NCBI GenBank assembly: GCA_934747885.1 | Contig: CAKVHE010000001.1 | Location: 364,052 to 428,051, forward strand | DNA from: an uncultured Clostridia bacterium | GTDB lineage: Bacteria; Bacillota; Clostridia; Christensenellales; UBA1242 | Direction: 5' to 3' | DNA length: 64,000 bases | Shown here: piece by piece, positions 1-64,000 of the stretch | How the letters are laid out: every line of letters begins with the position of its first letter | How positions within the stretch are numbered: position 1 is the first letter of the stretch | The notes under the pieces: generated by a model | The model's input: only the letters and a program-made list of their open reading frames with translations | The model's database searches: none | What the model was told of the DNA's origin: nothing | Program-made: the position numbers and the translations under genes

Positions 1-1285
1 CTGCCTCACTCATAGTCGACACAATTGTCATAAGTTCGTCTATACGATCAGGCGTTTTGCCACCGTAATACACCTTTAAGCACTCTTTTTTTAGTGCCAT
101 TTCGGCTTCGGTGTAGGCACCTTTGTCGATATTAAAAGTTTCGTTTAAATCAATAGGCACCGGCACCCCGTAAGTTAAATAAGCGCGGTCAAAGGTAATA
201 CGATTGGTTGCATAAGGCTCTAGTTCGGTAAATATTTTTTCGCCAAACGCCGAGGTACGGTCAATGCCCACAATCACCGTAATGGTTCCGCCATTAACAT
301 CGCACATACCCGACATAAATAGTTCACGAATAAACTCCAAATCTTTGTCGCCCGCTTGCTGACATATTTTGGCAAGTTCTACCAAATTGTCTATCAGCAA
401 AATGGCATCTAGCCCCATTTCAATAACGCGTTTTGCGCGTTCCAAACAGAATTTTGCCACTCTAATGGTTTCTTTTGGATCCGACTTTTCAAACCTAATA
501 ATTTCTCTACCCGTTTTATCTTCAAAACTTTTGTAGCGTTCCTTAATTGCGCTAGAAAACAATGGAATAATTTCGGCAGCAAGCCCTTCCTTTTCGGCAC
601 CAGCAAACATTTCCAAATAGTCGGCAAGTTCCGAATTTGCGCCTGAGCAAATTATTGTTCGACCACCAAACATAGCCGGTGCAAAGCCATCTAGTGCCTT
701 TTGCGCACTAGGCTCAGCAAGTTTAAACACGCGTGCACGCAAATTGCTTGGTGTTAGCATATCAAAACTGCCACGCTTTTTAATGGTTTGAATAGAAAGT
801 CTGTTAACCATAACCAACGTTCTAACGCCTTCTTCTTCTGAAAAAGTTAACAAATCAGCTGGTCTAATTTCCACCAACTCAGGGTCCACCTTTTCACAAA
901 AGTTTTCACGGCAAAAGTTTGAAGTATAAAGTTTGCCGGTTTTGGTATAGTCCTCACTTGCATAACCTTCGTACTTGGTTACATGGCGCGACGAACTTTT
1001 GTTGTTTGATGCAGCAAAGGTGTGCACCACATCGTCTAGTTCCGACTTAAATTCGTTTGCAATATAGGTATATGGATCATCTAGGAATTTTTTTTTTGCC
1101 GGTCTACCACGGGTTTCTTTGTTTGCTGGCAATTCACCACCAAAGCAAATTGCAACAATGTGATTAACAAGTTGCTCTTTGGATAGTGACGTTGGCGACT
1201 TTACACCCACGCTACGCCCGAGTTCTCTTAGTTCAATAATACTTTTGGATTGGTAAATTCTTTTTTGTTGCTCAATTAGCGTCAT
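1..1285 (-). CDS. Rho-like protein (Rho_N-type N-terminus plus RecA-type core) with degenerate Walker A/B; its 3' end runs off the left edge of the window
   Basis: This ORF is missing from the supplied track because the frame is open at the window edge. My own translation starts at the ATG (complement of 1283-1285) and gives MTLIEQQKRIYQSKSIIELRELGRSVGVKSPTSLSKEQLVNHIV, a Rho_N/SAP-like helix pair. Later segments DPKETIRVAKFCLERAKRVIEMGLDAILLIDNLVELAK and GGTITVIVGIDRTS parallel E. coli Rho [38 protein letters not shown] and GGSLTIIATALIDTGS (reference from memory). The P-loop position reads GGRTIICSGANSELA. Confidence 0.55.
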   Translation of the reverse strand, partial: MTLIEQQKRIYQSKSIIELRELGRSVGVKSPTSLSKEQLVNHIVAICFGGELPANKETRGRPAKKKFLDDPYTYIANEFKSELDDVVHTFAASNNKSSSRHVTKYEGYASEDYTKTGKLYTSNFCRENFCEKVDPELVEIRPADLLTFSEEEGVRTLVMVNRLSIQTIKKRGSFDMLTPSNLRARVFKLAEPSAQKALDGFAPAMFGGRTIICSGANSELADYLEMFAGAEKEGLAAEIIPLFSSAIKERYKSFEDKTGREIIRFEKSDPKETIRVAKFCLERAKRVIEMGLDAILLIDNLVELAKICQQAGDKDLEFIRELFMSGMCDVNGGTITVIVGIDRTSAFGEKIFTELEPYATNRITFDRAYLTYGVPVPIDLNETFNIDKGAYTEAEMALKKECLKVYYGGKTPDRIDELMTIVSTMSEA

Positions 1286-1538
1286 TTTATCTGTCCCCTT
1301 TTTGAATATTATTGAATAATTATACTATATCTTTGGGCGTTTGTAAATCAATAAATCAAAATTTTTTGAAAAAATTTTACAAAATATACTTTTTTTCGTT
1401 GCCACATAGCAATTTTGCTAGCCAAGTAGCCGCGCCAAAGCGCGAAAATACCTAAGTGCTGGAGCAAACCTGCGCGCAAAAATAAGTAAAAAAGGGAAAG
1501 GCGCCCCGAAACTCGGTGCGCCTCTGGTGGCTTTTGGG

Positions 1539-3038
1539 TTATTTTGTGCGATAAACGACCAACTTTCCTGCCTCGCCGTCCGTGTAAGACGGATTTTGGC
1601 ACGCCAAACTATCTGGACTGATGCGCAAGGCTTTGGCGATGTCAAACAAACTTTCCCCTTCCTTTGCAAAATAGATAGTTAAGGAACCTTTTGGTAGTTT
1701 GACTGGCTCGCCTTCGGTTACCGAATTTACAAAGCAGTCGTATGAAGTTTGGTCAAGCGACAAGGTGCCCGCAAATTCTAGTGACAAATTTAGATCCTTG
1801 CCGGCGCGGTTTTTGTAGCCAATTATGCGCGCGTCTAGTTTTTCGGCAATTTCATAATTTTGCAAGTCTTCGCTAAAAATGCTGGACAAATTAAATGGAA
1901 ATTCTAGGTTTGCACTAATAATTTCGTCAGCGTCGTAGTTTTTGTACAAAACTTCCACACTGGCATTGCCGGCAATATTAACAGTGGAACCATTGGCGTT
2001 AGTGCTTAAAACGGTCAAAACCGGCTTAGATAAGTGCAATATTTCGTCCATACGCTTTTGCGAAGCGGTATCTACCACGGCATTATCTCTCTCGCTAATA
2101 TTTAACATCTTTTTAAACTTGGTGTTATAAATACATTCGCTAGAGAGTTTAACGTTTTGATTTAGGTTAAACATATCCACAACCGATTCTTCGGTGGTTT
2201 CTCTTTTAGTGATAACCACCGCCAAAAGTTCACTGGTTAAATGCAAGGTTGTGCGCGTGCCTGTTTCGTCCACGGTTGGCAAAGCAACGCCGCCTACGCT
2301 TCTTAGTTCTACAAAAACCTTGTCTTCTGGCATAGTGTTTAAAAGAGCAATCTCTTCGGCAAAATCTATGGTTTTTGTGGTTTGCTTAATTGCGCCGTCA
2401 GCATTGTAGCAGAGGTCTTTTACCACTTCGCCTTCCAACAAAACATAGTTGGTTGCTGGTGTAATTTTGTTTAAAATTACGGTATCGGTCACCGCCAAAA
2501 TGTCGTCAATTTTGTCGTTGATGGTTGCATCTTCTTCTACCATAAACTTGCTATTGGCCACGCCAACCAATTCATCAAACGATAAGGTTTCAGTTTTTTC
2601 AATAAAATCTTCCGTACCCGCCGATGCAAAGGTAATTTCCTCAGCGCCAAGCCCAAAGATAGATAACTCTACAACCACTGTTACATCAACAAGGTTTGCG
2701 CCCGCTTTTTTTACCAAAGTTTCTTTTACCACCGGCACGCCATATAGGTTGTCAGCAACGCTCGAAAATTGCAAGCGTTCGTTTAGTGCGATTTCGGCAT
2801 CAACTGCAAAATAATTTTTTGCTTCGTCCATGCACATAATTTTTGTTTGGCAATTGCCCGAAACGATAACCAATTCGCCGGCACGTTCTAGGTCAATTTC
2901 ACCCACGGTTGTGGTTCCGCCAAGCACCTTTTCTAAGGTCTTGTCTGTGGTAATGTTTGCAGTTGTACCTGCTCTAAGTGTAGTAATTTTTAGTAATTTT
3001 TTTGAAATAAGTTGTTTTGTTTTAAAATTTGTTGCCAC
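1539..3038 (-). CDS. SipL/SpoVID-like spore morphogenetic protein (DUF3794/SPOCS region plus C-terminal LysM)
   Basis: A long ORF with a C-terminal LysM-like segment (GESLFDIAKALRISPDSLACQNP). It lies next to veg, as in sporeformers. The start is probably GTG 3038 or TTG 3041, just after a GGAGGA site, rather than the track start at 3080. Confidence 0.55.
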   Translation of the reverse strand: MATNFKTKQLISKKLLKITTLRAGTTANITTDKTLEKVLGGTTTVGEIDLERAGELVIVSGNCQTKIMCMDEAKNYFAVDAEIALNERLQFSSVADNLYGVPVVKETLVKKAGANLVDVTVVVELSIFGLGAEEITFASAGTEDFIEKTETLSFDELVGVANSKFMVEEDATINDKIDDILAVTDTVILNKITPATNYVLLEGEVVKDLCYNADGAIKQTTKTIDFAEEIALLNTMPEDKVFVELRSVGGVALPTVDETGTRTTLHLTSELLAVVITKRETTEESVVDMFNLNQNVKLSSECIYNTKFKKMLNISERDNAVVDTASQKRMDEILHLSKPVLTVLSTNANGSTVNIAGNASVEVLYKNYDADEIISANLEFPFNLSSIFSEDLQNYEIAEKLDARIIGYKNRAGKDLNLSLEFAGTLSLDQTSYDCFVNSVTEGEPVKLPKGSLTIYFAKEGESLFDIAKALRISPDSLACQNPSYTDGEAGKLVVYRTK

Positions 3039-3114
3039 CAAAAAACGTCCTCCTTGACTTTTTAATAAAATATAGTACAAGGAGAACGCGTTTATGACAC
3101 ATTTTTAAAAAATT

Positions 3115-3375
3115 TTAATTTGCGCTAGTAGTTTTTTCGGTTGGCGTAAGCACAAGGTCGCCACACAAAATGTCGGCATACGAAAAACTTTGCTTGCCTT
3201 TTCCGCTAGGGCTTACAATATCTATGGTAAACACGCTAGGGTACACGCTTTCAATAACGCCCACTAGTGATTCCACCCTTTTGCGCCCCAAATTTACTTG
3301 CATATCCACCGATTTGCCCTTTAAATTTTTTATTTCTTCTACAATAGAAGCAATACCACCATTTACTTTTCTCAT
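3115..3375 (-). CDS. veg: Veg (DUF1021) protein
   Basis: An 86 aa product. The segments GRKRVESLVGVIESVYPSVFTI and SFSYADILCGDLVL match the conserved Veg pattern (ETYPSVFVI ... SYSYADILT). Confidence 0.8.
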   Translation of the reverse strand: MRKVNGGIASIVEEIKNLKGKSVDMQVNLGRKRVESLVGVIESVYPSVFTIDIVSPSGKGKQSFSYADILCGDLVLTPTEKTTSAN

Positions 3376-3421
3376 TTTTCACCTACAATCTTTTTTTAAT
3401 TGTTGGCAAAAAACCAAAAAA

Positions 3422-5188
3422 TTATTCAGCGTACAAATTTAATAATTCGTTATAAAACTTAAAGGCAAAGTCGTAAGTGCTAGCGTCCTCAATATCCACC
3501 TCAGCAATTTTTAATAGACTAATTGGGTCAGCCTTGCAACCGGCAGACAAAAATTCTTTATATTTTTTTACATATTCGCCCGTTTGATCGTCCACAATTT
3601 TTTGCGAAATAGCAATTGCCGAAACAAGGCCGGTAGCATACTTGTACACATAAAACGGACGATAAAAATGTGGAATACGGCTCCACTCAAATTTTGCATA
3701 TTCGTGAAGTTCCACTTTGCTGCCAAAATATTGCTTTAACAATTGTTCATAGGCTGCGTTTAAATCTTCGGGCGCCAAGGCTTCGCTATCAGCAATTTTT
3801 TGGTTTATTTGCTTTTCAAATTCCGCAAACATAGTTTGTCTAAACACGGTGGCATAAAAGTTTTGAAGCAAACTTTCGGCAATTGCTTGCTTTTCGATTT
3901 TTGTTTTTGCCATTTTTAGTTTGTATCTTGCAAGCAACATTTCATTTACTGTTGACGCAACTTCGGCAACAAAAATTACATACTGTTGCTTTGGTTCCGG
4001 CTGAGTGGTTTCGCTATAATGCGAATGCATGGCATGACCAAGTTCGTGAGCCAAAGTGCTTGCGTCTTCGGTGGTGCCGGCAAAGTTTAGCATAACATAA
4101 GGGTGACTTACCCCCGTGCTATACGAATAAGCACCACTAGACTTGTTTTCGGTTGGAAAAACATCTATCCAGCGTTCTGCAAAAGCGCGTTCGAGCAATT
4201 TCTGGTAATCGTTACCCAAGCATTTTAGCGCCTCTTTTACTATTTGTTGTGCTTCTTCGTAGGTGATAGTTTTTGCCTTTTCGGTAAATGAATTTGCATA
4301 AAAATCACACACGCGCATTTTTTCAAGATTAAGTTTTTGACGCTTTAATTCCGCAAAGCGGTAAAAATCGGCAAGATGCGAATGCACCGCACCAATTAGG
4401 GTGTTGTACACTTTTTCGGTAACTTCTTCCCCTTCTAGCGCGCGAACAAAATTGTTTGCATATTTGTAGGTTTTTGAAACATAGTTTGAGTATTTTAGTC
4501 TATTTAGATAATTTTTTGTTAAGGTTAAATTAAATTCGCCAAACTTTTTGTGCATATTTTTGTGCGCCATTAGTCTTACATCGGCATTTGGGCTACGCAT
4601 AAACGCCGAATAGGTGGCGTGAGTTAATTCCTTTTTTTCACCGTTTTCAAGCACTGGTTCAAATTTTAGTTCGGCATCACTCAGCGCATCAAACACACTA
4701 TCAAAATCGGTAAATTCGCCCATGCCCGATAGCAAATACTCTTCACTGGCTGGCAAGGTGTGCGGAATTTCCTTTATTAAAAGATCAATAGTGCGGTCGT
4801 AATCTTTAAACCTTTTGTCGGCTTTTAAGCCTTCCAAAAACTCTTTGCCAAGGCTCACGAGTTCTGGCACCACAAAACTTACGGCGCGCGCGTATGCATT
4901 GCCGGCATTATCCACTTTGCCCGAAAGCACAATGGCTTTTGCGTTTGTTATGTCTTCGCTATAAAACAAGTAACTATATAAGCCCAGTTTGGCAAGTTCT
5001 TTTTCTGCCTTTTCTTCTGTCATAAAAAGCGCAAAAACATCGTCTGCGGTTTTTATTTTGCCTTTAAAACTTTCTATCTCAGTCTTAAAATTAGAAAGAG
5101 CCGAAAAAGAATGCTCAATTTCGGCTTCACTTTTAAATATATGAGATAAGTTCCATTTGTAATTGTCCGCTACTTCGGTTCTTTTCAT
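3422..5188 (-). CDS. pepF: Oligoendopeptidase F (M3B metallopeptidase)
   Basis: A 588 aa product with the HELGHAMH zinc motif. Length and layout are typical of PepF. Confidence 0.85.
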   Translation of the reverse strand: MKRTEVADNYKWNLSHIFKSEAEIEHSFSALSNFKTEIESFKGKIKTADDVFALFMTEEKAEKELAKLGLYSYLFYSEDITNAKAIVLSGKVDNAGNAYARAVSFVVPELVSLGKEFLEGLKADKRFKDYDRTIDLLIKEIPHTLPASEEYLLSGMGEFTDFDSVFDALSDAELKFEPVLENGEKKELTHATYSAFMRSPNADVRLMAHKNMHKKFGEFNLTLTKNYLNRLKYSNYVSKTYKYANNFVRALEGEEVTEKVYNTLIGAVHSHLADFYRFAELKRQKLNLEKMRVCDFYANSFTEKAKTITYEEAQQIVKEALKCLGNDYQKLLERAFAERWIDVFPTENKSSGAYSYSTGVSHPYVMLNFAGTTEDASTLAHELGHAMHSHYSETTQPEPKQQYVIFVAEVASTVNEMLLARYKLKMAKTKIEKQAIAESLLQNFYATVFRQTMFAEFEKQINQKIADSEALAPEDLNAAYEQLLKQYFGSKVELHEYAKFEWSRIPHFYRPFYVYKYATGLVSAIAISQKIVDDQTGEYVKKYKEFLSAGCKADPISLLKIAEVDIEDASTYDFAFKFYNELLNLYAE

Positions 5189-5883
5189 AAAATATCCCCT
5201 ATAATTTTTTTCAAACTGTCGCTTGGGTTTAATGCCTCTTGCAAATCAAACCCTTCTTCACTTGGGCGAGATAGTTCGCTAGCAAAAACCATTTGGTCGC
5301 GTAGTTTGCCCATAAGTTTTTGGTACTTAATTTCATTATCCTTAGACAAACTATAATCTGGCTCTTCCATTGCTTTAACTTCCGCCAAGGTTAGCCATTC
5401 GTCACTATTAAGTTCTTTATTTTTTTTGCTTTTTGGCAAAGTTTTTTCTTTCAAACTGCTGCGAATTCTGCCAAACTCTTCAAACTGATCAATAAGTTCC
5501 AGCATTTCTTGTTCAAACAAAATGTTGCTGTTGTTGCCTTTTAGTTCCGGAATTTTGGTAAAAAGTTCATCAAGATAATTACGCCATCTTATGCCAAAAG
5601 TCTTCATTTTTTCCACTTGCAAATTGTTGCGAGTTTCTTGCTCTTTGGCTTGCTCCTTTACCAGTTTTCCTGCCTCATTCATTGCGCGAGATAACATTTT
5701 GTTTTTTTCGGTTAAATCGACAATTTCGCCTTGAAGTTCGTCCACTTGCTTTTTTAGTTCGTTTATACGGTCTTTTTGGTCGCGCGCAGTAATTTCACTC
5801 GCCGACAACATCTTTTTTAAATATTCTTCTACTTCAAGCGCGGTATAGGTTTTTTTATACTTACTTACTTTCGTCTTGTCCAT
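5185..5883 (-). CDS. Coiled-coil protein, DivIVA-like N-terminus (hypothetical)
   Basis: A 232 aa product with heptad-rich Lys/Glu sequence. A GAGGG RBS lies 7 nt upstream of the ATG. The gene overlaps the end of lgt by 23 nt. Confidence 0.4.
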   Translation of the reverse strand: MDKTKVSKYKKTYTALEVEEYLKKMLSASEITARDQKDRINELKKQVDELQGEIVDLTEKNKMLSRAMNEAGKLVKEQAKEQETRNNLQVEKMKTFGIRWRNYLDELFTKIPELKGNNSNILFEQEMLELIDQFEEFGRIRSSLKEKTLPKSKKNKELNSDEWLTLAEVKAMEEPDYSLSKDNEIKYQKLMGKLRDQMVFASELSRPSEEGFDLQEALNPSDSLKKIIGDIL

Positions 5884-6682
5884 TATACGCCCTCACTGTT
5901 TGATTTAATTCCTTCTTTTTTTTATGATCCAAAATATATAGCACGATTAGCAAAGTTAGCCCCGCCACTACCATTAGGCCGGCAATAAGTTGCGACATTG
6001 CCACATTGCCTACCTTGTAAACAAATTCGGCTTGTCTGCGCGTTTCTAAGAAAAACCTTATGGTGCCATAATAAATTAGGTAGGTGCCAAGCACAATTCC
6101 GCGCTTTTTCTTAAAGGTATAAAGCAAAGTTACCAATAGTGCAAAGCCAATCAAATTTAACACAAACTCATAAAAGAACAATGCTTCGTACCATTCGCCG
6201 CCAATTTGAACGGCAAGCGGAAACCACTGCAAACTTTCGTCCAAAATCTCTTTGCCGTATACCTCACCATTAAAATAGTTACCCCAGCGACCAATTGCCT
6301 GTCCCAAAATAACTAGCGGTGCCAAAATATCGGCAAGGCGAAAAAAATCAAGTTTTTTAAAGTGGCAATAAACAACAAGACCAATTGTGCCACCAACCAG
6401 CGCGCCCAAAATGCTAAGTCCACCGCCCTTAAAATCAAAATAATCGGCAAGCGTTAAATTGGGCTCAAAAATTACGGCAAACAAACGCGCCATAAATATG
6501 GCAGACGGTAAAAGCACCAGAACCAAATCGTAAGGCAACGATTGATCAAAACCGCGCTTTTTGCAAAAAAACATTAAAATAAGAAAATCTAAAATTATGG
6601 CGGAAGTTATAATAATTCCGTACCAATATATATCTATGCCAAAAAGCGTAAACGCTACTTTGCTTATCAGTAAGTTTTTCAT
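5861..6682 (-). CDS. lgt: Prolipoprotein diacylglyceryl transferase
   Basis: A 273 aa polytopic membrane protein. The motifs GIDIYWYGIII and GRWGNYFNGEVYG are typical of Lgt. Confidence 0.85.
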   Translation of the reverse strand: MKNLLISKVAFTLFGIDIYWYGIIITSAIILDFLILMFFCKKRGFDQSLPYDLVLVLLPSAIFMARLFAVIFEPNLTLADYFDFKGGGLSILGALVGGTIGLVVYCHFKKLDFFRLADILAPLVILGQAIGRWGNYFNGEVYGKEILDESLQWFPLAVQIGGEWYEALFFYEFVLNLIGFALLVTLLYTFKKKRGIVLGTYLIYYGTIRFFLETRRQAEFVYKVGNVAMSQLIAGLMVVAGLTLLIVLYILDHKKKKELNQTVRAYNGQDESK

Positions 6683-6718
6683 AGTGTAATTATATATTTT
6701 TTAATTATCGTTTGTCAA
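6683..6718 (-). promoter_or_regulatory. Sigma-A type promoter placed for a leaderless lgt mRNA
   Basis: On the minus strand the layout is TTGACA (6718-6713), N18, TATAAT (6694-6689), 6 nt, then ATG (6682). There is no Shine-Dalgarno sequence. Confidence 0.45.
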
Positions 6719-6786
6719 TTGCGAAAAGGCAAAAAACAAAAAGAACTTTGCAAATTGCAAAGTTCTTTTGTTAAATTTTGTCAAGA

Positions 6787-8769
6787 TTAGTCGCCTATTT
6801 CTACGCCACCCTCATTTGGGTCGTTTACTATTCCTGCATTTCCGCCATTGTCGGTTTCTGGAGGAGTAGGTACCTTGCCTGGATCGGTTGGGTTTGGAGT
6901 AGGAGTTGGTTCAGTGGTAGTATCCGGTACACGGGTTTCGGTATCTTGACCACGGTTTGGTGTATCGTTTGCGCCTGGGTTTGCACCTGTGTCTTCACGC
7001 ACATTGTCATCTGGTTTTGGTGTTTTGTCTTTTGCCGGATTGGTTGGAAAGTCAAATGGTTTTCCACCACCGTTACTTGGATCTTTGGTGTCTTCACCCA
7101 CACGTTCAGTTACTTCCGCACCTGATGGGTGAGTGTAATTTTTTTCACCTTTTTTTTCATCGTCTGGTTTTGGAGGTTTTGGATTATCTGGATTATCCGG
7201 ATTGTCTGGGTTATCCGGATTAACAGGTTCGTCAGGGTTCTCTTTGCCGCCACTCTTTCCAATCATTGCAAAGTAAGGAGCGGTTGCATTAAACAAAATT
7301 GCACCTGCAAGCAAACCGGCAACAACACGTTTAAAGGTGCTATTGGTGCTTTTTGTTGGAGCATAAACGGGAACAAAGTATGCAGGAATATCTGTTCTAG
7401 CTTTTACTTTGTTTAGTTCGTATTTAGTGGTATAAGGAACTTTAACACCATATACTTCTCTAAGTTCTTCAAGATGTTTGCCTTCCTTTTTGGTACCCTC
7501 GCTTTCAACCATACTTACCATTTTAGCAAGGTCTTTGCGGGCATGCTTTGCTTCTTTTGAGCCATCTTCTGCCAAAAACTCATCAAACTCTTTGCAAGCG
7601 TTTATACGATCTTCTTTGACGATGCCTTTTCGGCAGCAAGTACGAAACACGCGTTGCATTTTTTCTTCAATGGTCAAGTCATCAAACTTTTTGGTCATTC
7701 TTGCCAATTCTTCTTGCAAATGAGCGGCAAAACTTGCGCTATTTACATAATCTCTAAAATGTGCCTCGTCAACAAGGTCAGTCGCATATAGTTGCTTGTC
7801 AACTTGTATTGCATTTGCACATTTTGACGGACTATTACAATAATGCTTGTAACCATGCATATAGTCATCTATAGATGGCAAACCATAAAAATGCTTTTCA
7901 TCATATTTGTCAATAATCGCTTTATAGTTTGTGCGAGATTTTGCATCAGGCAAAGTATCAACGCTGAAAACCGGCGAAGTCGCCGAATAGGTTCCGGTAC
8001 GAACAAACGAATTTGCCTTTTCGCTAATGCAATCGGTAAATTGCATCATAACCTCTGGTTGATCTTCTATTAGTTCAGCAAGTTTGTTGGCTACTGATCT
8101 GCTAGTGCTATAACCTTTGGTGGTTACCCCCGTCTTTTGCGCGCAAAGCCTTACAAGGTCGGTGGCAGTCATGCTAGTTTCGTAAGGTTTAAAGGCATAT
8201 GTGCTGTCAGCCTCTACGCGTGGAGCATTTTCTACAGTAACCGCAGCGCCAAAACTATCAACTTCTTGGTGTCTTCCGCCATCAAAAACTAGGTATGGTG
8301 CTTTGTTGCCTGCCTCAATAAGTCCATAATACGAAATAATCATTTGCGCTCTAAGGTCAGTTAACGCGGCGTTGGTTGCATTTAGGCGTTTTTGACGCGC
8401 ACGAGCCGATTCTGTACTTGAATGCCACCCTTTTGTGTTTTCTAGTGCTTCTACTAGCGCACCTTCAACAGCAATCAAAAAACGTGTGGTTTCACTAGTA
8501 AAGAAACTTTGGCGTTGTCTGTACTGATCGCTTAAATATCCGTTAAGTTCTAGGCTAAAATCAGTGTTTTGCAATTTTTCAGCCACAGTTTTGTCAAGAT
8601 AAATCTCCGCACCAGTTGCCTTGCAAAGAGATAATGCACTTACCACCGCATTAAGAGCCGGAATTTGCGCACTATTAGAAAAACTACCTTTAAACTTAGT
8701 TTTTGTTAACTTAATTAAGTCAGATTTAAAATCGTCCAAAAAAGATTGATCAATTTTTATTCTTTCCAT
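6787..8769 (-). CDS. Large orphan membrane protein with an extracytoplasmic Pro/Asp/Asn-rich low-complexity tail
   Basis: The start is taken at MERIKIDQ (ATG 8769), which has a GGGGGA RBS. About 500 aa of soluble sequence precede a single TM (VVAGLLAGAILFNATAPYFAMI) and a tail reading NPDEPVNPDNPDNPDNPDNPKPPKPDD. I recognise no family. Confidence 0.6.
   Translation of the reverse strand: MERIKIDQSFLDDFKSDLIKLTKTKFKGSFSNSAQIPALNAVVSALSLCKATGAEIYLDKTVAEKLQNTDFSLELNGYLSDQYRQRQSFFTSETTRFLIAVEGALVEALENTKGWHSSTESARARQKRLNATNAALTDLRAQMIISYYGLIEAGNKAPYLVFDGGRHQEVDSFGAAVTVENAPRVEADSTYAFKPYETSMTATDLVRLCAQKTGVTTKGYSTSRSVANKLAELIEDQPEVMMQFTDCISEKANSFVRTGTYSATSPVFSVDTLPDAKSRTNYKAIIDKYDEKHFYGLPSIDDYMHGYKHYCNSPSKCANAIQVDKQLYATDLVDEAHFRDYVNSASFAAHLQEELARMTKKFDDLTIEEKMQRVFRTCCRKGIVKEDRINACKEFDEFLAEDGSKEAKHARKDLAKMVSMVESEGTKKEGKHLEELREVYGVKVPYTTKYELNKVKARTDIPAYFVPVYAPTKSTNSTFKRVVAGLLAGAILFNATAPYFAMIGKSGGKENPDEPVNPDNPDNPDNPDNPKPPKPDDEKKGEKNYTHPSGAEVTERVGEDTKDPSNGGGKPFDFPTNPAKDKTPKPDDNVREDTGANPGANDTPNRGQDTETRVPDTTTEPTPTPNPTDPGKVPTPPETDNGGNAGIVNDPNEGGVEIGD
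7181..7225. repeat. 9 bp x 5 in-frame tandem repeat encoding (NPD)n
   Basis: The units are ggattatct ggattatcc ggattgtct gggttatcc ggattaaca. They lie inside CDS 6787-8769. Confidence 0.8.
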
Positions 8770-8892
8770 AAAAAATCCCCCACAGAATTTTCTTTTTTGT
8801 AATGCCAATTATAGCACAATTGTTCGGTTTTGTCAATAGTGCCCCTCAAATTAGGCTCCGCATACTGCGCCACCATATAGTAATACTTTATG

Positions 8893-9516
8893 TTATTCAT
8901 CAATCTCTTTGCCAAGCACTTTGCTAACCGAATTTTTTATTTCAGTGTAGCCAAAACCTTTGCCGGCAAGATGCCTTATTAACTTTTCTTTTAAGCCTTC
9001 TACCCCGCTTTTGCTTTTTACAAATTTTTCGGCAAAGCGGTCACAATTTTGTTGTTCGACGTCTACATCCAAATTATCTAGTACTTCTTTTGCGACTTCG
9101 CGGCTTACGCCCTTTTGCACTAGTTTACTTTCCAAATCGCGCCTGCTTCGGGTGGTATTTTGTGACACATAGCACCTCGCATAAACGCTGTCATTTACTA
9201 GTTTTAAACGGGCTAAGCTTTCTAGCGCGGCATCAATTTGCGCCGGCTCAAACCCTTTGGTTATTAGTTTTGTTTTTAGCCCCGCACAGGTGTACAATCG
9301 ACGCTCCAAAAGTTTTAGTGCCTGTCTTTTGGCGCGCTCCACTTCACTTTCTTCGGCAATTTTCAAAAGCTCATCTTCGGTTATTTCTTTGCCAACTTTT
9401 AAAAAGTTTTTATAAACCGTTTCTATTTCTAACGCAACAAAATATTCACCATTTAAAAAAATATTTGCACGAGATTTGTTTTTGCTTTGCACTTTAATTT
9501 GAGTAATCTTTGACAT
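8893..9516 (-). CDS. recX: Recombination regulator RecX
   Basis: A 207 aa product. The N-terminal IFLNGEYFVALEIETV segment and the repeated three-helix modules (ALKLLERRLYT, LVNDSVYA) are typical of RecX. Confidence 0.75.
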   Translation of the reverse strand: MSKITQIKVQSKNKSRANIFLNGEYFVALEIETVYKNFLKVGKEITEDELLKIAEESEVERAKRQALKLLERRLYTCAGLKTKLITKGFEPAQIDAALESLARLKLVNDSVYARCYVSQNTTRSRRDLESKLVQKGVSREVAKEVLDNLDVDVEQQNCDRFAEKFVKSKSGVEGLKEKLIRHLAGKGFGYTEIKNSVSKVLGKEIDE

Positions 9517-9518
9517 AA

Positions 9519-10163
9519 CTATTTGCCCTTACACTTAAATCTAAAAAAAGCATTGCGGAGCTTATTATTCATAAACCTACCACCAAGCAAAGTCTTTATA
9601 TCGGCAAAAACCATTTGCTCTTTGTGCGCCGGAAAAGCCACTTCTATGCGCACCACATCGGAGTAGTCTTGCTTAATAATTGGGTACTCATTATCTCTAA
9701 GATAAGCCCCCACTTTGGCAAAGTCGTTGTAAGTAAACCTAAATTCGTATACCACACACTCGGTCATTGCAAATTTGCCCGCCGCATTAAGCGCTTCTAG
9801 CGCCGAATGATGATAAGTGCGCGTAAGTTTGCCAAGCCCAAGTTCTTTTCCGCCAAAATATCTAACCACCGCGACTATGGTGTTTGTTAAATTCTTTTCA
9901 TTTATTGCTTGCAAAATTGGCATACCGGCACTACCACCTGGCTCGCCGTCATCATTATTTTTGCATATTTGCTTGTTTTGTCCCAAAACATAAGCGTAGC
10001 AAATATGCGTTGCGCCCACATGTGCCTTTCTTAGTTCTTGCAAAAATTCCGCAATCTGCTCTTCGGTTTTAACAAACTTGGCGTACGCAATAAAGCGAGA
10101 TTTTTTTTCTTCTATCTCTCGCGCAGTATCTTCAGCAATAATATAAAAAGAATGTTCTTGCAT
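9519..10163 (-). CDS. yigZ: YigZ / IMPACT family protein
   Basis: The motifs KKSRFIAYAKFV, ATHICYAY and DDGEPGGSAGMPIL are present. The start is taken at MQEHSF (ATG 10163), which has a GGAAGGA RBS. Confidence 0.75.
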   Translation of the reverse strand: MQEHSFYIIAEDTAREIEEKKSRFIAYAKFVKTEEQIAEFLQELRKAHVGATHICYAYVLGQNKQICKNNDDGEPGGSAGMPILQAINEKNLTNTIVAVVRYFGGKELGLGKLTRTYHHSALEALNAAGKFAMTECVVYEFRFTYNDFAKVGAYLRDNEYPIIKQDYSDVVRIEVAFPAHKEQMVFADIKTLLGGRFMNNKLRNAFFRFKCKGK

Positions 10164-10286
10164 TTTCCTTCCCGCTTTTTGTATTTGTTTTAATATATCA
10201 CAAAAAAGCAAATATGGCAAACAAAATCGTTTTTACTTTTACTTTCAGTATGGTATAATTTAAATATAATTACCATAAGGAGATAA

Positions 10287-11582
<1,296 letters not shown>

Positions 11583-11588
11583 AAAAGT

Positions 11589-11616
11589 TCGCCCCACAAA
11601 AGTGGGGCGATTTTTT
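11589..11616 (+). terminator. Intrinsic terminator of eno
   Basis: The stem is tcgccccac/gtggggcga with an aaaa loop, followed by a T6 run. Confidence 0.8.
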
Positions 11617-11701
11617 AAGTCAAATTTTTTTATTTCGTCAAAGCACTATAATTACCATATAGCATAAGCCAACTTATCTGCACACTACTACTTACACAAC
11701 A

Positions 11702-11733
11702 TAAAAAAAGAGATGTGATAAATTCACATCTCT
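11702..11733 (-). terminator. Intrinsic terminator about 200 nt downstream of the 16S 3' end
   Basis: The stem is agagatgtga/tcacatctct (11709-11718 and 11724-11733). On the minus strand it is followed by T7 (the A-run at 11703-11709 on plus). On the plus strand only TTTT follows. Confidence 0.6.
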
Positions 11734-11929
11734 TTTAACTTGACTAAATAACTTGAATTGATAGGCAAAACTGTTCTTGCACTAAATTTGTTCTGTGTGT
11801 TTACTGTCCACAGAACGCCTTTGTCGGTTAACAAAGTTACAGTCTAAAATCATATTTGTAAAACAAATACGTCGACAAGTGATTGTTTCTCGATACTTAA
11901 TAAATCAAGCCGTACAAAACAAATCCTTT

Positions 11930-13455
<1,526 letters not shown>

Positions 13456-13682
13456 AGTTTTATCTTAAAAATTTATTCTAACTAAATCCGAACTTTATTA
13501 CTGACGTAATAAGTTGTATTTTGCTAAAAATTGAAATTGTGTGAATTTAATCACAATTGACAAGAACACATTCACTTGTTTAATATACACTAAACACGAA
13601 TCTTGTTTTAAAACCTATCAATTCAAATTATTCAGTTGTCAAGTTTCGTCTGTTGTTATCGTCTATCGGCGACAACAGCAAT

Positions 13683-13711
13683 ATTCTATCACCTATAGCA
13701 AATTTTGTCAA
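13683..13711 (-). promoter_or_regulatory. Consensus sigma-A promoter for the 16S gene
   Basis: On the minus strand the layout is TTGACA (13711-13706), N17, TAGAAT (13688-13683). This lies about 225 nt upstream of the mature 5' end. Confidence 0.6.
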
Positions 13712-13872
13712 CACCTTTTTAAAAAAATTTTCAAAAATTTTTACATTTTTTTCGCGAGGTGCCACAAAGCCTTTATTTTCCATAGGTTCAGGCACTTTTT
13801 GAGTTGCAAATTTTATCGCACTTTGTCGAAAAGCGCATAAATTTTGCTATCAAAAAGATAATACTTTACAAA

Positions 13873-14379
13873 TTACTCGTCGTCGTCTTCATCATCGGCG
13901 TAATCGTCTTCGTCGTCCTCTTCGTCGTTATAATCGTCGTCCAAAAAGTCCTCTTCGTTTACGTCATAATTAAAGTCGTCGTCTAGTGGATCGTGCTCAT
14001 CACCATTGTCGTCTTCTTCGTCTTCCTCATCTTCTTTTGCTTCAAGATCAGAGAACGATACAAGTTCAACATCGTCATCCAAGGCTGGTTCGTCATCTTG
14101 CCAGTCGTCTTCCGGTGTGGCTTCGGCGTCGTTAATTGGTTCAGACGATTCGTCGTCTTCTACCGATTTTGCTTTGGCGCACTCTTCACACATTGTTTGT
14201 TCGCTGGTAATAAAGTTTTGACCGCACACTGGGCAAAGTTCAAACTCATCTTCTAGCGCGCTGGCTTCGCCACTTAGTCTAAGTTCCGCCAAACAAACGG
14301 GGCAATATTCTTCATTTGCCTTAATATAGTTGAGTTCACATCTTGGGCATTTTTTAAATTTTGGTTTTCCTTTATCCAT
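13873..14379 (-). CDS. Double zinc-ribbon protein with a hyperacidic C-terminal tail
   Basis: A 168 aa product. The cysteine pairs are CPRC..CPVC and CPVC..CEEC. The C-terminal ~100 aa are almost entirely Asp/Glu (EDEEDEEDDNGDEHDPLDDD...DEEDDEDDYADDEDDDE). A GGAGA RBS is present. Confidence 0.7.
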   Translation of the reverse strand: MDKGKPKFKKCPRCELNYIKANEEYCPVCLAELRLSGEASALEDEFELCPVCGQNFITSEQTMCEECAKAKSVEDDESSEPINDAEATPEDDWQDDEPALDDDVELVSFSDLEAKEDEEDEEDDNGDEHDPLDDDFNYDVNEEDFLDDDYNDEEDDEDDYADDEDDDE

Positions 14380-14503
14380 TAAAGAAATCTCCTACTTATA
14401 AATATGCTGGCAGTCACTAAAATAGCAACTGCCAACAATTATATCCATAATAGCAAAAGATGCAACCCTTTTTTTATATTTTATTTAATTTTTTATACGG
14501 GTT

Positions 14504-15250
14504 TTATGCATGTCTTGGTTGACCAAGCAACATTTTGTCTGCGACCAAAGCAATAAACTCCCCATTAGTTGGTTTTTCGTTGGTATCGTACACCCTAAGG
14601 CCAAACACATCATTGATGTTTTCTATCTTGCCTTTGTTCCAAGCAACCTCAATTGCGTGACGGATAGCGCGTTCAACTTTGCTAGCGCTAGTTTGATACA
14701 TTTCAGCAATACTTGGATACAGCCTTTTTGTAATTGAGTTAATAATGTGTGGATCATCTACCGCCATTTTTATGGCATCACGCAAAAAGTAATAGCCTTT
14801 TATATGTGCCGGAATGCCTACGGTAATAAATATATTGGTAATTTTTTCGTCTAACCTAGTTGGAGTAGACTCACCAATTCCCTTTTCTTTGTAAACCTCT
14901 TCAATTCTTCTTGCAAGCACATCAGCCATGGTTGGTTTTAACATATAGTAGTTGGCGCCGACGTTAACCGCCTTGCCTACGGTGGCAGGATCACTGAGGC
15001 TAGAAAGCATTACAAATTTGACATCACGTTTTGCTTCTTTAATCTTATTTATAATCTCAAAGCCGTCAATAGATTTAATAACACATTCTAAGACGACAAC
15101 ATCCACCTCACTTTTTAGTATTTTTTCGAGAGCGACGATACCGTCGTCTTCGCGTCCAATGACATCAATACCCTCCAATTTGCTCAATTCGCGTGATAGT
15201 TTTTCGGTTTCCTCTTGTGTGTCGATTAGAAATGTTTTAATTTTGTTCAT
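14504..15250 (-). CDS. spo0A: Sporulation master regulator Spo0A with an atypical receiver (Glu at the phospho-acceptor position)
   Basis: The C-terminal domain carries GIPAHIKGYYFLRDAI and SKVERAIRHAIEVAWNKG, the Spo0A signature. The start is taken at MNKIK (ATG 15250) after GGAGGA. The receiver reads DVVVLECVIKSIDG where B. subtilis has DVLVLDIIMPHLDG. Confidence 0.9.
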   Translation of the reverse strand: MNKIKTFLIDTQEETEKLSRELSKLEGIDVIGREDDGIVALEKILKSEVDVVVLECVIKSIDGFEIINKIKEAKRDVKFVMLSSLSDPATVGKAVNVGANYYMLKPTMADVLARRIEEVYKEKGIGESTPTRLDEKITNIFITVGIPAHIKGYYFLRDAIKMAVDDPHIINSITKRLYPSIAEMYQTSASKVERAIRHAIEVAWNKGKIENINDVFGLRVYDTNEKPTNGEFIALVADKMLLGQPRHA

Positions 15251-15270
15251 AATTTCCTCCTGGTGTACAA

Positions 15271-15299
15271 ATGATATCACCAAGAGCCCTATAAGTAAA
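15271..15299 (-). promoter_or_regulatory. Candidate sigma-A promoter of spo0A
   Basis: On the minus strand the layout is TTTACT (15299-15294), N17, TATCAT (15276-15271). This lies about 20 nt upstream of the spo0A ATG. Confidence 0.35.
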
Positions 15300-15460
15300 A
15301 TGCGAAAAAGTGCGAAAAACGTAAAATCGGTGTAAATTTATGTCGTTTAGTGCTTTTTACCCCGCTTTTTTGCATTTAAACGGCATCTGGTACGATTTTT
15401 TTGCGATTTTTTTACTATTTTGGAGCAATGAATACCAGTTAAAAAGATAGTAAAAAATCC

Positions 15461-15467
15461 TGTCGAA
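15461..15467. promoter_or_regulatory. Perfect 0A-box heptamer (TGTCGAA) upstream of spo0A
   Basis: An exact TGTCGAA lies about 210 nt upstream of the spo0A start. A 7-mer is expected several times by chance in 64 kb, so the call rests on position only. Confidence 0.3.
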
Positions 15468-15540
15468 GCCCACCCAACTATTCGCAAAATGCATATTTGG
15501 GCGCTTGCATCTACTGGGTTTTTGCGAACAGTTGCATATT

Positions 15541-15655
15541 TGTTCCGACTCTCTGCCGAGCCGCACGGCACTATTGTCTTGTTCCGGCTCTCTGCCGAAC
15601 CGCCGGCACTACTATCTTGTTCCGGCTCTCTGCCGAACCGCCGGCACTACTATAC
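15541..15655. repeat. 3 x 38-39 bp tandem repeat, each unit holding an imperfect hairpin
   Basis: Unit starts are 15541, 15580 and 15618. The unit consensus is gttccggctctctgccgaaccgccggcactactatctt. The hairpin is gttc(c)ggc-tctct-gccgaac. The units abut with no spacers. Confidence 0.9.
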
Positions 15656-15869
15656 GCACTTTTGTTATCTTTTTGGCTAAAATATTCAAAGCAGAACGCG
15701 GATGTAAAAATACTATCCGCACCTGCTTTAAAAATTTTATCTCAAAAATCTTAACAAAATTGCTCACGAGAGAGTTCTTAGTCTTTTTAGTATTTACATA
15801 AGTATATTATATAAGATGATATGTATCCTTAAAGCGAAGCGGGAAAACTCTATTAAGGTTCCTTAGAAG

Positions 15870-16128
15870 TCACCGCAAAAACGGAACTTGCTTCCGTTTT
15901 TCGTTTGGCGGTGAGAAGCGCGGAACCCAACCATAAAATGAAGCCCTACAAACATTTTGTTTGTGGGGCAAATTAAGAGGTTGAGGTGTAGCGCACAAGC
16001 CGCGACAAAACAGCACCCCGAATGGAGTGCTGTTTTCGTTTGGTCGCGAGAAGCGCGGAAACTGACCGCTAAGCGTAGTTTTGCAGTGACTACTGCAAAA
16101 TGAGCCACTAGGTCAAGTCGTAGCGCAC
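15870..16128. repeat. Two tandem ~133 nt structured units (candidate structured RNA or DNA element)
   Basis: Unit A spans 15870-15996 and unit B spans 16001-16128. Both have an outer stem, an inner stem, a conserved 6 nt bulge cgtttg, the conserved motif gagaagcgcggaa, a third hairpin and the conserved motif gtagcgcac. All three stems differ in sequence between the units but keep their pairing. Confidence 0.6.
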
Positions 16129-16162
16129 GATTGATGTGAAGCGCACAAATTTGAGCGCGCCA

Positions 16163-16996
16163 TCACATTATCTTAAACTTATTTGCTTTTTTTAGTTTTT
16201 GTTCTTCGGTTAGTTTGGCTTTTGGCGTAGCGATAACTGAGCCAATAACAATATCTCTTGCGCGCAAACTGCCGTCCGGTACCACCACCTTACCGCCAAA
16301 CACTTGTGCGTAGCGATCTTCAAGTGAACTGGTTATAAAAGGCACCGAGGTTTCGGTTGATGCCGAAACGGTTGGCAAAATGGAGTTATATTCATTTAAT
16401 TCATATTTAGGCGAAGGCACTTCGGTTTCGGCAGGTGCCGTTTGGGTTTTTTCGCCTTTGCGGGCGCGTAAAAACGCCTCAAATTCGTCCTCGTCGCCGT
16501 CATCGTCCATCAAATCGTTGTCATCAAACAAACTAATTGGTGGCATATTGATGTCTTCAAAAGGTTTGGCGCCAATAGGACTAGTCATTTTTTGCTTGCT
16601 TGTGCTTGCAGACGTGGCAAACGATTTGGCGCGTTCTTCGGGCGAAAGTAGCGGACTATTTTTTGGAACCTCTATGTTATTCTTTTCAAAATCTGCCTTG
16701 GTAATTTTGCTAACTTTTTCGCTGGTTGCTTTGGCAGATTTGTCTTCTGCCGTAGCAGCGGGTTCTTCTTTTTTATCCGCCGCTTTTTCTTCTGGTTTGC
16801 GCTTTTTAAATAGTGGCTTAAACTTTGGACTGTTTGGAATAAATTCCTTTTCTTTTTCGGTTTTTGATGCCTCTTTTGGTTTTTTGCTTTTAAAAATATT
16901 TTTTAAATTTTTAAACTTAAACCCGCTAATGGACAACACCACCCAAACAATAAACAAAATGGCAACGGCAATTAAAATAGGTTTTAACATTTCCAT
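16163..16996 (-). CDS. Membrane-anchored, Lys/Glu/Pro-rich disordered protein (hypothetical)
   Basis: A 277 aa product with an N-terminal TM (ILIAVAILFIVWVVLSI) followed by low-complexity sequence. It lies directly downstream of floA. Confidence 0.55.
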   Translation of the reverse strand: MEMLKPILIAVAILFIVWVVLSISGFKFKNLKNIFKSKKPKEASKTEKEKEFIPNSPKFKPLFKKRKPEEKAADKKEEPAATAEDKSAKATSEKVSKITKADFEKNNIEVPKNSPLLSPEERAKSFATSASTSKQKMTSPIGAKPFEDINMPPISLFDDNDLMDDDGDEDEFEAFLRARKGEKTQTAPAETEVPSPKYELNEYNSILPTVSASTETSVPFITSSLEDRYAQVFGGKVVVPDGSLRARDIVIGSVIATPKAKLTEEQKLKKANKFKIM

Positions 16997-17004
16997 ATTT
17001 TCAC

Positions 17005-18057
17005 CTACAAATCAAACGGATTGCACGGCTTTTTGTTTGTTGCCGGTTCCGGTTTGGCTTCCATACTCTTTGCCAAGCTGTTGCGCATATTGGTGTCAGC
17101 CTGAATGTTTTGCAAATCCATATAATCTTTTGCAGAAATTTTGCCTTCCTCAATGGCTTTTGCAAGCGCTTTTGGGACTTCTGCCTCGCACTCAATAACT
17201 TTTACCTTGGCAAGTTCGTAGCGAGCTTTATTTTCTTGTTCTTCGGCACTGGCACGGGCTTTGCGCTCTTCGTTTTTGGCTATTTCTATTTTTTTGGTTG
17301 CTTCGGCGTGATCAATGTTTTGCAAGATGGCATAGTTGGTGCCAATTGCCATATCAAAAATATCTATAGATAAAATATCATAGGCGCTACCATTATCGTA
17401 ACCCTTAGATTCCAACAACGAAGACACGACATCAGGGTTTTCCATAACGGCACTATGGCTAACTGCGCTACCGATAACCGAAGATAAGCCTTCGGACACG
17501 CGGGCAAGAATGGTATCCACGCCCGAGCCACCAAGCATACGCCTAATGTTTGCTTTTAGGGTTACGCTAGCACGAGCCTTAACCTCCACCCCGTTTTTGG
17601 CAATTGAACTAACGGTGGGCGTTTCAACCACAATTGGCACAATAGCGCTTTGCACGCATTCGCACACATTTTTGCCGGCAAGATTAAATGCCATTGCCGA
17701 TTGAAGGGACAAGTCTATACCTGCATTTTGCGCTGAGATAAGCGCCTTTACCACCTGCTCCACATTGCCACCGGCAAGCAAAAAACTTTCTAGTTCGTCT
17801 AGATTTAAATTTAGTCCGGCGCGCACTGCCGAAATATATGGTACCACCAACTTTGCGGGGTCGATTTTTTTCATTTTTAAAGAAATAAGTCGGCCTATTT
17901 CGATATTAACACCCGAGGCTTTTGCTCTAAGCCAAAGTTTGGTTGGAAAGACACAAAAAAAGACAACAACTGCTATACACACAATTGCCAAAATAAGTGA
18001 CAAAAGTACAATTAAGGTAATTGCCCCAACTGATAATTTTAGTAGCATTGCTGTCAT
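17005..18057 (-). CDS. floA: Flotillin-like protein FloA (UPF0365/YqfA family)
   Basis: An N-terminal TM is followed by WLRAKASGVNIEIGRLISLKMKKI, LAGGNVEQVVKALISAQNAGIDL and a C-terminal coiled coil. The start is taken at MTAMLL (ATG 18057) after GGGGGA. Confidence 0.8.
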   Translation of the reverse strand: MTAMLLKLSVGAITLIVLLSLILAIVCIAVVVFFCVFPTKLWLRAKASGVNIEIGRLISLKMKKIDPAKLVVPYISAVRAGLNLNLDELESFLLAGGNVEQVVKALISAQNAGIDLSLQSAMAFNLAGKNVCECVQSAIVPIVVETPTVSSIAKNGVEVKARASVTLKANIRRMLGGSGVDTILARVSEGLSSVIGSAVSHSAVMENPDVVSSLLESKGYDNGSAYDILSIDIFDMAIGTNYAILQNIDHAEATKKIEIAKNEERKARASAEEQENKARYELAKVKVIECEAEVPKALAKAIEEGKISAKDYMDLQNIQADTNMRNSLAKSMEAKPEPATNKKPCNPFDL

Positions 18058-18274
18058 TCTTTCCCCCAAAAATGATTAACAATATAATAACGCATTTTGG
18101 CAAAATTGTCAATAGGCACCCAAATAATAAAAAGAGTAGGAAGTTGCATACTCCTACTCTTTAACAAAGGGCATAGGAAGCAAAAAATTTGGGGGACTAT
18201 TACTTCCTACGCTCTAATTATATAACAAAACCAAAAATAGTGTCAACTAAATTTTGAGGCAATATCAAATTTAT

Positions 18275-19105
18275 TTATTTTTTTTGTATTGCCTTGTAAT
18301 AATACAAATATTGTTGAGCATAACCGCTAAGCGCACCAAATTTTTCTACCAGTTTTTGACTGGCTTTTTCCGGCGTTAAAGTTTCGCCCAAAAGTTCCAC
18401 CGACAGCCTATGCATCCACACATCCACCGGAAAAACTTCGCGCTTGTTCATTCCAAAAAGCATTATACAATCTGCCACTTTGGGGCCAATTCCCGCAAAC
18501 TCAATTAGTTTGGGTTTGAGTTCGGCCGGCGTCATATTTTTGTAGTCCAAACTATCAAACTTTTCTATCTGTTTGCCAAACTTAAAAAGATAATCGGCGC
18601 GATACCCTGCCCCTAGTTCGGCAAATTCTTCCTTTGAAATTTGCGCAAACTGCTCGCGCGTTGGAAAGGCAAAGTAGTCACCCATATTGGTGCCGTATCT
18701 CTCGCAAAGTTTGGACAAAATGAGTTTTATGCGCTTTATATTGTTGTTCTGCGAAATAATAAACTCCACTGCCGTTTCAAACGGGTCTTGTTTGGCAAGT
18801 CTAATACCACCACCAATACTAATGGCCTCACGCAAACTTTGGTGCTTGTTTAAAAGCGTCTTTATTTGGGAATAATTAGTGCTAAGGTCAAAGTAGTCCA
18901 CAAAGTACTGTGGATTTGCCGTATAAATTGCGTATCCATCCGCCGTTTCGGCAATAGTTGCCTTGTAGTTTTTGGAATAAACGACATAGCGCCCGTCATC
19001 AGTTTTTGCAAACCTAAACATCTGTCCGCATTCTAGCGTTTGTTTGGGGCTAAAATCGGTTTTATTTGCCACACTAATGCCCCAATCTTCAATTTTGTAT
19101 TTCAT
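18275..19105 (-). CDS. ogg: 8-oxoguanine DNA glycosylase / DNA lyase (Ogg1 type, HhH-GPD)
   Basis: The N-terminal domain contains CGQMFRF. The HhH-GPD segment GIGPKVADCIMLFGMNKREVFPVDVWMHRL matches Ogg1 GVGTKVADCICL...VPVDVHM. The start is taken at MKYKIEDW (ATG 19105). Confidence 0.8.
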   Translation of the reverse strand: MKYKIEDWGISVANKTDFSPKQTLECGQMFRFAKTDDGRYVVYSKNYKATIAETADGYAIYTANPQYFVDYFDLSTNYSQIKTLLNKHQSLREAISIGGGIRLAKQDPFETAVEFIISQNNNIKRIKLILSKLCERYGTNMGDYFAFPTREQFAQISKEEFAELGAGYRADYLFKFGKQIEKFDSLDYKNMTPAELKPKLIEFAGIGPKVADCIMLFGMNKREVFPVDVWMHRLSVELLGETLTPEKASQKLVEKFGALSGYAQQYLYYYKAIQKK

Positions 19106-19184
19106 AACCAAATTATACCAAATTTGCAGGTTTGGGTCAATACAAAAACTAGACATTGGCACCCTATTTGTGTATAATATTATT
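19106..19184. promoter_or_regulatory. Back-to-back divergent promoters, both placed for leaderless mRNAs
   Basis: On the minus strand the layout is TTGACC (19140-19135), N17, TATAAT (19117-19112), 6 nt, then ATG 19105. On the plus strand it is TAGACA (19150-19155), N17, TATAAT (19173-19178), 6 nt, then ATG 19185. Neither side has an SD. Confidence 0.5.
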
Positions 19185-19799
19185 ATGTTTTTATTTAGTG
19201 TATATAACAAATTTAAAAAACGCAAATGGTCAAAACTTGACAACGCGCAAAAAATAAAAGTACTAGAAAAGGTTGAAAAAAAATTTGCAAAAAAACTTGG
19301 ACGGCAAATTTTGCCTTTGCATATTGTGTATGACCCAAACTGGCAATGCTATGGTATGTTTGAAAATGTAAATGGAAAATCCATCTTGCATTTAAACTCC
19401 AATTTGCTAGATGACGACGACTTGCGTTTTCACGCGTTAGAAACCATAATTCATGAAGGGCGACACGCCTATCAGCACGAAGTTATTACAAAAAAGCGTT
19501 TGGGCTTTTTTAACTTTAAAGCACGCGCCTGGAAGCAAAACTATCAGGGCTATACCCGTTCGGCGGAAGACCGCGCACTATACAGTATGCAACCAATTGA
19601 GCGCGACGCTCAAAAATATACCATAAAACAAATGCAAAAGTTTGAATATCGTTTTAAAAATGACGAAGACTACAAACGCACCATGCATCAACTGGTTCAC
19701 CGCTACGACAAGTCGGAACAAGAATTAAAAGAAAAGCACGGACTTTTTTACCGTCGCTACATAAAAAAACGTATGAATGAAAAAGCAAAAGACTACTAA
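19185..19799 (+). CDS. Putative zinc metalloprotease-like protein (HExxH)
   Basis: About 204 aa counted from MFLFSV. The motif is ETIIHEGRHAYQHEV. I recognise no specific family. Confidence 0.45.
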   Translation: MFLFSVYNKFKKRKWSKLDNAQKIKVLEKVEKKFAKKLGRQILPLHIVYDPNWQCYGMFENVNGKSILHLNSNLLDDDDLRFHALETIIHEGRHAYQHEVITKKRLGFFNFKARAWKQNYQGYTRSAEDRALYSMQPIERDAQKYTIKQMQKFEYRFKNDEDYKRTMHQLVHRYDKSEQELKEKHGLFYRRYIKKRMNEKAKDY

Positions 19800-19816
19800 T
19801 CTTTTGCTTTTATTTT

Positions 19817-19842
19817 TAACAATTGTTTAACTTTTGTTAAAA
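19817..19842. repeat. 26 bp dispersed repeat, copy 1 (taacaattgtttaacttttgttaaaa)
   Basis: This copy is identical to 63186-63211. It contains the inverted half-sites ttaacaa/ttgtttaa and gtttaac/gttaaa(a)c. Confidence 0.85.
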
Positions 19843-19981
19843 CAATATAATAAAATCGCCCTCACGCGCGTCCGCGGAGAGCGATTTTGTTTTAGGGTCA
19901 CCTGAACTATTTGTTCTACCCTATTATTTTCGCTTTTTCAAAAGGTGCCTAACTCACCTTTTGACTGCTTTTGTGTCTAAA

Positions 19982-21184
<1,203 letters not shown>

Positions 21185-21254
21185 TTTTATTCTCCTTTTT
21201 TAAAAATTGCTTTTTAACTACGTTTGATATTATAACATATCATTTTTTAAAAAT

Positions 21255-23330
21255 CTAGTCTTTTTTACGTTCGCCAATAATTTTTTCTGCAACGTTTCTT
21301 GGCACTTCTGCATAATGAGATAGTTCCATAGTAAAGGTGCCACGACCTTGGGTATTTGAACGCAGGTCGGTTGCATAACCAAACATTTCGGCTAGTGGAA
21401 CTTCGGCTCTAATTAGTTGTACACCATTTTTTAGAGTGGTTCCTTGAATATTACCACGACGTTTTGAAATATCGCCCATAACGTCACCAAGGAAGTTATC
21501 AGGAACTTCAATTTCAACCTTCATCATAGGTTCTAGCAATACTGCATTGCCTTTTTGCATTGCATCTTTAAATGCAAGCGAACCAGCAATTTTGAACGCC
21601 ATTTCCGAAGAGTCGACATCGTGGAAACTACCATCAACAAGAGTAACTTTAAAGTCAACAGTGTCGTATCCGGCTAAGATACCATTTTGTTTGGCTTCTT
21701 GAATACCCTTATCAACTGCAGGTATGTATTCTTTTGGAATAGCACCACCAACGATTTTATCAACAAATTCGTATCCGGTACCAGGTTCTTTTGGTTCCAT
21801 TTCAATGATACAGTGACCATATTGACCTTTACCACCCGATTGACGAATAAACTTGCCTTCTGCCCTAACTGCTTTACGCAAGGTTTCACGGTATGCAACT
21901 TGTGGAGCACCAACATTGCAATCAACGTGGTATTCACGACGCATACGGTCAACGATAATATCAAGGTGCAATTCACCCATACCTGAAATAATAGTTTGTC
22001 CTGTTTCTTCGTTGGTTGAACGTCTAAACGAAGGATCTTCTTCGGCTAGTTTTGAAAGAGCCATTGCCATTTTCTCTTGGTCGGCTTTGGTCTTTGGTTC
22101 AATAGCAACCGAAATAACAGGTTCTGGGAAATCCATTTTTTCTAGGATGATAGGTTTCTTTTCATCGCAAAGAGTATCACCCGTTGTGGTATCTTTTAAA
22201 CCTACAATAGCAATTATATCACCTGCATAAACCTCGGTTTCTTCAATACGTGTGTTTGCGTGCATACGTACAAGTCTACCGATACGTTCTTTGCAGTCTT
22301 TGGTTGAGTTGTAAACATACGAACCTGCGGTTAGTTTACCACTGTAAATTCTAAAGAATGTTAATCTGCCGTATTGGTCAGCAGCAATTTTGAAGGCTAG
22401 ACCCGAAAATGCTTCATCATCGGAAGTGATACGCTCTTCTTCTTTGCCGGTTTTTGGATTGATACCTTTAACGTGAGGAATATCAATTGGGCTTGGAAGA
22501 TAGTCAATAACTGCATCCAATAGTTTTTGGATACCTTTGTTTTTGTATGCAGAACCACACAAAACTGGGGTAATTTTTAGAGCAATTGTTGCTGTACGTA
22601 GCGCTTTTTTGATTTCTTCAACAGTAAATTCTTCACCATTAAAGAATTTTTCAAGTAGTGCATCGTCGGTTTCGGCGATGTTTTCAATTAAAAGTGCGCG
22701 AGCCTTGTCAGCTTCTTCCTTGTATTCGGCTGGAATGTCAGTGACTTCCATTTGTTTGCCTTCGTCATCTTTATAAACAATGGCGTGTTGTTCTACAAGG
22801 TCAATAACACCCTTAAATTCGTCCTCTTTGCCAATTGGCAATTGGATAGGCACTGCATTTGCATGCAATAGTTCACGCATTTTTGCAACAACGTTGTAAA
22901 AGTCTGCGCCATCTCTATCCATCTTGTTAACAAAGGCGATACGAGGAACACCGTATTTGTTGGCTTGACGCCAAACGGTTTCTGATTGAGATTGTACCCC
23001 ACCACGAGCACAGAAAACTTCTACCGCACCGTCAAGAACTTTTAAACTACGTTCTACTTCGATGGTAAAGTCTACGTGTCCAGGGGTATCAATTATGTTG
23101 ATTTTATGGTTTTTCCACTTGGTTGTGGTAGCAGCAGATGTAATGGTTATACCACGTTCTTGTTCTTGTGCCATCCAGTCCATGGTTGCTGCACCTTCGT
23201 GAACTTCACCAATTTTGTGAGTTTTACCAGTGTAGTACAAAATTCGTTCGGTAGTGGTAGTTTTACCGGCGTCGATGTGCGCCATAATACCGATGTTACG
23301 AATCATCTTTAAATCATAATCTCTGGCCAT
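21255..23330 (-). CDS. fusA: Elongation factor G
   Basis: A 691 aa product with [20 protein letters not shown] and NKMD. Confidence 0.98.
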
Positions 23331-23369
23331 TTAAATTCTCCTATAAATATTTCAAAAACGGTAAGATTC

Positions 23370-23840
23370 TTACCATCTGTAACTTGCAAATGCTTTGTTT
23401 GCTTCTGCCATACGCAATACTTCTTCTTTCTTTTTGAATGCGCCACCGCTTTGGTTGTATGCATCCATAAGTTCAGCTGCAAGTTTTGCACTTGTGCCTT
23501 TTTCGTTGCGTTTTCTAACTGCAGTTACGATCCAACGAATTGCAAGGGTTTGTCTTCTTGCTGGACGAACTTCGATAGGAACTTGGTAAGTACCACCACC
23601 AACTCTACGCGCTTTAACTTCAAGAACTGGTTTTACATTTTCAATTGCTTGATTGAAAACGGTCATCGCGTCCATATTCATTTTGCTTTCGATAATTTTG
23701 AAAGCATCGTAAACAATATTTTGAGCAACACCGCGCTTGCCATCATACATAAGTTGGTTAATTAGTTTGGTAACAATTTTTGAATCGTAGATAGGGTCTG
23801 GCAATACATCGCGTGCTACTGCTGCATTTCTTCTAGACAT
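23370..23840 (-). CDS. rpsG: 30S ribosomal protein S7
   Basis: A 156 aa product. It starts [18 protein letters not shown] and ends KAFASYRW. Confidence 0.97.
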
Positions 23841-23881
23841 TATTTTTTCCTCCTTTATTATTTGGTTAAACTAGCAAAACC

Positions 23882-24253
23882 TTATTTAGGTCTTTTTGCG
23901 CCGTACTTGCTACGAGCTTGTTTGCGGTCTTTAACACCCGCAGTATCAAGCGTGCCACGTACAATATGATAACGCACACCTGGAAGGTCTTTTACACGGC
24001 CACCACGAATAAGCACTACTGAGTGTTCTTGCAAGTTGTGACCAATACCTGGAATATAAACCGTACCTTCCATTTTGTTAGAAAGACGAACTCTGGCAAT
24101 TTTACGAAGAGCCGAGTTAGGCTTTTTTGGAGAGGTTGTTGTAACCGAAAGACATACACCACGTTTTTGTGGGTTCTTTTCGAGGATAGGTGATTTTGGT
24201 TTTACGGTTTTAGGTTCCCTTCCGTGTCTTATTAACTGATTTACAGTAGACAT
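23882..24253 (-). CDS. rpsL: 30S ribosomal protein S12
   Basis: A 123 aa product with [10 protein letters not shown] and [13 protein letters not shown]. Confidence 0.97.
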
Positions 24254-24398
24254 TGTTTCTCCTCCTGTTAATTTTTGGTTTTGAATTCTCGTTCAACCCT
24301 TTGAGGAATTCTTCCCCGCCAAATTTTTAACGCTTTGTACACACTAATTAAAGCCTTAAAAAAATGCGAGGCGCAGGACCATAATCCCACGCCTTCGT

Positions 24399-24427
24399 AT
24401 TGTATCATAACCTAAAAATCTTGTCAA
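24399..24427 (-). promoter_or_regulatory. Consensus promoter of the str operon
   Basis: On the minus strand the layout is TTGACA (24427-24422), N17, TACAAT (24404-24399). This leaves a leader of about 140 nt before rpsL. Confidence 0.55.
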
Positions 24428-24518
24428 TAATAAAAACAAAAATTTATCCCGTTTTTTGGTTAAAATTTTTATTTTTTCGCCCCGTTATTGCCTTTTTATA
24501 GGGCGCAAAAAAAGTACA

Positions 24519-25703
24519 CTAAATTTTGCTATCAATTTTTGCCGTTTCTTCGGGTTTTGCCGCTTGGTTTTCTGCTTCTGGGCTCAAACTTTTTAGATAG
24601 CAAGTTTTGCGACGCACCAGTTCACGGTCAAACATATCAAGTGCGTTAATTACCGCAACATTGGTTTCTAGTTGCGAGCCGGTGTCTGCATATTTTATGC
24701 CATGCTTTATAAAGCGATCTAGCATATTTTTGATAATAAGCGCCGTAACGCCATGGTTTTGATATTTTGGTTTTACCGCAATTAGGCCAAGTTCCAAACT
24801 TTCGGGTTTTTGTATGGCTTTTAGTAGCCCTATCCAGCCAAAAGGTAACAAGCGCCCCTTGCACTTTTGCATAGCCTTTGCCAAACTTGGGTAGCCCACG
24901 CCAAAACCTGCCATTTCGCCATCTTTATCAAAAATAATCGAAACATAATCAGGGTCAATTACCAAATTAAACAGCCCTATGGTTTGGTCAACCAGTTTTT
25001 TACTAAACGGAATGGTGCCATAAAGAGGGGCAAAACATTCGTCAAGTAGTTCAAAAAACTTGTAACCGTAGCCGTCAATAATCTCTTTTTTATTTTTAAA
25101 TTTGCCTTCATAAAAGCCATATCGGCGAGAAATTACATCGGCTGCCCGCACCAATTTGTCCGGAACTTTTTCCGGCGTAGGAATACGCCATTCCACCCAT
25201 TTTGCGTCTGGCTTGTATCCGTTTGCCTCTACATGCTTTTGATAATATTCCGCATTGCAAGAACCCTGAAAAGTACCAATAGTATTAAAGCCATAAACCA
25301 TCAAACCTTCGCGCTCTAAATCATTAAAACCTAGTGGCCCATGAATATCCAACATACCTTTGCTTCGTGCCCAGTTTTCCACGGCATCAAAAAGCGCCTT
25401 TGCAACCTCAGCATCGTCTATCAAATCAAACCTCGAAAAGCGCGCGCGTTTTGCGTGATTTTTTTCGTTGTAAGCATGCGAAATTATGCCGGCAATTCTG
25501 CCCACAATTTTGCCATCACGGTACGCCAAAAAGTAAACAGCTTCACTCTCTTCAAACGAAGCATTTTTTTTGGGATTGGTCAAATTAAATTCGTCTTGTT
25601 CCATTGGTGGAACATAAAAAACACTATCTTTATAAAGTGTTACGGGAAATTTTACAAACTTTTTAAAATCTCGTTTGGATTTTACTTCTTTTATTTCTAC
25701 CAT
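24519..25703 (-). CDS. GNAT-like N-acetyltransferase family protein (two-lobed, about 390 aa)
   Basis: A 394 aa product. The segment FLAYRDGKIVGRIAGII and a C-terminal acetyl-CoA-type segment (QNHGVTALIIKNM) are present, with a GGAGA RBS. Confidence 0.5.
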   Translation of the reverse strand: MVEIKEVKSKRDFKKFVKFPVTLYKDSVFYVPPMEQDEFNLTNPKKNASFEESEAVYFLAYRDGKIVGRIAGIISHAYNEKNHAKRARFSRFDLIDDAEVAKALFDAVENWARSKGMLDIHGPLGFNDLEREGLMVYGFNTIGTFQGSCNAEYYQKHVEANGYKPDAKWVEWRIPTPEKVPDKLVRAADVISRRYGFYEGKFKNKKEIIDGYGYKFFELLDECFAPLYGTIPFSKKLVDQTIGLFNLVIDPDYVSIIFDKDGEMAGFGVGYPSLAKAMQKCKGRLLPFGWIGLLKAIQKPESLELGLIAVKPKYQNHGVTALIIKNMLDRFIKHGIKYADTGSQLETNVAVINALDMFDRELVRRKTCYLKSLSPEAENQAAKPEETAKIDSKI

Positions 25704-25793
25704 ATTTTTTTCTCCTATCTTATTTTAATACCTTCGACATTGTTTTTGCAACCTTTTTGTTATGCCCTAGGCGCCATTATTATAAAATTAAGT

Positions 25794-27293
25794 ATGAAAC
25801 AGATAGTAAAATCGGTAACAATTGTTACCTTGCTTGGCATACTCACTCGCATTTTGGGTCTGGTGGTACGCATTTATTTATCACGCGAGATAGGTGCAAC
25901 CGAACTTGGTATTTTTCAAGTGGCGTCAAGCGCCTTTTTCTTGCTATGTGCGCTAGTAACCAGCGGACTACCACTAGTTATTTCGCGCAAAATTGCCAAA
26001 GAGCCGCACAAAGAACCTTCGCTTATTTCGTCGGGGCTTATTTTGTCCGTTTTGATTGCGGGTGCAGTATGTTTGATAATAATTTGTTTCCCAAAATTAT
26101 TTACCGCAATTTGGGGGCAAGAGCAATCATTTAATGTGCTTGTTCTTTTGCTTCCCGCTTTGGTTGCCACCGCCATTTATGTGCCTTATCGTGGCGCGCT
26201 TTGGGGCAACAAATCTTTCTTTTGGCTTTCGGTAATTGAACTAATTGAACAACTGGTACGTTTTGTGTGCTTGTTTGTGCTATTTTTGTTTGGTTCAAAA
26301 CTATTTAGTGGCGCCGAAATTGCGGGGCTTGCCACCATGCTTGCTTGCCTTGCCTCCACCCTTGTGGGTATTGTTTATTACTACACGCACAAAAAGCAAT
26401 GCTACAACTCACCAAGCGAGATAAAAAACCTACTAATAGAATCAGCACCCATTGCCACCACTCGCATATCCACCAGTGTGGTAAGTATGATAATTTCGGT
26501 AATGATCCCCGCCCTACTCACTTTGGCGGGACACACTCACGAAGAGGCGCTGGCACTATTTGGCACCGCAAGTGGAATGGTTATTCCTTTGCTTACCGTT
26601 CCCGGCACCGTAATTGGCTCGATTGCCATTATTCTGCTTCCGGAACTTAGCCAAAGCACCAGCACCTATCACGATGCAAAAATTGACCAAGCCTTTATTG
26701 TTTCAAGCCTACTATCTCTCGCCTTTGTTCCGCTATATTTTGGCGTGGGAGCGGGCATTGGTGAAGTTTTGTACAACAATAGTTTGGCTGGCTCACTTAT
26801 TCGCGTCGGTAGTTTTTTGTTGTTGCCACTTGGGCTTTCACAAATTTCAACCAGTGTACTAAACGCGCTAAGCAAAGAACGAAAATGTTTACTATTCTTT
26901 TTTATTAGCAATGCTTTGCTACTTGTCACCATTGCCGTTTTAACAAAACCGCTCGGCATTTATGCGCTTGTTGTTGGCTTTGGCGTAATGAGCCTTTGTA
27001 GCACTTTGCTTAATTTGTTTGCGCTAAAAAAACTAACCAGCGCCAAGTTTTATCGTGCCACTTTGCTTATGGTAATTTTTTGCGTGCCTTCTTCGGCTCT
27101 TGCAAAATGGATGTTTGACCTACTCATTATTAAATTTAAAACGTTGTACTCGTGCGTTATTGCGGGCGGAATTTCCATGCTGATGTTTGGCGCGCTTTGC
27201 GTTATGTTTAAACTTGTTGACCTAAGTTATGTTTTTGGCAAAGTTCGCCGCAGCAAAAAGGCGCCAAAGACAAACTTTTCACGCGCTGAATAA
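25794..27293 (+). CDS. MOP-superfamily flippase (polysaccharide biosynthesis / SpoVB-like)
   Basis: About 499 aa with roughly 14 predicted TM segments, starting at MKQIVKSVTIVTLLGILTRILGLV. The upstream part of track ORF 25341-27293 overlaps the opposite-strand GNAT gene and is discarded. The promoter is TTGTTA (25757-25762), N18, TATAAA (25781-25786), 7 nt, then ATG, with no SD. Confidence 0.65.
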   Translation: MKQIVKSVTIVTLLGILTRILGLVVRIYLSREIGATELGIFQVASSAFFLLCALVTSGLPLVISRKIAKEPHKEPSLISSGLILSVLIAGAVCLIIICFPKLFTAIWGQEQSFNVLVLLLPALVATAIYVPYRGALWGNKSFFWLSVIELIEQLVRFVCLFVLFLFGSKLFSGAEIAGLATMLACLASTLVGIVYYYTHKKQCYNSPSEIKNLLIESAPIATTRISTSVVSMIISVMIPALLTLAGHTHEEALALFGTASGMVIPLLTVPGTVIGSIAIILLPELSQSTSTYHDAKIDQAFIVSSLLSLAFVPLYFGVGAGIGEVLYNNSLAGSLIRVGSFLLLPLGLSQISTSVLNALSKERKCLLFFFISNALLLVTIAVLTKPLGIYALVVGFGVMSLCSTLLNLFALKKLTSAKFYRATLLMVIFCVPSSALAKWMFDLLIIKFKTLYSCVIAGGISMLMFGALCVMFKLVDLSYVFGKVRRSKKAPKTNFSRAE

Positions 27294-27322
27294 AAGCCCA
27301 TCATGCAGGCAATACTCAGGTT

Positions 27323-28042
27323 ATGATAAATTTGTTTGTAAGATCAATAATTTTGTATTTGTTTATTTTGTTCGCCGTAAGATTTATGGGTAAACGTCAA
27401 GTGGGCGAGATGCAACCGTTTGAATTTGTAATAACCTTGATTATTGCCGACCTTGCCACCATACCTATGAGTGAAATTTCGGTGCCAATTTTGCATGGCA
27501 TTGTGCCAATTTTTGCCATAATTATTTTGCACTACCTAATTTGCGCTGTAAGCCGAAAGAGTATGCTAGCGCGTTACATAATTTCTGGGCGTTCTGCCAT
27601 TATTGTTAGTCCAAAAGGAATAAATTATAACGAACTAAAAGCGCTAAATATGAACCTAGACGACCTAATTGAGGCTTTGCGCAATGACGACATTTTTGAC
27701 CTTGACGAAGTGGCTTATGCCATAATGGAAACCAACGGCAAACTTTGCGTAATAAAAAAGAGCCAAACTGAACCCGTTACGCGAGAAGATATGCAAATTG
27801 AGAGCACGCCCGCTAGTCTGCCGGTATCTATAATTATGGACGGCAAACTAATGAAAGAAAACCTTACCCTAACCGGCATAACCGAAGAATTTGTAAATCA
27901 GTGCATCACCAAAATAAAAGTTAGCAAAATAAAAGAAGTTTTGCTTTTTACCTTAAACGCAAACGGACTTGCCTATATGCAAGCCAAAAAAGGTGACGCA
28001 ATAAGCTTTCAAACAGAATATAACGGCGAAGGGAAATGGTAA
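27323..28042 (+). CDS. DUF421 (YetF-like) membrane protein
   Basis: The segments FAVRFMGKRQVGEMQPFEFVITLIIADLA are typical of DUF421. Confidence 0.7.
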   Translation: MINLFVRSIILYLFILFAVRFMGKRQVGEMQPFEFVITLIIADLATIPMSEISVPILHGIVPIFAIIILHYLICAVSRKSMLARYIISGRSAIIVSPKGINYNELKALNMNLDDLIEALRNDDIFDLDEVAYAIMETNGKLCVIKKSQTEPVTREDMQIESTPASLPVSIIMDGKLMKENLTLTGITEEFVNQCITKIKVSKIKEVLLFTLNANGLAYMQAKKGDAISFQTEYNGEGKW

Positions 28043-28046
28043 AATT

Positions 28047-28442
28047 ATGACAAAAAAACTAATAGCAATAATCTGCTTTGCGGTGGCAATTGGCGTGGCA
28101 GGCATTTTTGAATCACGTTACATAATTAGGTCATTTGGTTTTATGGAAGAATCACTTGCCACCTACCGCGAAAACATACAAAAAAATCCTGAGCAAATAG
28201 ACACTCAGGAAAACATTGAATATATGGAGAACTTGCATACCGAATGGCAAAAACGCACCAAAGTGCTAAAGTTTTTTGTTTGGCATACCGGCATAAAAGA
28301 TGTGGAAGTTGGACTAAGCCGAATTACTAGTTATAGCGAAGAAAACAACTATACCGAAGCCTATGTTGAACTAAACAACCTAGTAGACTACTGCATGCAT
28401 TATAGCGAAGACTATCGTTTTTCGATACAAAATGTAATTTAA
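28047..28442 (+). CDS. DUF4363-like small membrane-anchored protein
   Basis: A 131 aa product with an N-terminal TM. It sits in the conserved position immediately after a DUF421 gene. Confidence 0.5.
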   Translation: MTKKLIAIICFAVAIGVAGIFESRYIIRSFGFMEESLATYRENIQKNPEQIDTQENIEYMENLHTEWQKRTKVLKFFVWHTGIKDVEVGLSRITSYSEENNYTEAYVELNNLVDYCMHYSEDYRFSIQNVI

Positions 28443-29149
28443 GCAACTGGGGTTAAGGTTAAGGAAAACGACCACTTAAAGTCGCCAATATCCACGCTTT
28501 TGCTAGTGGTGTCGAGTTTTAGTTCTAGTCTAATAAAAATATGTGGCTCGCTTGACGAAACCTGAATGTAACCTTGTTTTAGAACCTTGCCCGCAGCCGA
28601 CCAATCGGTTGGCTCAGCGCTGCCATAGTAATACAAATAACTAACCGACAAACTATCGGCATACGATTTGCCAGACAGCGAAGTGGTTGCCGAACTATCA
28701 AAATAAATATTGGTAGCAGAAGTTGCGTCGGCATTTTGAGTATATTCAAACAAATAAACTATGCTTGAATAATCTTTGCTCAAATTTACTTTGGTGGAAA
28801 CAAATTGATCCTTGTCTTCGGTTTCGCCACCGCGAGCGTAATCATACAAAACCAAATCGGTAATGGTTGGCGCAGCGGTTGAAGACGACGAAGAATAAAC
28901 AATTTCGCCATTTGCGTTAGTTTCTGCCAAGACGCCACCGGAACGACTAGCAAGAAGCACGCCATTAACATTTTGAACATTTATGCTCATTTCGTTTTTG
29001 ATGCCCACCGAAAAAGTTTCAAGCGAAGCGTAGGCGCCCACTGCAATTACAGCGACCGCCGAAACCATAGCAATTAGCGATAAAATAATTTTGCTTCTCA
29101 TTCCCGACTTTTTTTTAAGTCGGTTTTTTTCCGATTTAGATATTTTCAT
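28439..29149 (-). CDS. Secreted or signal-anchored beta-rich protein, paralog 1 (TasA/camelysin-like topology, family unknown)
   Basis: A 236 aa product with a basic N-terminus, a TM and AVGAYASLETFSVGIKNEMSI. It is homologous to 37400-38125 over the N-terminus and the C-terminal strand (GDFKWSFSLTLTPVA versus GDWAFTLEFMVA). A GGTGGA RBS is present. Confidence 0.6.
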   Translation of the reverse strand: MKISKSEKNRLKKKSGMRSKIILSLIAMVSAVAVIAVGAYASLETFSVGIKNEMSINVQNVNGVLLASRSGGVLAETNANGEIVYSSSSSTAAPTITDLVLYDYARGGETEDKDQFVSTKVNLSKDYSSIVYLFEYTQNADATSATNIYFDSSATTSLSGKSYADSLSVSYLYYYGSAEPTDWSAAGKVLKQGYIQVSSSEPHIFIRLELKLDTTSKSVDIGDFKWSFSLTLTPVA

Positions 29150-29214
29150 CTTTCCACCTTGGTTTGCACTATAATAATATCACATAAAAAAATTTTTGTA
29201 AAACACTTTTTAAC

Positions 29215-29952
29215 CTACTGCATTTTTTCTTTTAGCGTTTTAAGCACGCGAGCTTCCACCCTACTAATCTGCACTTGCGACACTTGCATCTCGCGCGCAA
29301 TTTCGGTCTGCGTCAGCCCCCTAAAATACCTTAGCAAAATAATTTTTCGTTCTTTTTCGGGCAACGCTTTTATTAGGTCTTTTAGCATGATTTTTTCTAG
29401 CGTTTCGTCCACTGCCTCGCTTTGAGTTAGTTTGTCAATAAGGTTTGGGCTGCTTTCGGTTTTGTCCGCCGTTTTTTCATAAATACTAACCAGTGGTTTG
29501 GTACTTTCTATTGCAAGCACCACTTCGTCGGGCGTCACTTCAAACTTTTCGGCAAGTTCGCTAGTGGTTGGAGATTCTTTGCCTTGTTTTTGTAGTTCGG
29601 CAATTTCTTTGTTAATTTTTATAGCAAGCGACTTTAAACTGCGCGACACCTTTATTTCGCCGTCATCGCGCATAAATCGCTTTATTTCGCCCGCAATCAT
29701 AGGCACAGCATAGGTAGAAAACTTAACACCGTACTCGGGCTCAAAATTTGTTATCGCTTTTAAAAAGCCAACACAACCAAGTTGGTACAAATCATCGTAC
29801 TCAATTTTTTTGTAAGCAAAGCGTTTTATCACGCTTTTAATAAGCGGATAATTTCCACCAAGAAGTTTGGTTTTGGCTTCTTCGTCGCCTTGCTTGGCTT
29901 GGCTTATGAGTTTAAGCGTTTCTTCGGGAGAAATAAGCTTAAACTCGTCCAT
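29215..29952 (-). CDS. sigF: Sporulation sigma factor SigF
   Basis: A 245 aa sigma-70 family product. It is the last gene of the spoIIAA-spoIIAB-sigF arrangement. The segments GNYPLIKSVIKRF, STYAVPMIAGEIKRFMRD and TQTEIAREMQVSQVQISR are present. Confidence 0.9.
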   Translation of the reverse strand: MDEFKLISPEETLKLISQAKQGDEEAKTKLLGGNYPLIKSVIKRFAYKKIEYDDLYQLGCVGFLKAITNFEPEYGVKFSTYAVPMIAGEIKRFMRDDGEIKVSRSLKSLAIKINKEIAELQKQGKESPTTSELAEKFEVTPDEVVLAIESTKPLVSIYEKTADKTESSPNLIDKLTQSEAVDETLEKIMLKDLIKALPEKERKIILLRYFRGLTQTEIAREMQVSQVQISRVEARVLKTLKEKMQ

Positions 29953-30383
29953 TACTCCTTGCTTCTGCCTCCTAGTTTTTTTGTTAAAACAACTCTAATT
30001 CCATGAGGTTTTAGGTTGCTTACTTCCACCTTGTCCATAAAGGCTTCCATAACCGTAAAGCCCATACCTGAGCGTTCGCCTTCTTTGCCGGTTGTAAAAA
30101 AGGCTTGACGCGCTTTTGCTATGTCTTCTATGCCTTTTCCACAGTCGTCTATGGTTACAGTAAGCGTTTTGCCCAAAATGGTGCCGTTCATTTCAATTTC
30201 GCCACCCTTGCCATCGTAGGCGTGCACCACCGCGTTAGTAACCGCTTCCGACACCGCCGTTTTTATACTGGATAGTTCTTCCACGCTTGGGTCAAGCGGT
30301 AACACAAACGCCGAAACAACCGAACGAGCAAAACATTCGTTGATGCTGGACGCTTCAAATTTTAAGTTAAAATAATTTTCCAT
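29952..30383 (-). CDS. spoIIAB: Anti-sigma F factor (serine kinase) SpoIIAB
   Basis: A 143 aa product with an HATPase_c layout (EAVTNAVVHAY, DCGKGIEDI, GMGF). Confidence 0.9.
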   Translation of the reverse strand: MENYFNLKFEASSINECFARSVVSAFVLPLDPSVEELSSIKTAVSEAVTNAVVHAYDGKGGEIEMNGTILGKTLTVTIDDCGKGIEDIAKARQAFFTTGKEGERSGMGFTVMEAFMDKVEVSNLKPHGIRVVLTKKLGGRSKE

Positions 30384-30398
30384 TTTTTGTGTTTCCTT

Positions 30399-30710
30399 TT
30401 AAGATATTTTTGGCATTATTTTGTAAATGCCCGTCATTTTTAAAATATGATCAATGGTTGTTGTCGGGTTTTTTATAACAAAATTAAGCCCGTTGGGCGC
30501 AAATTTTTTGTACCTACCAATAAGCACGCCAATACCGGTGCTATCCATAAACGACAGCCCCGACAAATCTATGACCACGCGCGAATAAGGTTTTACGCCT
30601 TCTAGCGTTACGTCCAATTTTTGACGGGCAAATTCTGCCACCGACTCGTCCAGTTCCCCGCCAAACGAAAAAGTGCAAGTATCGCCCGACGATTTTGAGT
30701 TTATTGTCAT
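30399..30710 (-). CDS. spoIIAA: Anti-sigma F factor antagonist SpoIIAA (STAS)
   Basis: A 103 aa product with the phosphorylation-loop motif LSFMDSTGIGVLIGRYK. Confidence 0.9.
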   Translation of the reverse strand: MTINSKSSGDTCTFSFGGELDESVAEFARQKLDVTLEGVKPYSRVVIDLSGLSFMDSTGIGVLIGRYKKFAPNGLNFVIKNPTTTIDHILKMTGIYKIMPKIS

Positions 30711-30857
30711 AATAGTTCTCCTTTGCCTATATCCCGATTATACCAAACCATTAGGAAAGGCGCAAAAGAGAAAAAAGTTGAAATTTGTCATATTTTGCCA
30801 AAGGTTACCTATTGACAAAACCGCAAAATGTTTTATACTAAAAGCGAGGAAAAGCTT

Positions 30858-31706
30858 ATGAGTTTGTCAATTATGTCCACGCTTTACAACATTTTGTATT
30901 TAGCCAAAAAGGGCACAATTTCGGCGAGCGTTGCAAATTCTTGCACGCGCAAGGTTTTGGCCGATGCCGAACTATCTTGCTTATCACTTCGCGATGATAT
31001 TGATGACCTTTATCTTGATTTTTCGTTGCGAAAACTAATAAAAAGCACCGAAACCGCCACCGCCGACAAAACCATATTTGCCCATAAATTTGATATTTTT
31101 TATAGTGCAAAAACCCCTTTGCAAAAACAATATTCGGTAAAAATTGTCGCCAACATCGAAAACGAACAAAAGCAAAAGCACCTGTTTGATTATTCTAGGG
31201 CCAGCCAACTTTTGCCATCTACCAGTCTTCCGGAAGGCGCGCCAAACTTTATTGAGAGTTTGGACTACACCATGTTTAATTTGATTATGGACGCCGAACA
31301 CGGCAAACTATCTTGGGAGGATGCTGACCACTTTGTAAAACAAATTTATTTTTACAAAGACGCGCTTAACAAAAATGGTTCCTACCCAACTCGTAGGCTA
31401 GCCAACCGCATTTTGGTAGGTATGCAAAGTGAACTATTGGATCCCGAAAAAGAACAAGGCAAGCGCAGCCTTGGCGGCATACGAAATGTAAGCAATTATT
31501 TGTACTTTTTCTTTTCGCCCCACGCTTATTTGGGCGACTACTCCGAAAGTTGCAAACTCGCTAGTCCGCAAATCCTACTACCGCAAATTAAGCACTATTT
31601 AAACACCAAAGAACAAAAAAGTGCCGGAAGTGAACGCGGACAAATAAAAGCCTTAAAACAAAAACTAGACAGCATAAATTCTATGCTCCCTAGCGAAAAT
31701 GAATAA
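30858..31706 (+). CDS. Hypothetical protein
   Basis: The start is taken at MSLSIMSTL (ATG 30858) after GAGGAAAA. TTGACA (30811-30816), N17, ATACTA lies upstream and would exclude the track start at 30828. I recognise no motif. Confidence 0.5.
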   Translation: MSLSIMSTLYNILYLAKKGTISASVANSCTRKVLADAELSCLSLRDDIDDLYLDFSLRKLIKSTETATADKTIFAHKFDIFYSAKTPLQKQYSVKIVANIENEQKQKHLFDYSRASQLLPSTSLPEGAPNFIESLDYTMFNLIMDAEHGKLSWEDADHFVKQIYFYKDALNKNGSYPTRRLANRILVGMQSELLDPEKEQGKRSLGGIRNVSNYLYFFFSPHAYLGDYSESCKLASPQILLPQIKHYLNTKEQKSAGSERGQIKALKQKLDSINSMLPSENE

Positions 31707-31743
31707 AGCAAAAGCAACCTAAACTTAGGTTGCTTTTTTAAGT

Positions 31744-32520
31744 TTATTTTTTGCGCGCCAAAACAAAAATACGATCAGCATTTTGAGGTTCCGCTATCTG
31801 CGAAAAATCAATATTTAATAGTTTTATATCACCAAAGCCAGTTTTTTGCAAAGCGTCCAAAATTTGGTCGGTAGGAAAAGCCTCTTCAACCATAATATCG
31901 CCCGTACGGCGGTAATATTCGGTGCTTTGCTTGATGTAATAAACTTCATTAAGCACCGTTTTTGTTTCATGTCTTGATACCTTTGAAACATAGTCTAGGT
32001 TTTCGGCTTGTTCATAAATAACTTCTTCCCAGCCGTTTAGTTTTTTTTGAGTGTAAAAGTCAAACAAAAAATATCCGTTTTTGTTTAATAGTTTGTGCAC
32101 GGTTTTGAAAAACTTTTGCCATTCATCAAAGTTATTAAACATATTAACAACGTCACGGTTACACGAAACTAGGTCAAAGGTGCGTTTTAGTTTAAAATCA
32201 TAGAGTTGTTTTACGTACTCAAAAGTTATATCATGGTAGCGGTTTTTTACATAATTTATGTAACCAAGCGCGTTGTCCACACCCATACACTCGCTTACTA
32301 CATTTTTTAAAATGCTAATAAACTCACCTGAGCCCGAACAGATGTCCAGCGCCGAATTGATGTCACGGTTGCCTTCTTTTAAATACTTAATTAAGTTGTT
32401 TGCAAGAGTGGTCGAAAAATAGCCTTGCCTACGGCTCCATGCCTCAGCGTACCATTCGTCAAAGTCGTACTTTGTTGCAAGTTCATGCTTGCCGTCGTCA
32501 ATAATTCTTTCCTTTGCCAT
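31744..32520 (-). CDS. Class I SAM-dependent methyltransferase
   Basis: Motif I reads ALDICSGSGEF. The product is 258 aa with an AAGGAGA RBS. Confidence 0.75.
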   Translation of the reverse strand: MAKERIIDDGKHELATKYDFDEWYAEAWSRRQGYFSTTLANNLIKYLKEGNRDINSALDICSGSGEFISILKNVVSECMGVDNALGYINYVKNRYHDITFEYVKQLYDFKLKRTFDLVSCNRDVVNMFNNFDEWQKFFKTVHKLLNKNGYFLFDFYTQKKLNGWEEVIYEQAENLDYVSKVSRHETKTVLNEVYYIKQSTEYYRRTGDIMVEEAFPTDQILDALQKTGFGDIKLLNIDFSQIAEPQNADRIFVLARKK

Positions 32521-32572
32521 TTTTGTCTCCTTATTTTAAGTATAAAAACAAATTTATTGCTTGTCAACTTTT

Positions 32573-32911
32573 TTAGTCGGCAATTACAATAACGTCCGCA
32601 CCCGTACCTGCAATATTTTTTGCCACAATCTGGTGAAAACGAGGTTTTTTTGCTAGTTCAATTTTGGCAAGTTCCGCTTGGCACTCAAAAATTTTTGCTT
32701 TTGGAATTGGTTTGGTAAACTTAACTTGTGCCACCCCACCACCGACAATTTTGACTAGCGACGACACCGAGCGCATTGGCATGGTTAGTTCGCTCTTTGC
32801 AAACTCTGCCCCACGCGGACAATTGTTGCCGGTTACTACAATTTCACCATTTGGCTTTTTGTCTGCCACCAAACTGCACCCGAGCGGGCACATAATGCAA
32901 GTAAAATTCAT
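32573..32911 (-). CDS. DUF1667 domain protein (third gene of the glpA-like operon)
   Basis: A 112 aa product with CIMCPLGC and NNCPRG. It sits in the conserved position after two FAD oxidoreductase genes. Confidence 0.7.
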   Translation of the reverse strand: MNFTCIMCPLGCSLVADKKPNGEIVVTGNNCPRGAEFAKSELTMPMRSVSSLVKIVGGGVAQVKFTKPIPKAKIFECQAELAKIELAKKPRFHQIVAKNIAGTGADVIVIAD

Positions 32912-32912
32912 A

Positions 32913-34148
32913 TTAGTTTACCCCCATTTTTATTGTTATATCACCATTTAGTTTGCTTTTGTCTACTGTTATAGTTTGCATTTCACCGGCGTTAGCGCTC
33001 ATTACAAATTTTTGCGCCACCTTTTGGTTTCCGCACCAAACTTCAATAAAGCATTTTACATACTTTTGCGTAACCCTAAACATAATTTCCATTTCGCCTT
33101 CGGTGGCAAAATAACTATTTGGCACGGTGTAACGCACCCCTGCGCCCGCCACAATGGCAAATGCGGCGGCACTTTTGTTAAGTTTGTTTTTTGCGTTAAG
33201 CCCAGCACATTTGCCCGCAAGCAAAGATTCTTTGGTTACAAAGTCCACCAAGTCGTGCACATGCAAAACGTTTCCGCAAGCAAACACATTTGGAGTACTT
33301 GTTTCGCGATATTCGTTTACTATGGCGCCTTTGGTTTTGGGGTTTATTTTTATTCCGCTTATTATATCGGTTTCAGGGATAAGCCCAACCGACAAAACTA
33401 GGCCGTCACATTCTACCAATTTTTTGGTGCTTTCAATTGGCTTGCCCGCGTCATCAACTTCGGCCACAATTACGCCCGTAACGTTTGGACTACCAACCAC
33501 TTCCACTACCGTGGTTTTTAGGTGTAGCGGTATGTCGTAATCTTTTACGCATTGCAAGATATTTCGCGCTAGTCCACTTGTTTGAGGCATAACTTCCAGA
33601 ATCATCTGTGGTTTTGCGCCCTCCAAGGTAAGCCTGCGCGCCATAATTAAACCAATATCCCCACTACCCAAAATAACCGGTTTTTTGCAAGGCAACTTGC
33701 CATAAATGTTTACCATTTTTTGCACCTGCCCCGCCGTCCACACGCCGTTTGGTCTAGTGCCGGTTAGGCAAATGGCGCCAGCGGTACGTTCTCTGCACCC
33801 CATTGCCAACACCAAAGACTTGTAATAAACTTCGGTTAGACCCAACGGCGAACTAACAACAATTTTTTTGTTATCAACCGCCAGCACATAACTGTTTAGC
33901 ATAACTTCCACTTTGGTGGCTTTTAGCGCATCTACAAAGCGTCTTGCGTATTCCGGCCCCGTAAGTTCTTCACCAAAATAATGCAAACCAAAGCCCGAAT
34001 GTATGCACTGATTTAGTATCCCGCCAAGTTTGGCGTCACGTTCAATTAGCAAAGTACTTGCGCCTGTTTTTTCCGCTTCTATGGCGCTTGCCATACCGGC
34101 CGGCCCGCCACCGATAACTACTACGTCGCGTTTTATTTTGTTTGTCAT
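32913..34148 (-). CDS. NAD(P)/FAD-dependent (pyridine nucleotide-disulfide type) oxidoreductase
   Basis: VVVIGGGPAGMASA and a second dinucleotide fold ILGSGDIGL are present. The product is 411 aa. Confidence 0.75.
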   Translation of the reverse strand: MTNKIKRDVVVIGGGPAGMASAIEAEKTGASTLLIERDAKLGGILNQCIHSGFGLHYFGEELTGPEYARRFVDALKATKVEVMLNSYVLAVDNKKIVVSSPLGLTEVYYKSLVLAMGCRERTAGAICLTGTRPNGVWTAGQVQKMVNIYGKLPCKKPVILGSGDIGLIMARRLTLEGAKPQMILEVMPQTSGLARNILQCVKDYDIPLHLKTTVVEVVGSPNVTGVIVAEVDDAGKPIESTKKLVECDGLVLSVGLIPETDIISGIKINPKTKGAIVNEYRETSTPNVFACGNVLHVHDLVDFVTKESLLAGKCAGLNAKNKLNKSAAAFAIVAGAGVRYTVPNSYFATEGEMEIMFRVTQKYVKCFIEVWCGNQKVAQKFVMSANAGEMQTITVDKSKLNGDITIKMGVN

Positions 34149-35573
34149 TTACTTTCCCCCTTGTGGTTTTATGCTTTCGTGACAAATGATAGAATTTTTG
34201 CCGTCTTTGCACTGGTCACCAAAGTTGGTTTTTGCACTTTTTGCTAGCGTTTCCATAACGCCAAACAAACAAAAACCGCCCTGACATCTGCCCATACCTG
34301 CACGGACGCGACGCTTGATGCCGTCCACCGAACGGGCGGGCAACGGTGAATTTACCGCTTCGGTAATCTGCCCCAAACTAACACCCTCACACCTGCACAC
34401 AATTTTGCCATACGATGGGTGCTTTTGTACAAACTCTGCACGCTCGGCATTGCTCATAGCGCTCAAATTGGTATAGCCTTTTCGACGCTTTAAACCTTTT
34501 ACTTCCGCCTGAGGGTCCAGCCCCAAAAGGGTGGCTACCATTTCGGCTATTGCCGGCGCCGAAGTTAGTCCCGGCGAACAAATACCCGCCAAATTTATTA
34601 CATTTGGCACTTTTGCACTTTTTTCTATAACAAAGTCTTCACCGACAATATTTCTCACGCCCGAAAACACTCTAATGGTTTGATTAAACGGCAAACCGTT
34701 GTACATTTCTTCGGTCTGCGTTTTAATTTCTGCAAGCCCAAGCGTGCTGGTGATAGGCTCCTCGCCAGATGGTATACTGGTTGGCCCCACCATAAGGTTG
34801 CCATGCACCGTTTCGGTTACCAAAATACCTTTGCTATCTTTGGTTGGAAGAGGGAAAATGGTATGATTTACATAGCCCGCCACCTTTTTGTCCAAAAGGT
34901 AATATTCGCCTCGCCTAAACTTTATGTCGTAAGTTTCGGCGCCAAGCAAGCGCGCTATGTCGTTGTAGCCCGCCCCGCAAGAATTTACAACATAGGTGCT
35001 TTCAACCTTTCTGCCATCTTGTGCCACAATTTCAAACTTGCCCGCTTTTTTGATGATTTTTTTGGTGTCAAATTCTAGTAGCACCGTTCCGCCATTTATT
35101 ATAGCTTCTTCGGCAAGGGCAATTGGCAAATCGTAAGAACTAACTTCCCCGCCCGTGCCAGCAAAAAGAGCACATACATTTTTTTGCTTTAAGTTTGGCT
35201 CCATTTTGCAAAGCGCGTCAGCTTCAATAATTTTGAGTTTTGGCACGCCGTTTTGCTTGCCACGTTCCAAAAGTTCCACCAGTTTTTGGCGGTCTTCGCC
35301 CACTACCAAATGTCCGCGCTGAACAAAAGGCACGCCAAGTCGGGCAGCCAAATCTTTCCACATTGCATTCCCGCGCACATTAAGTTTGGCTTTTAGGGTG
35401 TTTGGTTTGCAGTCAAAACCGGCGTGAATAAGTGCGCTGTTTGCTTTGCTAGAACCAAAACCAACATCGTTTTGTTTTTCAATTAAGCAGACTTTTTTGC
35501 CAAGGCGCACGAGTTTATTAAATATTGCGGTGCCTACCACGCCACCGCCAATAACGGTAATATCGTATTTCAT
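34149..35573 (-). CDS. FAD-dependent glycerol-3-phosphate dehydrogenase/oxidase-like protein with a C-terminal BFD-like [2Fe-2S] domain
   Basis: ITVIGGGVVGTAIF is present. The C-terminal cysteines are CRCEGVS ... GMGRCQGGFC. The gene is divergent from glpK. Confidence 0.7.
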   Translation of the reverse strand: MKYDITVIGGGVVGTAIFNKLVRLGKKVCLIEKQNDVGFGSSKANSALIHAGFDCKPNTLKAKLNVRGNAMWKDLAARLGVPFVQRGHLVVGEDRQKLVELLERGKQNGVPKLKIIEADALCKMEPNLKQKNVCALFAGTGGEVSSYDLPIALAEEAIINGGTVLLEFDTKKIIKKAGKFEIVAQDGRKVESTYVVNSCGAGYNDIARLLGAETYDIKFRRGEYYLLDKKVAGYVNHTIFPLPTKDSKGILVTETVHGNLMVGPTSIPSGEEPITSTLGLAEIKTQTEEMYNGLPFNQTIRVFSGVRNIVGEDFVIEKSAKVPNVINLAGICSPGLTSAPAIAEMVATLLGLDPQAEVKGLKRRKGYTNLSAMSNAERAEFVQKHPSYGKIVCRCEGVSLGQITEAVNSPLPARSVDGIKRRVRAGMGRCQGGFCLFGVMETLAKSAKTNFGDQCKDGKNSIICHESIKPQGGK

Positions 35574-35691
35574 ATAATCTCCTTGATTTAAGTTTAGTAT
35601 ATATTTTTTTTGTTGTCAAACTTATTTTGCCCCGCTTATTATTTGATTAAACAAAATTTTTTTGGTACAATATTTTTAGGAGAACAAAGTT

Positions 35692-37167
35692 ATGAAAAGA
35701 TATATTTTGGCAATAGACGAAGGCACCACCAGCGAACGCATTTTGCTGTTTGACGCCAAAAAAAATGAAATTGTGGACATAGAGCAAGCCAAACTTGCTT
35801 GCGACTACCCCTTTAATGGATGGGTGGAACAAGACGCGGAAGAGATTTTTAACAAAACTTTTAACTCTCTTGAAAAGATTGTTAAAAGAAACAAACTTAC
35901 CAGCGCCAACACCTACGGAATTGGCATAACCAACCAACGCGAAACCACCATTGCATGGAACAAAAAAACGGGCAAGGTACTGGCGCCCGCCATTGTTTGG
36001 CAGTGTAGACGCACCGCTGACTACTGCAACAAAATAAGCGAAAAAGACAAGTCTTGGTTAAAACAAAAAACCGGACTGGTTTTGGACGCCTATTTTAGTG
36101 CCACCAAAATGCGCTGGCTACTAGACCACAACAAAGAAGTTTTGGCTCTTGCCAAAAAAGGCGAACTTGCGCTTGGCACCGTGGACGCTTTTTTAATTTA
36201 TAAACTAACAAAGGGCGAAGTGTTTGCCACTGACGCCACCAACGCCAGCCGAACCATGCTTTGTGACCTATCTGCGCCTTTATGCTATGACCCAACTTTG
36301 CTAAAATTCTTTGGTATTCCACAGTCGGCTCTGGCAGAAGTGCGAGATAACATCTCAAATTTTGGCACTACCACCATACTTGGGCAAAACTTTCCTATTG
36401 TTGCCAGCATCGGCGATCAGCAATCTTCGCTGTTTGGTCAAGGCTGCTACCGTGCGGGCGAAGCAAAATGCACTTATGGCACCGGCGCCTTTGTTTTGGT
36501 AAATCAGGGAAACAAACTCCCCACCCCAAATAGCAAACTGCTTTCTACCGTGGCGTGGCATCTAAACGGCAAACCAACCTACGCCCTAGAAGGTAGCGTG
36601 TTTAATGTTGGTAGCACCATTGAACTATTTAAAAACAACCTAAATTTGTTTAATTCGCTTGCCGAACTGGATAGTTTTGAACTTTCCCACGATGCTAGTA
36701 GCGAACTATATTTGGTGCCAGCCTTTACCGGACTTGGTGCGCCTTATTGGGCACCAAATGCAAGGGGTGCAATTTTGGGCATGACCTTAAATACCACCCG
36801 CAAGGATATTTTGCGTGCGGGGCTAGAATCATTTGCTTATTCCGTCTATGATATTCTGGCGGAACTAAAAACTGCAAACATAAAAATAAAAGGGCTATCG
36901 GTGGACGGTGGCGTTAGCAAAAATGATTATATGCTAAAATTTGAAGCCAGTTTGATTGGTGCCCCGGTTACGCGCGCCGGAAGTCACGAAGGCACCGCGC
37001 TTGGCGCCATATTTTTGACCGGTCTTGGCACGGGCGCTTACCAAAGTTTGGACGACCTTGCCGAACTAACACAAAAAGCCGAGAGCTTTAAGCCTACCCT
37101 ATCCACCCGTGAAGTTACCAAACTAGTTGCCGGTTGGCACGACGCCGTTAACCGCGTGATTGAGTAG
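35692..37167 (+). CDS. glpK: Glycerol kinase
   Basis: A 491 aa product with AIDEGTTSERILLF, GITNQRETTIAWN and YGTGAF. Confidence 0.95.
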   Translation: MKRYILAIDEGTTSERILLFDAKKNEIVDIEQAKLACDYPFNGWVEQDAEEIFNKTFNSLEKIVKRNKLTSANTYGIGITNQRETTIAWNKKTGKVLAPAIVWQCRRTADYCNKISEKDKSWLKQKTGLVLDAYFSATKMRWLLDHNKEVLALAKKGELALGTVDAFLIYKLTKGEVFATDATNASRTMLCDLSAPLCYDPTLLKFFGIPQSALAEVRDNISNFGTTTILGQNFPIVASIGDQQSSLFGQGCYRAGEAKCTYGTGAFVLVNQGNKLPTPNSKLLSTVAWHLNGKPTYALEGSVFNVGSTIELFKNNLNLFNSLAELDSFELSHDASSELYLVPAFTGLGAPYWAPNARGAILGMTLNTTRKDILRAGLESFAYSVYDILAELKTANIKIKGLSVDGGVSKNDYMLKFEASLIGAPVTRAGSHEGTALGAIFLTGLGTGAYQSLDDLAELTQKAESFKPTLSTREVTKLVAGWHDAVNRVIE

Positions 37168-37173
37168 TTGGAA

Positions 37174-37218
37174 TAAAAAATTACCGCACCCAGAATTATG
37201 GGTGCGGTTTGTTATTTG
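37174..37218. terminator. Bidirectional intrinsic terminator between glpK and the convergent small gene
   Basis: The stem is accgcaccc/gggtgcggt (37183-37191 and 37200-37208). It is flanked by an A-run and a T-rich tract. Confidence 0.7.
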
Positions 37219-37385
37219 TATTCTTCTAAAACTTGCAATAGTTCTAAATCTTCTTTGGACAAAATCAGTTTTGGTTTGTCAGTATCTGGTTTTTGTTTTT
37301 TTGGTTCGTTTGGTGATTTTTTGTCTTCTTCCACCAATTCAAAGGTGCCCGAAGCAAGATTGCCTGCATATTTTATTTGAGCCAT
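37212..37385 (-). CDS. Small (57 aa) Lys/Glu/Pro-rich protein co-transcribed with paralog 2
   Basis: The start is taken at MAQIKYAGNLASG (ATG 37385) after AAAGGGGGA. It lies 14 nt downstream of the stop of 37400-38125. Confidence 0.5.
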   Translation of the reverse strand: MAQIKYAGNLASGTFELVEEDKKSPNEPKKQKPDTDKPKLILSKEDLELLQVLEEYK

Positions 37386-37399
37386 ATTTCCCCCTTTGT

Positions 37400-38125
37400 T
37401 TACGCTACCATAAATTCTAGCGTAAATGCCCAATCGCCAGAAATTTTGCTAATTTTATTGGTTTGCACTAGGTCTTCGTCTAATGTTAAGGTCATTTTAA
37501 AGTATATAATCGGTTTGTCAGAAGTGGTGGTTACGCTTTGTGCACTTGCTAGCGTTTGTACGCCAGGAGTTTTGTTTTCGCTGTCAAAACTTACGCTTTC
37601 GCCCCTTGCGCCTAAATAGTATTCATAAGTAGCGGTCAAGCCTTGTGGCACATCGCTATAGGTTAATTGCGCGCGGGTTTCACTTTCGGCGTCTGCATCT
37701 CGCGTAAAAGTAAAGTAGTAGCAAATTTGTGGGTGCAAGTTGTCCACATTTAATGTGGTACCTTCTAGCACGGCATTAACCTTCATATTGGCGCCGTCCA
37801 CACTGGTGGTATGTTCGCCCACTTCGGTTGTATAAATAGTGCCGGAAAAATCTGCTGCCTCTTCACCCTTTTTAAAAGACGCTATGGTATTTTCGCCATA
37901 CACCCCGCCGGTACGACGCGCCGACAGCGAGCCTTGAACAATGGCAATTTTTACTTTTATGTTATTTTCGATGGCAACGGTATAGTTAGTTGATGTTGCA
38001 TAAACGCCCACGGCAAGAAGAGCAAACGAACAAACCACAGCCAAGAGCGAATAAACCAGCCGTTTGGACAATCTTTTGCGCGCTTTTGTTTGTGAAGCGG
38101 TGTAATGAACCTTAGATTTTGCCAT
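37400..38125 (-). CDS. Secreted or signal-anchored beta-rich protein, paralog 2
   Basis: A 241 aa product. AVGVYATSTNYTVAIENNIKV and the C-terminal ISGDWAFTLEFMVA parallel 28439-29149. Confidence 0.6.
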   Translation of the reverse strand: MAKSKVHYTASQTKARKRLSKRLVYSLLAVVCSFALLAVGVYATSTNYTVAIENNIKVKIAIVQGSLSARRTGGVYGENTIASFKKGEEAADFSGTIYTTEVGEHTTSVDGANMKVNAVLEGTTLNVDNLHPQICYYFTFTRDADAESETRAQLTYSDVPQGLTATYEYYLGARGESVSFDSENKTPGVQTLASAQSVTTTSDKPIIYFKMTLTLDEDLVQTNKISKISGDWAFTLEFMVA

Positions 38126-38238
38126 TGCTACTCCTTTTTGAGTATATTATAACTAATTAAAATTTTTGTGTCAAACAAAAATAGCACACTAGCCAAAACT
38201 AGTATGCTATTATTTTGTTTTATTTTTTTGTTTTTATT

Positions 38239-39630
38239 TTACAATTTTTCAATTTTGTAGCCGTCTTTGCTATCCAAAATTTTGTAACCCTTTTGCGCTA
38301 GTTCGTCGCGCAGGCTATCCGCCAAGGCAAAATTTTTGTCTTTTTTGGCTTGCCAACGCTTTTCGGCAAGTTCTTTTATGTCACTGCCTAATTCCAAAGT
38401 ATCTTCTGCCAAATGCTTTTCAGCGTTTTGCAAATCTAGCCCCAAAACTTCATCAAATTTTAGTAACAATTTATAAATTTTTGGGCTCTTTTGTGGAAGT
38501 TTTACCAGTTCCCAAACGATGCCTAATGCTTGTGGACAATTTAAGTTGTCGTTTATGGCCGACAAAAAACGGTTGTCAAAATCTGCAATAACCTCATCAG
38601 CCACTTCGTCGGTACCATTTTTGTTAAGCAAGGTTTGTTTGTAAAGTTTGGTTAGCGCGGTGTTGCTACTTGCAAGTTCATTTAATGTAAAGTTTTGTTG
38701 TTTTGCATAGTGCGCGTTTAAGAAAAAATATCTTAGGTCTAGCGGACGAAAACCTTTTTGTTTTAAGGTCTGCAAATTCCACACGTTGCCAAGGCTTTTG
38801 CTCATCTTGCCGCCGTCTACCATAAGGTGCTCGTGATGCAACCAACGATGTACCACTTCTTTGCCTGCCCTACCGTAGTTTTGCGCTATTTCGTTTTCGT
38901 GGTGAATTGTTTTATGCTCAATACCGCCGCCATGCAAATCTACGCTATCGCCAAAAAACTTGTAGCAAATTGCCGAGCACTCAATGTGCCAACCCGGATA
39001 ACCAAGTCCCCAAGGGCTTTCCCACTTCATTATATGATTTTCTGGCGCCTTTACCCACAAAGCAAAGTCGGCAGGATGACGCTTGTCTTCGTCCACCTCT
39101 ATACGTGCACCCGCCAATTTGTCTTCGAGTTTTACGCCCGAAAGTTTGCCATAATCGGCAAATTTGCTAACATCATAATAAATACCTTTTGGCGTTTCGT
39201 AGGCGTAGCCATTTTTTATAAGGGTTTGGACAAAATCTATAATTTCCGGAATGACGTTGGTTGCTTTTTCGATATGAGTTGGCGTTAAAATGTTTAGTTC
39301 TTTCATATCATTCAAGCAAATGTTTGTGTAATAGTTTGCTATTTCGGTTGGGGTGCGATGTTCGCGCTGGCTTGCCACCAACATTTTGTCGTCACCCGTG
39401 TCGGCATCACTAGTTAGGTGCCCAACATCAGTAATATTCATAACGCTTTCTACCGGTATGCCGTTGTACATAATGGCACGACGAATGGTGTCCATCACAA
39501 AAAAGGCACGCATATTGCCGATGTGTTGAGTGCTATATACGGTTGGCCCACAATAATACATGGTTGCCACTTTGCCCGCGGGCACAAAATCGGTTATGCT
39601 GTTTGTTAATGCGTTGTATAATTTTAACAT
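38239..39630 (-). CDS. cysS: Cysteine--tRNA ligase
   Basis: A 463 aa product. YCGPTVYSTQHIGNMR is the HIGH region and GKMSKSLGN is the KMSKS motif. Confidence 0.95.
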   Translation of the reverse strand: MLKLYNALTNSITDFVPAGKVATMYYCGPTVYSTQHIGNMRAFFVMDTIRRAIMYNGIPVESVMNITDVGHLTSDADTGDDKMLVASQREHRTPTEIANYYTNICLNDMKELNILTPTHIEKATNVIPEIIDFVQTLIKNGYAYETPKGIYYDVSKFADYGKLSGVKLEDKLAGARIEVDEDKRHPADFALWVKAPENHIMKWESPWGLGYPGWHIECSAICYKFFGDSVDLHGGGIEHKTIHHENEIAQNYGRAGKEVVHRWLHHEHLMVDGGKMSKSLGNVWNLQTLKQKGFRPLDLRYFFLNAHYAKQQNFTLNELASSNTALTKLYKQTLLNKNGTDEVADEVIADFDNRFLSAINDNLNCPQALGIVWELVKLPQKSPKIYKLLLKFDEVLGLDLQNAEKHLAEDTLELGSDIKELAEKRWQAKKDKNFALADSLRDELAQKGYKILDSKDGYKIEKL

Positions 39631-39638
39631 ATTGCTCC

Positions 39639-40028
39639 TTAGTCGATAAGTTTGGATAAATTTCTTGCCGACTTTATTATTTTGTCTTTGTTTTTTAGTC
39701 TATTTAAAGAATTTTCTACATTTTTTAGTTTGTCGTTTAACAAATTTTCACCTTTGGTAGTTATGTAGTAATAAATTTCGCGCTTGTTTAATAGTTCCCT
39801 ATTTTTAGAAATAAGCCCATCTTTAACTAGCGCGTTGCAACAAATTGCCAAATTGCTTTTGTTTACGCCCAAAATATCTATCAAAATTTTTGGCGGTGTT
39901 TTGCCGTTTTTAGAAATAAGATACAAAATTTTGTGTTTTAGTTCAAAATTTTCGCCCGTACCTGCTTCTAGCAAAAAATCAAAACCAATTTTTAAATCTA
40001 AAATTTCTCGTGCTATAGTGTTTTTCAT
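39639..40028 (-). CDS. MarR-like winged-helix transcriptional regulator
   Basis: About 129 aa. PPKILIDILGVNKSNLAICCNALVKDGLISK reads as an HTH plus wing. Possible starts are ATG 40028 (after GGTGGCAGGA) or GTG 40037, which abuts the metG stop. Confidence 0.55.
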   Translation of the reverse strand: MKNTIAREILDLKIGFDFLLEAGTGENFELKHKILYLISKNGKTPPKILIDILGVNKSNLAICCNALVKDGLISKNRELLNKREIYYYITTKGENLLNDKLKNVENSLNRLKNKDKIIKSARNLSKLID

Positions 40029-40037
40029 TCCTGCCAC

Positions 40038-41630
40038 CTATATGCGAGTAAATAGCATTGTTACTTTGCTTAAATCTACCTTGCCATAAGTAGTAATTGG
40101 CTTCCATTCTGCTTTTCCGGTGCCAAACAACTCACGTATGGTGCGCGCAGTAGTTGGCATAAATGGTTCAGCCAAATTGCCAAGGTTGGCAATTAAAAGT
40201 GCGCAAGTGGCTATGGTCTTGTCAAACCCTGCTTTGTCTTCTTTTAGTTGAACCCAAGGTTTTTGTTCGTCAAAATATTTATTGCCTTCCATTACCAAAT
40301 CTAAAAGTAAACTTCCTGCTTTTTTAAACTCAGTATTTTCTATTTCGGTGCCAATTTGGGTGTATGCTTCTTTAATTTTTTTCAAAATTTCGGCGTCCAC
40401 TTCGGCTTGTGGCAATTCTTCTAGACCCTTGTATTTTAGGGTACGGTTAACCAAATTTCCCAGTTTGTTAACAATTTCGTTGTGACAAACTTTGTATAGG
40501 TCGCTGGTAAAGTTTATATCCTTTTTTTCTGGCCCGTTTACGCAAAAATAAAATCTCAGCGTGTCGGTGTTGTATTCATTTGCCCACCACAACGCTTCTA
40601 CATTTTCTTTGGTGTTTGATTTGCTAATTTTTTGGTCGTTTATTAGCAAATATTCGGCTGATACCATACGGTCAGGAATAAACCAATTGTCGTTTAAGCC
40701 TTTTAGCATCGCCGGCAAAAACATAGAGTGGAACACAATATTGTCTTTGGCATGACAAAGATAAATGCGCTTGTCGGTTGCCGAAGTAGTTTTCCAATAA
40801 TCTTCAAATTTTTGTCCGGTGCGCGCGCAGTACTTCATGGTACCGGTGATGTAGCCAAGCAAGGCTTCCCACCATACCCAAACCACTTTGCCCTCGTAGC
40901 CCGGCAATGGAATTTCTACGCCCCAATCTAAGTCGCGTGAAAAGTCACGGTCGCGCAAGTCGTCCAAATACTTTTGAGTTTCGTTTATGGAGTTGGCGCG
41001 CCAATATTTTTTGTTGTCGTCTAGATGTTTTTGCAAAAAGTCCTTAAAGGCGGTAAGTTTAAATACCAGCACCTTGTTTTCGCGTTGCTCGGTTTTTGTT
41101 CCGCATACCAAACACTTTGCCCCCACTAAATCGGCCTCATTTGGAACATAACCGCAGTCGCAGTTGTCGGCCTTGGTGGTACGACCACAAACCGGACAGA
41201 CAATTTCTATCTCGGTGTCGTTTACAAACTTGTTACAATGTGGACAAAATGGGCGGCTGTTTACTTTTTCATACAAATAACCGTTGTCGTATAATTTTTT
41301 AAAAATCTTTTTGGCCTCGTTTTTATGAAATTCATCATAAGTAATGCCAAAATCATCAAAAGAAAATTCAAACTTTTTTAATGCTTCTCTAAAATTGGCA
41401 TCGTATTTGTCTACAATATCTTTTGGAGTGCAACCTTGTTGGCGAGCCTTGATTGAAGGCTTGGTGCCGTGGCTATCGGTGCCGGAAATCATGGCAACAT
41501 TGTCACCGAGAGCGCGGTGATAGCGCGCCAAAATGTCGCCCGAAAGCGAAGACGCTATGTAGCCTATATGTAAATTGTTGTTGGCGTATGGCCAAGATAC
41601 GCACACTGTTATATTTCGTTTTCTATCCAT
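40038..41630 (-). CDS. metG: Methionine--tRNA ligase (short form)
   Basis: A 530 aa product. PYANNNLHIGY is the HIGH region, the zinc knuckle is CPHC...CPVCG, and KISKSN is the KMSKS motif. Confidence 0.93.
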   Translation of the reverse strand: MDRKRNITVCVSWPYANNNLHIGYIASSLSGDILARYHRALGDNVAMISGTDSHGTKPSIKARQQGCTPKDIVDKYDANFREALKKFEFSFDDFGITYDEFHKNEAKKIFKKLYDNGYLYEKVNSRPFCPHCNKFVNDTEIEIVCPVCGRTTKADNCDCGYVPNEADLVGAKCLVCGTKTEQRENKVLVFKLTAFKDFLQKHLDDNKKYWRANSINETQKYLDDLRDRDFSRDLDWGVEIPLPGYEGKVVWVWWEALLGYITGTMKYCARTGQKFEDYWKTTSATDKRIYLCHAKDNIVFHSMFLPAMLKGLNDNWFIPDRMVSAEYLLINDQKISKSNTKENVEALWWANEYNTDTLRFYFCVNGPEKKDINFTSDLYKVCHNEIVNKLGNLVNRTLKYKGLEELPQAEVDAEILKKIKEAYTQIGTEIENTEFKKAGSLLLDLVMEGNKYFDEQKPWVQLKEDKAGFDKTIATCALLIANLGNLAEPFMPTTARTIRELFGTGKAEWKPITTYGKVDLSKVTMLFTRI

Positions 41631-41712
41631 TTTTACCTCTTAATTATATTGTAGTCTTTTTTAAGGTTTTGTCAATAAACTTTTAATGTTTTGTTATTAT
41701 TTAATTACTATT

Positions 41713-42519
41713 TTATCTATAAGTTCCGCGTTTTTTCTCGCATTTTGTCCAACGTTTTTTAATAAATTTTGCGAGCAAACGATGGTTTATTACCACCGAA
41801 CCAAAATGCATAAAGTGGTTAAAGCCACCCGGAATGTAAATGGCCTTATTTTTGTGAACTTTGTTTAGCGAAACACGCGCAACTTTTTTGGTGTCTTGAA
41901 GAGATAGTTTGCCCGAAAATCCTTGTGATTTTATTGACGCCTTCATAGCATCGGTGGTGGCAAGGCTACCTGGGCAGACGGCTGTTATATAGCAATTTTT
42001 GCCTTTTAGTTCTTCGCGCAAGGCTTGCGCCAAACTTGTTAAATATGCCTTGGTGGCAGCATAAGTTGCCATTTGTGGCATTGGATAAAAGCCCGCCATA
42101 CTTGATACAAAAATTATGTAACTTTGCTTTTCGGTATTTCTACGCGCCAAAAAGTTGTAGGTTATGTCGGTGGTACCCACCACATTTACATTAACGCCAC
42201 TAAGCACCTCTTCGCGCGGGGTGCCACAAAAACTGCCCTCAAACAAAAAGCCTGCATTGTTTATTAAAATGTTTAACTCTATTTTGTTGTCGTCAATAAA
42301 CTTAAATAGTTCATCGCGTGATTCCTTTTTTGTTAAATCTGCCGCTTTGGTAAAAATTTCTATCTCTGGATATTCGACTGCTAGTTTTTCTTTTAACGCG
42401 TCTAACCTTTCTTGCTTGGTGGCCGACAAGACCAAATTGTATCCTCTTTTTGCGCATTCGTTGGTATAGGCAAGACCTAGCCCACCTGTTGCGCCGGTTA
42501 TTAGTGCTGTTTGTTTCAT
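41713..42519 (-). CDS. SDR family oxidoreductase
   Basis: TGATGGLGLAY (TGxxxGxG) and YAATKAY (YxxxK) are present. Confidence 0.8.
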   Translation of the reverse strand: MKQTALITGATGGLGLAYTNECAKRGYNLVLSATKQERLDALKEKLAVEYPEIEIFTKAADLTKKESRDELFKFIDDNKIELNILINNAGFLFEGSFCGTPREEVLSGVNVNVVGTTDITYNFLARRNTEKQSYIIFVSSMAGFYPMPQMATYAATKAYLTSLAQALREELKGKNCYITAVCPGSLATTDAMKASIKSQGFSGKLSLQDTKKVARVSLNKVHKNKAIYIPGGFNHFMHFGSVVINHRLLAKFIKKRWTKCEKKRGTYR

Positions 42520-42628
42520 TATTTTTCTCCCTTTGTATAAAATTATCTCACACTGGCTCTACAATGTCTACATTTTTTGTTGCACAATTTATTTGTTTTT
42601 GCTAAAATTATAAGTTAAGTAAAGCCAA

Positions 42629-43831
42629 ATGGAGAAAAAAATGCATACACCTAACGAAAAAGACAGCGAAAACGTGCATAAAAATCACCGATTGCGCGTA
42701 AAAGCCAAATTTATTGAACACGGGCTCGACACTTTTGCCGAACACGAAGTATTGGAACTTTTGCTCTACTACGCCATACCTCAAGCCGACACCAACCCAA
42801 TTGCGCATCGACTATTAAGTCATTATGGCAAACTTTATAATGTTTTAGACGCAAGTTACGACAGTTTAATAGAAAACAAAGACATTGGCGAACATGCCGC
42901 CACCCTTTTAAAACTTATTCCTGCTGTGCTCCAATATTACGCAAGACAAAAGGCTGAAATAAAAGCCGGACTAACCAGCAACATAATTGCTTACAACTAT
43001 GTTTCACGCTTGTTTGCCAGCCTAGACCACGAAGAATTTTACATAATTTGTCTGGACGCGCAGAACAATGTTTTTCATACCAAACGCATTAGCACGGGCG
43101 ACTACAACAAGGTAGAAGTTCCTATCCGCCAAGTAACGGACTATATTTTAAAACATCAAGCCACCCGCATCTTGCTCGCGCACAATCACCCAAAAGCCTC
43201 CGCCGAACCTAGCGACGAAGACTTGGTGTTAACGCACAAGTTGTTCCATAGTTGCGTTTTGAATGATATAGATATTTTGGATCATATTATCTACTCGCCA
43301 ACCGGCTGCTACAGCATGGCACAATCGGGCGTGCTAAGACAAATTAAAAGTGACGTTATTCACATTTTGCGTTATGACGTAAATCAGTTAAAGGCGCGAA
43401 TGTTCTCCACCACCTATGCGGGCTATGAACTAGTGGACGACACCGAATACAACGCCACCATGCAACACACCAAATGGTATGAGCATTTGTGCGACCCTAT
43501 CCCACCCGAACTCGCGCAAGATTTTAGCCCAATTAAAATTAAACCTGTCACCGCCAAGGCCAAAGCCGCAAGCATCGACAACAAAGACAAATTGCAAAAA
43601 ACTTATGCAAAAAGTAGCGAGGTTCCAGTGAGTGCCAGCAAGCAAACCGCACTATTGCCACAAACAAAACCTGCTGGTACTGCTCAAAAGCCACAGTCAA
43701 CTGTGGAAAACAATGCTAAATTGCCCACTACCAAAAAGGCAAATGGCAATGCCAAGCGCAAGAGCGTTGAGCAAAAGCCCTCCAAACTATCTCACCACAA
43801 AAAATTAAACAACGGCATACCATGGGAATAA
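42629..43831 (+). CDS. RadC-like JAB/MPN domain protein with a long disordered C-terminal extension
   Basis: The JAMM motif is LLAHNHPKASAEPSDEDL. About 170 C-terminal residues are low-complexity Lys/Pro/Ala-rich sequence. An alternative start is ATG 42641. Confidence 0.7.
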   Translation: MEKKMHTPNEKDSENVHKNHRLRVKAKFIEHGLDTFAEHEVLELLLYYAIPQADTNPIAHRLLSHYGKLYNVLDASYDSLIENKDIGEHAATLLKLIPAVLQYYARQKAEIKAGLTSNIIAYNYVSRLFASLDHEEFYIICLDAQNNVFHTKRISTGDYNKVEVPIRQVTDYILKHQATRILLAHNHPKASAEPSDEDLVLTHKLFHSCVLNDIDILDHIIYSPTGCYSMAQSGVLRQIKSDVIHILRYDVNQLKARMFSTTYAGYELVDDTEYNATMQHTKWYEHLCDPIPPELAQDFSPIKIKPVTAKAKAASIDNKDKLQKTYAKSSEVPVSASKQTALLPQTKPAGTAQKPQSTVENNAKLPTTKKANGNAKRKSVEQKPSKLSHHKKLNNGIPWE

Positions 43832-43995
43832 AATAGTTTTGGTATAAATAGTTTTTTTTGTAACAAAATAAGTTGGTAAATAGCGGACTTATTTTGTTTT
43901 TTTATTGCAAAAAGATTGCTTTGCTCCGCCTCATTTGGTTGCTTTTTATTTTTTTATTCATATAATAGAAAATAATAAACTTTAAAGGAGAAATT

Positions 43996-45387
43996 ATGAA
44001 AACTAAAAAATCAATCTTGACCGTGCTTTGCGCTTTGTGTTTGTGCTTGCCTTGCTTGCTTTTGACCGCTTGCGGACATGAACATACTTTTAGCCAAGAA
44101 TGGTCGACCTCTTCCACCGAACACTGGCATGCCTGCACCGGCGAAGACTGTGACGAAGTGGAAAGCAAAGGCGCTCACATCGCCAGCGATTGGAAAGTAG
44201 ACACCGCTGCAACTTGTGGAACTGCCGGTAGCCGTCATAAAGAATGTGAAGTTTGCAAATATGTTATGGAAACCGAAACCATCCCAGCAACCGGAAACCA
44301 CACCTACGTGGACGGCATTTGCTCGGTATGCGGAAACATTGAAGCAAACAGAACTGCCATTGTTGAAACCAACGGCACCAAAAAAGCCTACGAAAGTTTT
44401 GTTACTGCAATTAACGAAGCACCAGAAGGCTCTACCGTAACCTTGCTTAAAAATTTGGAACTAGCCGATGGAATTACCCTAAACAAAAACATTACCATTG
44501 ACTTTGGCGGTTATGAATTGTATTTAAATCAAACTAACCCAACCGGCAGCAAAGGTTTGAGAGTTGGCACTGCAACCAAAAAGATTAACGTTTTGTTAAA
44601 AAATGGTACCTATCGCAACAGTTCTTGGCTTATTGCTTTGCAAAAACAAGCAATTTTGACCATTGCTCAAGATATGAACCTTGTTTTGGATAGCACTTCC
44701 ACATTTGGTATTGGCGTTATTGAAGGAACTACCCTAAACTTTTATGGCAAACTTTCTTGCAAAGACGGTTCTAGCGCTTATGGCGTAACCACCTATATCG
44801 GCGACGACGCAATTAACGCAACCATCAACATTTATGCTGGCGCAGAAATTCATTCTAGCCTAGATGCAGTTGTTGCAACTCATGGCACTACTGTTAATGT
44901 TTATGGCACCTTAATTTCGGACACACAATCTGCTTTGTCGGGCAATGGTACGGCTGGAGAAGGTAATATTACCCTTAACATATTTGAAGGCGCTTTGGTT
45001 GAAAGCAAAACCGAAAGCGGCATTTATATGCCAAATTCCGGCGCCCTAAACATTATGGGCGGAACCATCAAAGGCGCAACCGCAGTTTATATTAAATGTG
45101 GCAATGTGACCATTTCGGGTGGCAAACTGGAAGCAACCAAAGAAACCTACGCTGACTATAAATATTACGGCAACGGCTGCAACTCTACTGGTGATGCCAT
45201 TGTTATTGACGCTTGTGGTTATCCTGGTGGGAACCCAACTGTAACCATCTCGGGTGGCGAATTTGTTGTTGCAGACACTGCAAATGCACACAAAATTGGT
45301 TACTACAAATACAACGGCAATGAAGCAACCTTAACCATTGCTCCAGCCTACACAAACGGTTTGTTTACCAAAGTAGTTAACGCGTAA
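43996..45387 (+). CDS. Lipoprotein with a Cys/His-rich module and beta-helix-like repeats
   Basis: The lipobox is LLLTACG. It is followed by HTFSQEWSTSSTEHWHACTGEDC and CEVCKY...CSVCGN. The rest is Gly/Thr/Asn-rich repetitive beta sequence. Confidence 0.6.
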   Translation: MKTKKSILTVLCALCLCLPCLLLTACGHEHTFSQEWSTSSTEHWHACTGEDCDEVESKGAHIASDWKVDTAATCGTAGSRHKECEVCKYVMETETIPATGNHTYVDGICSVCGNIEANRTAIVETNGTKKAYESFVTAINEAPEGSTVTLLKNLELADGITLNKNITIDFGGYELYLNQTNPTGSKGLRVGTATKKINVLLKNGTYRNSSWLIALQKQAILTIAQDMNLVLDSTSTFGIGVIEGTTLNFYGKLSCKDGSSAYGVTTYIGDDAINATINIYAGAEIHSSLDAVVATHGTTVNVYGTLISDTQSALSGNGTAGEGNITLNIFEGALVESKTESGIYMPNSGALNIMGGTIKGATAVYIKCGNVTISGGKLEATKETYADYKYYGNGCNSTGDAIVIDACGYPGGNPTVTISGGEFVVADTANAHKIGYYKYNGNEATLTIAPAYTNGLFTKVVNA

Positions 45388-45484
45388 AACAATTTTTATA
45401 AAAAAGGCTTACCCAGCAATTTGCTGAGTAAGTTTTTTTTTGACAAAATTTTTATAGTTTTTGCGTAAAAATATCATTTATGCC

Positions 45485-45513
45485 TTGACAGCCCGCCCCA
45501 TAAGTGATACAAT
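45485..45513 (+). promoter_or_regulatory. Consensus promoter of the initiator tRNA gene
   Basis: The layout is TTGACA (45485-45490), N17, TACAAT (45508-45513). This lies 15 nt upstream of the tRNA 5' end. Confidence 0.6.
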
Positions 45514-45528
45514 GGCTTTTGTAAACAT

Positions 45529-45605
45529 CGCGGGGTAGAGCAGTCCGGAAGCTCGTTGGGCTCATAACCCAAAGGTCGTAGGTTCAAATCCTGCCCCCGC
45601 AACCA
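45529..45605 (+). tRNA. Initiator tRNA-Met (CAT)
   Basis: The sequence folds as a cloverleaf. The 5' CGCGGGG and 3' CCCCGCAACCA give the C1:A72 mismatch. The anticodon stem has three G:C pairs (GGG-CTCATAA-CCC) and the T-arm reads GGTTCAAATCC. CCA is encoded. Confidence 0.9.
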
Positions 45606-45907
45606 AAAACCTTCTTGGACGAAGTCCGGGAAGGTTTTATTTTTTCACTCTTTACTCTTCACTAAACCGCTCCGGGAAGGTTTTTGTAAGTAATAAGTAA
45701 TAGTAAATAAGTGATAAGGAAAATAATCATGCGTGACGGCGCAAGCCGGATATTTTGCACTATCATTTTGATATCTTTTTCGGCGGCGCAACCATTACCC
45801 CCAAAGACCAAGTCTTGGGGGGTCGTTTTTTACTTATTCTATTTATCGCTTAAATAGTTAAAATAAAAGTCACAAATTTTGCTTGTGACTTTTAACTTAA
45901 AAATTTT

Positions 45908-46591
45908 TTACTTTTCAACCGAAGTGTCTTGCGCGTCCATTTGAATGGACGTTTTTTTTGCTTTTTTGGCCTTAATAAAGGCGTAAATTAGGCTGGCTAC
46001 AATTACTACAACAGCAAGCACTAAAAAGCCGTCTAAGATATAATTTATGTGGTCACCAAATGCCAACGAAAGCAGTAGCATTATGGCGCCAGATATCATA
46101 TTGCCGAGCATAACGGCTAGCACCCCTTTAAAGGTATTCATTTTTAAATAAGCCGCCACCGCTGAACCCGTCCATGCGCCGGTTAGTGGCAATGGCACAG
46201 CAACAAACAGCACCACGCCCCAAAATTTGGTGCGTTCTTTTTTTGAAAGTTCTTCCGCCGAAAGTACTTTTTGCTCCAAATTCTTGGACTTTGCTGAAAA
46301 ATGGTTATCCAAAAACTCGGCAAATTTGCGGAAGACTTTAGTCTTTTTTAGCCAACCAAAAAATGGAAGCAAAAGCGGAATAATTATTAGTGCCGGAATG
46401 GTTGAACCAATTACGGCACACAAATATCCCTGCCACCATTTTAGCGTGCGGGTGCCCCACACGGCACGGTTTAGAGAATATGGCAATGCATAACGCAGTT
46501 CTAGCACTGGTACCATTGCCATAATTATTATGGCTAGCCATACGTTATCGCCAAGCACATTTACTATTAGGTCTTTTAGTGCTTCTTTCAT
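45908..46591 (-). CDS. COG2426-type small multidrug export-like membrane protein
   Basis: A 227 aa product containing MVPVLELRYALPYSL, with multiple TM segments. Confidence 0.55.
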   Translation of the reverse strand: MKEALKDLIVNVLGDNVWLAIIIMAMVPVLELRYALPYSLNRAVWGTRTLKWWQGYLCAVIGSTIPALIIIPLLLPFFGWLKKTKVFRKFAEFLDNHFSAKSKNLEQKVLSAEELSKKERTKFWGVVLFVAVPLPLTGAWTGSAVAAYLKMNTFKGVLAVMLGNMISGAIMLLLSLAFGDHINYILDGFLVLAVVVIVASLIYAFIKAKKAKKTSIQMDAQDTSVEK

Positions 46592-47430
46592 TATAGTTCT
46601 CCAAGCACGGTGGTTAATTCATTTTCTATTTTTTTGCGTCCGGCCGCTGCTTCGGCTTTTACCGTTTCGTCGCCTGAGGCATCTGCCAAAACATACTGCA
46701 ATTCCACAATTTTTAACTTTTGGGTTAATGCCGCAATTTTTTGGCTTGGGTCAGTGTCTATCTCTGGATCAATTTGCGCAAGTCTGCGGGCTAGTTCGTC
46801 CTTTATTCCATAGCGAGTATGCAAAGTTCTTAGTTCAGTTTGGCGTTGCAAATCGGTAAGTTTTTTGTCTTCAAGCACAATTTGAACATACACATAAAGT
46901 TCTTCGGCGTTTTGGTACACGCTGTTTATTGCCATCATTTTGGCTTCGTCGTTTTTGCCATTTTGGTATAGCGCAATTAGCAAATTGTTGCGCACATACA
47001 CTTCGTAACTATCGCTATATATGCTATATTTTTCGGCTAGCGCCTTTTTGCTGGCTTCGTCCACTTTGCTGGCAAATTTTTTAAAATCGTCACCCGAAAT
47101 CATAAGTTTGGCGTATTTTTCTACTTTTGGATAATTTTTACGCGAAATAGATTGTTGCAAAACATTATACAAACTTTCGTTGGTTCGTTTGCGCGCGTAA
47201 TCGCGCTCGTAAACAATATATACCGCATCGTTTGCACCTAGTGCGCCATACACTTTTATGGCAAGTTTTGGAGCAATTGCGGACATGCTTACTAGCACAA
47301 ACGCCAGCGCAAAAACGCCAAGCATCAACGTTTTTAATGCGGTTAAAATTATTGTTTTTGTTAAGATTTGTTTTTCGTTTTTTTCGCTTACGCCACCTTT
47401 TGGCGCTTGAACGTTAGTTGTTTTTTTCAT
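46591..47430 (-). CDS. Membrane-anchored helical-repeat protein (hypothetical)
   Basis: A 279 aa product with one N-terminal TM, followed by sequence rich in predicted helices. Confidence 0.5.
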   Translation of the reverse strand: MKKTTNVQAPKGGVSEKNEKQILTKTIILTALKTLMLGVFALAFVLVSMSAIAPKLAIKVYGALGANDAVYIVYERDYARKRTNESLYNVLQQSISRKNYPKVEKYAKLMISGDDFKKFASKVDEASKKALAEKYSIYSDSYEVYVRNNLLIALYQNGKNDEAKMMAINSVYQNAEELYVYVQIVLEDKKLTDLQRQTELRTLHTRYGIKDELARRLAQIDPEIDTDPSQKIAALTQKLKIVELQYVLADASGDETVKAEAAAGRKKIENELTTVLGEL

Positions 47431-47872
47431 GGTGTGCCCTTTCGTAATCTACAATATCTTGAACGCGTTTTGCGTGCCTGCCCCCTTCAAACGGAACTTT
47501 TGTTAGAGCCAGCACCATACTTATTGCAGTTTTTTCATTTACCAAATCGGCGCCGATGGCAAGCGCGTTGATATCATTTTTTTTGCGCGCGAGTTCGGTA
47601 TCTTTGACGCGTTCGAGCGCCCCAGCCCTAACGCCAGACACTTTGTTCATGGCAATACACGCGCCTACCCCCGTACGGCAAATAAGCACGCCAAAATCTG
47701 CTTGCTTTGATGCAACCAATTCTGCCACCCTAAACGAAAAGACGGTGTAGTCATCTGCGCCGTTTAGTTCAGTTGCGCCACAATCTAAAAACTCAAATTT
47801 ATCTCCAAGTTTTTCTTTTATGCGCGTTTTTAATTTGTATCCGCCGTGGTCGGCTCCAATGGCTATTCTCAT
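47414..47872 (-). CDS. rpiB: Ribose-5-phosphate isomerase B
   Basis: MRIAIGADHGGYKLK and LICRTGVGACIAMNK are present. Confidence 0.9.
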   Translation of the reverse strand: MRIAIGADHGGYKLKTRIKEKLGDKFEFLDCGATELNGADDYTVFSFRVAELVASKQADFGVLICRTGVGACIAMNKVSGVRAGALERVKDTELARKKNDINALAIGADLVNEKTAISMVLALTKVPFEGGRHAKRVQDIVDYERAHHEKNN

Positions 47873-48318
47873 TTTTGCTCCCCACTTAGTTTTTCAATTA
47901 TTTTTACCACTGCAACTTCCGCTTTGCGTGCCATTGCGTAGTAGTGCGATTCGTTTTTCCCGTATGGGTCGTCCAAGTCATCTAGTCCAACAAAACTTTT
48001 TATGGACTGAATTTTTCTATCGTTTGGAAAGGTTTCTAGCAAGGTTCGGCGATGATCATCAGTAACACAAATTACCAAATCTGCCTTGTTGTAAATTTCA
48101 CGCGTGAGTTTGCGTGCTTTATGCTTTGGCACCCGCACCCCAAGCGCTCTTAGCGCCACCTTTGAGTTTTCACTCATAGGCAAGCCATCTGTCGCAAAAA
48201 GACCGGCACTGGTTGCTTTTAAGCCACCAAGCCCCATTTTTTTTGCTTGTTTGTTAAAAATTGCGCTCATTACGGGCGATCTACACGTGTTGCCAGTGCA
48301 TACAAATAAGATATTCAT
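47869..48318 (-). CDS. Low-molecular-weight phosphatase (YwlE-like protein arginine/tyrosine phosphatase)
   Basis: The P-loop is ILFVCTGNTCRSPVM. The position immediately upstream of rpiB matches B. subtilis ywlE-ywlF. Confidence 0.8.
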   Translation of the reverse strand: MNILFVCTGNTCRSPVMSAIFNKQAKKMGLGGLKATSAGLFATDGLPMSENSKVALRALGVRVPKHKARKLTREIYNKADLVICVTDDHRRTLLETFPNDRKIQSIKSFVGLDDLDDPYGKNESHYYAMARKAEVAVVKIIEKLSGEQK

Positions 48319-48382
48319 TTTTCACCTTTCCTTGCAAAATAAATATACCACAAAGCAAAGGTGGTGTCAAAGAATTTGTAAC

Positions 48383-48571
48383 CTATTTAAGGCGTTTGCC
48401 GTTTTGCCTATGGTCGAGTTCCGTCGAAAGTTCGGCAAGTTTGCGCGTTAAACTTGCGTTGTCTTGTTTTAGATAGGCAATATCTCGCTGTTGCAACAAA
48501 ATTTTGTCCTCATATTTTTCAAACTCGCGCTCGACTTCTTTTTTATTTAAACCAAAAAAACTATGCTTCAT
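48383..48571 (-). CDS. Small coiled-coil protein (hypothetical)
   Basis: A 62 aa product starting at MKHSFFGLNKKEVE, preceded by a GGTAGGAGAA RBS. Confidence 0.45.
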   Translation of the reverse strand: MKHSFFGLNKKEVEREFEKYEDKILLQQRDIAYLKQDNASLTRKLAELSTELDHRQNGKRLK

Positions 48572-48628
48572 TTGCTTTTCTCCTACCTTTAGGTTTTGCA
48601 AACAAAGCATAGTTATACTTATTTTACT

Positions 48629-49249
48629 CTATTTTCGTTCGATTGGTGAACCGCAATATGGACAAGAATTTTCGTCCACGCCAAGCGCCACATTTGCGCC
48701 ACAACTTTTGCATTTTGCGTGATACTTGCTTTTTTTGCGCTTTTCAAAGTTTTCTTTTTCTTGCGCAAGCTTTTGAGCCTCAAACTCGTTGCGCTCTTTT
48801 TGCTCTTTTAATTCGGCGTCCCGCACCTTGCGCGCCGTTTCTTTTAATTCTCGTTCCCTCTTTATTTCGTCTTCGTAAAAGGTTACCCTACCAAAGTTTA
48901 TGTAGCACGCCTTTAAATATCCGTTGTCCTTTAAGTATTTAAAGGCTTTTAGCACGGATTTTTCATTAGCCTTGGCCTTTTTAGCAATATCCCTTATTTC
49001 ACGCATACCGTCTTGCTCGATGGCGCGTTCTACCTTGTTGCACAAACGTTGAAAATGCAATTTTTTTAAATAACTTGGCAATGCATAAAGCGAAATTAAG
49101 CATAGCACGGCGCCAAGCATCATGTATAGCGTTTCGGCTTGCTCGATGCCTTGCACTAAAATATATATTCCCGCGCCAAGCACTGCAATTGACACAAAAA
49201 ATAGTAAAACTACTATGGCGCGTTCCTTGGTTACATTCTTTTCTTCCAT
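48629..49249 (-). CDS. Two-TM protein with a charged coiled coil and a C-terminal zinc ribbon
   Basis: A 206 aa product. The C-terminal cysteines read CKSCGANV...CPYCGSPI. Confidence 0.55.
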   Translation of the reverse strand: MEEKNVTKERAIVVLLFFVSIAVLGAGIYILVQGIEQAETLYMMLGAVLCLISLYALPSYLKKLHFQRLCNKVERAIEQDGMREIRDIAKKAKANEKSVLKAFKYLKDNGYLKACYINFGRVTFYEDEIKRERELKETARKVRDAELKEQKERNEFEAQKLAQEKENFEKRKKSKYHAKCKSCGANVALGVDENSCPYCGSPIERK

Positions 49250-49397
49250 AATTCACCTGCTCTGCAATTATAGTTTAACACGAAACGCCCCCAAACTCAA
49301 ATAAAATGTTAAATTTTTGGCAAGAATGTAAAAAAATATTTTACTTTGGTCTATAAATTTGGTACAATTATTGCATAAAATACAATTGGAGCAAATT

Positions 49398-49859
49398 ATG
49401 AATATCACACGTTCGTTAATTTTGGCACTAACGCAAACACAAAGCATTGTTTTGATTGTTGTCGGTGCCCTATTTTTGCTAATTTTTGTTTATAACCTTG
49501 TAGTTTTGTTAAAACAAAAAAAGCAACGCGCCGAGGAGCAAACCCGCGAGGTTGAAGGCGTTAAACAACGCCACGGCGTTAGATACTCGCTAGATATGAC
49601 CATTGTGGACAAACTTGGCGATATGAACATCTCGTTTGGCAAAAACGATTTGCTTTTAAAACAAAATGTTTGTTACATTGTTGACAAAAAGACCCCATTA
49701 AAACCCGGCAAATACACCATATTGGGCACGCACGAAGGCGAAGACACCTTTAATGTCCGCATTGGTGTGTATGTTAAGGAATATCATCACGGGCAAGAAA
49801 TTGTTTTGGCGGAAGATGAAGAAATTACTTCGGTTTCGGCAAACATCATTTTAAGATAA
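49398..49859 (+). CDS. Single-TM protein upstream of the SPFH gene (hypothetical)
   Basis: The start is taken at MNITRSL after GGAG. The TM is IVLIVVGALFLLIFVYNLVVLL. Confidence 0.5.
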   Translation: MNITRSLILALTQTQSIVLIVVGALFLLIFVYNLVVLLKQKKQRAEEQTREVEGVKQRHGVRYSLDMTIVDKLGDMNISFGKNDLLLKQNVCYIVDKKTPLKPGKYTILGTHEGEDTFNVRIGVYVKEYHHGQEIVLAEDEEITSVSANIILR

Positions 49860-49878
49860 CTTTTTTAGGAGAAAAATT

Positions 49879-50931
49879 ATGGGACTATTATCCAAAAACT
49901 TAACTTTAAAAATTGTGGAATGGCAAGACACCACCTCAAACACCATGGTGTACAAATTCCCTATGGACGGCAGAAAACTCTTTTATGGTTCAAAATTAAC
50001 CGTACGTGAATCACAAGTTGCCGTTTTTGTAAACAAAGGTAAAATTGCCGACGTATTTACCCCTGGTATGTACAGTTTGCACACTCAAAACTTACCAATT
50101 TTGTCTAGCCTTTTGGGCTTGCCTTACGGCTTTAAATCGCCTTTCTTTGCCGATGTATACTTTGTAAACACCAAACAATTTACCAACCAAAAATGGGGCA
50201 CAACCAACCCTATTACCATGCGAGATAAAGAGTTTGGCCCAATTCGCTTGCGCGCTTATGGTACTTTTTCGTTTAAAGTTACCGACGCCGGCACTTTTAT
50301 GAAAGAAGTATTTGGCACAAATAGTGAATTTTCTACCGAATCTATTGTTGGTCAACTAAAAAGTATGGTAATTGCCGGCATCAGCGACACCATTGCCGAA
50401 AGCAAAATCTCGGCTCTTGACCTTGCCTGCAACCTACTTGAATTTAATGACGTTGTAAAGAATAATCTTAAAGAAATGTTTGAAAAACTTGGTCTTGGCC
50501 TAACAAACTGCATTATTGAAAACGTTTCGTTCCCAGAAGAAGTAGAAAAAGCCATCGACAAACGCTCATCTATGGGCGTGCTTGGCGACAAAATGGACGA
50601 CTACGTAAAATTCCAGTCGGCCGAAGCCATTCGCGATGCCGCTAAAAATCCGGGCGTTGCTGGCATTGGTACACAAATTGGCACCGGTATGGCACTTGGT
50701 GAAATGGTTAGAGATGCTATGGCACCAAAAACTGCAACCGCAAAAACCGAGACCACTCAAACTGCAACCAAAGAATGCCCAAAATGCAAGGCTCAAAACA
50801 AACCTCGCGCAAAATTCTGCTCAGAATGCGGCGCAAAATTTGATGAAGAAAAGTTTTGCCCAGAATGCGGCGCAAAAGTTTCTAGCCGTGCTAAATTCTG
50901 CCCAGAATGCGGAACCAAAGTTGCAAAATAA
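49879..50931 (+). CDS. SPFH/band-7 domain protein (YdjI-like) with three C-terminal zinc ribbons
   Basis: A 350 aa product. The N-terminus IVEWQDTTSNTMVYKFP and VRESQVAVFVNKGK are typical of this COG4260-type family. The C-terminus reads CPKC..CSECG, CPECG and CPECG. Confidence 0.65.
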   Translation: MGLLSKNLTLKIVEWQDTTSNTMVYKFPMDGRKLFYGSKLTVRESQVAVFVNKGKIADVFTPGMYSLHTQNLPILSSLLGLPYGFKSPFFADVYFVNTKQFTNQKWGTTNPITMRDKEFGPIRLRAYGTFSFKVTDAGTFMKEVFGTNSEFSTESIVGQLKSMVIAGISDTIAESKISALDLACNLLEFNDVVKNNLKEMFEKLGLGLTNCIIENVSFPEEVEKAIDKRSSMGVLGDKMDDYVKFQSAEAIRDAAKNPGVAGIGTQIGTGMALGEMVRDAMAPKTATAKTETTQTATKECPKCKAQNKPRAKFCSECGAKFDEEKFCPECGAKVSSRAKFCPECGTKVAK

Positions 50932-51308
50932 CTTAATGTATTTCCTTTTTAACTACAACCAAAAAGATTTGGAACCTTCCAAGTCTTTTTATTTTACTCG
51001 CGGATCCAAGCAAAAACGGGCACAAGTTTGCAAAACTTGCTTGTGCCAAACAAACTTGCGCTTAAACTATTGGTTAAGGTGCGTGACGCCCTGCGGCTTT
51101 GTCACTGCGCAAAGCGTCTTTGCCCCACCCTGCACTGCAAATAAGACCACTAGCCAAAATTGGCTAAACCCGTTGACGCAAAAGCCAAAGACTTTAAAGC
51201 GGTGCATAAAATTAAAATTTTTTCAAAAACCCAAAAATTTCTATTGACAAAAGCACAAAAGTGGTATAAACTATTATAGTATTTTGGGAGATATCCCAAA
51301 CCCCTTTT

Positions 51309-51384
51309 GGAGGGTTAGCTCAGCTGGGAGAGCATCTGCCTTACAAGCAGGCGGTCGTAGGTTCGAGCCCTACACTCTCCACCA
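51309..51384 (+). tRNA. tRNA-Val (TAC)
   Basis: The acceptor stem is GGAGGGT/ACTCTCC and the D-arm is GCTC-AGCTGGGA-GAGC. The anticodon arm TCTGC-CTTACAA-GCAGG gives anticodon TAC. The T-arm is GTAGG-TTCGAGC-CCTAC. CCA is encoded. Confidence 0.9.
51338..51384 (+). repeat. attL core (3' 47 nt of the intact tRNA-Val)
   Basis: gccttacaagcaggcggtcgtaggttcgagccctacactctccacca is identical to 59611-59657. Confidence 0.9.
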
Positions 51385-51519
51385 TAAAACGCAAGGAAAT
51401 TCCTTGCGTTTTTGTTATTTTGGGGTAGTTTATTCCAAATGGCAAAAAACGCCTTTTTAGCCCTATTTTGTGCAATTTTAAGGGTACGATTAAGGGTATA
51501 AATAAGGGTACGCTATAAG

Positions 51520-52602
51520 TTAGTCAAGTTTAGCAAGTTCTTCACGCTCAAACTCTGATTGAATATCACCGTAGATATCGCTTGTTATCTTAATTGAGCT
51601 GTGCCCTACCCATTTTTGTATGGTGGTTAATTTTATTCCTTTTTCAATGCATCTTGTTACGAAGGTGTGTCTTAGTGAGTGAATTGTTATTTTTTCAAAG
51701 CCCAATTCTTGGCATATCATTTTAAATTCCTTTTGAACTTGACGCTCGTTAAAATCAAAAGGAATTTCTTTTTTGTCTATGAGGTTTAATACATTATCAT
51801 TTACCGGTATTGTTCGGTTGGCACTTTTTGTTTTGGTTCCGTTTATATGTATGGTCTTGTTGTCGTAATCTACATCAGACAGCTTTAAATTAAGTGCCTC
51901 ATTTAGTCGCGCGCCAGTGTTTAAGTAAAAGTAGAAAAGGTTTTTGTATTTATTGTTGCTTTTATCCAAATAATTTGTTAGTTGGTTTTGTTGCGCGCGT
52001 GTTAGTGCTTTTCCTTTTTCACCATTATATTTTTTAATCACGATTTTTTGCATTGGGTTATTAGCAATATGCTCCGGCACCGCTTTGCTTAAACAATCGT
52101 TTAGATGTATGTACACCAAAGTTTTTGTACGTTCTTTACCAATAATACCATTTAGAAGATTTTGTATCACATCTTCCGTAAGCCTATTTAATGCGATATT
52201 GCCAATTTGGGGCAATATATACTTATTAAAGCTATTAGTTATAAGTTTTAAACTTTTCGGCTTTAAAATAGGCGTTTTGTATTTTTTAAGCCACAATTGG
52301 TACCAATCACACAGTTTAATTGTGTCTAAGGTTTGCACCACTTGTGGCTTTTTGCGCTTATTATATTTTGCCCTAAGCGCGCTTTGTGTTCTTGCATATA
52401 AACTGGTTTGCTTACCGTTACTATAGTAGCGAAGTTCGTACAAACCATTTTTTCTTTTTCGTATAGTTGTATTTTTTATTGTCATTATAATTTCATCGGC
52501 TTCTTTGCAACTATCTCTTAAACCTCTTAAAAATTCCGTAACTGCTATATTTATGTTAGTAATATATGTAATTTGTTCAGCTTGTTTCTCGCACAAACCC
52601 AA
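51520..52602 (-). CDS. int: Tyrosine recombinase / phage integrase
   Basis: The C-terminal catalytic region carries ARLNEAL, HSLRHTFVTRC and WVGHSSIKITSDIYGDI (R..HxxR..Y). It lies adjacent to attL. A shorter start at MTIKNTTIRKRKNG (ATG 52485) is possible. Confidence 0.85.
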   Translation of the reverse strand: MGLCEKQAEQITYITNINIAVTEFLRGLRDSCKEADEIIMTIKNTTIRKRKNGLYELRYYSNGKQTSLYARTQSALRAKYNKRKKPQVVQTLDTIKLCDWYQLWLKKYKTPILKPKSLKLITNSFNKYILPQIGNIALNRLTEDVIQNLLNGIIGKERTKTLVYIHLNDCLSKAVPEHIANNPMQKIVIKKYNGEKGKALTRAQQNQLTNYLDKSNNKYKNLFYFYLNTGARLNEALNLKLSDVDYDNKTIHINGTKTKSANRTIPVNDNVLNLIDKKEIPFDFNERQVQKEFKMICQELGFEKITIHSLRHTFVTRCIEKGIKLTTIQKWVGHSSIKITSDIYGDIQSEFEREELAKLD

Positions 52603-52627
52603 GAAATTTTCTACAATGTTTTTTTCA

Positions 52628-52870
52628 TTATTCTTCTACCTTTGTCTCTTGTTTTTTGTTCTTACCTTTAATTTTGTCAATAAGTCCAAATTTTTTATTT
52701 ATATCAAATAAAGCAACTAAAACCCAAGGAATAATTGCTACACAAATATAAAAAGCCTTGGCGTTAAATTTGTCGTTTATGTACCAAATTATTTTAGTTC
52801 CAAATTCAAAGCCAACATATTGAAATAATATAACAAAAATGTTTCTTAACCAATAATTTATTTTTTCCAT
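52628..52870 (-). CDS. Small two-TM membrane protein (prophage, function unknown)
   Basis: An 80 aa product starting at MEKINYWL after AAGGAGAA. It lies between the XRE repressor gene and int. Confidence 0.5.
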   Translation of the reverse strand: MEKINYWLRNIFVILFQYVGFEFGTKIIWYINDKFNAKAFYICVAIIPWVLVALFDINKKFGLIDKIKGKNKKQETKVEE

Positions 52871-52880
52871 AATTTTCTCC

Positions 52881-53192
52881 TTAGTTTTGACTTGCAAGCA
52901 GACCCGACATATAAGCAACTGCTTTTATTAGATTTATCTGGTTTAGTTCTTTTAGTAAGTTTATTGCACTTGTCTGCTCTGGATTTAAATAACCAAAGTC
53001 GTTTTGCCATTCTCTACCAACGAGAAAATCTAGCGAAACATTATAATAATCTGCTAACTTTTTAAGAGTTTCTAAATTTGGTTCGCTTGTTTCTCTTTCG
53101 TAACCGTTATAAGTAGAATTGGCAACATTCAATAATTGAGCTATTTCGTATTGATTTTTAGAGTTTTCAATCCTTAATTTTTTTAAATTCAT
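52881..53192 (-). CDS. XRE-family HTH repressor (cI-like)
   Basis: MNLKKLRIENSKNQYEIAQLLNVANSTYNGYERE is a typical HTH_3 segment. A GGAGGTG RBS is present. The promoter is TTGAAA (53246-53241), N16, TATAAT (53224-53219). Confidence 0.8.
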   Translation of the reverse strand: MNLKKLRIENSKNQYEIAQLLNVANSTYNGYERETSEPNLETLKKLADYYNVSLDFLVGREWQNDFGYLNPEQTSAINLLKELNQINLIKAVAYMSGLLASQN

Positions 53193-53264
53193 TTTTTTTA
53201 GCACCTCCTATGCCTTTAATTATAAGGAATTTTAAAAAATTTTCAAGATAAGTATATTTTTTGT

Positions 53265-53294
53265 TTTACATTTACGATTTAATCGTGTTATAAT
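53265..53294 (+). promoter_or_regulatory. Rightward early promoter with an embedded palindrome (candidate operator)
   Basis: The layout is TTTACA (53265-53270), N18, TATAAT (53289-53294). The inverted repeat ACGATT-T-AATCGT (53274-53286) lies in the spacer. The promoter is divergent from the XRE gene. Confidence 0.5.
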
Positions 53295-53335
53295 ACAACC
53301 ACCTGCGAGATGCTCGTACAAAAAAGGAGTTATTT

Positions 53336-53527
53336 ATGAAGAAAAAAAGAAAAATTTATGTTTATTTAATTACTAGAAATGATAACTATCAATTACCATT
53401 GGGCTGTTTTGACACAATCAAACAGTGCGCAACATTTTTAAATACATTACCAATTACTTGCGCCCAATCTGTCTATCGAAAAACAGCAGTTAGAGGCGAA
53501 TATCTAATTTTTAAAGTTAAAATTTAG
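53336..53527 (+). CDS. Small basic protein, first rightward gene (Cro/excisionase-like position)
   Basis: A 63 aa product with an AAGGAG RBS. I recognise no motif. Confidence 0.45.
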   Translation: MKKKRKIYVYLITRNDNYQLPLGCFDTIKQCATFLNTLPITCAQSVYRKTAVRGEYLIFKVKI

Positions 53528-53537
53528 GGTGGTAAGT

Positions 53538-53675
53538 ATGGACATTAAAAAAATCAAATATGTGGTTATAACCAACAAATCAATTTATTATTTTGATAAT
53601 TTTAGCGATTATAAGCAAAAAGTTTATTGTTTGGCTGTTTTATATATCCCTTTTATTAGTTTTAGAAAAATTTAA
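53538..53675 (+). CDS. Possible 45 aa ORF
   Basis: My own translation gives MDIKKIKYVVITNKSIYYFDNFSDYKQKVYCLAVLYIPFISFRKI. The RBS is weak (GGGTGG). The 3' half is encoded by copy 1 of the 74 bp repeat, so the coding status is doubtful. Confidence 0.25.
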   Translation: MDIKKIKYVVITNKSIYYFDNFSDYKQKVYCLAVLYIPFISFRKI

Positions 53676-53678
53676 ATG
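53605..53678 (+). repeat. 74 bp intra-element direct repeat, copy 1
   Basis: The sequence is gcgattataagcaaaaagtttattgtttggctgttttatatatcccttttattagttttagaaaaatttaaatg. It differs at 3 positions from 54151-54224. Confidence 0.9.
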
Positions 53679-53809
53679 CTGACTTCACTAACTACAATGA
53701 AGAACATAACATTTTGCAATACTGGAAGACAACAGTGTCAAAAATTGTATTGATAAGGTTTCATTCCTTTATCGCAAAAAGAAATTGAAGAATTAGGAGA
53801 TATATTTTA

Positions 53810-54118
53810 ATGAAGAATAAACAATTTTTTGGTTTATGTTCTTATTACATATATAAAGTTAAAATCAAATATCGTAGTCATTATTACTGTTTCACTGATT
53901 TTGAAGGTGATGGTGTTTTTGAAAATGACAATAGTGTTAAACTAAAAACATTAAGTGGAGTTGAACTATTAAAAATGTTTTCTGAACACTTAATTGATAA
54001 AGAATTATGGGATTTTACAACGGATGGTAAAACTTTTCATTTTGGAATGTTTACACCAACAAATGGTTCGACCCGTGATTTTGATTATACAATTTTAGAA
54101 GAAAGGTATGGTAAATAA
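53810..54118 (+). CDS. Hypothetical prophage protein
   Basis: A 102 aa product with a TAGGAGA RBS. Confidence 0.5.
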   Translation: MKNKQFFGLCSYYIYKVKIKYRSHYYCFTDFEGDGVFENDNSVKLKTLSGVELLKMFSEHLIDKELWDFTTDGKTFHFGMFTPTNGSTRDFDYTILEERYGK

Positions 54119-54150
54119 TTATGGAAGAATTTATAAATAGTTCTGACTTT

Positions 54151-54224
54151 GCGACTATAAGCAAAAAGTTTATTGTTTAGCCGTTTTATATATCCCTTTT
54201 ATTAGTTTTAGAAAAATTTAAATG
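54151..54224 (+). repeat. 74 bp intra-element direct repeat, copy 2
   Basis: See the entry for 53605-53678. This copy ends at the start region of the next gene. Confidence 0.9.
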
Positions 54225-54254
54225 GTGGCGACCACATACGCAAAGGAGAAAACT

Positions 54255-54548
54255 ATGGAAAAAACAAAAAATTATGAATTAAAGGAAAACGAAATTGTTC
54301 GCAAGGCATATTACCTTGGTCACAAAAAAGTTCAAGGCAAAAAAGACCCGTCTAAGCAATTTTGTTTTGTAGACTTGCTTTTCGTAAACAATATCGGACT
54401 AGAAAATGAATATCACACAATCACATCCGCGTTTTGTGATATAGAAAACGAACCTCAAAACATTACTCGTTTGTCACAAGTAGATTGTTTGTTTGAACAA
54501 GGCGCAGACCCAACCCGTCCAGCACGCTTTGTTAAAATTTTAGGTTAA
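54255..54548 (+). CDS. Hypothetical 97 aa protein, in the position of an inovirus ssDNA-binding (gV-like) gene
   Basis: The start is taken at MEKTKNYELK after AAGGAGAA. The functional guess comes from gene order only. Confidence 0.35.
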   Translation: MEKTKNYELKENEIVRKAYYLGHKKVQGKKDPSKQFCFVDLLFVNNIGLENEYHTITSAFCDIENEPQNITRLSQVDCLFEQGADPTRPARFVKILG

Positions 54549-54557
54549 GGAGTTAAT

Positions 54558-54713
54558 ATGTTTGCAACAGTTTATCTAGCCAATATTTTCGCAATGGCCA
54601 CAGTCGTTTTAGTTTTTGTTTTAGTTGTTGGGCATAAGAAGAAAAAACAATTAAAAGAGTTATCAAAATTCGGCAATGTTTCGGAAAAAGACGAAACCCC
54701 AAACGCCGAATAG
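54558..54713 (+). CDS. 51 aa single-TM protein (minor coat-like)
   Basis: My own translation gives MFATVYLANIFAMATVVLVFVLVVGHKKKKQLKELSKFGNVSEKDETPNAE, preceded by an AAGGAG RBS. Confidence 0.5.
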   Translation: MFATVYLANIFAMATVVLVFVLVVGHKKKKQLKELSKFGNVSEKDETPNAE

Positions 54714-54740
54714 ATAAAAATTTTAAAGGGGGACACGCAA

Positions 54741-54956
54741 TTGAATACCGTTATCACTAATTTATTCAGTGGTTTTTCTGAAACCATTAAAGGTATGGCT
54801 GGCGGTTTGAAAACTGGGTTTCTTCAACTTTTTTACGAAGACCCAACCGCTACCGAAAAAGTTGTAAGTGAACTGGCACAATTCGGTTTTGTTATGGTCG
54901 GTGTGGCTATGGCAATTGGTATTGTCTATTCACTATTAAGACTAATCAAAGTTTAG
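54741..54956 (+). CDS. Candidate major coat protein (71 aa)
   Basis: The start is TTG after AAAGGGGGA. The sequence has an acidic middle (YEDPTATEKVVSE), a hydrophobic core (FGFVMVGVAMAIGIVYSLL) and a basic end (RLIKV). A strong terminator follows, as with Ff gVIII. Confidence 0.5.
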   Translation: MNTVITNLFSGFSETIKGMAGGLKTGFLQLFYEDPTATEKVVSELAQFGFVMVGVAMAIGIVYSLLRLIKV

Positions 54957-54964
54957 TCTTTAAT

Positions 54965-54992
54965 TAAAAAAGGGCTAATAAGCCCTTTTTTT
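54965..54992 (+). terminator. Intrinsic terminator after the candidate major coat gene
   Basis: aaaaaagggc-taataa-gcccttttttt forms a stem-loop followed by a T-run. Confidence 0.7.
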
Positions 54993-55004
54993 ATAGGAGA
55001 AATT

Positions 55005-56750
55005 ATGAAAAATTTTATCTTTTCCGTTTGTTTGGCGTTTTTTTTAGCTCTCGCTTCGTTTACAAGTGTGAGTTTATTAAATTTTAGAGTATCACAAGCA
55101 AAAGAAACCACTATTAAATTTGAAGATACTATAGTTACAACAGCTTATAACGATGGTTCTAACTATTATTTTGCTAAAAAAGGTAATATTAGTTATTCCG
55201 GAAGCACTGGCGGTTCATTGCTGTATGGTCTGAGCGAAAGTGAGTTTTTAAGCAATTTAACTCTTAGCTTATCTCAAACTTATAAATTATTAAATAAAAA
55301 TACTACCGTTACCTTGGATAACGCGACTTTTAGTATAAACAGTTTTAGTGTTACAAAGCAAGGTTTTAGTAGTGCTACAACTTACACTGTCAATTTTAAT
55401 ATAGATTATGAGATAATTCAAACCAAAGCAATTTTAGCTAGTAATACAAATTTTTTTGATAATTTAGAAGACGTAACCATTAAATTGGTATTTACTTCTG
55501 GCTTAAAAAGTGCCACCTGGACTGAAAGCACGGATGGTTTATCAATAACTATGGAAAATAAGCTATTTAATATTAGCTATTACGATTTTGAAGGCGGAAT
55601 TTTACTCTCAAGTGAAGACCTTGAATATTATATGGTTCCAACTTATCCTGTGACGCCAACCCGAAACGGCTATACTTTTCAAGGCTGGTCACAAACTATT
55701 GACCATATTACCGCAAATGTCATTATTTATGGAACCTGGCAAATACAAACTTTTACTGTCAGTTATTATGATTATGAAGGTGGAAGTTTATTAAAATCAG
55801 AAACTGTAAATTATGGCGATAATTCCACCGCCCCAGCCACGCCAACTCGCGCCGGACACGAATGGCTAGGCTGGTCAACCGCCGCTAATAATGTTACAGC
55901 TGATTTAAATATTTATGGTCTTTGGGAGAAAACTTTATTTAAAGTTGATTTTTACGACTTTGAAGGTGGTACTTTGTTACAATCTGATTATGTAGAAGCC
56001 GGCGCTATCCTTACCGCACCTAAAACTCCTGAACGCTATGGTTATATTTGGTTAGGCTGGTCTACAACCGACTATTTATCAGTCACTGGAGATTTGATAG
56101 TTTATGGAACCTGGCAAATAAAAACCTATAATGTTTATTTTTACGACTACGACGGTGGTAGTTTATTAAAAACAGAAACCGTAAATTATTGCGATGGCGC
56201 CACGGCCCCTATAACTCCAACCCGAACCGGCTACGAATGGTTAGGCTGGTCATGCGATTTTAATTACATTACTGGTGATTTAGTAGTTTATGGCACCTGG
56301 CAAGTTAAAACTTGTGTAATTTCTTTTTACGACTACGACGGCGGTAATTTATTAGCTACATCTATTTATAACTATGGTGCTAAAGTTATTTTGCCGGAAA
56401 CGCCAACCCGAACCGGCTATATTTGGCAAGGCTGGTCAAAAAATATTACTTATGCTACCGAAAATATGACCGTTTATGGACTTTGGGAAAAAGATTTGAA
56501 TTACTTTAATGGCTACGCAAAAGGCCTCGAAGACGGCTATAAAAATGGCTATAACGATTGTAAAAACACCTTAGACAACAGCGAAGCTAACAGTAAACTT
56601 AGCACTTTGATTTTTGCAATCTTTGACGCACCTTTTAATGTGGTGAGAAACGCCTTAAATTTTGAACTTTTCGGTATCAACCTTACTAACTTTATTTTGA
56701 CAATTTTTAGCCTGATTTTACTCGCTTGGGTAATTGGTAAATTGTTATAG
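55005..56750 (+). CDS. Secreted, C-terminally anchored repeat protein (candidate adsorption / gIII-like protein)
   Basis: The product is 581 aa. It has a signal peptide (ASFTSVSLLNFRVSQA), an N-terminal domain, five ~62 aa Listeria-Bacteroides-type repeats (TPTRTGYEWLGWS...VYGTWQ) and a C-terminal TM (LTNFILTIFSLILLAWVIGKLL). Confidence 0.6.
   Translation: MKNFIFSVCLAFFLALASFTSVSLLNFRVSQAKETTIKFEDTIVTTAYNDGSNYYFAKKGNISYSGSTGGSLLYGLSESEFLSNLTLSLSQTYKLLNKNTTVTLDNATFSINSFSVTKQGFSSATTYTVNFNIDYEIIQTKAILASNTNFFDNLEDVTIKLVFTSGLKSATWTESTDGLSITMENKLFNISYYDFEGGILLSSEDLEYYMVPTYPVTPTRNGYTFQGWSQTIDHITANVIIYGTWQIQTFTVSYYDYEGGSLLKSETVNYGDNSTAPATPTRAGHEWLGWSTAANNVTADLNIYGLWEKTLFKVDFYDFEGGTLLQSDYVEAGAILTAPKTPERYGYIWLGWSTTDYLSVTGDLIVYGTWQIKTYNVYFYDYDGGSLLKTETVNYCDGATAPITPTRTGYEWLGWSCDFNYITGDLVVYGTWQVKTCVISFYDYDGGNLLATSIYNYGAKVILPETPTRTGYIWQGWSKNITYATENMTVYGLWEKDLNYFNGYAKGLEDGYKNGYNDCKNTLDNSEANSKLSTLIFAIFDAPFNVVRNALNFELFGINLTNFILTIFSLILLAWVIGKLL
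55566..56495 (+). repeat. Five tandem ~186 bp coding repeats (Listeria-Bacteroides / Flg_new-type domain)
   Basis: The peptide repeats start FNISYYDFEGG, FTVSYYDYEGG, FKVDFYDFEGG, YNVYFYDYDGG and CVISFYDYDGG. Each ends in YG(T/L)W. Confidence 0.8.
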
Positions 56751-56758
56751 GAGCTCAT

Positions 56759-56974
56759 ATGAAATTATATGATTTTATTTTGAACTATTTTATAAGCATC
56801 TTTATTGATACAAAGGCACTTTCTACGCCAATTTCTTTTTTAAACTGTACGATTTTGGATGTTTTCAATATCTTATTTATTTGTAGTTTGTCTTTCGTGA
56901 TTATCTATTGTTTTATTATTTTACCTTTTAAATTTTTAAAACGAATTGCCGGAGGAACCAAACGTGCAAAATAA
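56759..56974 (+). CDS. 71 aa two-TM protein (minor coat/assembly-like)
   Basis: A hydrophobic small ORF in the operon, with a GGAGC-type RBS. Confidence 0.45.
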   Translation: MKLYDFILNYFISIFIDTKALSTPISFLNCTILDVFNILFICSLSFVIIYCFIILPFKFLKRIAGGTKRAK

Positions 56975-57389
56975 GTTTTTAATTTTTCTTCTTTGCTTTG
57001 TTTTTATAATTGGCGTTTTTACTTTTCAGGCAACAAACTATAATTTTAGCTTGGAGAGTTATTTAACCGATGTATCCAATTTGGACGAAGCACCGCAGTT
57101 TCCTAATTTCAAATTTACAGCGATTAACAAAGTAACTGACACGATTGAAGACCTTGACGAGTCTATAAGCGATACCAATAGTTTAATTAAGAAAGTATAC
57201 TATGGTATCCAAAAAATTTGGTTATATATAGGTTACGTTTTCGCTCTTTTGTATGATTTAGTTTACTGGATAATCAATCTTTGTGTTTATTTGGTAAAAA
57301 TGGTTATTTGGTTTATTAAACTAGTTTCTACTATTTTTATAAAGCCCAAAATTAGTGTCGACCAAAATTTTTACAATAATAATTGGTAG
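56964..57389 (+). CDS. 141 aa membrane protein (gVI-like position)
   Basis: The start is GTG 56964 after GGAGGA. There is an N-terminal TM and two C-terminal TM segments. Confidence 0.45.
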   Translation: MQNKFLIFLLCFVFIIGVFTFQATNYNFSLESYLTDVSNLDEAPQFPNFKFTAINKVTDTIEDLDESISDTNSLIKKVYYGIQKIWLYIGYVFALLYDLVYWIINLCVYLVKMVIWFIKLVSTIFIKPKISVDQNFYNNNW

Positions 57390-58382
57390 GTGACTATGAG
57401 TTTATTATTTATTATTATTGCTTTAGCCTTATTTTTTATTTGGCTATACTTTTACAAAATTAAATATGATACCTTAATTGTTTTTACTGGTACTATGGGG
57501 TCTGGAAAAGACGTCAGTACTGTAAGTCTTGGCTTGAAGCTTTTAAATAAAAACCGCCGCAAAGTTAACCGCCACAACCGCTGGCTTTGGCTTATAAACA
57601 AATTTAAAGACCCTGATAAAAAAGCTTGTAAAAAGCCCTTGCCAATTCTTTATAGCAATTACCCTATTAGACTTAAATTTACTCGCTCGCGGTTTTTTAC
57701 TTGGCTTTTAAATCGGTACTGGAATATGGCAAAAATCAATTATGAAGGCAGAGTTAAATACAATTGTCCTGAGTACGTCGACCGTTTAAAATTACAAGAA
57801 TTGAAAATTACTAGTGACTATATAAAAGGTTATTCTGAGTTCTCTACCGAATTGACCCCTTCACATTTACTTTTACAAAAAAAAGTAGTTGAAAAATCTG
57901 TTACTATTTTAGGAGAAATTGGAAGTTTCGCCAACCAGTTTGAGTACAACTATCCTAACGTACAAGGCGGACTTACCGAATTTATTAGGCTATACCGACA
58001 TTATACAAAAGGCGGTTATTTAATTGCAAATGACCAATCTAGCAGCAACATAGTAAAGCCAATTCGTTGTCGAATTCCGACCGTTTATAACTTAATGCAT
58101 TTTAAACGGTGGTTCTTTTTTTTCTATACCGTCAAAATAAGAGATATCTCTATTGGTGAGGACATTACAACTATTGAAGAAAATAATACCGAAGATAATA
58201 TGCGAACAAAATTTGGAATTTTACCGCTTGGAAAATATGATACTTATTGCTACTCAGAGCGTTATAATTCGGTACCTTTTGCACCGGAAAATGTCTTTAA
58301 TAAGTACAAACAAAATAATCTTATGCGTGTATCAAAAACTTTAGTAATACCAAAAACAACTGGTGAAACTCGCTATAAATAA
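57390..58382 (+). CDS. Zot / pI-like P-loop NTPase (candidate filamentous-phage assembly ATPase)
   Basis: The Walker A is FTGTMGSGKDVS. A Walker-B-like segment reads VTILGEIGSF. An N-terminal TM is present. The gene occupies the last position of the structural module. The assignment rests on motif and context, not on alignment. Confidence 0.5.
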   Translation: MTMSLLFIIIALALFFIWLYFYKIKYDTLIVFTGTMGSGKDVSTVSLGLKLLNKNRRKVNRHNRWLWLINKFKDPDKKACKKPLPILYSNYPIRLKFTRSRFFTWLLNRYWNMAKINYEGRVKYNCPEYVDRLKLQELKITSDYIKGYSEFSTELTPSHLLLQKKVVEKSVTILGEIGSFANQFEYNYPNVQGGLTEFIRLYRHYTKGGYLIANDQSSSNIVKPIRCRIPTVYNLMHFKRWFFFFYTVKIRDISIGEDITTIEENNTEDNMRTKFGILPLGKYDTYCYSERYNSVPFAPENVFNKYKQNNLMRVSKTLVIPKTTGETRYK

Positions 58383-58563
58383 CTTTATTATTTTTGCGAA
58401 TAGCCTTTAAAACTTTTGTTTTAAAGGCTATACACAACGGCGCAAAAATGCTTCAAGCTTTCAAAAAAAGTAACTCTTTTAGTAAAATTAAGTCGCAAGC
58501 CACTTGCTGACTGCAAATGCTGCAATTGCTTTGCGTTTATTCTCTTTTTTATATGCGGAGAGT

Positions 58564-58614
58564 GGGGCGGTGGCGGGAACGCCCCGCACCCCAGCGACCA
58601 CGCAAGTGGTCGCT
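58564..58614 (+). promoter_or_regulatory. GC-rich hairpin pair upstream of rep (candidate replication origin)
   Basis: The first stem is ggggcg/cgcccc (58564-58569 and 58580-58585). The second is a perfect 9 bp stem agcgaccac-gcaa-gtggtcgct (58593-58614). Both sit in an otherwise AT-rich element. Confidence 0.4.
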
Positions 58615-58649
58615 TCTGTATATATAATATAGAAACATTTGGGGTAAAT

Positions 58650-59534
58650 ATGTTAAAATATTCACAACTAAAAAGTTTAAAAAAATTTAGTTTGCAAACT
58701 GTTATACCAGCACTAGAAAAAGCTGGTTATAGCAAAAAAGCAACAATGCTATATTATTGCGGAACGCAAAAGCACTTGGCTCTTTGTCAAGGTTGTCACA
58801 GCGTCTACTTTAATGGCGCAAATACTTGCAAAGACCGATTTTGTCCAATTTGCAACAAAAAACGTAGTTTGCTATATCTTGCCAAAATTTACCCTATTCT
58901 GGCTGATTTGCTCGACAAGGGATATTATATCAATATCATTAACTACACCATCAAGGATACCGAAAATTTAAAGCAAGGCATAGATACGTTACAACGTTCT
59001 TTTAGAATGTTGACCCACGATGATAAAGTATACCGAAAAAAATATAAAGAGTCCTTTGTCGGAGGTATTAAGTCGTTAGAAATAAAGACCGGCAAAAACT
59101 CCGGTCTTTGGCATCCACACTTCCATAGCATAGTAGTTAAAAAGAAAAACACAAAAGACTTTGATTGGCTAAAGGAAGCTTGGGAAACTTGTACCAGCAA
59201 AATTGCTGGTACCAACGAAAAAATTGGTAGTGTTTGGTTAAAAGGTTTCAGTTCGAAAAACAAAACCAAGTTATTAAAGTCAGTTCTTGAAACTCTAAAG
59301 TATATAACCAAATTCGATTGGGATGTTACAGAAAAAGTTTCTGAACTTGTAGAAACTTTGTCAGGCGTTAGAACTATCAATACTTATGGTATTTTGCGAG
59401 GTCTCCAACCCGCCGAAAAAGATTTGGATAAATCTATTGAAGATATCACAAATATTGTTTGTAAAATTTGTGGATCCACAAATTTCGTTACTTTTGACGC
59501 TGAAAATGATTATATAAATATAGAAGATTTTTAG
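58650..59534 (+). CDS. rep: Rolling-circle replication initiator, pC194/pUB110 (Rep_1)-like HUH protein
   Basis: The zinc finger reads CQGCH...CKDRFCPICNKKR. The HUH motif is LWHPHFHSIVV and the catalytic Tyr motif is ETLKYITKF. Confidence 0.75.
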   Translation: MLKYSQLKSLKKFSLQTVIPALEKAGYSKKATMLYYCGTQKHLALCQGCHSVYFNGANTCKDRFCPICNKKRSLLYLAKIYPILADLLDKGYYINIINYTIKDTENLKQGIDTLQRSFRMLTHDDKVYRKKYKESFVGGIKSLEIKTGKNSGLWHPHFHSIVVKKKNTKDFDWLKEAWETCTSKIAGTNEKIGSVWLKGFSSKNKTKLLKSVLETLKYITKFDWDVTEKVSELVETLSGVRTINTYGILRGLQPAEKDLDKSIEDITNIVCKICGSTNFVTFDAENDYINIEDF

Positions 59535-59610
59535 AAAATTTTAAGGGTATAACAGATATAAAAAGCCTTAAACTCCTTTATTTTTCTAATGTTTTTAAAT
59601 TTTCTTTTAC

Positions 59611-59657
59611 GCCTTACAAGCAGGCGGTCGTAGGTTCGAGCCCTACACTCTCCACCA
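59611..59657 (+). repeat. attR core (displaced 3' fragment of tRNA-Val)
   Basis: This 47 bp stretch is identical to 51338-51384. It is followed by a hairpin terminator (aaaaaccaaacc-ttgc-ggtttggtttttt), plausibly the ancestral tRNA terminator. Confidence 0.9.
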
Positions 59658-59722
59658 AACAAAAACCAAACCTTGCGGTTTGGTTTTTTGTTTGTATTTT
59701 TCTTTTTAATTTTTTCGTTTTT

Positions 59723-59784
59723 CTTAATTTTTTTAAATTCATCTTTTTACCGCCTTTTCCGCCTTCAATTATACAGAATTTTAA
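59723..59784 (-). pseudogene. Relic of an XRE repressor 5' end plus its promoter (remnant of a related element)
   Basis: cttaatttttttaaattcat is identical to 53173-53192 and encodes MNLKKLR. The adjacent gccttcaattatacagaattttaa matches gcctttaattataaggaattttaa at 21 of 24 positions. The reading frame collapses after 7 codons. Confidence 0.55.
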
Positions 59785-59833
59785 GGTACTTGCCAATTTT
59801 AGCTAGTTATTAAGCAACTTAAACAAACTAAGT

Positions 59834-60772
59834 TTAAATCAAAAACAAAACTGCCAAAACAGCATAAACTATCAATTCTATAAATAATTTTATTTTTGCC
59901 TTTTTTAAGTTTGCGTTAATTTTTTCACGAATGGCACGACTTTTATAATTCTCGCCCATTTCAACTTCGGCAGTGTCTTTTATTTGCGAAAGGTCTTCGG
60001 TGGTTATGTCCTGACCCTTGCTCATATCGTAACCAATATATTTTTGCTTTAAGCCAAGTTCTCGGTATAGCCTATGATTGGCGCCCGACAACCCAACACT
60101 TAATAAAAATGCAACGGCAAACACAATCACACAAACCCATGGCGACAGCGCATACTCTTTTAAGCCGTAATCTATAATATTAAACTTAAACAAAATATAA
60201 TCCGCTGCTAACAAAATGATGCCTAAAAGCATAGAAACATTTAATGCTGGAACCCATTTGTAGGTACTTTTCTTTGTAACAATTTTGTCGCATTTTTGTG
60301 GCAAACTGGCAATTAAGTCTTTAATTCCATTTAACAATTTGTCAAACTCGGGCGAAGCATTGTCTTTTTCCGTCGATACCATTATTGTATCTGGTGTGAT
60401 TGAAAAATACACGCGTTCCTCGCTTCGTTGTGAACGATAATAACTATCTATGGTACTATGCTCATAATACAAAGCCGAATAGTCTATGTTAATTTTTTCC
60501 ACATCTCGCAAATTGTTTTTTAATTCGCCCAAGAAACTTTCAGCATCGGTGTAGGTTTCGGTATGTCCTTTGGTTTCCAAATTTAATGCAAGCATTGGTC
60601 TTGCTGGCAAAATTGTCTTTCTAAGTTTTAAACCTTCTACCTCATCTGTAGTGGTTAACAAGGGTTGCAAGTTGTCATATTCACGCTTTAAGTATAAATA
60701 GCGTCCAGCAATAATTTTTGTTAAAATCTCAATATTATCCACAGACAACTGTACATTTTTGATATAATCCAT
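59834..60772 (-). CDS. Membrane protein with an N-terminal soluble domain (hypothetical)
   Basis: A 312 aa product with a soluble N-terminal domain of about 170 aa, then two TM segments, a charged segment and a C-terminal TM. A GGAGAA RBS is present. Confidence 0.55.
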   Translation of the reverse strand: MDYIKNVQLSVDNIEILTKIIAGRYLYLKREYDNLQPLLTTTDEVEGLKLRKTILPARPMLALNLETKGHTETYTDAESFLGELKNNLRDVEKINIDYSALYYEHSTIDSYYRSQRSEERVYFSITPDTIMVSTEKDNASPEFDKLLNGIKDLIASLPQKCDKIVTKKSTYKWVPALNVSMLLGIILLAADYILFKFNIIDYGLKEYALSPWVCVIVFAVAFLLSVGLSGANHRLYRELGLKQKYIGYDMSKGQDITTEDLSQIKDTAEVEMGENYKSRAIREKINANLKKAKIKLFIELIVYAVLAVLFLI

Positions 60773-60933
60773 TGTTTTCTCCTAAGTTTGACTTTATTAT
60801 ATCTTAAAACAAAGTTCAGTGTCAAACAATAAATATAGGTTCGCAAGCCGCTCGCGCCGGTCGGCACAACTATACGCAATTTTTAGGTTTACAATTATTA
60901 TGTCGTTAAGTATAATAATATAAGGAGAAAATA

Positions 60934-61731
60934 ATGGACGAAAAGCAATTTATGAAAGTGGTTAGCGGTTCCGCAAAAAACCGCGCCCTAAACACGGCAT
61001 TAAGCGAAGACCAAATATTGGACAATATGTCCACCCTATCCTTGCTTAATGCAGAAGATTTTAAGGAAATAAACCCATCTGCACCTTTTGAATATGATGA
61101 TTTACCCCTGCCAGTTGGCAATTTACCCACAGTTAACTCTGGAACAAGTCAAGAAAACAAATATTCTCACACCATAAAAAAACAACTATTTAAGACCTTG
61201 GCTGAAATAAACAATACCCGTGCCGACCAAAAGACCCCTACCAACCACGAGCACCCCGGTGTGCTTATTGGTAAAAAGGGAGAAGCCGCGACTTACTGCG
61301 AACTAAAAAGTTGTGGCGAGGGACAAAAGCAGACCTGCAACTATGATTGGGACGAGATTGAAAAAATAATTAAACAAACAACCGAACCTACCCACCTCGC
61401 CCTATTTCATGCTCACCCAAAACCAACCGAAGGCACTACGCATAACACTTTGTTTAACAAATATCCCGACACTTTAAAATCTTTGGGCGTACGAGAAAAC
61501 GGGCTTAATCTATCACTTGCCGATGTTGCAACTTTGCAATATTTAAACTATCTAGTTTCTAATAGCAACAAACAACAACTTATTACCACTGAATCCATCG
61601 TTTTGATGCATAATGGCGAACTTATAGGCTTTAATACCACTCAAAATGGTCTTGTAAAAACCAGTCAAAACCAACTAACATTGCAAAAGACCGCCACCAG
61701 CGAGCAAAACGCCGAAGGCGAGGGTTTGTAA
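60934..61731 (+). CDS. Hypothetical protein with a possible JAB/MPN-like HxHP motif
   Basis: A 265 aa product with an AAGGAGAA RBS. LALFHAHPKP ... LSLADV resembles a JAMM motif, but the spacing is atypical. Confidence 0.4.
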   Translation: MDEKQFMKVVSGSAKNRALNTALSEDQILDNMSTLSLLNAEDFKEINPSAPFEYDDLPLPVGNLPTVNSGTSQENKYSHTIKKQLFKTLAEINNTRADQKTPTNHEHPGVLIGKKGEAATYCELKSCGEGQKQTCNYDWDEIEKIIKQTTEPTHLALFHAHPKPTEGTTHNTLFNKYPDTLKSLGVRENGLNLSLADVATLQYLNYLVSNSNKQQLITTESIVLMHNGELIGFNTTQNGLVKTSQNQLTLQKTATSEQNAEGEGL

Positions 61732-61800
61732 TTTTTATTTTGCCTTACAGAAAATACTCATCAATAAAAAACCGCCCCACAATGTGAGGCGGAATAACAT

Positions 61801-63054
61801 CTATTTTGTTCGGGCTAGCGTGGTGTTGTCTTCTTTTCGGCTGGCAAGTTCTGGCACTGGGTTGCGTTTGGTTTCGTAGCGATAATCTTCACCATATTTT
61901 TTGATATGCTCAGTTATAACTTGGTGACTTGGAAGCGTTTGAACTTTTTTAATCACTTCCCCGTTATACTTAAAGAAATCTGCATTGTTTGGCATAGATT
62001 TAACCAGCGAATAATCTTCACGATTTTTTGTGTAGTTCACTGTTTCTGCAAGCACCCCACGCACATAGTCAATATTACCTTCAAACTTTAATAGTTCAGG
62101 AAAGTCACCACCGCAAGTATACACGGCTTGCCATGGCTTGCCCTCATATTTTTTGAGCAGATTTGCCACATATTGCAAGTGTCCACATTCTTCCAAATAA
62201 TGTTGGTAAAAAATCTTTTTAATATCCGCGTCAGTTTCGTCTTCGTAGCAAGAATAGTACAAATAGCACTCGGTGTATTCATGCATCAGCCAACTTTCTA
62301 GCGGCGTGCAAGTGGTGTCTATCAAACTGCCATATTCGGTAACGTGCTGCTCTTCTATCATGGCAATTTCGCTATACAAATCACGCCCAAGTTTGCTTGG
62401 GTGAAAACCAGCAATATTCATGTAGTAGTTCATGGTTTGTTGTTCGCCCGCCGTAATAATGCTTGCCACCAATTTGGTATATGGGTCAGCAAGTTCCGCC
62501 GAAATGTGACGGTTAATTGCATCGTATGGGTGACGAGGCTCGGCAATTGTCGGTCTGCCTGGGGTAATTTCGATGTAGCCACCGGTAAGTTTGTTTGCGT
62601 CTTTGCCTTCTTCCATTTCTAGTAAGTTCGCAAAACGATACAAATGGTCAAAATCTTCAAGCAAAGCAAAATTTAGGGCATTTTTTACATAATCGTCCTT
62701 AACATGACGCGCCAAAATGGCAGTTAAGTCAACCGCAAGTTGCTCATAACCAATTGTGGTTTCAAGGTCGGTTTCGTCTAATGGCTTTAAGCCCGAAATA
62801 ATTTTTTGTTGCTGTTGCTCATGACGCCTAATTAAGGCAATATCTCGTCTTAAATCGTTGTTATTGCAGGCTCTCGAATATTGATGCAAAAACCAATTTT
62901 GCTCAAATTCCGCCCCGTTTAAAAGAATTACACGCGTTTTGGTGTATGGGCTTGCTGTTTCCTTGTTGTAAGGCTTTGGACTATATTTGTCCACACTCAC
63001 AAATTTGGTCACCGGTACCGCTTTCTTTTCTAAAAATGGGTTAATTTTATTCAT
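61801..63054 (-). CDS. Ferritin-like (di-iron ExxH) domain protein
   Basis: A 417 aa product with the repeated carboxylate/His motifs LEDFDHLYRF, IEEQHVTEYG and LEECGHLQY. A GGAGAA RBS is present. Confidence 0.45.
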   Translation of the reverse strand: MNKINPFLEKKAVPVTKFVSVDKYSPKPYNKETASPYTKTRVILLNGAEFEQNWFLHQYSRACNNNDLRRDIALIRRHEQQQQKIISGLKPLDETDLETTIGYEQLAVDLTAILARHVKDDYVKNALNFALLEDFDHLYRFANLLEMEEGKDANKLTGGYIEITPGRPTIAEPRHPYDAINRHISAELADPYTKLVASIITAGEQQTMNYYMNIAGFHPSKLGRDLYSEIAMIEEQHVTEYGSLIDTTCTPLESWLMHEYTECYLYYSCYEDETDADIKKIFYQHYLEECGHLQYVANLLKKYEGKPWQAVYTCGGDFPELLKFEGNIDYVRGVLAETVNYTKNREDYSLVKSMPNNADFFKYNGEVIKKVQTLPSHQVITEHIKKYGEDYRYETKRNPVPELASRKEDNTTLARTK

Positions 63055-63185
63055 ATTTTGTTCTCCTATAACATTAAGTTTTCACCTTTTGAAAAAAAAT
63101 ATACTTTAAACGCAAAAACTAGCAAAATTTTTGTTTTTGCCGCGTCGTGCGCATAGTTGCCCTCTTTGCCTTTTGGCGAAACAAT

Positions 63186-63211
63186 TAACAATTGTTTAAC
63201 TTTTGTTAAAA
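63186..63211. repeat. 26 bp dispersed repeat, copy 2
   Basis: This copy is identical to 19817-19842. A hairpin terminator (aaaagcacc-gctt-ggtgctttt) follows. Confidence 0.85.
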
Positions 63212-63322
63212 AGAAAAAGCACCGCTTGGTGCTTTTATAAATATATATTTTTCTTTACCCTAGCCAACGCGCGCAAACCGCCACCTTGTGCAAAATTTGC
63301 AAAGGTGGCTACGACGCTAGTT

Positions 63323-63922
63323 TTAGTTAGTTTCCTTTTTAAATGGTATGCCGTGCCCCGGATAACCCAATTTATAATTTATGCCATCTATAACTTTTAG
63401 CGATGCCAGCATCTCTTTTTCGCTTCCGCCCTTTAAATCCACCCTGCCGGTGGCAAAAGCAAAGCGAGTATCTCCCGTAAACAACGCGTCTTCAATTAAA
63501 AAACAGCCCGAATTGGGCGAATGACCCTTTGTTTCAAAGAACGTTACAGTTTCGTCGTTTACCTTGATTTTTGCCCCATTTTTTACCGTCACAAATCTGC
63601 TGGTGTCAAAACCCAGTTCCAAATTTAGCCAATGATTTTCCGTCCATTCGTTGCTATTTATGTTTGCCTTGCCATGTGCCGAAACATACACCGGACATTC
63701 GCTATTTTCTAGCACCGATTTAAGCCCCATAATGTGGTCAAAATGGATATGCGTTAACAAAATGGCATCAATAGTAAAGGCGCCATCGGCTATTCTTCTA
63801 TACGCTTGCAAAATTTTGGAAAAATCTGAACCGGCATCAACCAAAATGGTTGCGCTATCTGTAACCACCACATAAGTGTTTTGGCGCCACGGGTTGCCGG
63901 CAATTACTGTTGCAATTTTCAT
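63323..63922 (-). CDS. MBL-fold metallo-hydrolase
   Basis: A 199 aa product with LLTHIHFDHIMG, the HxHxDH motif. Confidence 0.8.
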   Translation of the reverse strand: MKIATVIAGNPWRQNTYVVVTDSATILVDAGSDFSKILQAYRRIADGAFTIDAILLTHIHFDHIMGLKSVLENSECPVYVSAHGKANINSNEWTENHWLNLELGFDTSRFVTVKNGAKIKVNDETVTFFETKGHSPNSGCFLIEDALFTGDTRFAFATGRVDLKGGSEKEMLASLKVIDGINYKLGYPGHGIPFKKETN

Positions 63923-64000
63923 ATTTTTTAGTGTATCATACTTTTACGCAAAAGGCAAGCCAGCAAAACTTATCGCCCAAAGTTATGCCTTTGAGCGTGC

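Follow-up and report, generated by a model that had tools for sequence, protein, structure and literature searches.

The interval 51338-59657 (8.27 kb) of the analysed window, by which we mean the whole stretch of 64,000 nucleotides, is with a probability of roughly 0.85 an integrated temperate filamentous phage of the inovirus type, order Tubulavirales, of the monoderm-host kind and probably functional. A preliminary description of this DNA had proposed an inovirus-like prophage in tRNA-Val, and the proposal is supported by an ATPase of the Zot/pI family, by empty integration sites in the same species and by genes common to circular genomes deposited as Inoviridae. All the open reading frames that it listed are present where it placed them, and the motifs GTMGSGKD, HPHFH and LKYITK were found in the translations. 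The features of the element and its borders are as follows.

51309..51384, + strand: tRNA-Val(TAC), intact, its 3' 47 nt being the attL core (ARAGORN, repeat search)
51338..51384, no strand: attL core, 47-bp exact repeat (repeat search, 47-mer count)
51386..51412, + strand: phage-supplied terminator hairpin just 3' of the reconstituted tRNA (-15.6 kcal/mol, z -4.1)
51520..52602, - strand: tyrosine integrase, 360 aa (Pfam Phage_integrase 1.6e-26 and Phage_int_SAM_3; phrog_1 4.9e-64)
52628..52918, - strand: small single-TM protein, 80-96 aa, TM at residues 51-75, kept in variants
52881..53204, - strand: XRE-type repressor, RstR-like (Pfam HTH_3 2.4e-15)
53219..53294, no strand: divergent promoter-like pair, switch region (two sites on opposite strands, 11/12 matches)
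53336..53675, + strand: two tiny ORFs, 63 aa and 45-48 aa, in a region swapped in variants
53602..54227, + strand: optional cassette with a 102-aa ORF (53810-54118), flanked by 80-bp direct repeats
54255..54548, + strand: OB-fold SSB-like protein, 97 aa, in the gene-V position (AF2 and Foldseek)
54558..54713, + strand: 51-aa single-TM protein, minor-coat candidate (TM at residues 1-28, then KKKK)
54741..54956, + strand: 71-aa major-coat candidate (acidic residues 33-44, TM within 41-71, basic C-terminus with R66 and K69)
54966..54991, + strand: intrinsic terminator after the coat gene (11-bp stem and U7, -14.5 kcal/mol)
55005..56750, + strand: 581-aa adsorption-protein candidate (signal peptide, five Flg_new repeats with Pfam 5e-33, C-terminal anchor)
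56759..56974, + strand: 71-aa TM protein in the gene-VI position (TM within 24-65)
56946..57389, + strand: 141-147-aa membrane protein, candidate assembly partner (N-terminal TM and C-terminal hydrophobic region)
57390..58382, + strand: Zot/pI-type morphogenesis ATPase (N-terminal TM helix, Walker A GSGKD, Walker B ILGE; family profile, structure, tblastn)
58383..58649, + strand: hairpin-rich noncoding region, putative origin and/or packaging signal (ssDNA fold; inverted repeat I1; conserved in L013)
58650..59534, + strand: Rep_1 HUH rolling-circle initiator with an N-terminal zinc ribbon (Pfam Rep_1 4.6e-21, Zn_Tnp_IS91 4.7e-6)
59611..59657, no strand: attR core, 47-bp exact repeat (repeat search, 47-mer count)
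59661..59688, + strand: the host's own tRNA-Val terminator, pushed out to the right end (terminator search and fold)

The gene callers used for the relatives choose slightly later starts, giving 80 aa for the TM protein, 103 aa for the XRE repressor, 97 aa for the SSB-like protein, 141 aa for the membrane protein before Zot and 328 aa for Zot.

ARAGORN and the repeat search confirmed that the direct repeat is the 3' part of tRNA-Val(TAC). The segments 51338-51389 and 59611-59662 are 96% identical over 52 nt, with the first 47 nt identical, and the 47-mer occurs exactly twice in the window; an exact repeat of this length is negligibly likely to match a tRNA 3' end by chance. In two conspecific metagenome contigs (L012 and L014) the tRNA-Val site is empty, with one core joining the flank left of attL to the flank right of attR. 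The terminator hairpin at 51386..51412 is absent from these empty sites, and the one at 59661..59688 stands directly after the tRNA. We show here a tyrosine-integrase-type insertion into the 3' end of tRNA-Val(TAC), in which the phage brings a replacement tRNA 3' end and terminator. The occupied sites hold an element identical to that of the window (L011, 100%) or about 95% identical to it (L013, L017 and L023), in host flanks 98.3-99.5% identical to those of the window. The site is polymorphic in the species, being either empty or filled with variants that differ by about 5%. Seven related prophages found in GTDB genomes likewise have a duplicated tRNA segment of 31-62 bp at their borders (Arg, Ser, Lys, Pro), in six cases the tRNA 3' end. 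The interval had also been described as richer in AT than its flanks. This held against the 7 kb to the left (GC of 0.24-0.40 inside, 0.38-0.46 outside, in 500-nt windows) but not against the nearest 1.5 kb on the right side (59500-60999), where GC is likewise low at 0.29-0.37.

The window's own Zot protein has no match above threshold in Pfam, PHROG or NCBIfam, and the ATPase is assigned by its family, its structure and tblastn. It has 90 homologues, two of them pre-annotated as PF05707. Pfam Zot was matched by 11 of the 32 aligned family members (best 1.2e-8), and FtsK/TraG families by none of the 32. In tblastn against phages the only matches were 'Zonula occludens toxin' genes of circular inovirus genomes, namely PQ006122 (1e-27), MT135295 and PQ006163. 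The AF2 model (pLDDT 84.7) has the Neisseria Zot N-terminal domain (2r2a, E 7e-6) as its best PDB match and several proteins named Inoviridae Zot among its top BFVD matches, while hhalign against the pI of Clostridium phage CAK1 gave a probability of 79% and an E of 1.6e-5. In 29 of the 32 family members Walker A is preceded by a TM segment. Similarity to pI/Zot was one of the points on which the preliminary description had staked its call, and the protein was found to belong to that family. Its nucleotide-binding motifs are atypical. The family has GK[S/T] where the window has GSGKD, and about 95% of its members have Asp at the Walker B position that is Gly in ILGE. Judged by these two non-canonical Mg-ligand positions, the ATPase could possibly be assembly-dead. 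The GKD and non-Asp states covary across the family: the combination is kept in P0002, at 27% protein divergence, and recurs in three more members (P0301, P0315 and P0319).

The genes around the ATPase fit a filamentous phage. The AF2 model of the SSB-like protein (pLDDT 88.6) has five beta strands, and its top Foldseek matches in the PDB are SSB/PriB OB folds with TM scores of 0.45-0.55 at weak E values of 0.02-0.15. The 71-aa coat candidate is kept in 18 related loci, bajarodino virus 71 among them, and is identical between variants; a strong terminator had been noted behind its gene, and the stem, tail and energy found there bear this out. In the 581-aa protein, which has hydrophobic segments at 1-27 and 553-581, only the C-terminal 80 or so aa are conserved across relatives. 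The protein in the gene-VI position is conserved in L004, L006, L009, L029 and L031, and the 141-147-aa membrane protein is conserved in relatives as well. Relatives keep synteny over a block that comprises the coat candidate, the C-terminus of the 581-aa protein, the two membrane proteins of 71 and 147 aa and Zot, while their Rep and integrase genes differ. As the preliminary description had it, capsid, portal, terminase, tail and lysis genes are lacking: when ten proteins were scanned against Pfam and PHROGs, none of these families was matched.

In the lysogeny module, the best NCBIfam match of the XRE repressor is phage_RstR (1.1e-15, under cutoff). The back-to-back promoters reported beside it correspond to two opposed promoter-like sites, 53246-53219 (-) and 53265-53294 (+). 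The small TM protein at 52628..52918 has no family match in Pfam, PHROGs or NCBIfam, and no excisionase was recognised in the element. The cassette lies between direct repeats at 53602-53681 and 54148-54227, and the segment 53679-54147 is missing from L013, L017 and L023. The Rep_1 match reaches 75.9 bits against a cutoff of 33.2, and tblastn matched the protein to Reps of porcine Inovirus sp., CAK1 and RCR plasmids. Its earlier labelling as a pC194-type HUH Rep stands as to family and motifs, but CTTGATA, the canonical nick sequence of pC194, does not occur in the element. The noncoding stretch before it is indeed rich in hairpins, its ssDNA fold of -59.8 kcal/mol comparing with -31.8 kcal/mol for shuffles (z = -8.1). 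Between variants, pN/pS is 0.12 overall, and purifying selection acts on all genes compared, with values of 0.03 for the 141-147-aa protein, 0.05 for Rep, 0.06 for the integrase, 0.07 for the SSB-like protein and 0.08 for Zot. The most divergent gene is the repressor (83% identity, pN/pS 0.36).

The atypical motifs of the ATPase raise the possibility of a cryptic, inovirus-derived prophage that can still integrate, excise or replicate but makes no particles, its ATPase having lost both canonical Mg2+ ligands. Such a remnant would also agree with the searches of IMG/VR, JGI metagenomes and contigs carrying the integrase or coat gene, in which no attP junction was found, and with the finding of no free circular contig of the element. 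We consider it improbable. Between the two variants, strong purifying selection is seen on Zot, the remaining genes are intact and under constraint, and the retention and recurrence of GKD with non-Asp look more like toleration or compensation than decay. Several diverged variants at the same site in different strains, with other strains empty, imply recent horizontal spread.

An integrative rolling-circle plasmid or integrative mobilisable element that makes no virion is a good deal less probable still. Rep_1 would then serve as its replicase or relaxase, the P-loop protein as an ATPase for coupling or partition, and the membrane proteins would be cargo. Rep_1 is chiefly a plasmid family (1418 plasmid records matched), and an integrase with a tRNA att site is a feature of genomic islands in general. 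However, the ATPase family resembles Zot rather than FtsK, TcpA or TraG, and the block of coat-like, anchor, small-TM and Zot proteins is kept in relatives with entirely different Rep and integrase genes, so that the block is the core of the element and not its cargo. The same block forms circular genomes of about 5.3-5.5 kb deposited as Inoviridae, and CAK1, for which filamentous particles are reported, agrees in gene order and carries a related Rep. That the repeat and AT-rich interval are a fixed ancestral feature, or an artefact of data that are metagenome-assembled, is next to inconceivable: it is refuted by the empty sites, which lie in conspecific contigs of 110-589 kb, and by element junctions assembled independently in at least nine samples. 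The empty sites likewise answer the earlier concern that the interval might be syntenic in all relatives with no att duplication.

The prophage reading can be set against known inoviruses. One group is that of the small gut inoviruses known from metagenomes, bajarodino virus 71 (PQ006122, circular, 5276 bp) and the porcine Inovirus sp. Against this group Zot aligns near full length at 35% identity by local tblastn, and over 172 aa at 43% in a database search. The group shares the N-terminal TM of Zot and has a homologous 71-aa coat-like protein and large-protein C-terminal anchor. The porcine records (MT135295 and related) have Rep_1-type Reps, as in the window. Whereas the small gut inoviruses are free circles of about 4.5-8 kb (5.3-5.5 kb for bajarodino virus 71 and MT135295, two records examined in which no integrase or repressor is annotated), the window's element adds about 2 kb of lysogeny genes (integrase, TM protein and XRE) and the optional cassette, which bring it to 8.27 kb. 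The coat gene is upstream of Zot in the window but downstream in bajarodino virus 71.

CAK1 (OX639564, 6557 bp), recovered as filamentous particles in C. beijerinckii, is collinear with the circularised element in Rep, leftward regulator, SSB, small TM, major coat, receptor-binding, G6P-like and pI genes. The 51-aa protein occupies the position of its annotated putative minor coat, and the Reps are 27% identical (E 3e-7), although the coat and SSB of CAK1 have no detectable pairwise similarity to the window's candidates. Unlike the window's ATPase, the CAK1 pI starts directly at Walker A without an N-terminal TM; CAK1 also has an additional FtsK-like gene and no annotated integrase. With the CTXphi/Ff-type Inoviridae of Gram-negative bacteria the element shares a Zot-family ATPase, an RstR-like repressor, a major coat gene with a terminator behind it, and an adsorption protein whose C-terminal anchor is conserved. 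The likeness to the Ff scheme is one of gene order only: no secretin gene was recognised, the pI TM is N-terminal and not C-terminal, the Rep is of the Rep_1 family, and integration is by an own tyrosine integrase at a tRNA rather than by host XerCD at dif.

In the life cycle that we propose, the RstR-like repressor would keep the rightward operon off at the divergent promoter pair, and derepression would allow the integrase to excise a circle of about 8.2 kb. Rep would nick an origin in or near 58383-58649 for rolling-circle synthesis of the + strand, and the OB-fold protein would coat the single-stranded DNA. At the membrane, the N-terminally anchored ATPase may cooperate with the 71-aa and 141-aa membrane proteins to exchange SSB for the 71-aa coat and to release the filament by extrusion, with neither lysis nor a secretin. 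The filament ends would be capped by the 51-aa protein and the 581-aa protein, whose Flg_new repeat domain may bind the surface of the next host.

The host is an uncultured, deeply branching gut Clostridia lineage, its MetG being at most 75% identical to any other and 58-60% to named matches. The preliminary description spoke of a sporeformer lineage, but the sole sporulation-like match (SpoVB) lies far under cutoff. It also overstated how new the element is. Thousands of inovirus-type elements were catalogued by Roux et al. 2019 (PMC6813254), among them 582 prophages in genomes whose direct repeats lie in a tRNA or beside an integrase. The study has six candidate families, some confined to monoderm hosts; tyrosine recombinases and RCR Reps are exchanged across inovirus families, and an 'atypical' pI with an N-terminal TMD occurs in about 30% of species. 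A tRNA att site, a tyrosine recombinase and an N-terminal-TMD pI are features that the window's element has in common with inoviruses of that catalogue. Only one relative of the window's Zot clade was found in IMG/VR, where the clade may therefore be under-sampled. In gut Clostridia, Enterocloster/Hungatella inovirus prophages of 6.5-8.5 kb have direct-repeat flanks and a pI/Zot homologue, and those of Enterocloster secrete particles, in mice as well as in vitro (Burckhardt et al. 2023, PMC10061712). By description they resemble the window's element in size, host class, repeats and pI/Zot and differ in host lineage. Since the kind is already known from these two studies, the element is a good example of a catalogued kind and not a new one.

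The preliminary description had placed a 47-bp direct repeat, equal to the 3' part of tRNA-Val, at the two ends of the element, and ARAGORN and a repeat search agree with it. The tRNA-Val(tac) gene occupies 51309-51384 and the repeat pair lies at 51338-51389 and 59611-59662, the first 47 nt being an exact match; the whole window holds only 2 copies of this 47-mer. A tyrosine recombinase adjoins the intact tRNA, the tRNA 3' end is duplicated at the far boundary, and the core-to-core length is 8.27 kb. The GC content is 0.24-0.40 within the element versus 0.38-0.46 on the left side, so the interval is AT-richer than its flank, as had been described. Conspecific metagenome contigs were gathered via the exact sequences of the flanking Band_7 protein and of a 312-aa protein, which returned many. 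One occupied contig, L011, matches the window at 100% identity over the element, and the same-site variants in L013, L017 and L023 are ~95% identical to it. L012, a Hadza contig of 589 kb, and L014 lack the insert: the left flank runs into the tRNA, whose core is present once, and on into the window's right flank, host terminator included. This is an unoccupied attB, and the earlier description had proposed to look for such an empty site. The left flank is 98.3-98.9% identical at occupied and empty sites alike, and right-flank identity to the window is 98.7-99.5%. In the window, a phage-derived terminator (51386-51412) now terminates the tRNA, and the original terminator sits after attR. The element is thus a mobile insertion. 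Seven related elements in GTDB genomes, spanning 4.9-8.9 kb, are likewise bounded by 31-62-bp tRNA duplications, mostly of the 3' end, at Arg, Ser, Lys or Pro tRNAs.

Several observations concern the host side of the locus. The loop of the host tRNA terminator (59671-59678) is flipped, reading CCTTGCGG in the window and CCGCAAGG in the two empty-site contigs, with the stem unchanged. To the left of the tRNA, 49879-50931 encodes a host Band_7/SPFH protein with three zinc-ribbon repeats in tandem at its C-terminus; they correspond to 37-nt DNA repeats at 50806-50923. Another insert, ~2.2 kb long, separates the Band_7 gene from tRNA-Val in two further conspecific contigs (L015 11054-13690, L016 11054-13707); it corresponds to window ~50932-51308, is independent of the phage site, and contains a 552-aa ORF without a Pfam match that is split into 348 + 195 aa in L016. 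On the minus strand, 63323-63922 encodes a 199-aa host protein of the metallo-beta-lactamase fold, with PF23023 (Anti-Pycsar_Apyc1) among its pre-computed Pfam matches; it is kept in phage-free and phage-bearing strains and therefore is not part of the element. The host species is present in Hadza and other human-gut cohorts. Its MetG has at most 75% identity to any other, the named matches being 'Clostridia bacterium' at 58-60%. The assignment to a sporeformer lineage in the preliminary description is unsupported, as the sole match to sporulation genes was a sub-threshold SpoVB-like flippase.

The identity of the P-loop protein at 57390-58382 was the deciding point for a filamentous phage. 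Searched alone, this protein had no Pfam, PHROGs or NCBIfam match above threshold and none by phmmer against the PDB; assignment from the single sequence fails, and it took an aligned family and a modelled structure to place the protein. PF05707 was pre-annotated in 2 of its 90 homologues. When 32 aligned family members were searched individually, 11 matched Pfam Zot (best 1.2e-8), and the Pfam matches of these 32 included no FtsK_SpoIIIE, TcpA or TraG family and no PhoH majority. A tblastn search of 50,697 phage records matched only 'Zonula occludens toxin' genes, in 3 small inovirus genomes, of which the two examined were both circular. The AF2 model (pLDDT 84.7), which has a helix at 2-20, gave as its best PDB fold match the N-terminal domain of Neisseria Zot (2r2a, E 7e-6 by Foldseek), followed by KaiC, RAD51 and STIV2 B204 at E 1.6e-3 or worse; among predicted viral structures, several Inoviridae Zot proteins were in the top matches. 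The family profile matched the pI of CAK1, a Clostridium phage with reported filamentous particles, with a probability of 79% (E 1.6e-5). Against PDB sequences it also ranked 2r2a first at E 0.12, a result superseded by the fold search. Family, fold and tblastn evidence therefore agree that 57390-58382 is a pI/Zot-type ATPase.

The topology of this ATPase differs from that of the Ff type. A hydrophobic segment at 1-26 lies ahead of Walker A (residue 34), and 29/32 family members have their single TM segment on the N-terminal side of Walker A, with none of the 32 having one after it. Such an 'atypical' pI topology with an N-terminal TMD accounts for ~30% of inovirus species (Roux 2019, PMC6813254), and families confined to monoderm hosts are known from that study. 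In Ff-type Inoviridae, pI has a C-terminal TM followed by a periplasmic domain and works beside a pIV secretin, a scheme that the element does not follow; the Pfam and PHROGs scans of the element proteins gave no match to the secretin family. The lack of both a C-terminal pI TM and a secretin match is consistent with a monoderm host. A full-library HMM search returned 684 representatives at 50% identity (E<=1e-3), which makes the Zot clade large, and IMG/VR contained just one match to it.

Every ORF and motif listed in the preliminary description is present in the sequence. Relatives keep a block of genes in synteny. It consists of the gene for the 71-aa protein (54741-54956), the part of the 581-aa protein gene that encodes its ~80 C-terminal residues, the genes for two membrane proteins of 71 and 141-147 aa, and Zot. 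One relative that shares it is bajarodino virus 71, whose circular 5.3-kb genome was deposited under Inoviridae and for which a literature search found no paper. The 51-, 71- and 71-aa proteins have one hydrophobic segment each on the Kyte-Doolittle scale. Members of the 54741-54956 protein family begin with an amphipathic stretch, conserve a Y-x-DP acidic patch, have one TM and end in a basic tail, which fits a major coat protein. The strong terminator reported behind this gene does exist, with an 11-bp stem and a U7 tail. Pairwise BLASTP found no similarity between this coat candidate and the CAK1 coat. The 581-aa protein combines a signal peptide, a variable body with five Flg_new repeats (Pfam) and a conserved C-terminal anchor, a layout like that of a pIII-type protein, which makes it a candidate adsorption protein. 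Among ten proteins scanned with Pfam and PHROGs there were 0 matches to capsid, tail or lysis families, in line with the earlier statement that such genes are missing.

The replication protein at 58650-59534 had been called an HUH Rep of the Rep_1 family, and Pfam confirms the call at 4.6e-21 (75.9 bits vs a cutoff of 33.2), with HPHFH and LKYITK, the HUH and Tyr motifs, readable in the translation. An IS91-like zinc ribbon is also present. The protein matches Reps of CAK1, porcine inoviruses and Gram-positive RCR plasmids. A 343-aa 'Rep' call in L013 was rejected as a TTG-started extension through the hairpins of the putative origin with no genuine N-terminal domain; the true start is the ATG at 58650. 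The preceding noncoding stretch (58383-58649), the putative origin, folds as ssDNA far above shuffles (z = -8.1), and the loop of an origin hairpin (58414-58417) is flipped, CTTTTG in the window vs CAAAAG in L013, with the stem unchanged. CTTGATA is the pC194-type nick sequence; it is absent from both strands of 51338-59657. The 97-aa protein at the gene V position has only four close homologues, and pairwise BLASTP against the SSB of CAK1 found no similarity. Its model (pLDDT 88.6) is a five-stranded barrel, and nearly all of its top 20 PDB matches are SSB/PriB, although weak (E 0.02-0.07, TM ~0.5). Rep and integrase of relatives are unrelated or missing; L007 has a Viral_Rep, and L004 an uncharacterised protein of 288 aa.

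Family scans bear out the integrase and XRE repressor as a tyrosine integrase and an HTH_3 protein. The back-to-back promoters noted before are seen as two divergent promoter-like sites, with 11/12 matches each, between the repressor and the rightward genes. RstR is the repressor family of CTXphi, and it is the top NCBIfam match of the repressor, below cutoff. Between the window and L013, the repressor, at 83% identity, is the most diverged gene compared, as would be expected of an immunity region; 53267-53498 and L013 13389-13631 are unalignable; and the first rightward ORF is 63 aa in the window and 68 aa in L013, L017 and L023. From these sequences, the variants look heteroimmune, with the immunity region exchanged. 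A 470-bp cassette (53679-54147), holding a 102-aa ORF with no family match, is flanked by direct repeats of 80 bp with 94% identity (53602-54227). The window and L011 both have the cassette, whereas L013, L017 and L023 lack it, so that it is probably gained and lost via recombination between the repeats.

Constraint on the genes was quantified as pN/pS, using Nei-Gojobori counts for the window against the L013 variant. The overall value is 0.12, and the copies of the coat gene are identical.

pN/pS of element genes, window against the L013 variant
Integrase: 0.06
SSB-like protein: 0.07
141-aa protein: 0.03
Zot (57390-58382): 0.08
Rep (58650-59534): 0.05
Repressor: 0.36, 83% identity

Constraint on all genes compared, together with several variants and empty sites within one species, points to a phage that is active or was so recently. 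The exact attP junction was not found in IMG/VR or the JGI metagenomes, and a conserved 50-mer from the putative replication origin of the phage was likewise missing from both; the phage itself is absent from these collections, which makes the attP negatives weak. Contig look-ups with the integrase and coat protein for attP or a free circle gave integrated copies or fragments only. Among the contigs with related elements, L005, L006, L007 and L009 were rejected as circular genomes for lack of terminal overlaps, and L005 was rejected as a separate small genome, being a fragment of the copy integrated in L004.

Could the locus be something other than a functional inovirus prophage? The empty sites rule out both a fixed feature of the lineage and an assembly artefact. 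A mobilisable element or an integrative RCR plasmid is unlikely: the core that the family conserves is made up of coat, anchor and Zot genes, with Rep and integrase outside it, and the ATPase has the Zot fold and does not belong to the FtsK or TraG type. A cryptic prophage that has lost assembly could be suspected from the ATPase itself, in which Walker A (GSGKD) and Walker B (ILGE) are both unusual. Asp41 (codon 57510-57512) stands where the family has Ser/Thr, and Gly175 (codon 57912-57914) where ~95% of the family has Asp. Among ~240 family members, however, the Walker B Asp is absent in 6/6 GKD proteins, replaced by G, T or S, and retained in ~146/155 GK[S/T] proteins. That all six GKD proteins are without it suggests a compensated change over decay, and purifying selection acts on the Zot gene despite the substitutions. 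We regard loss of assembly as improbable.

The covariation of the two positions may reflect a compensatory relocation of a Mg2+ ligand between the Walker motifs. A broader proposal is that the element belongs to a gut-Clostridia filamentous-phage clade of ~700 clusters at 50% identity that may merit family rank and includes an ATPase with a rewired Mg2+ site. This clade would lack a cultured member, be marked by a 71-aa coat family and by an N-terminal TMD in pI, and be nearly absent from IMG/VR; if so, the carboxylate would have moved from Walker B (Asp to Gly/Thr/Ser) to the post-lysine position (Ser/Thr to Asp). We consider this joint proposal tentative, with perhaps one chance in four of being right. 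We know of no description of a compensatory Walker A/B swap in Zot/pI ATPases.

Two sets of contigs bear on the distribution of related elements. In L004 (6445-15139) and L006 (4356-6249), weak CD_NTase_C matches and a DUF2726 gene lie beside the inovirus core; an 81-bp direct repeat (6445-6525, 12192-12271) encloses the 5.7-kb core of L004, and a second, partial repeat follows. The extra genes could be defence-type cargo, or could reflect tandem or partial duplication. Four 3-4-kb contigs of the Zot clade among the GTDB loci (L037, L045, L049, L052) are in Nanosyncoccus, Bacteroidaceae, Phocaeicola dorei and Alphaproteobacteria MAGs. They are probably mis-binned free phage contigs, which makes host calls from such bins untrustworthy.

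Taken as a whole, the feature first described is real and its interpretation as an inovirus is supported. A pI-type ATPase nearest to Zot and to no other ATPase type, one or two TM domains at either end of pI, single-TM proteins of 30-90 aa beside it, a Rep and a small genome free of capsid, tail and lysis genes are the characters by which inoviruses were recognised (Roux 2019), and the gene content of the element shows them all, the ATPase character at family level. After circularisation, the gene order of CAK1 equals that of the element. In the earlier survey, 582 prophages had att repeats inside a tRNA or beside an integrase, candidate families shared tyrosine recombinases and RCR Reps (Roux 2019, PMC6813254), and modular exchange followed the same pattern as in the relatives here, with a shared core and differing Rep and integrase. 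This kind of element is already catalogued, and the present one is a further member in an uncultured Clostridia host; it leaves knowledge of inovirus organisation and integration unchanged. Specific to it are the clean polymorphic att system, the adsorption protein with Flg_new repeats, the optional 470-bp cassette, the covarying Walker substitutions and a Zot clade nearly absent from IMG/VR.

Few Gram-positive filamentous phages have been experimentally studied: CAK1, B5 and Philemon only, according to a 2026 preprint (10.64898/2026.07.11.737922), to which Enterocloster prophages are added (PMC10061712). The locus is a clean, complete example. Exact att sites, a natural empty site and variants co-circulating at one tRNA provide ready-made attP/attB primers and an immunity-region polymorphism for study, the candidate receptor-binding protein is made of Listeria-Bacteroides (Flg_new) repeats, and the ATPase offers an unusual pair of covarying substitutions in its Walker motifs. 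If the broader proposal were true, the Walker swap would be a natural experiment on P-loop catalysis, and the element would give an uncultured human-gut lineage a tractable temperate inovirus.
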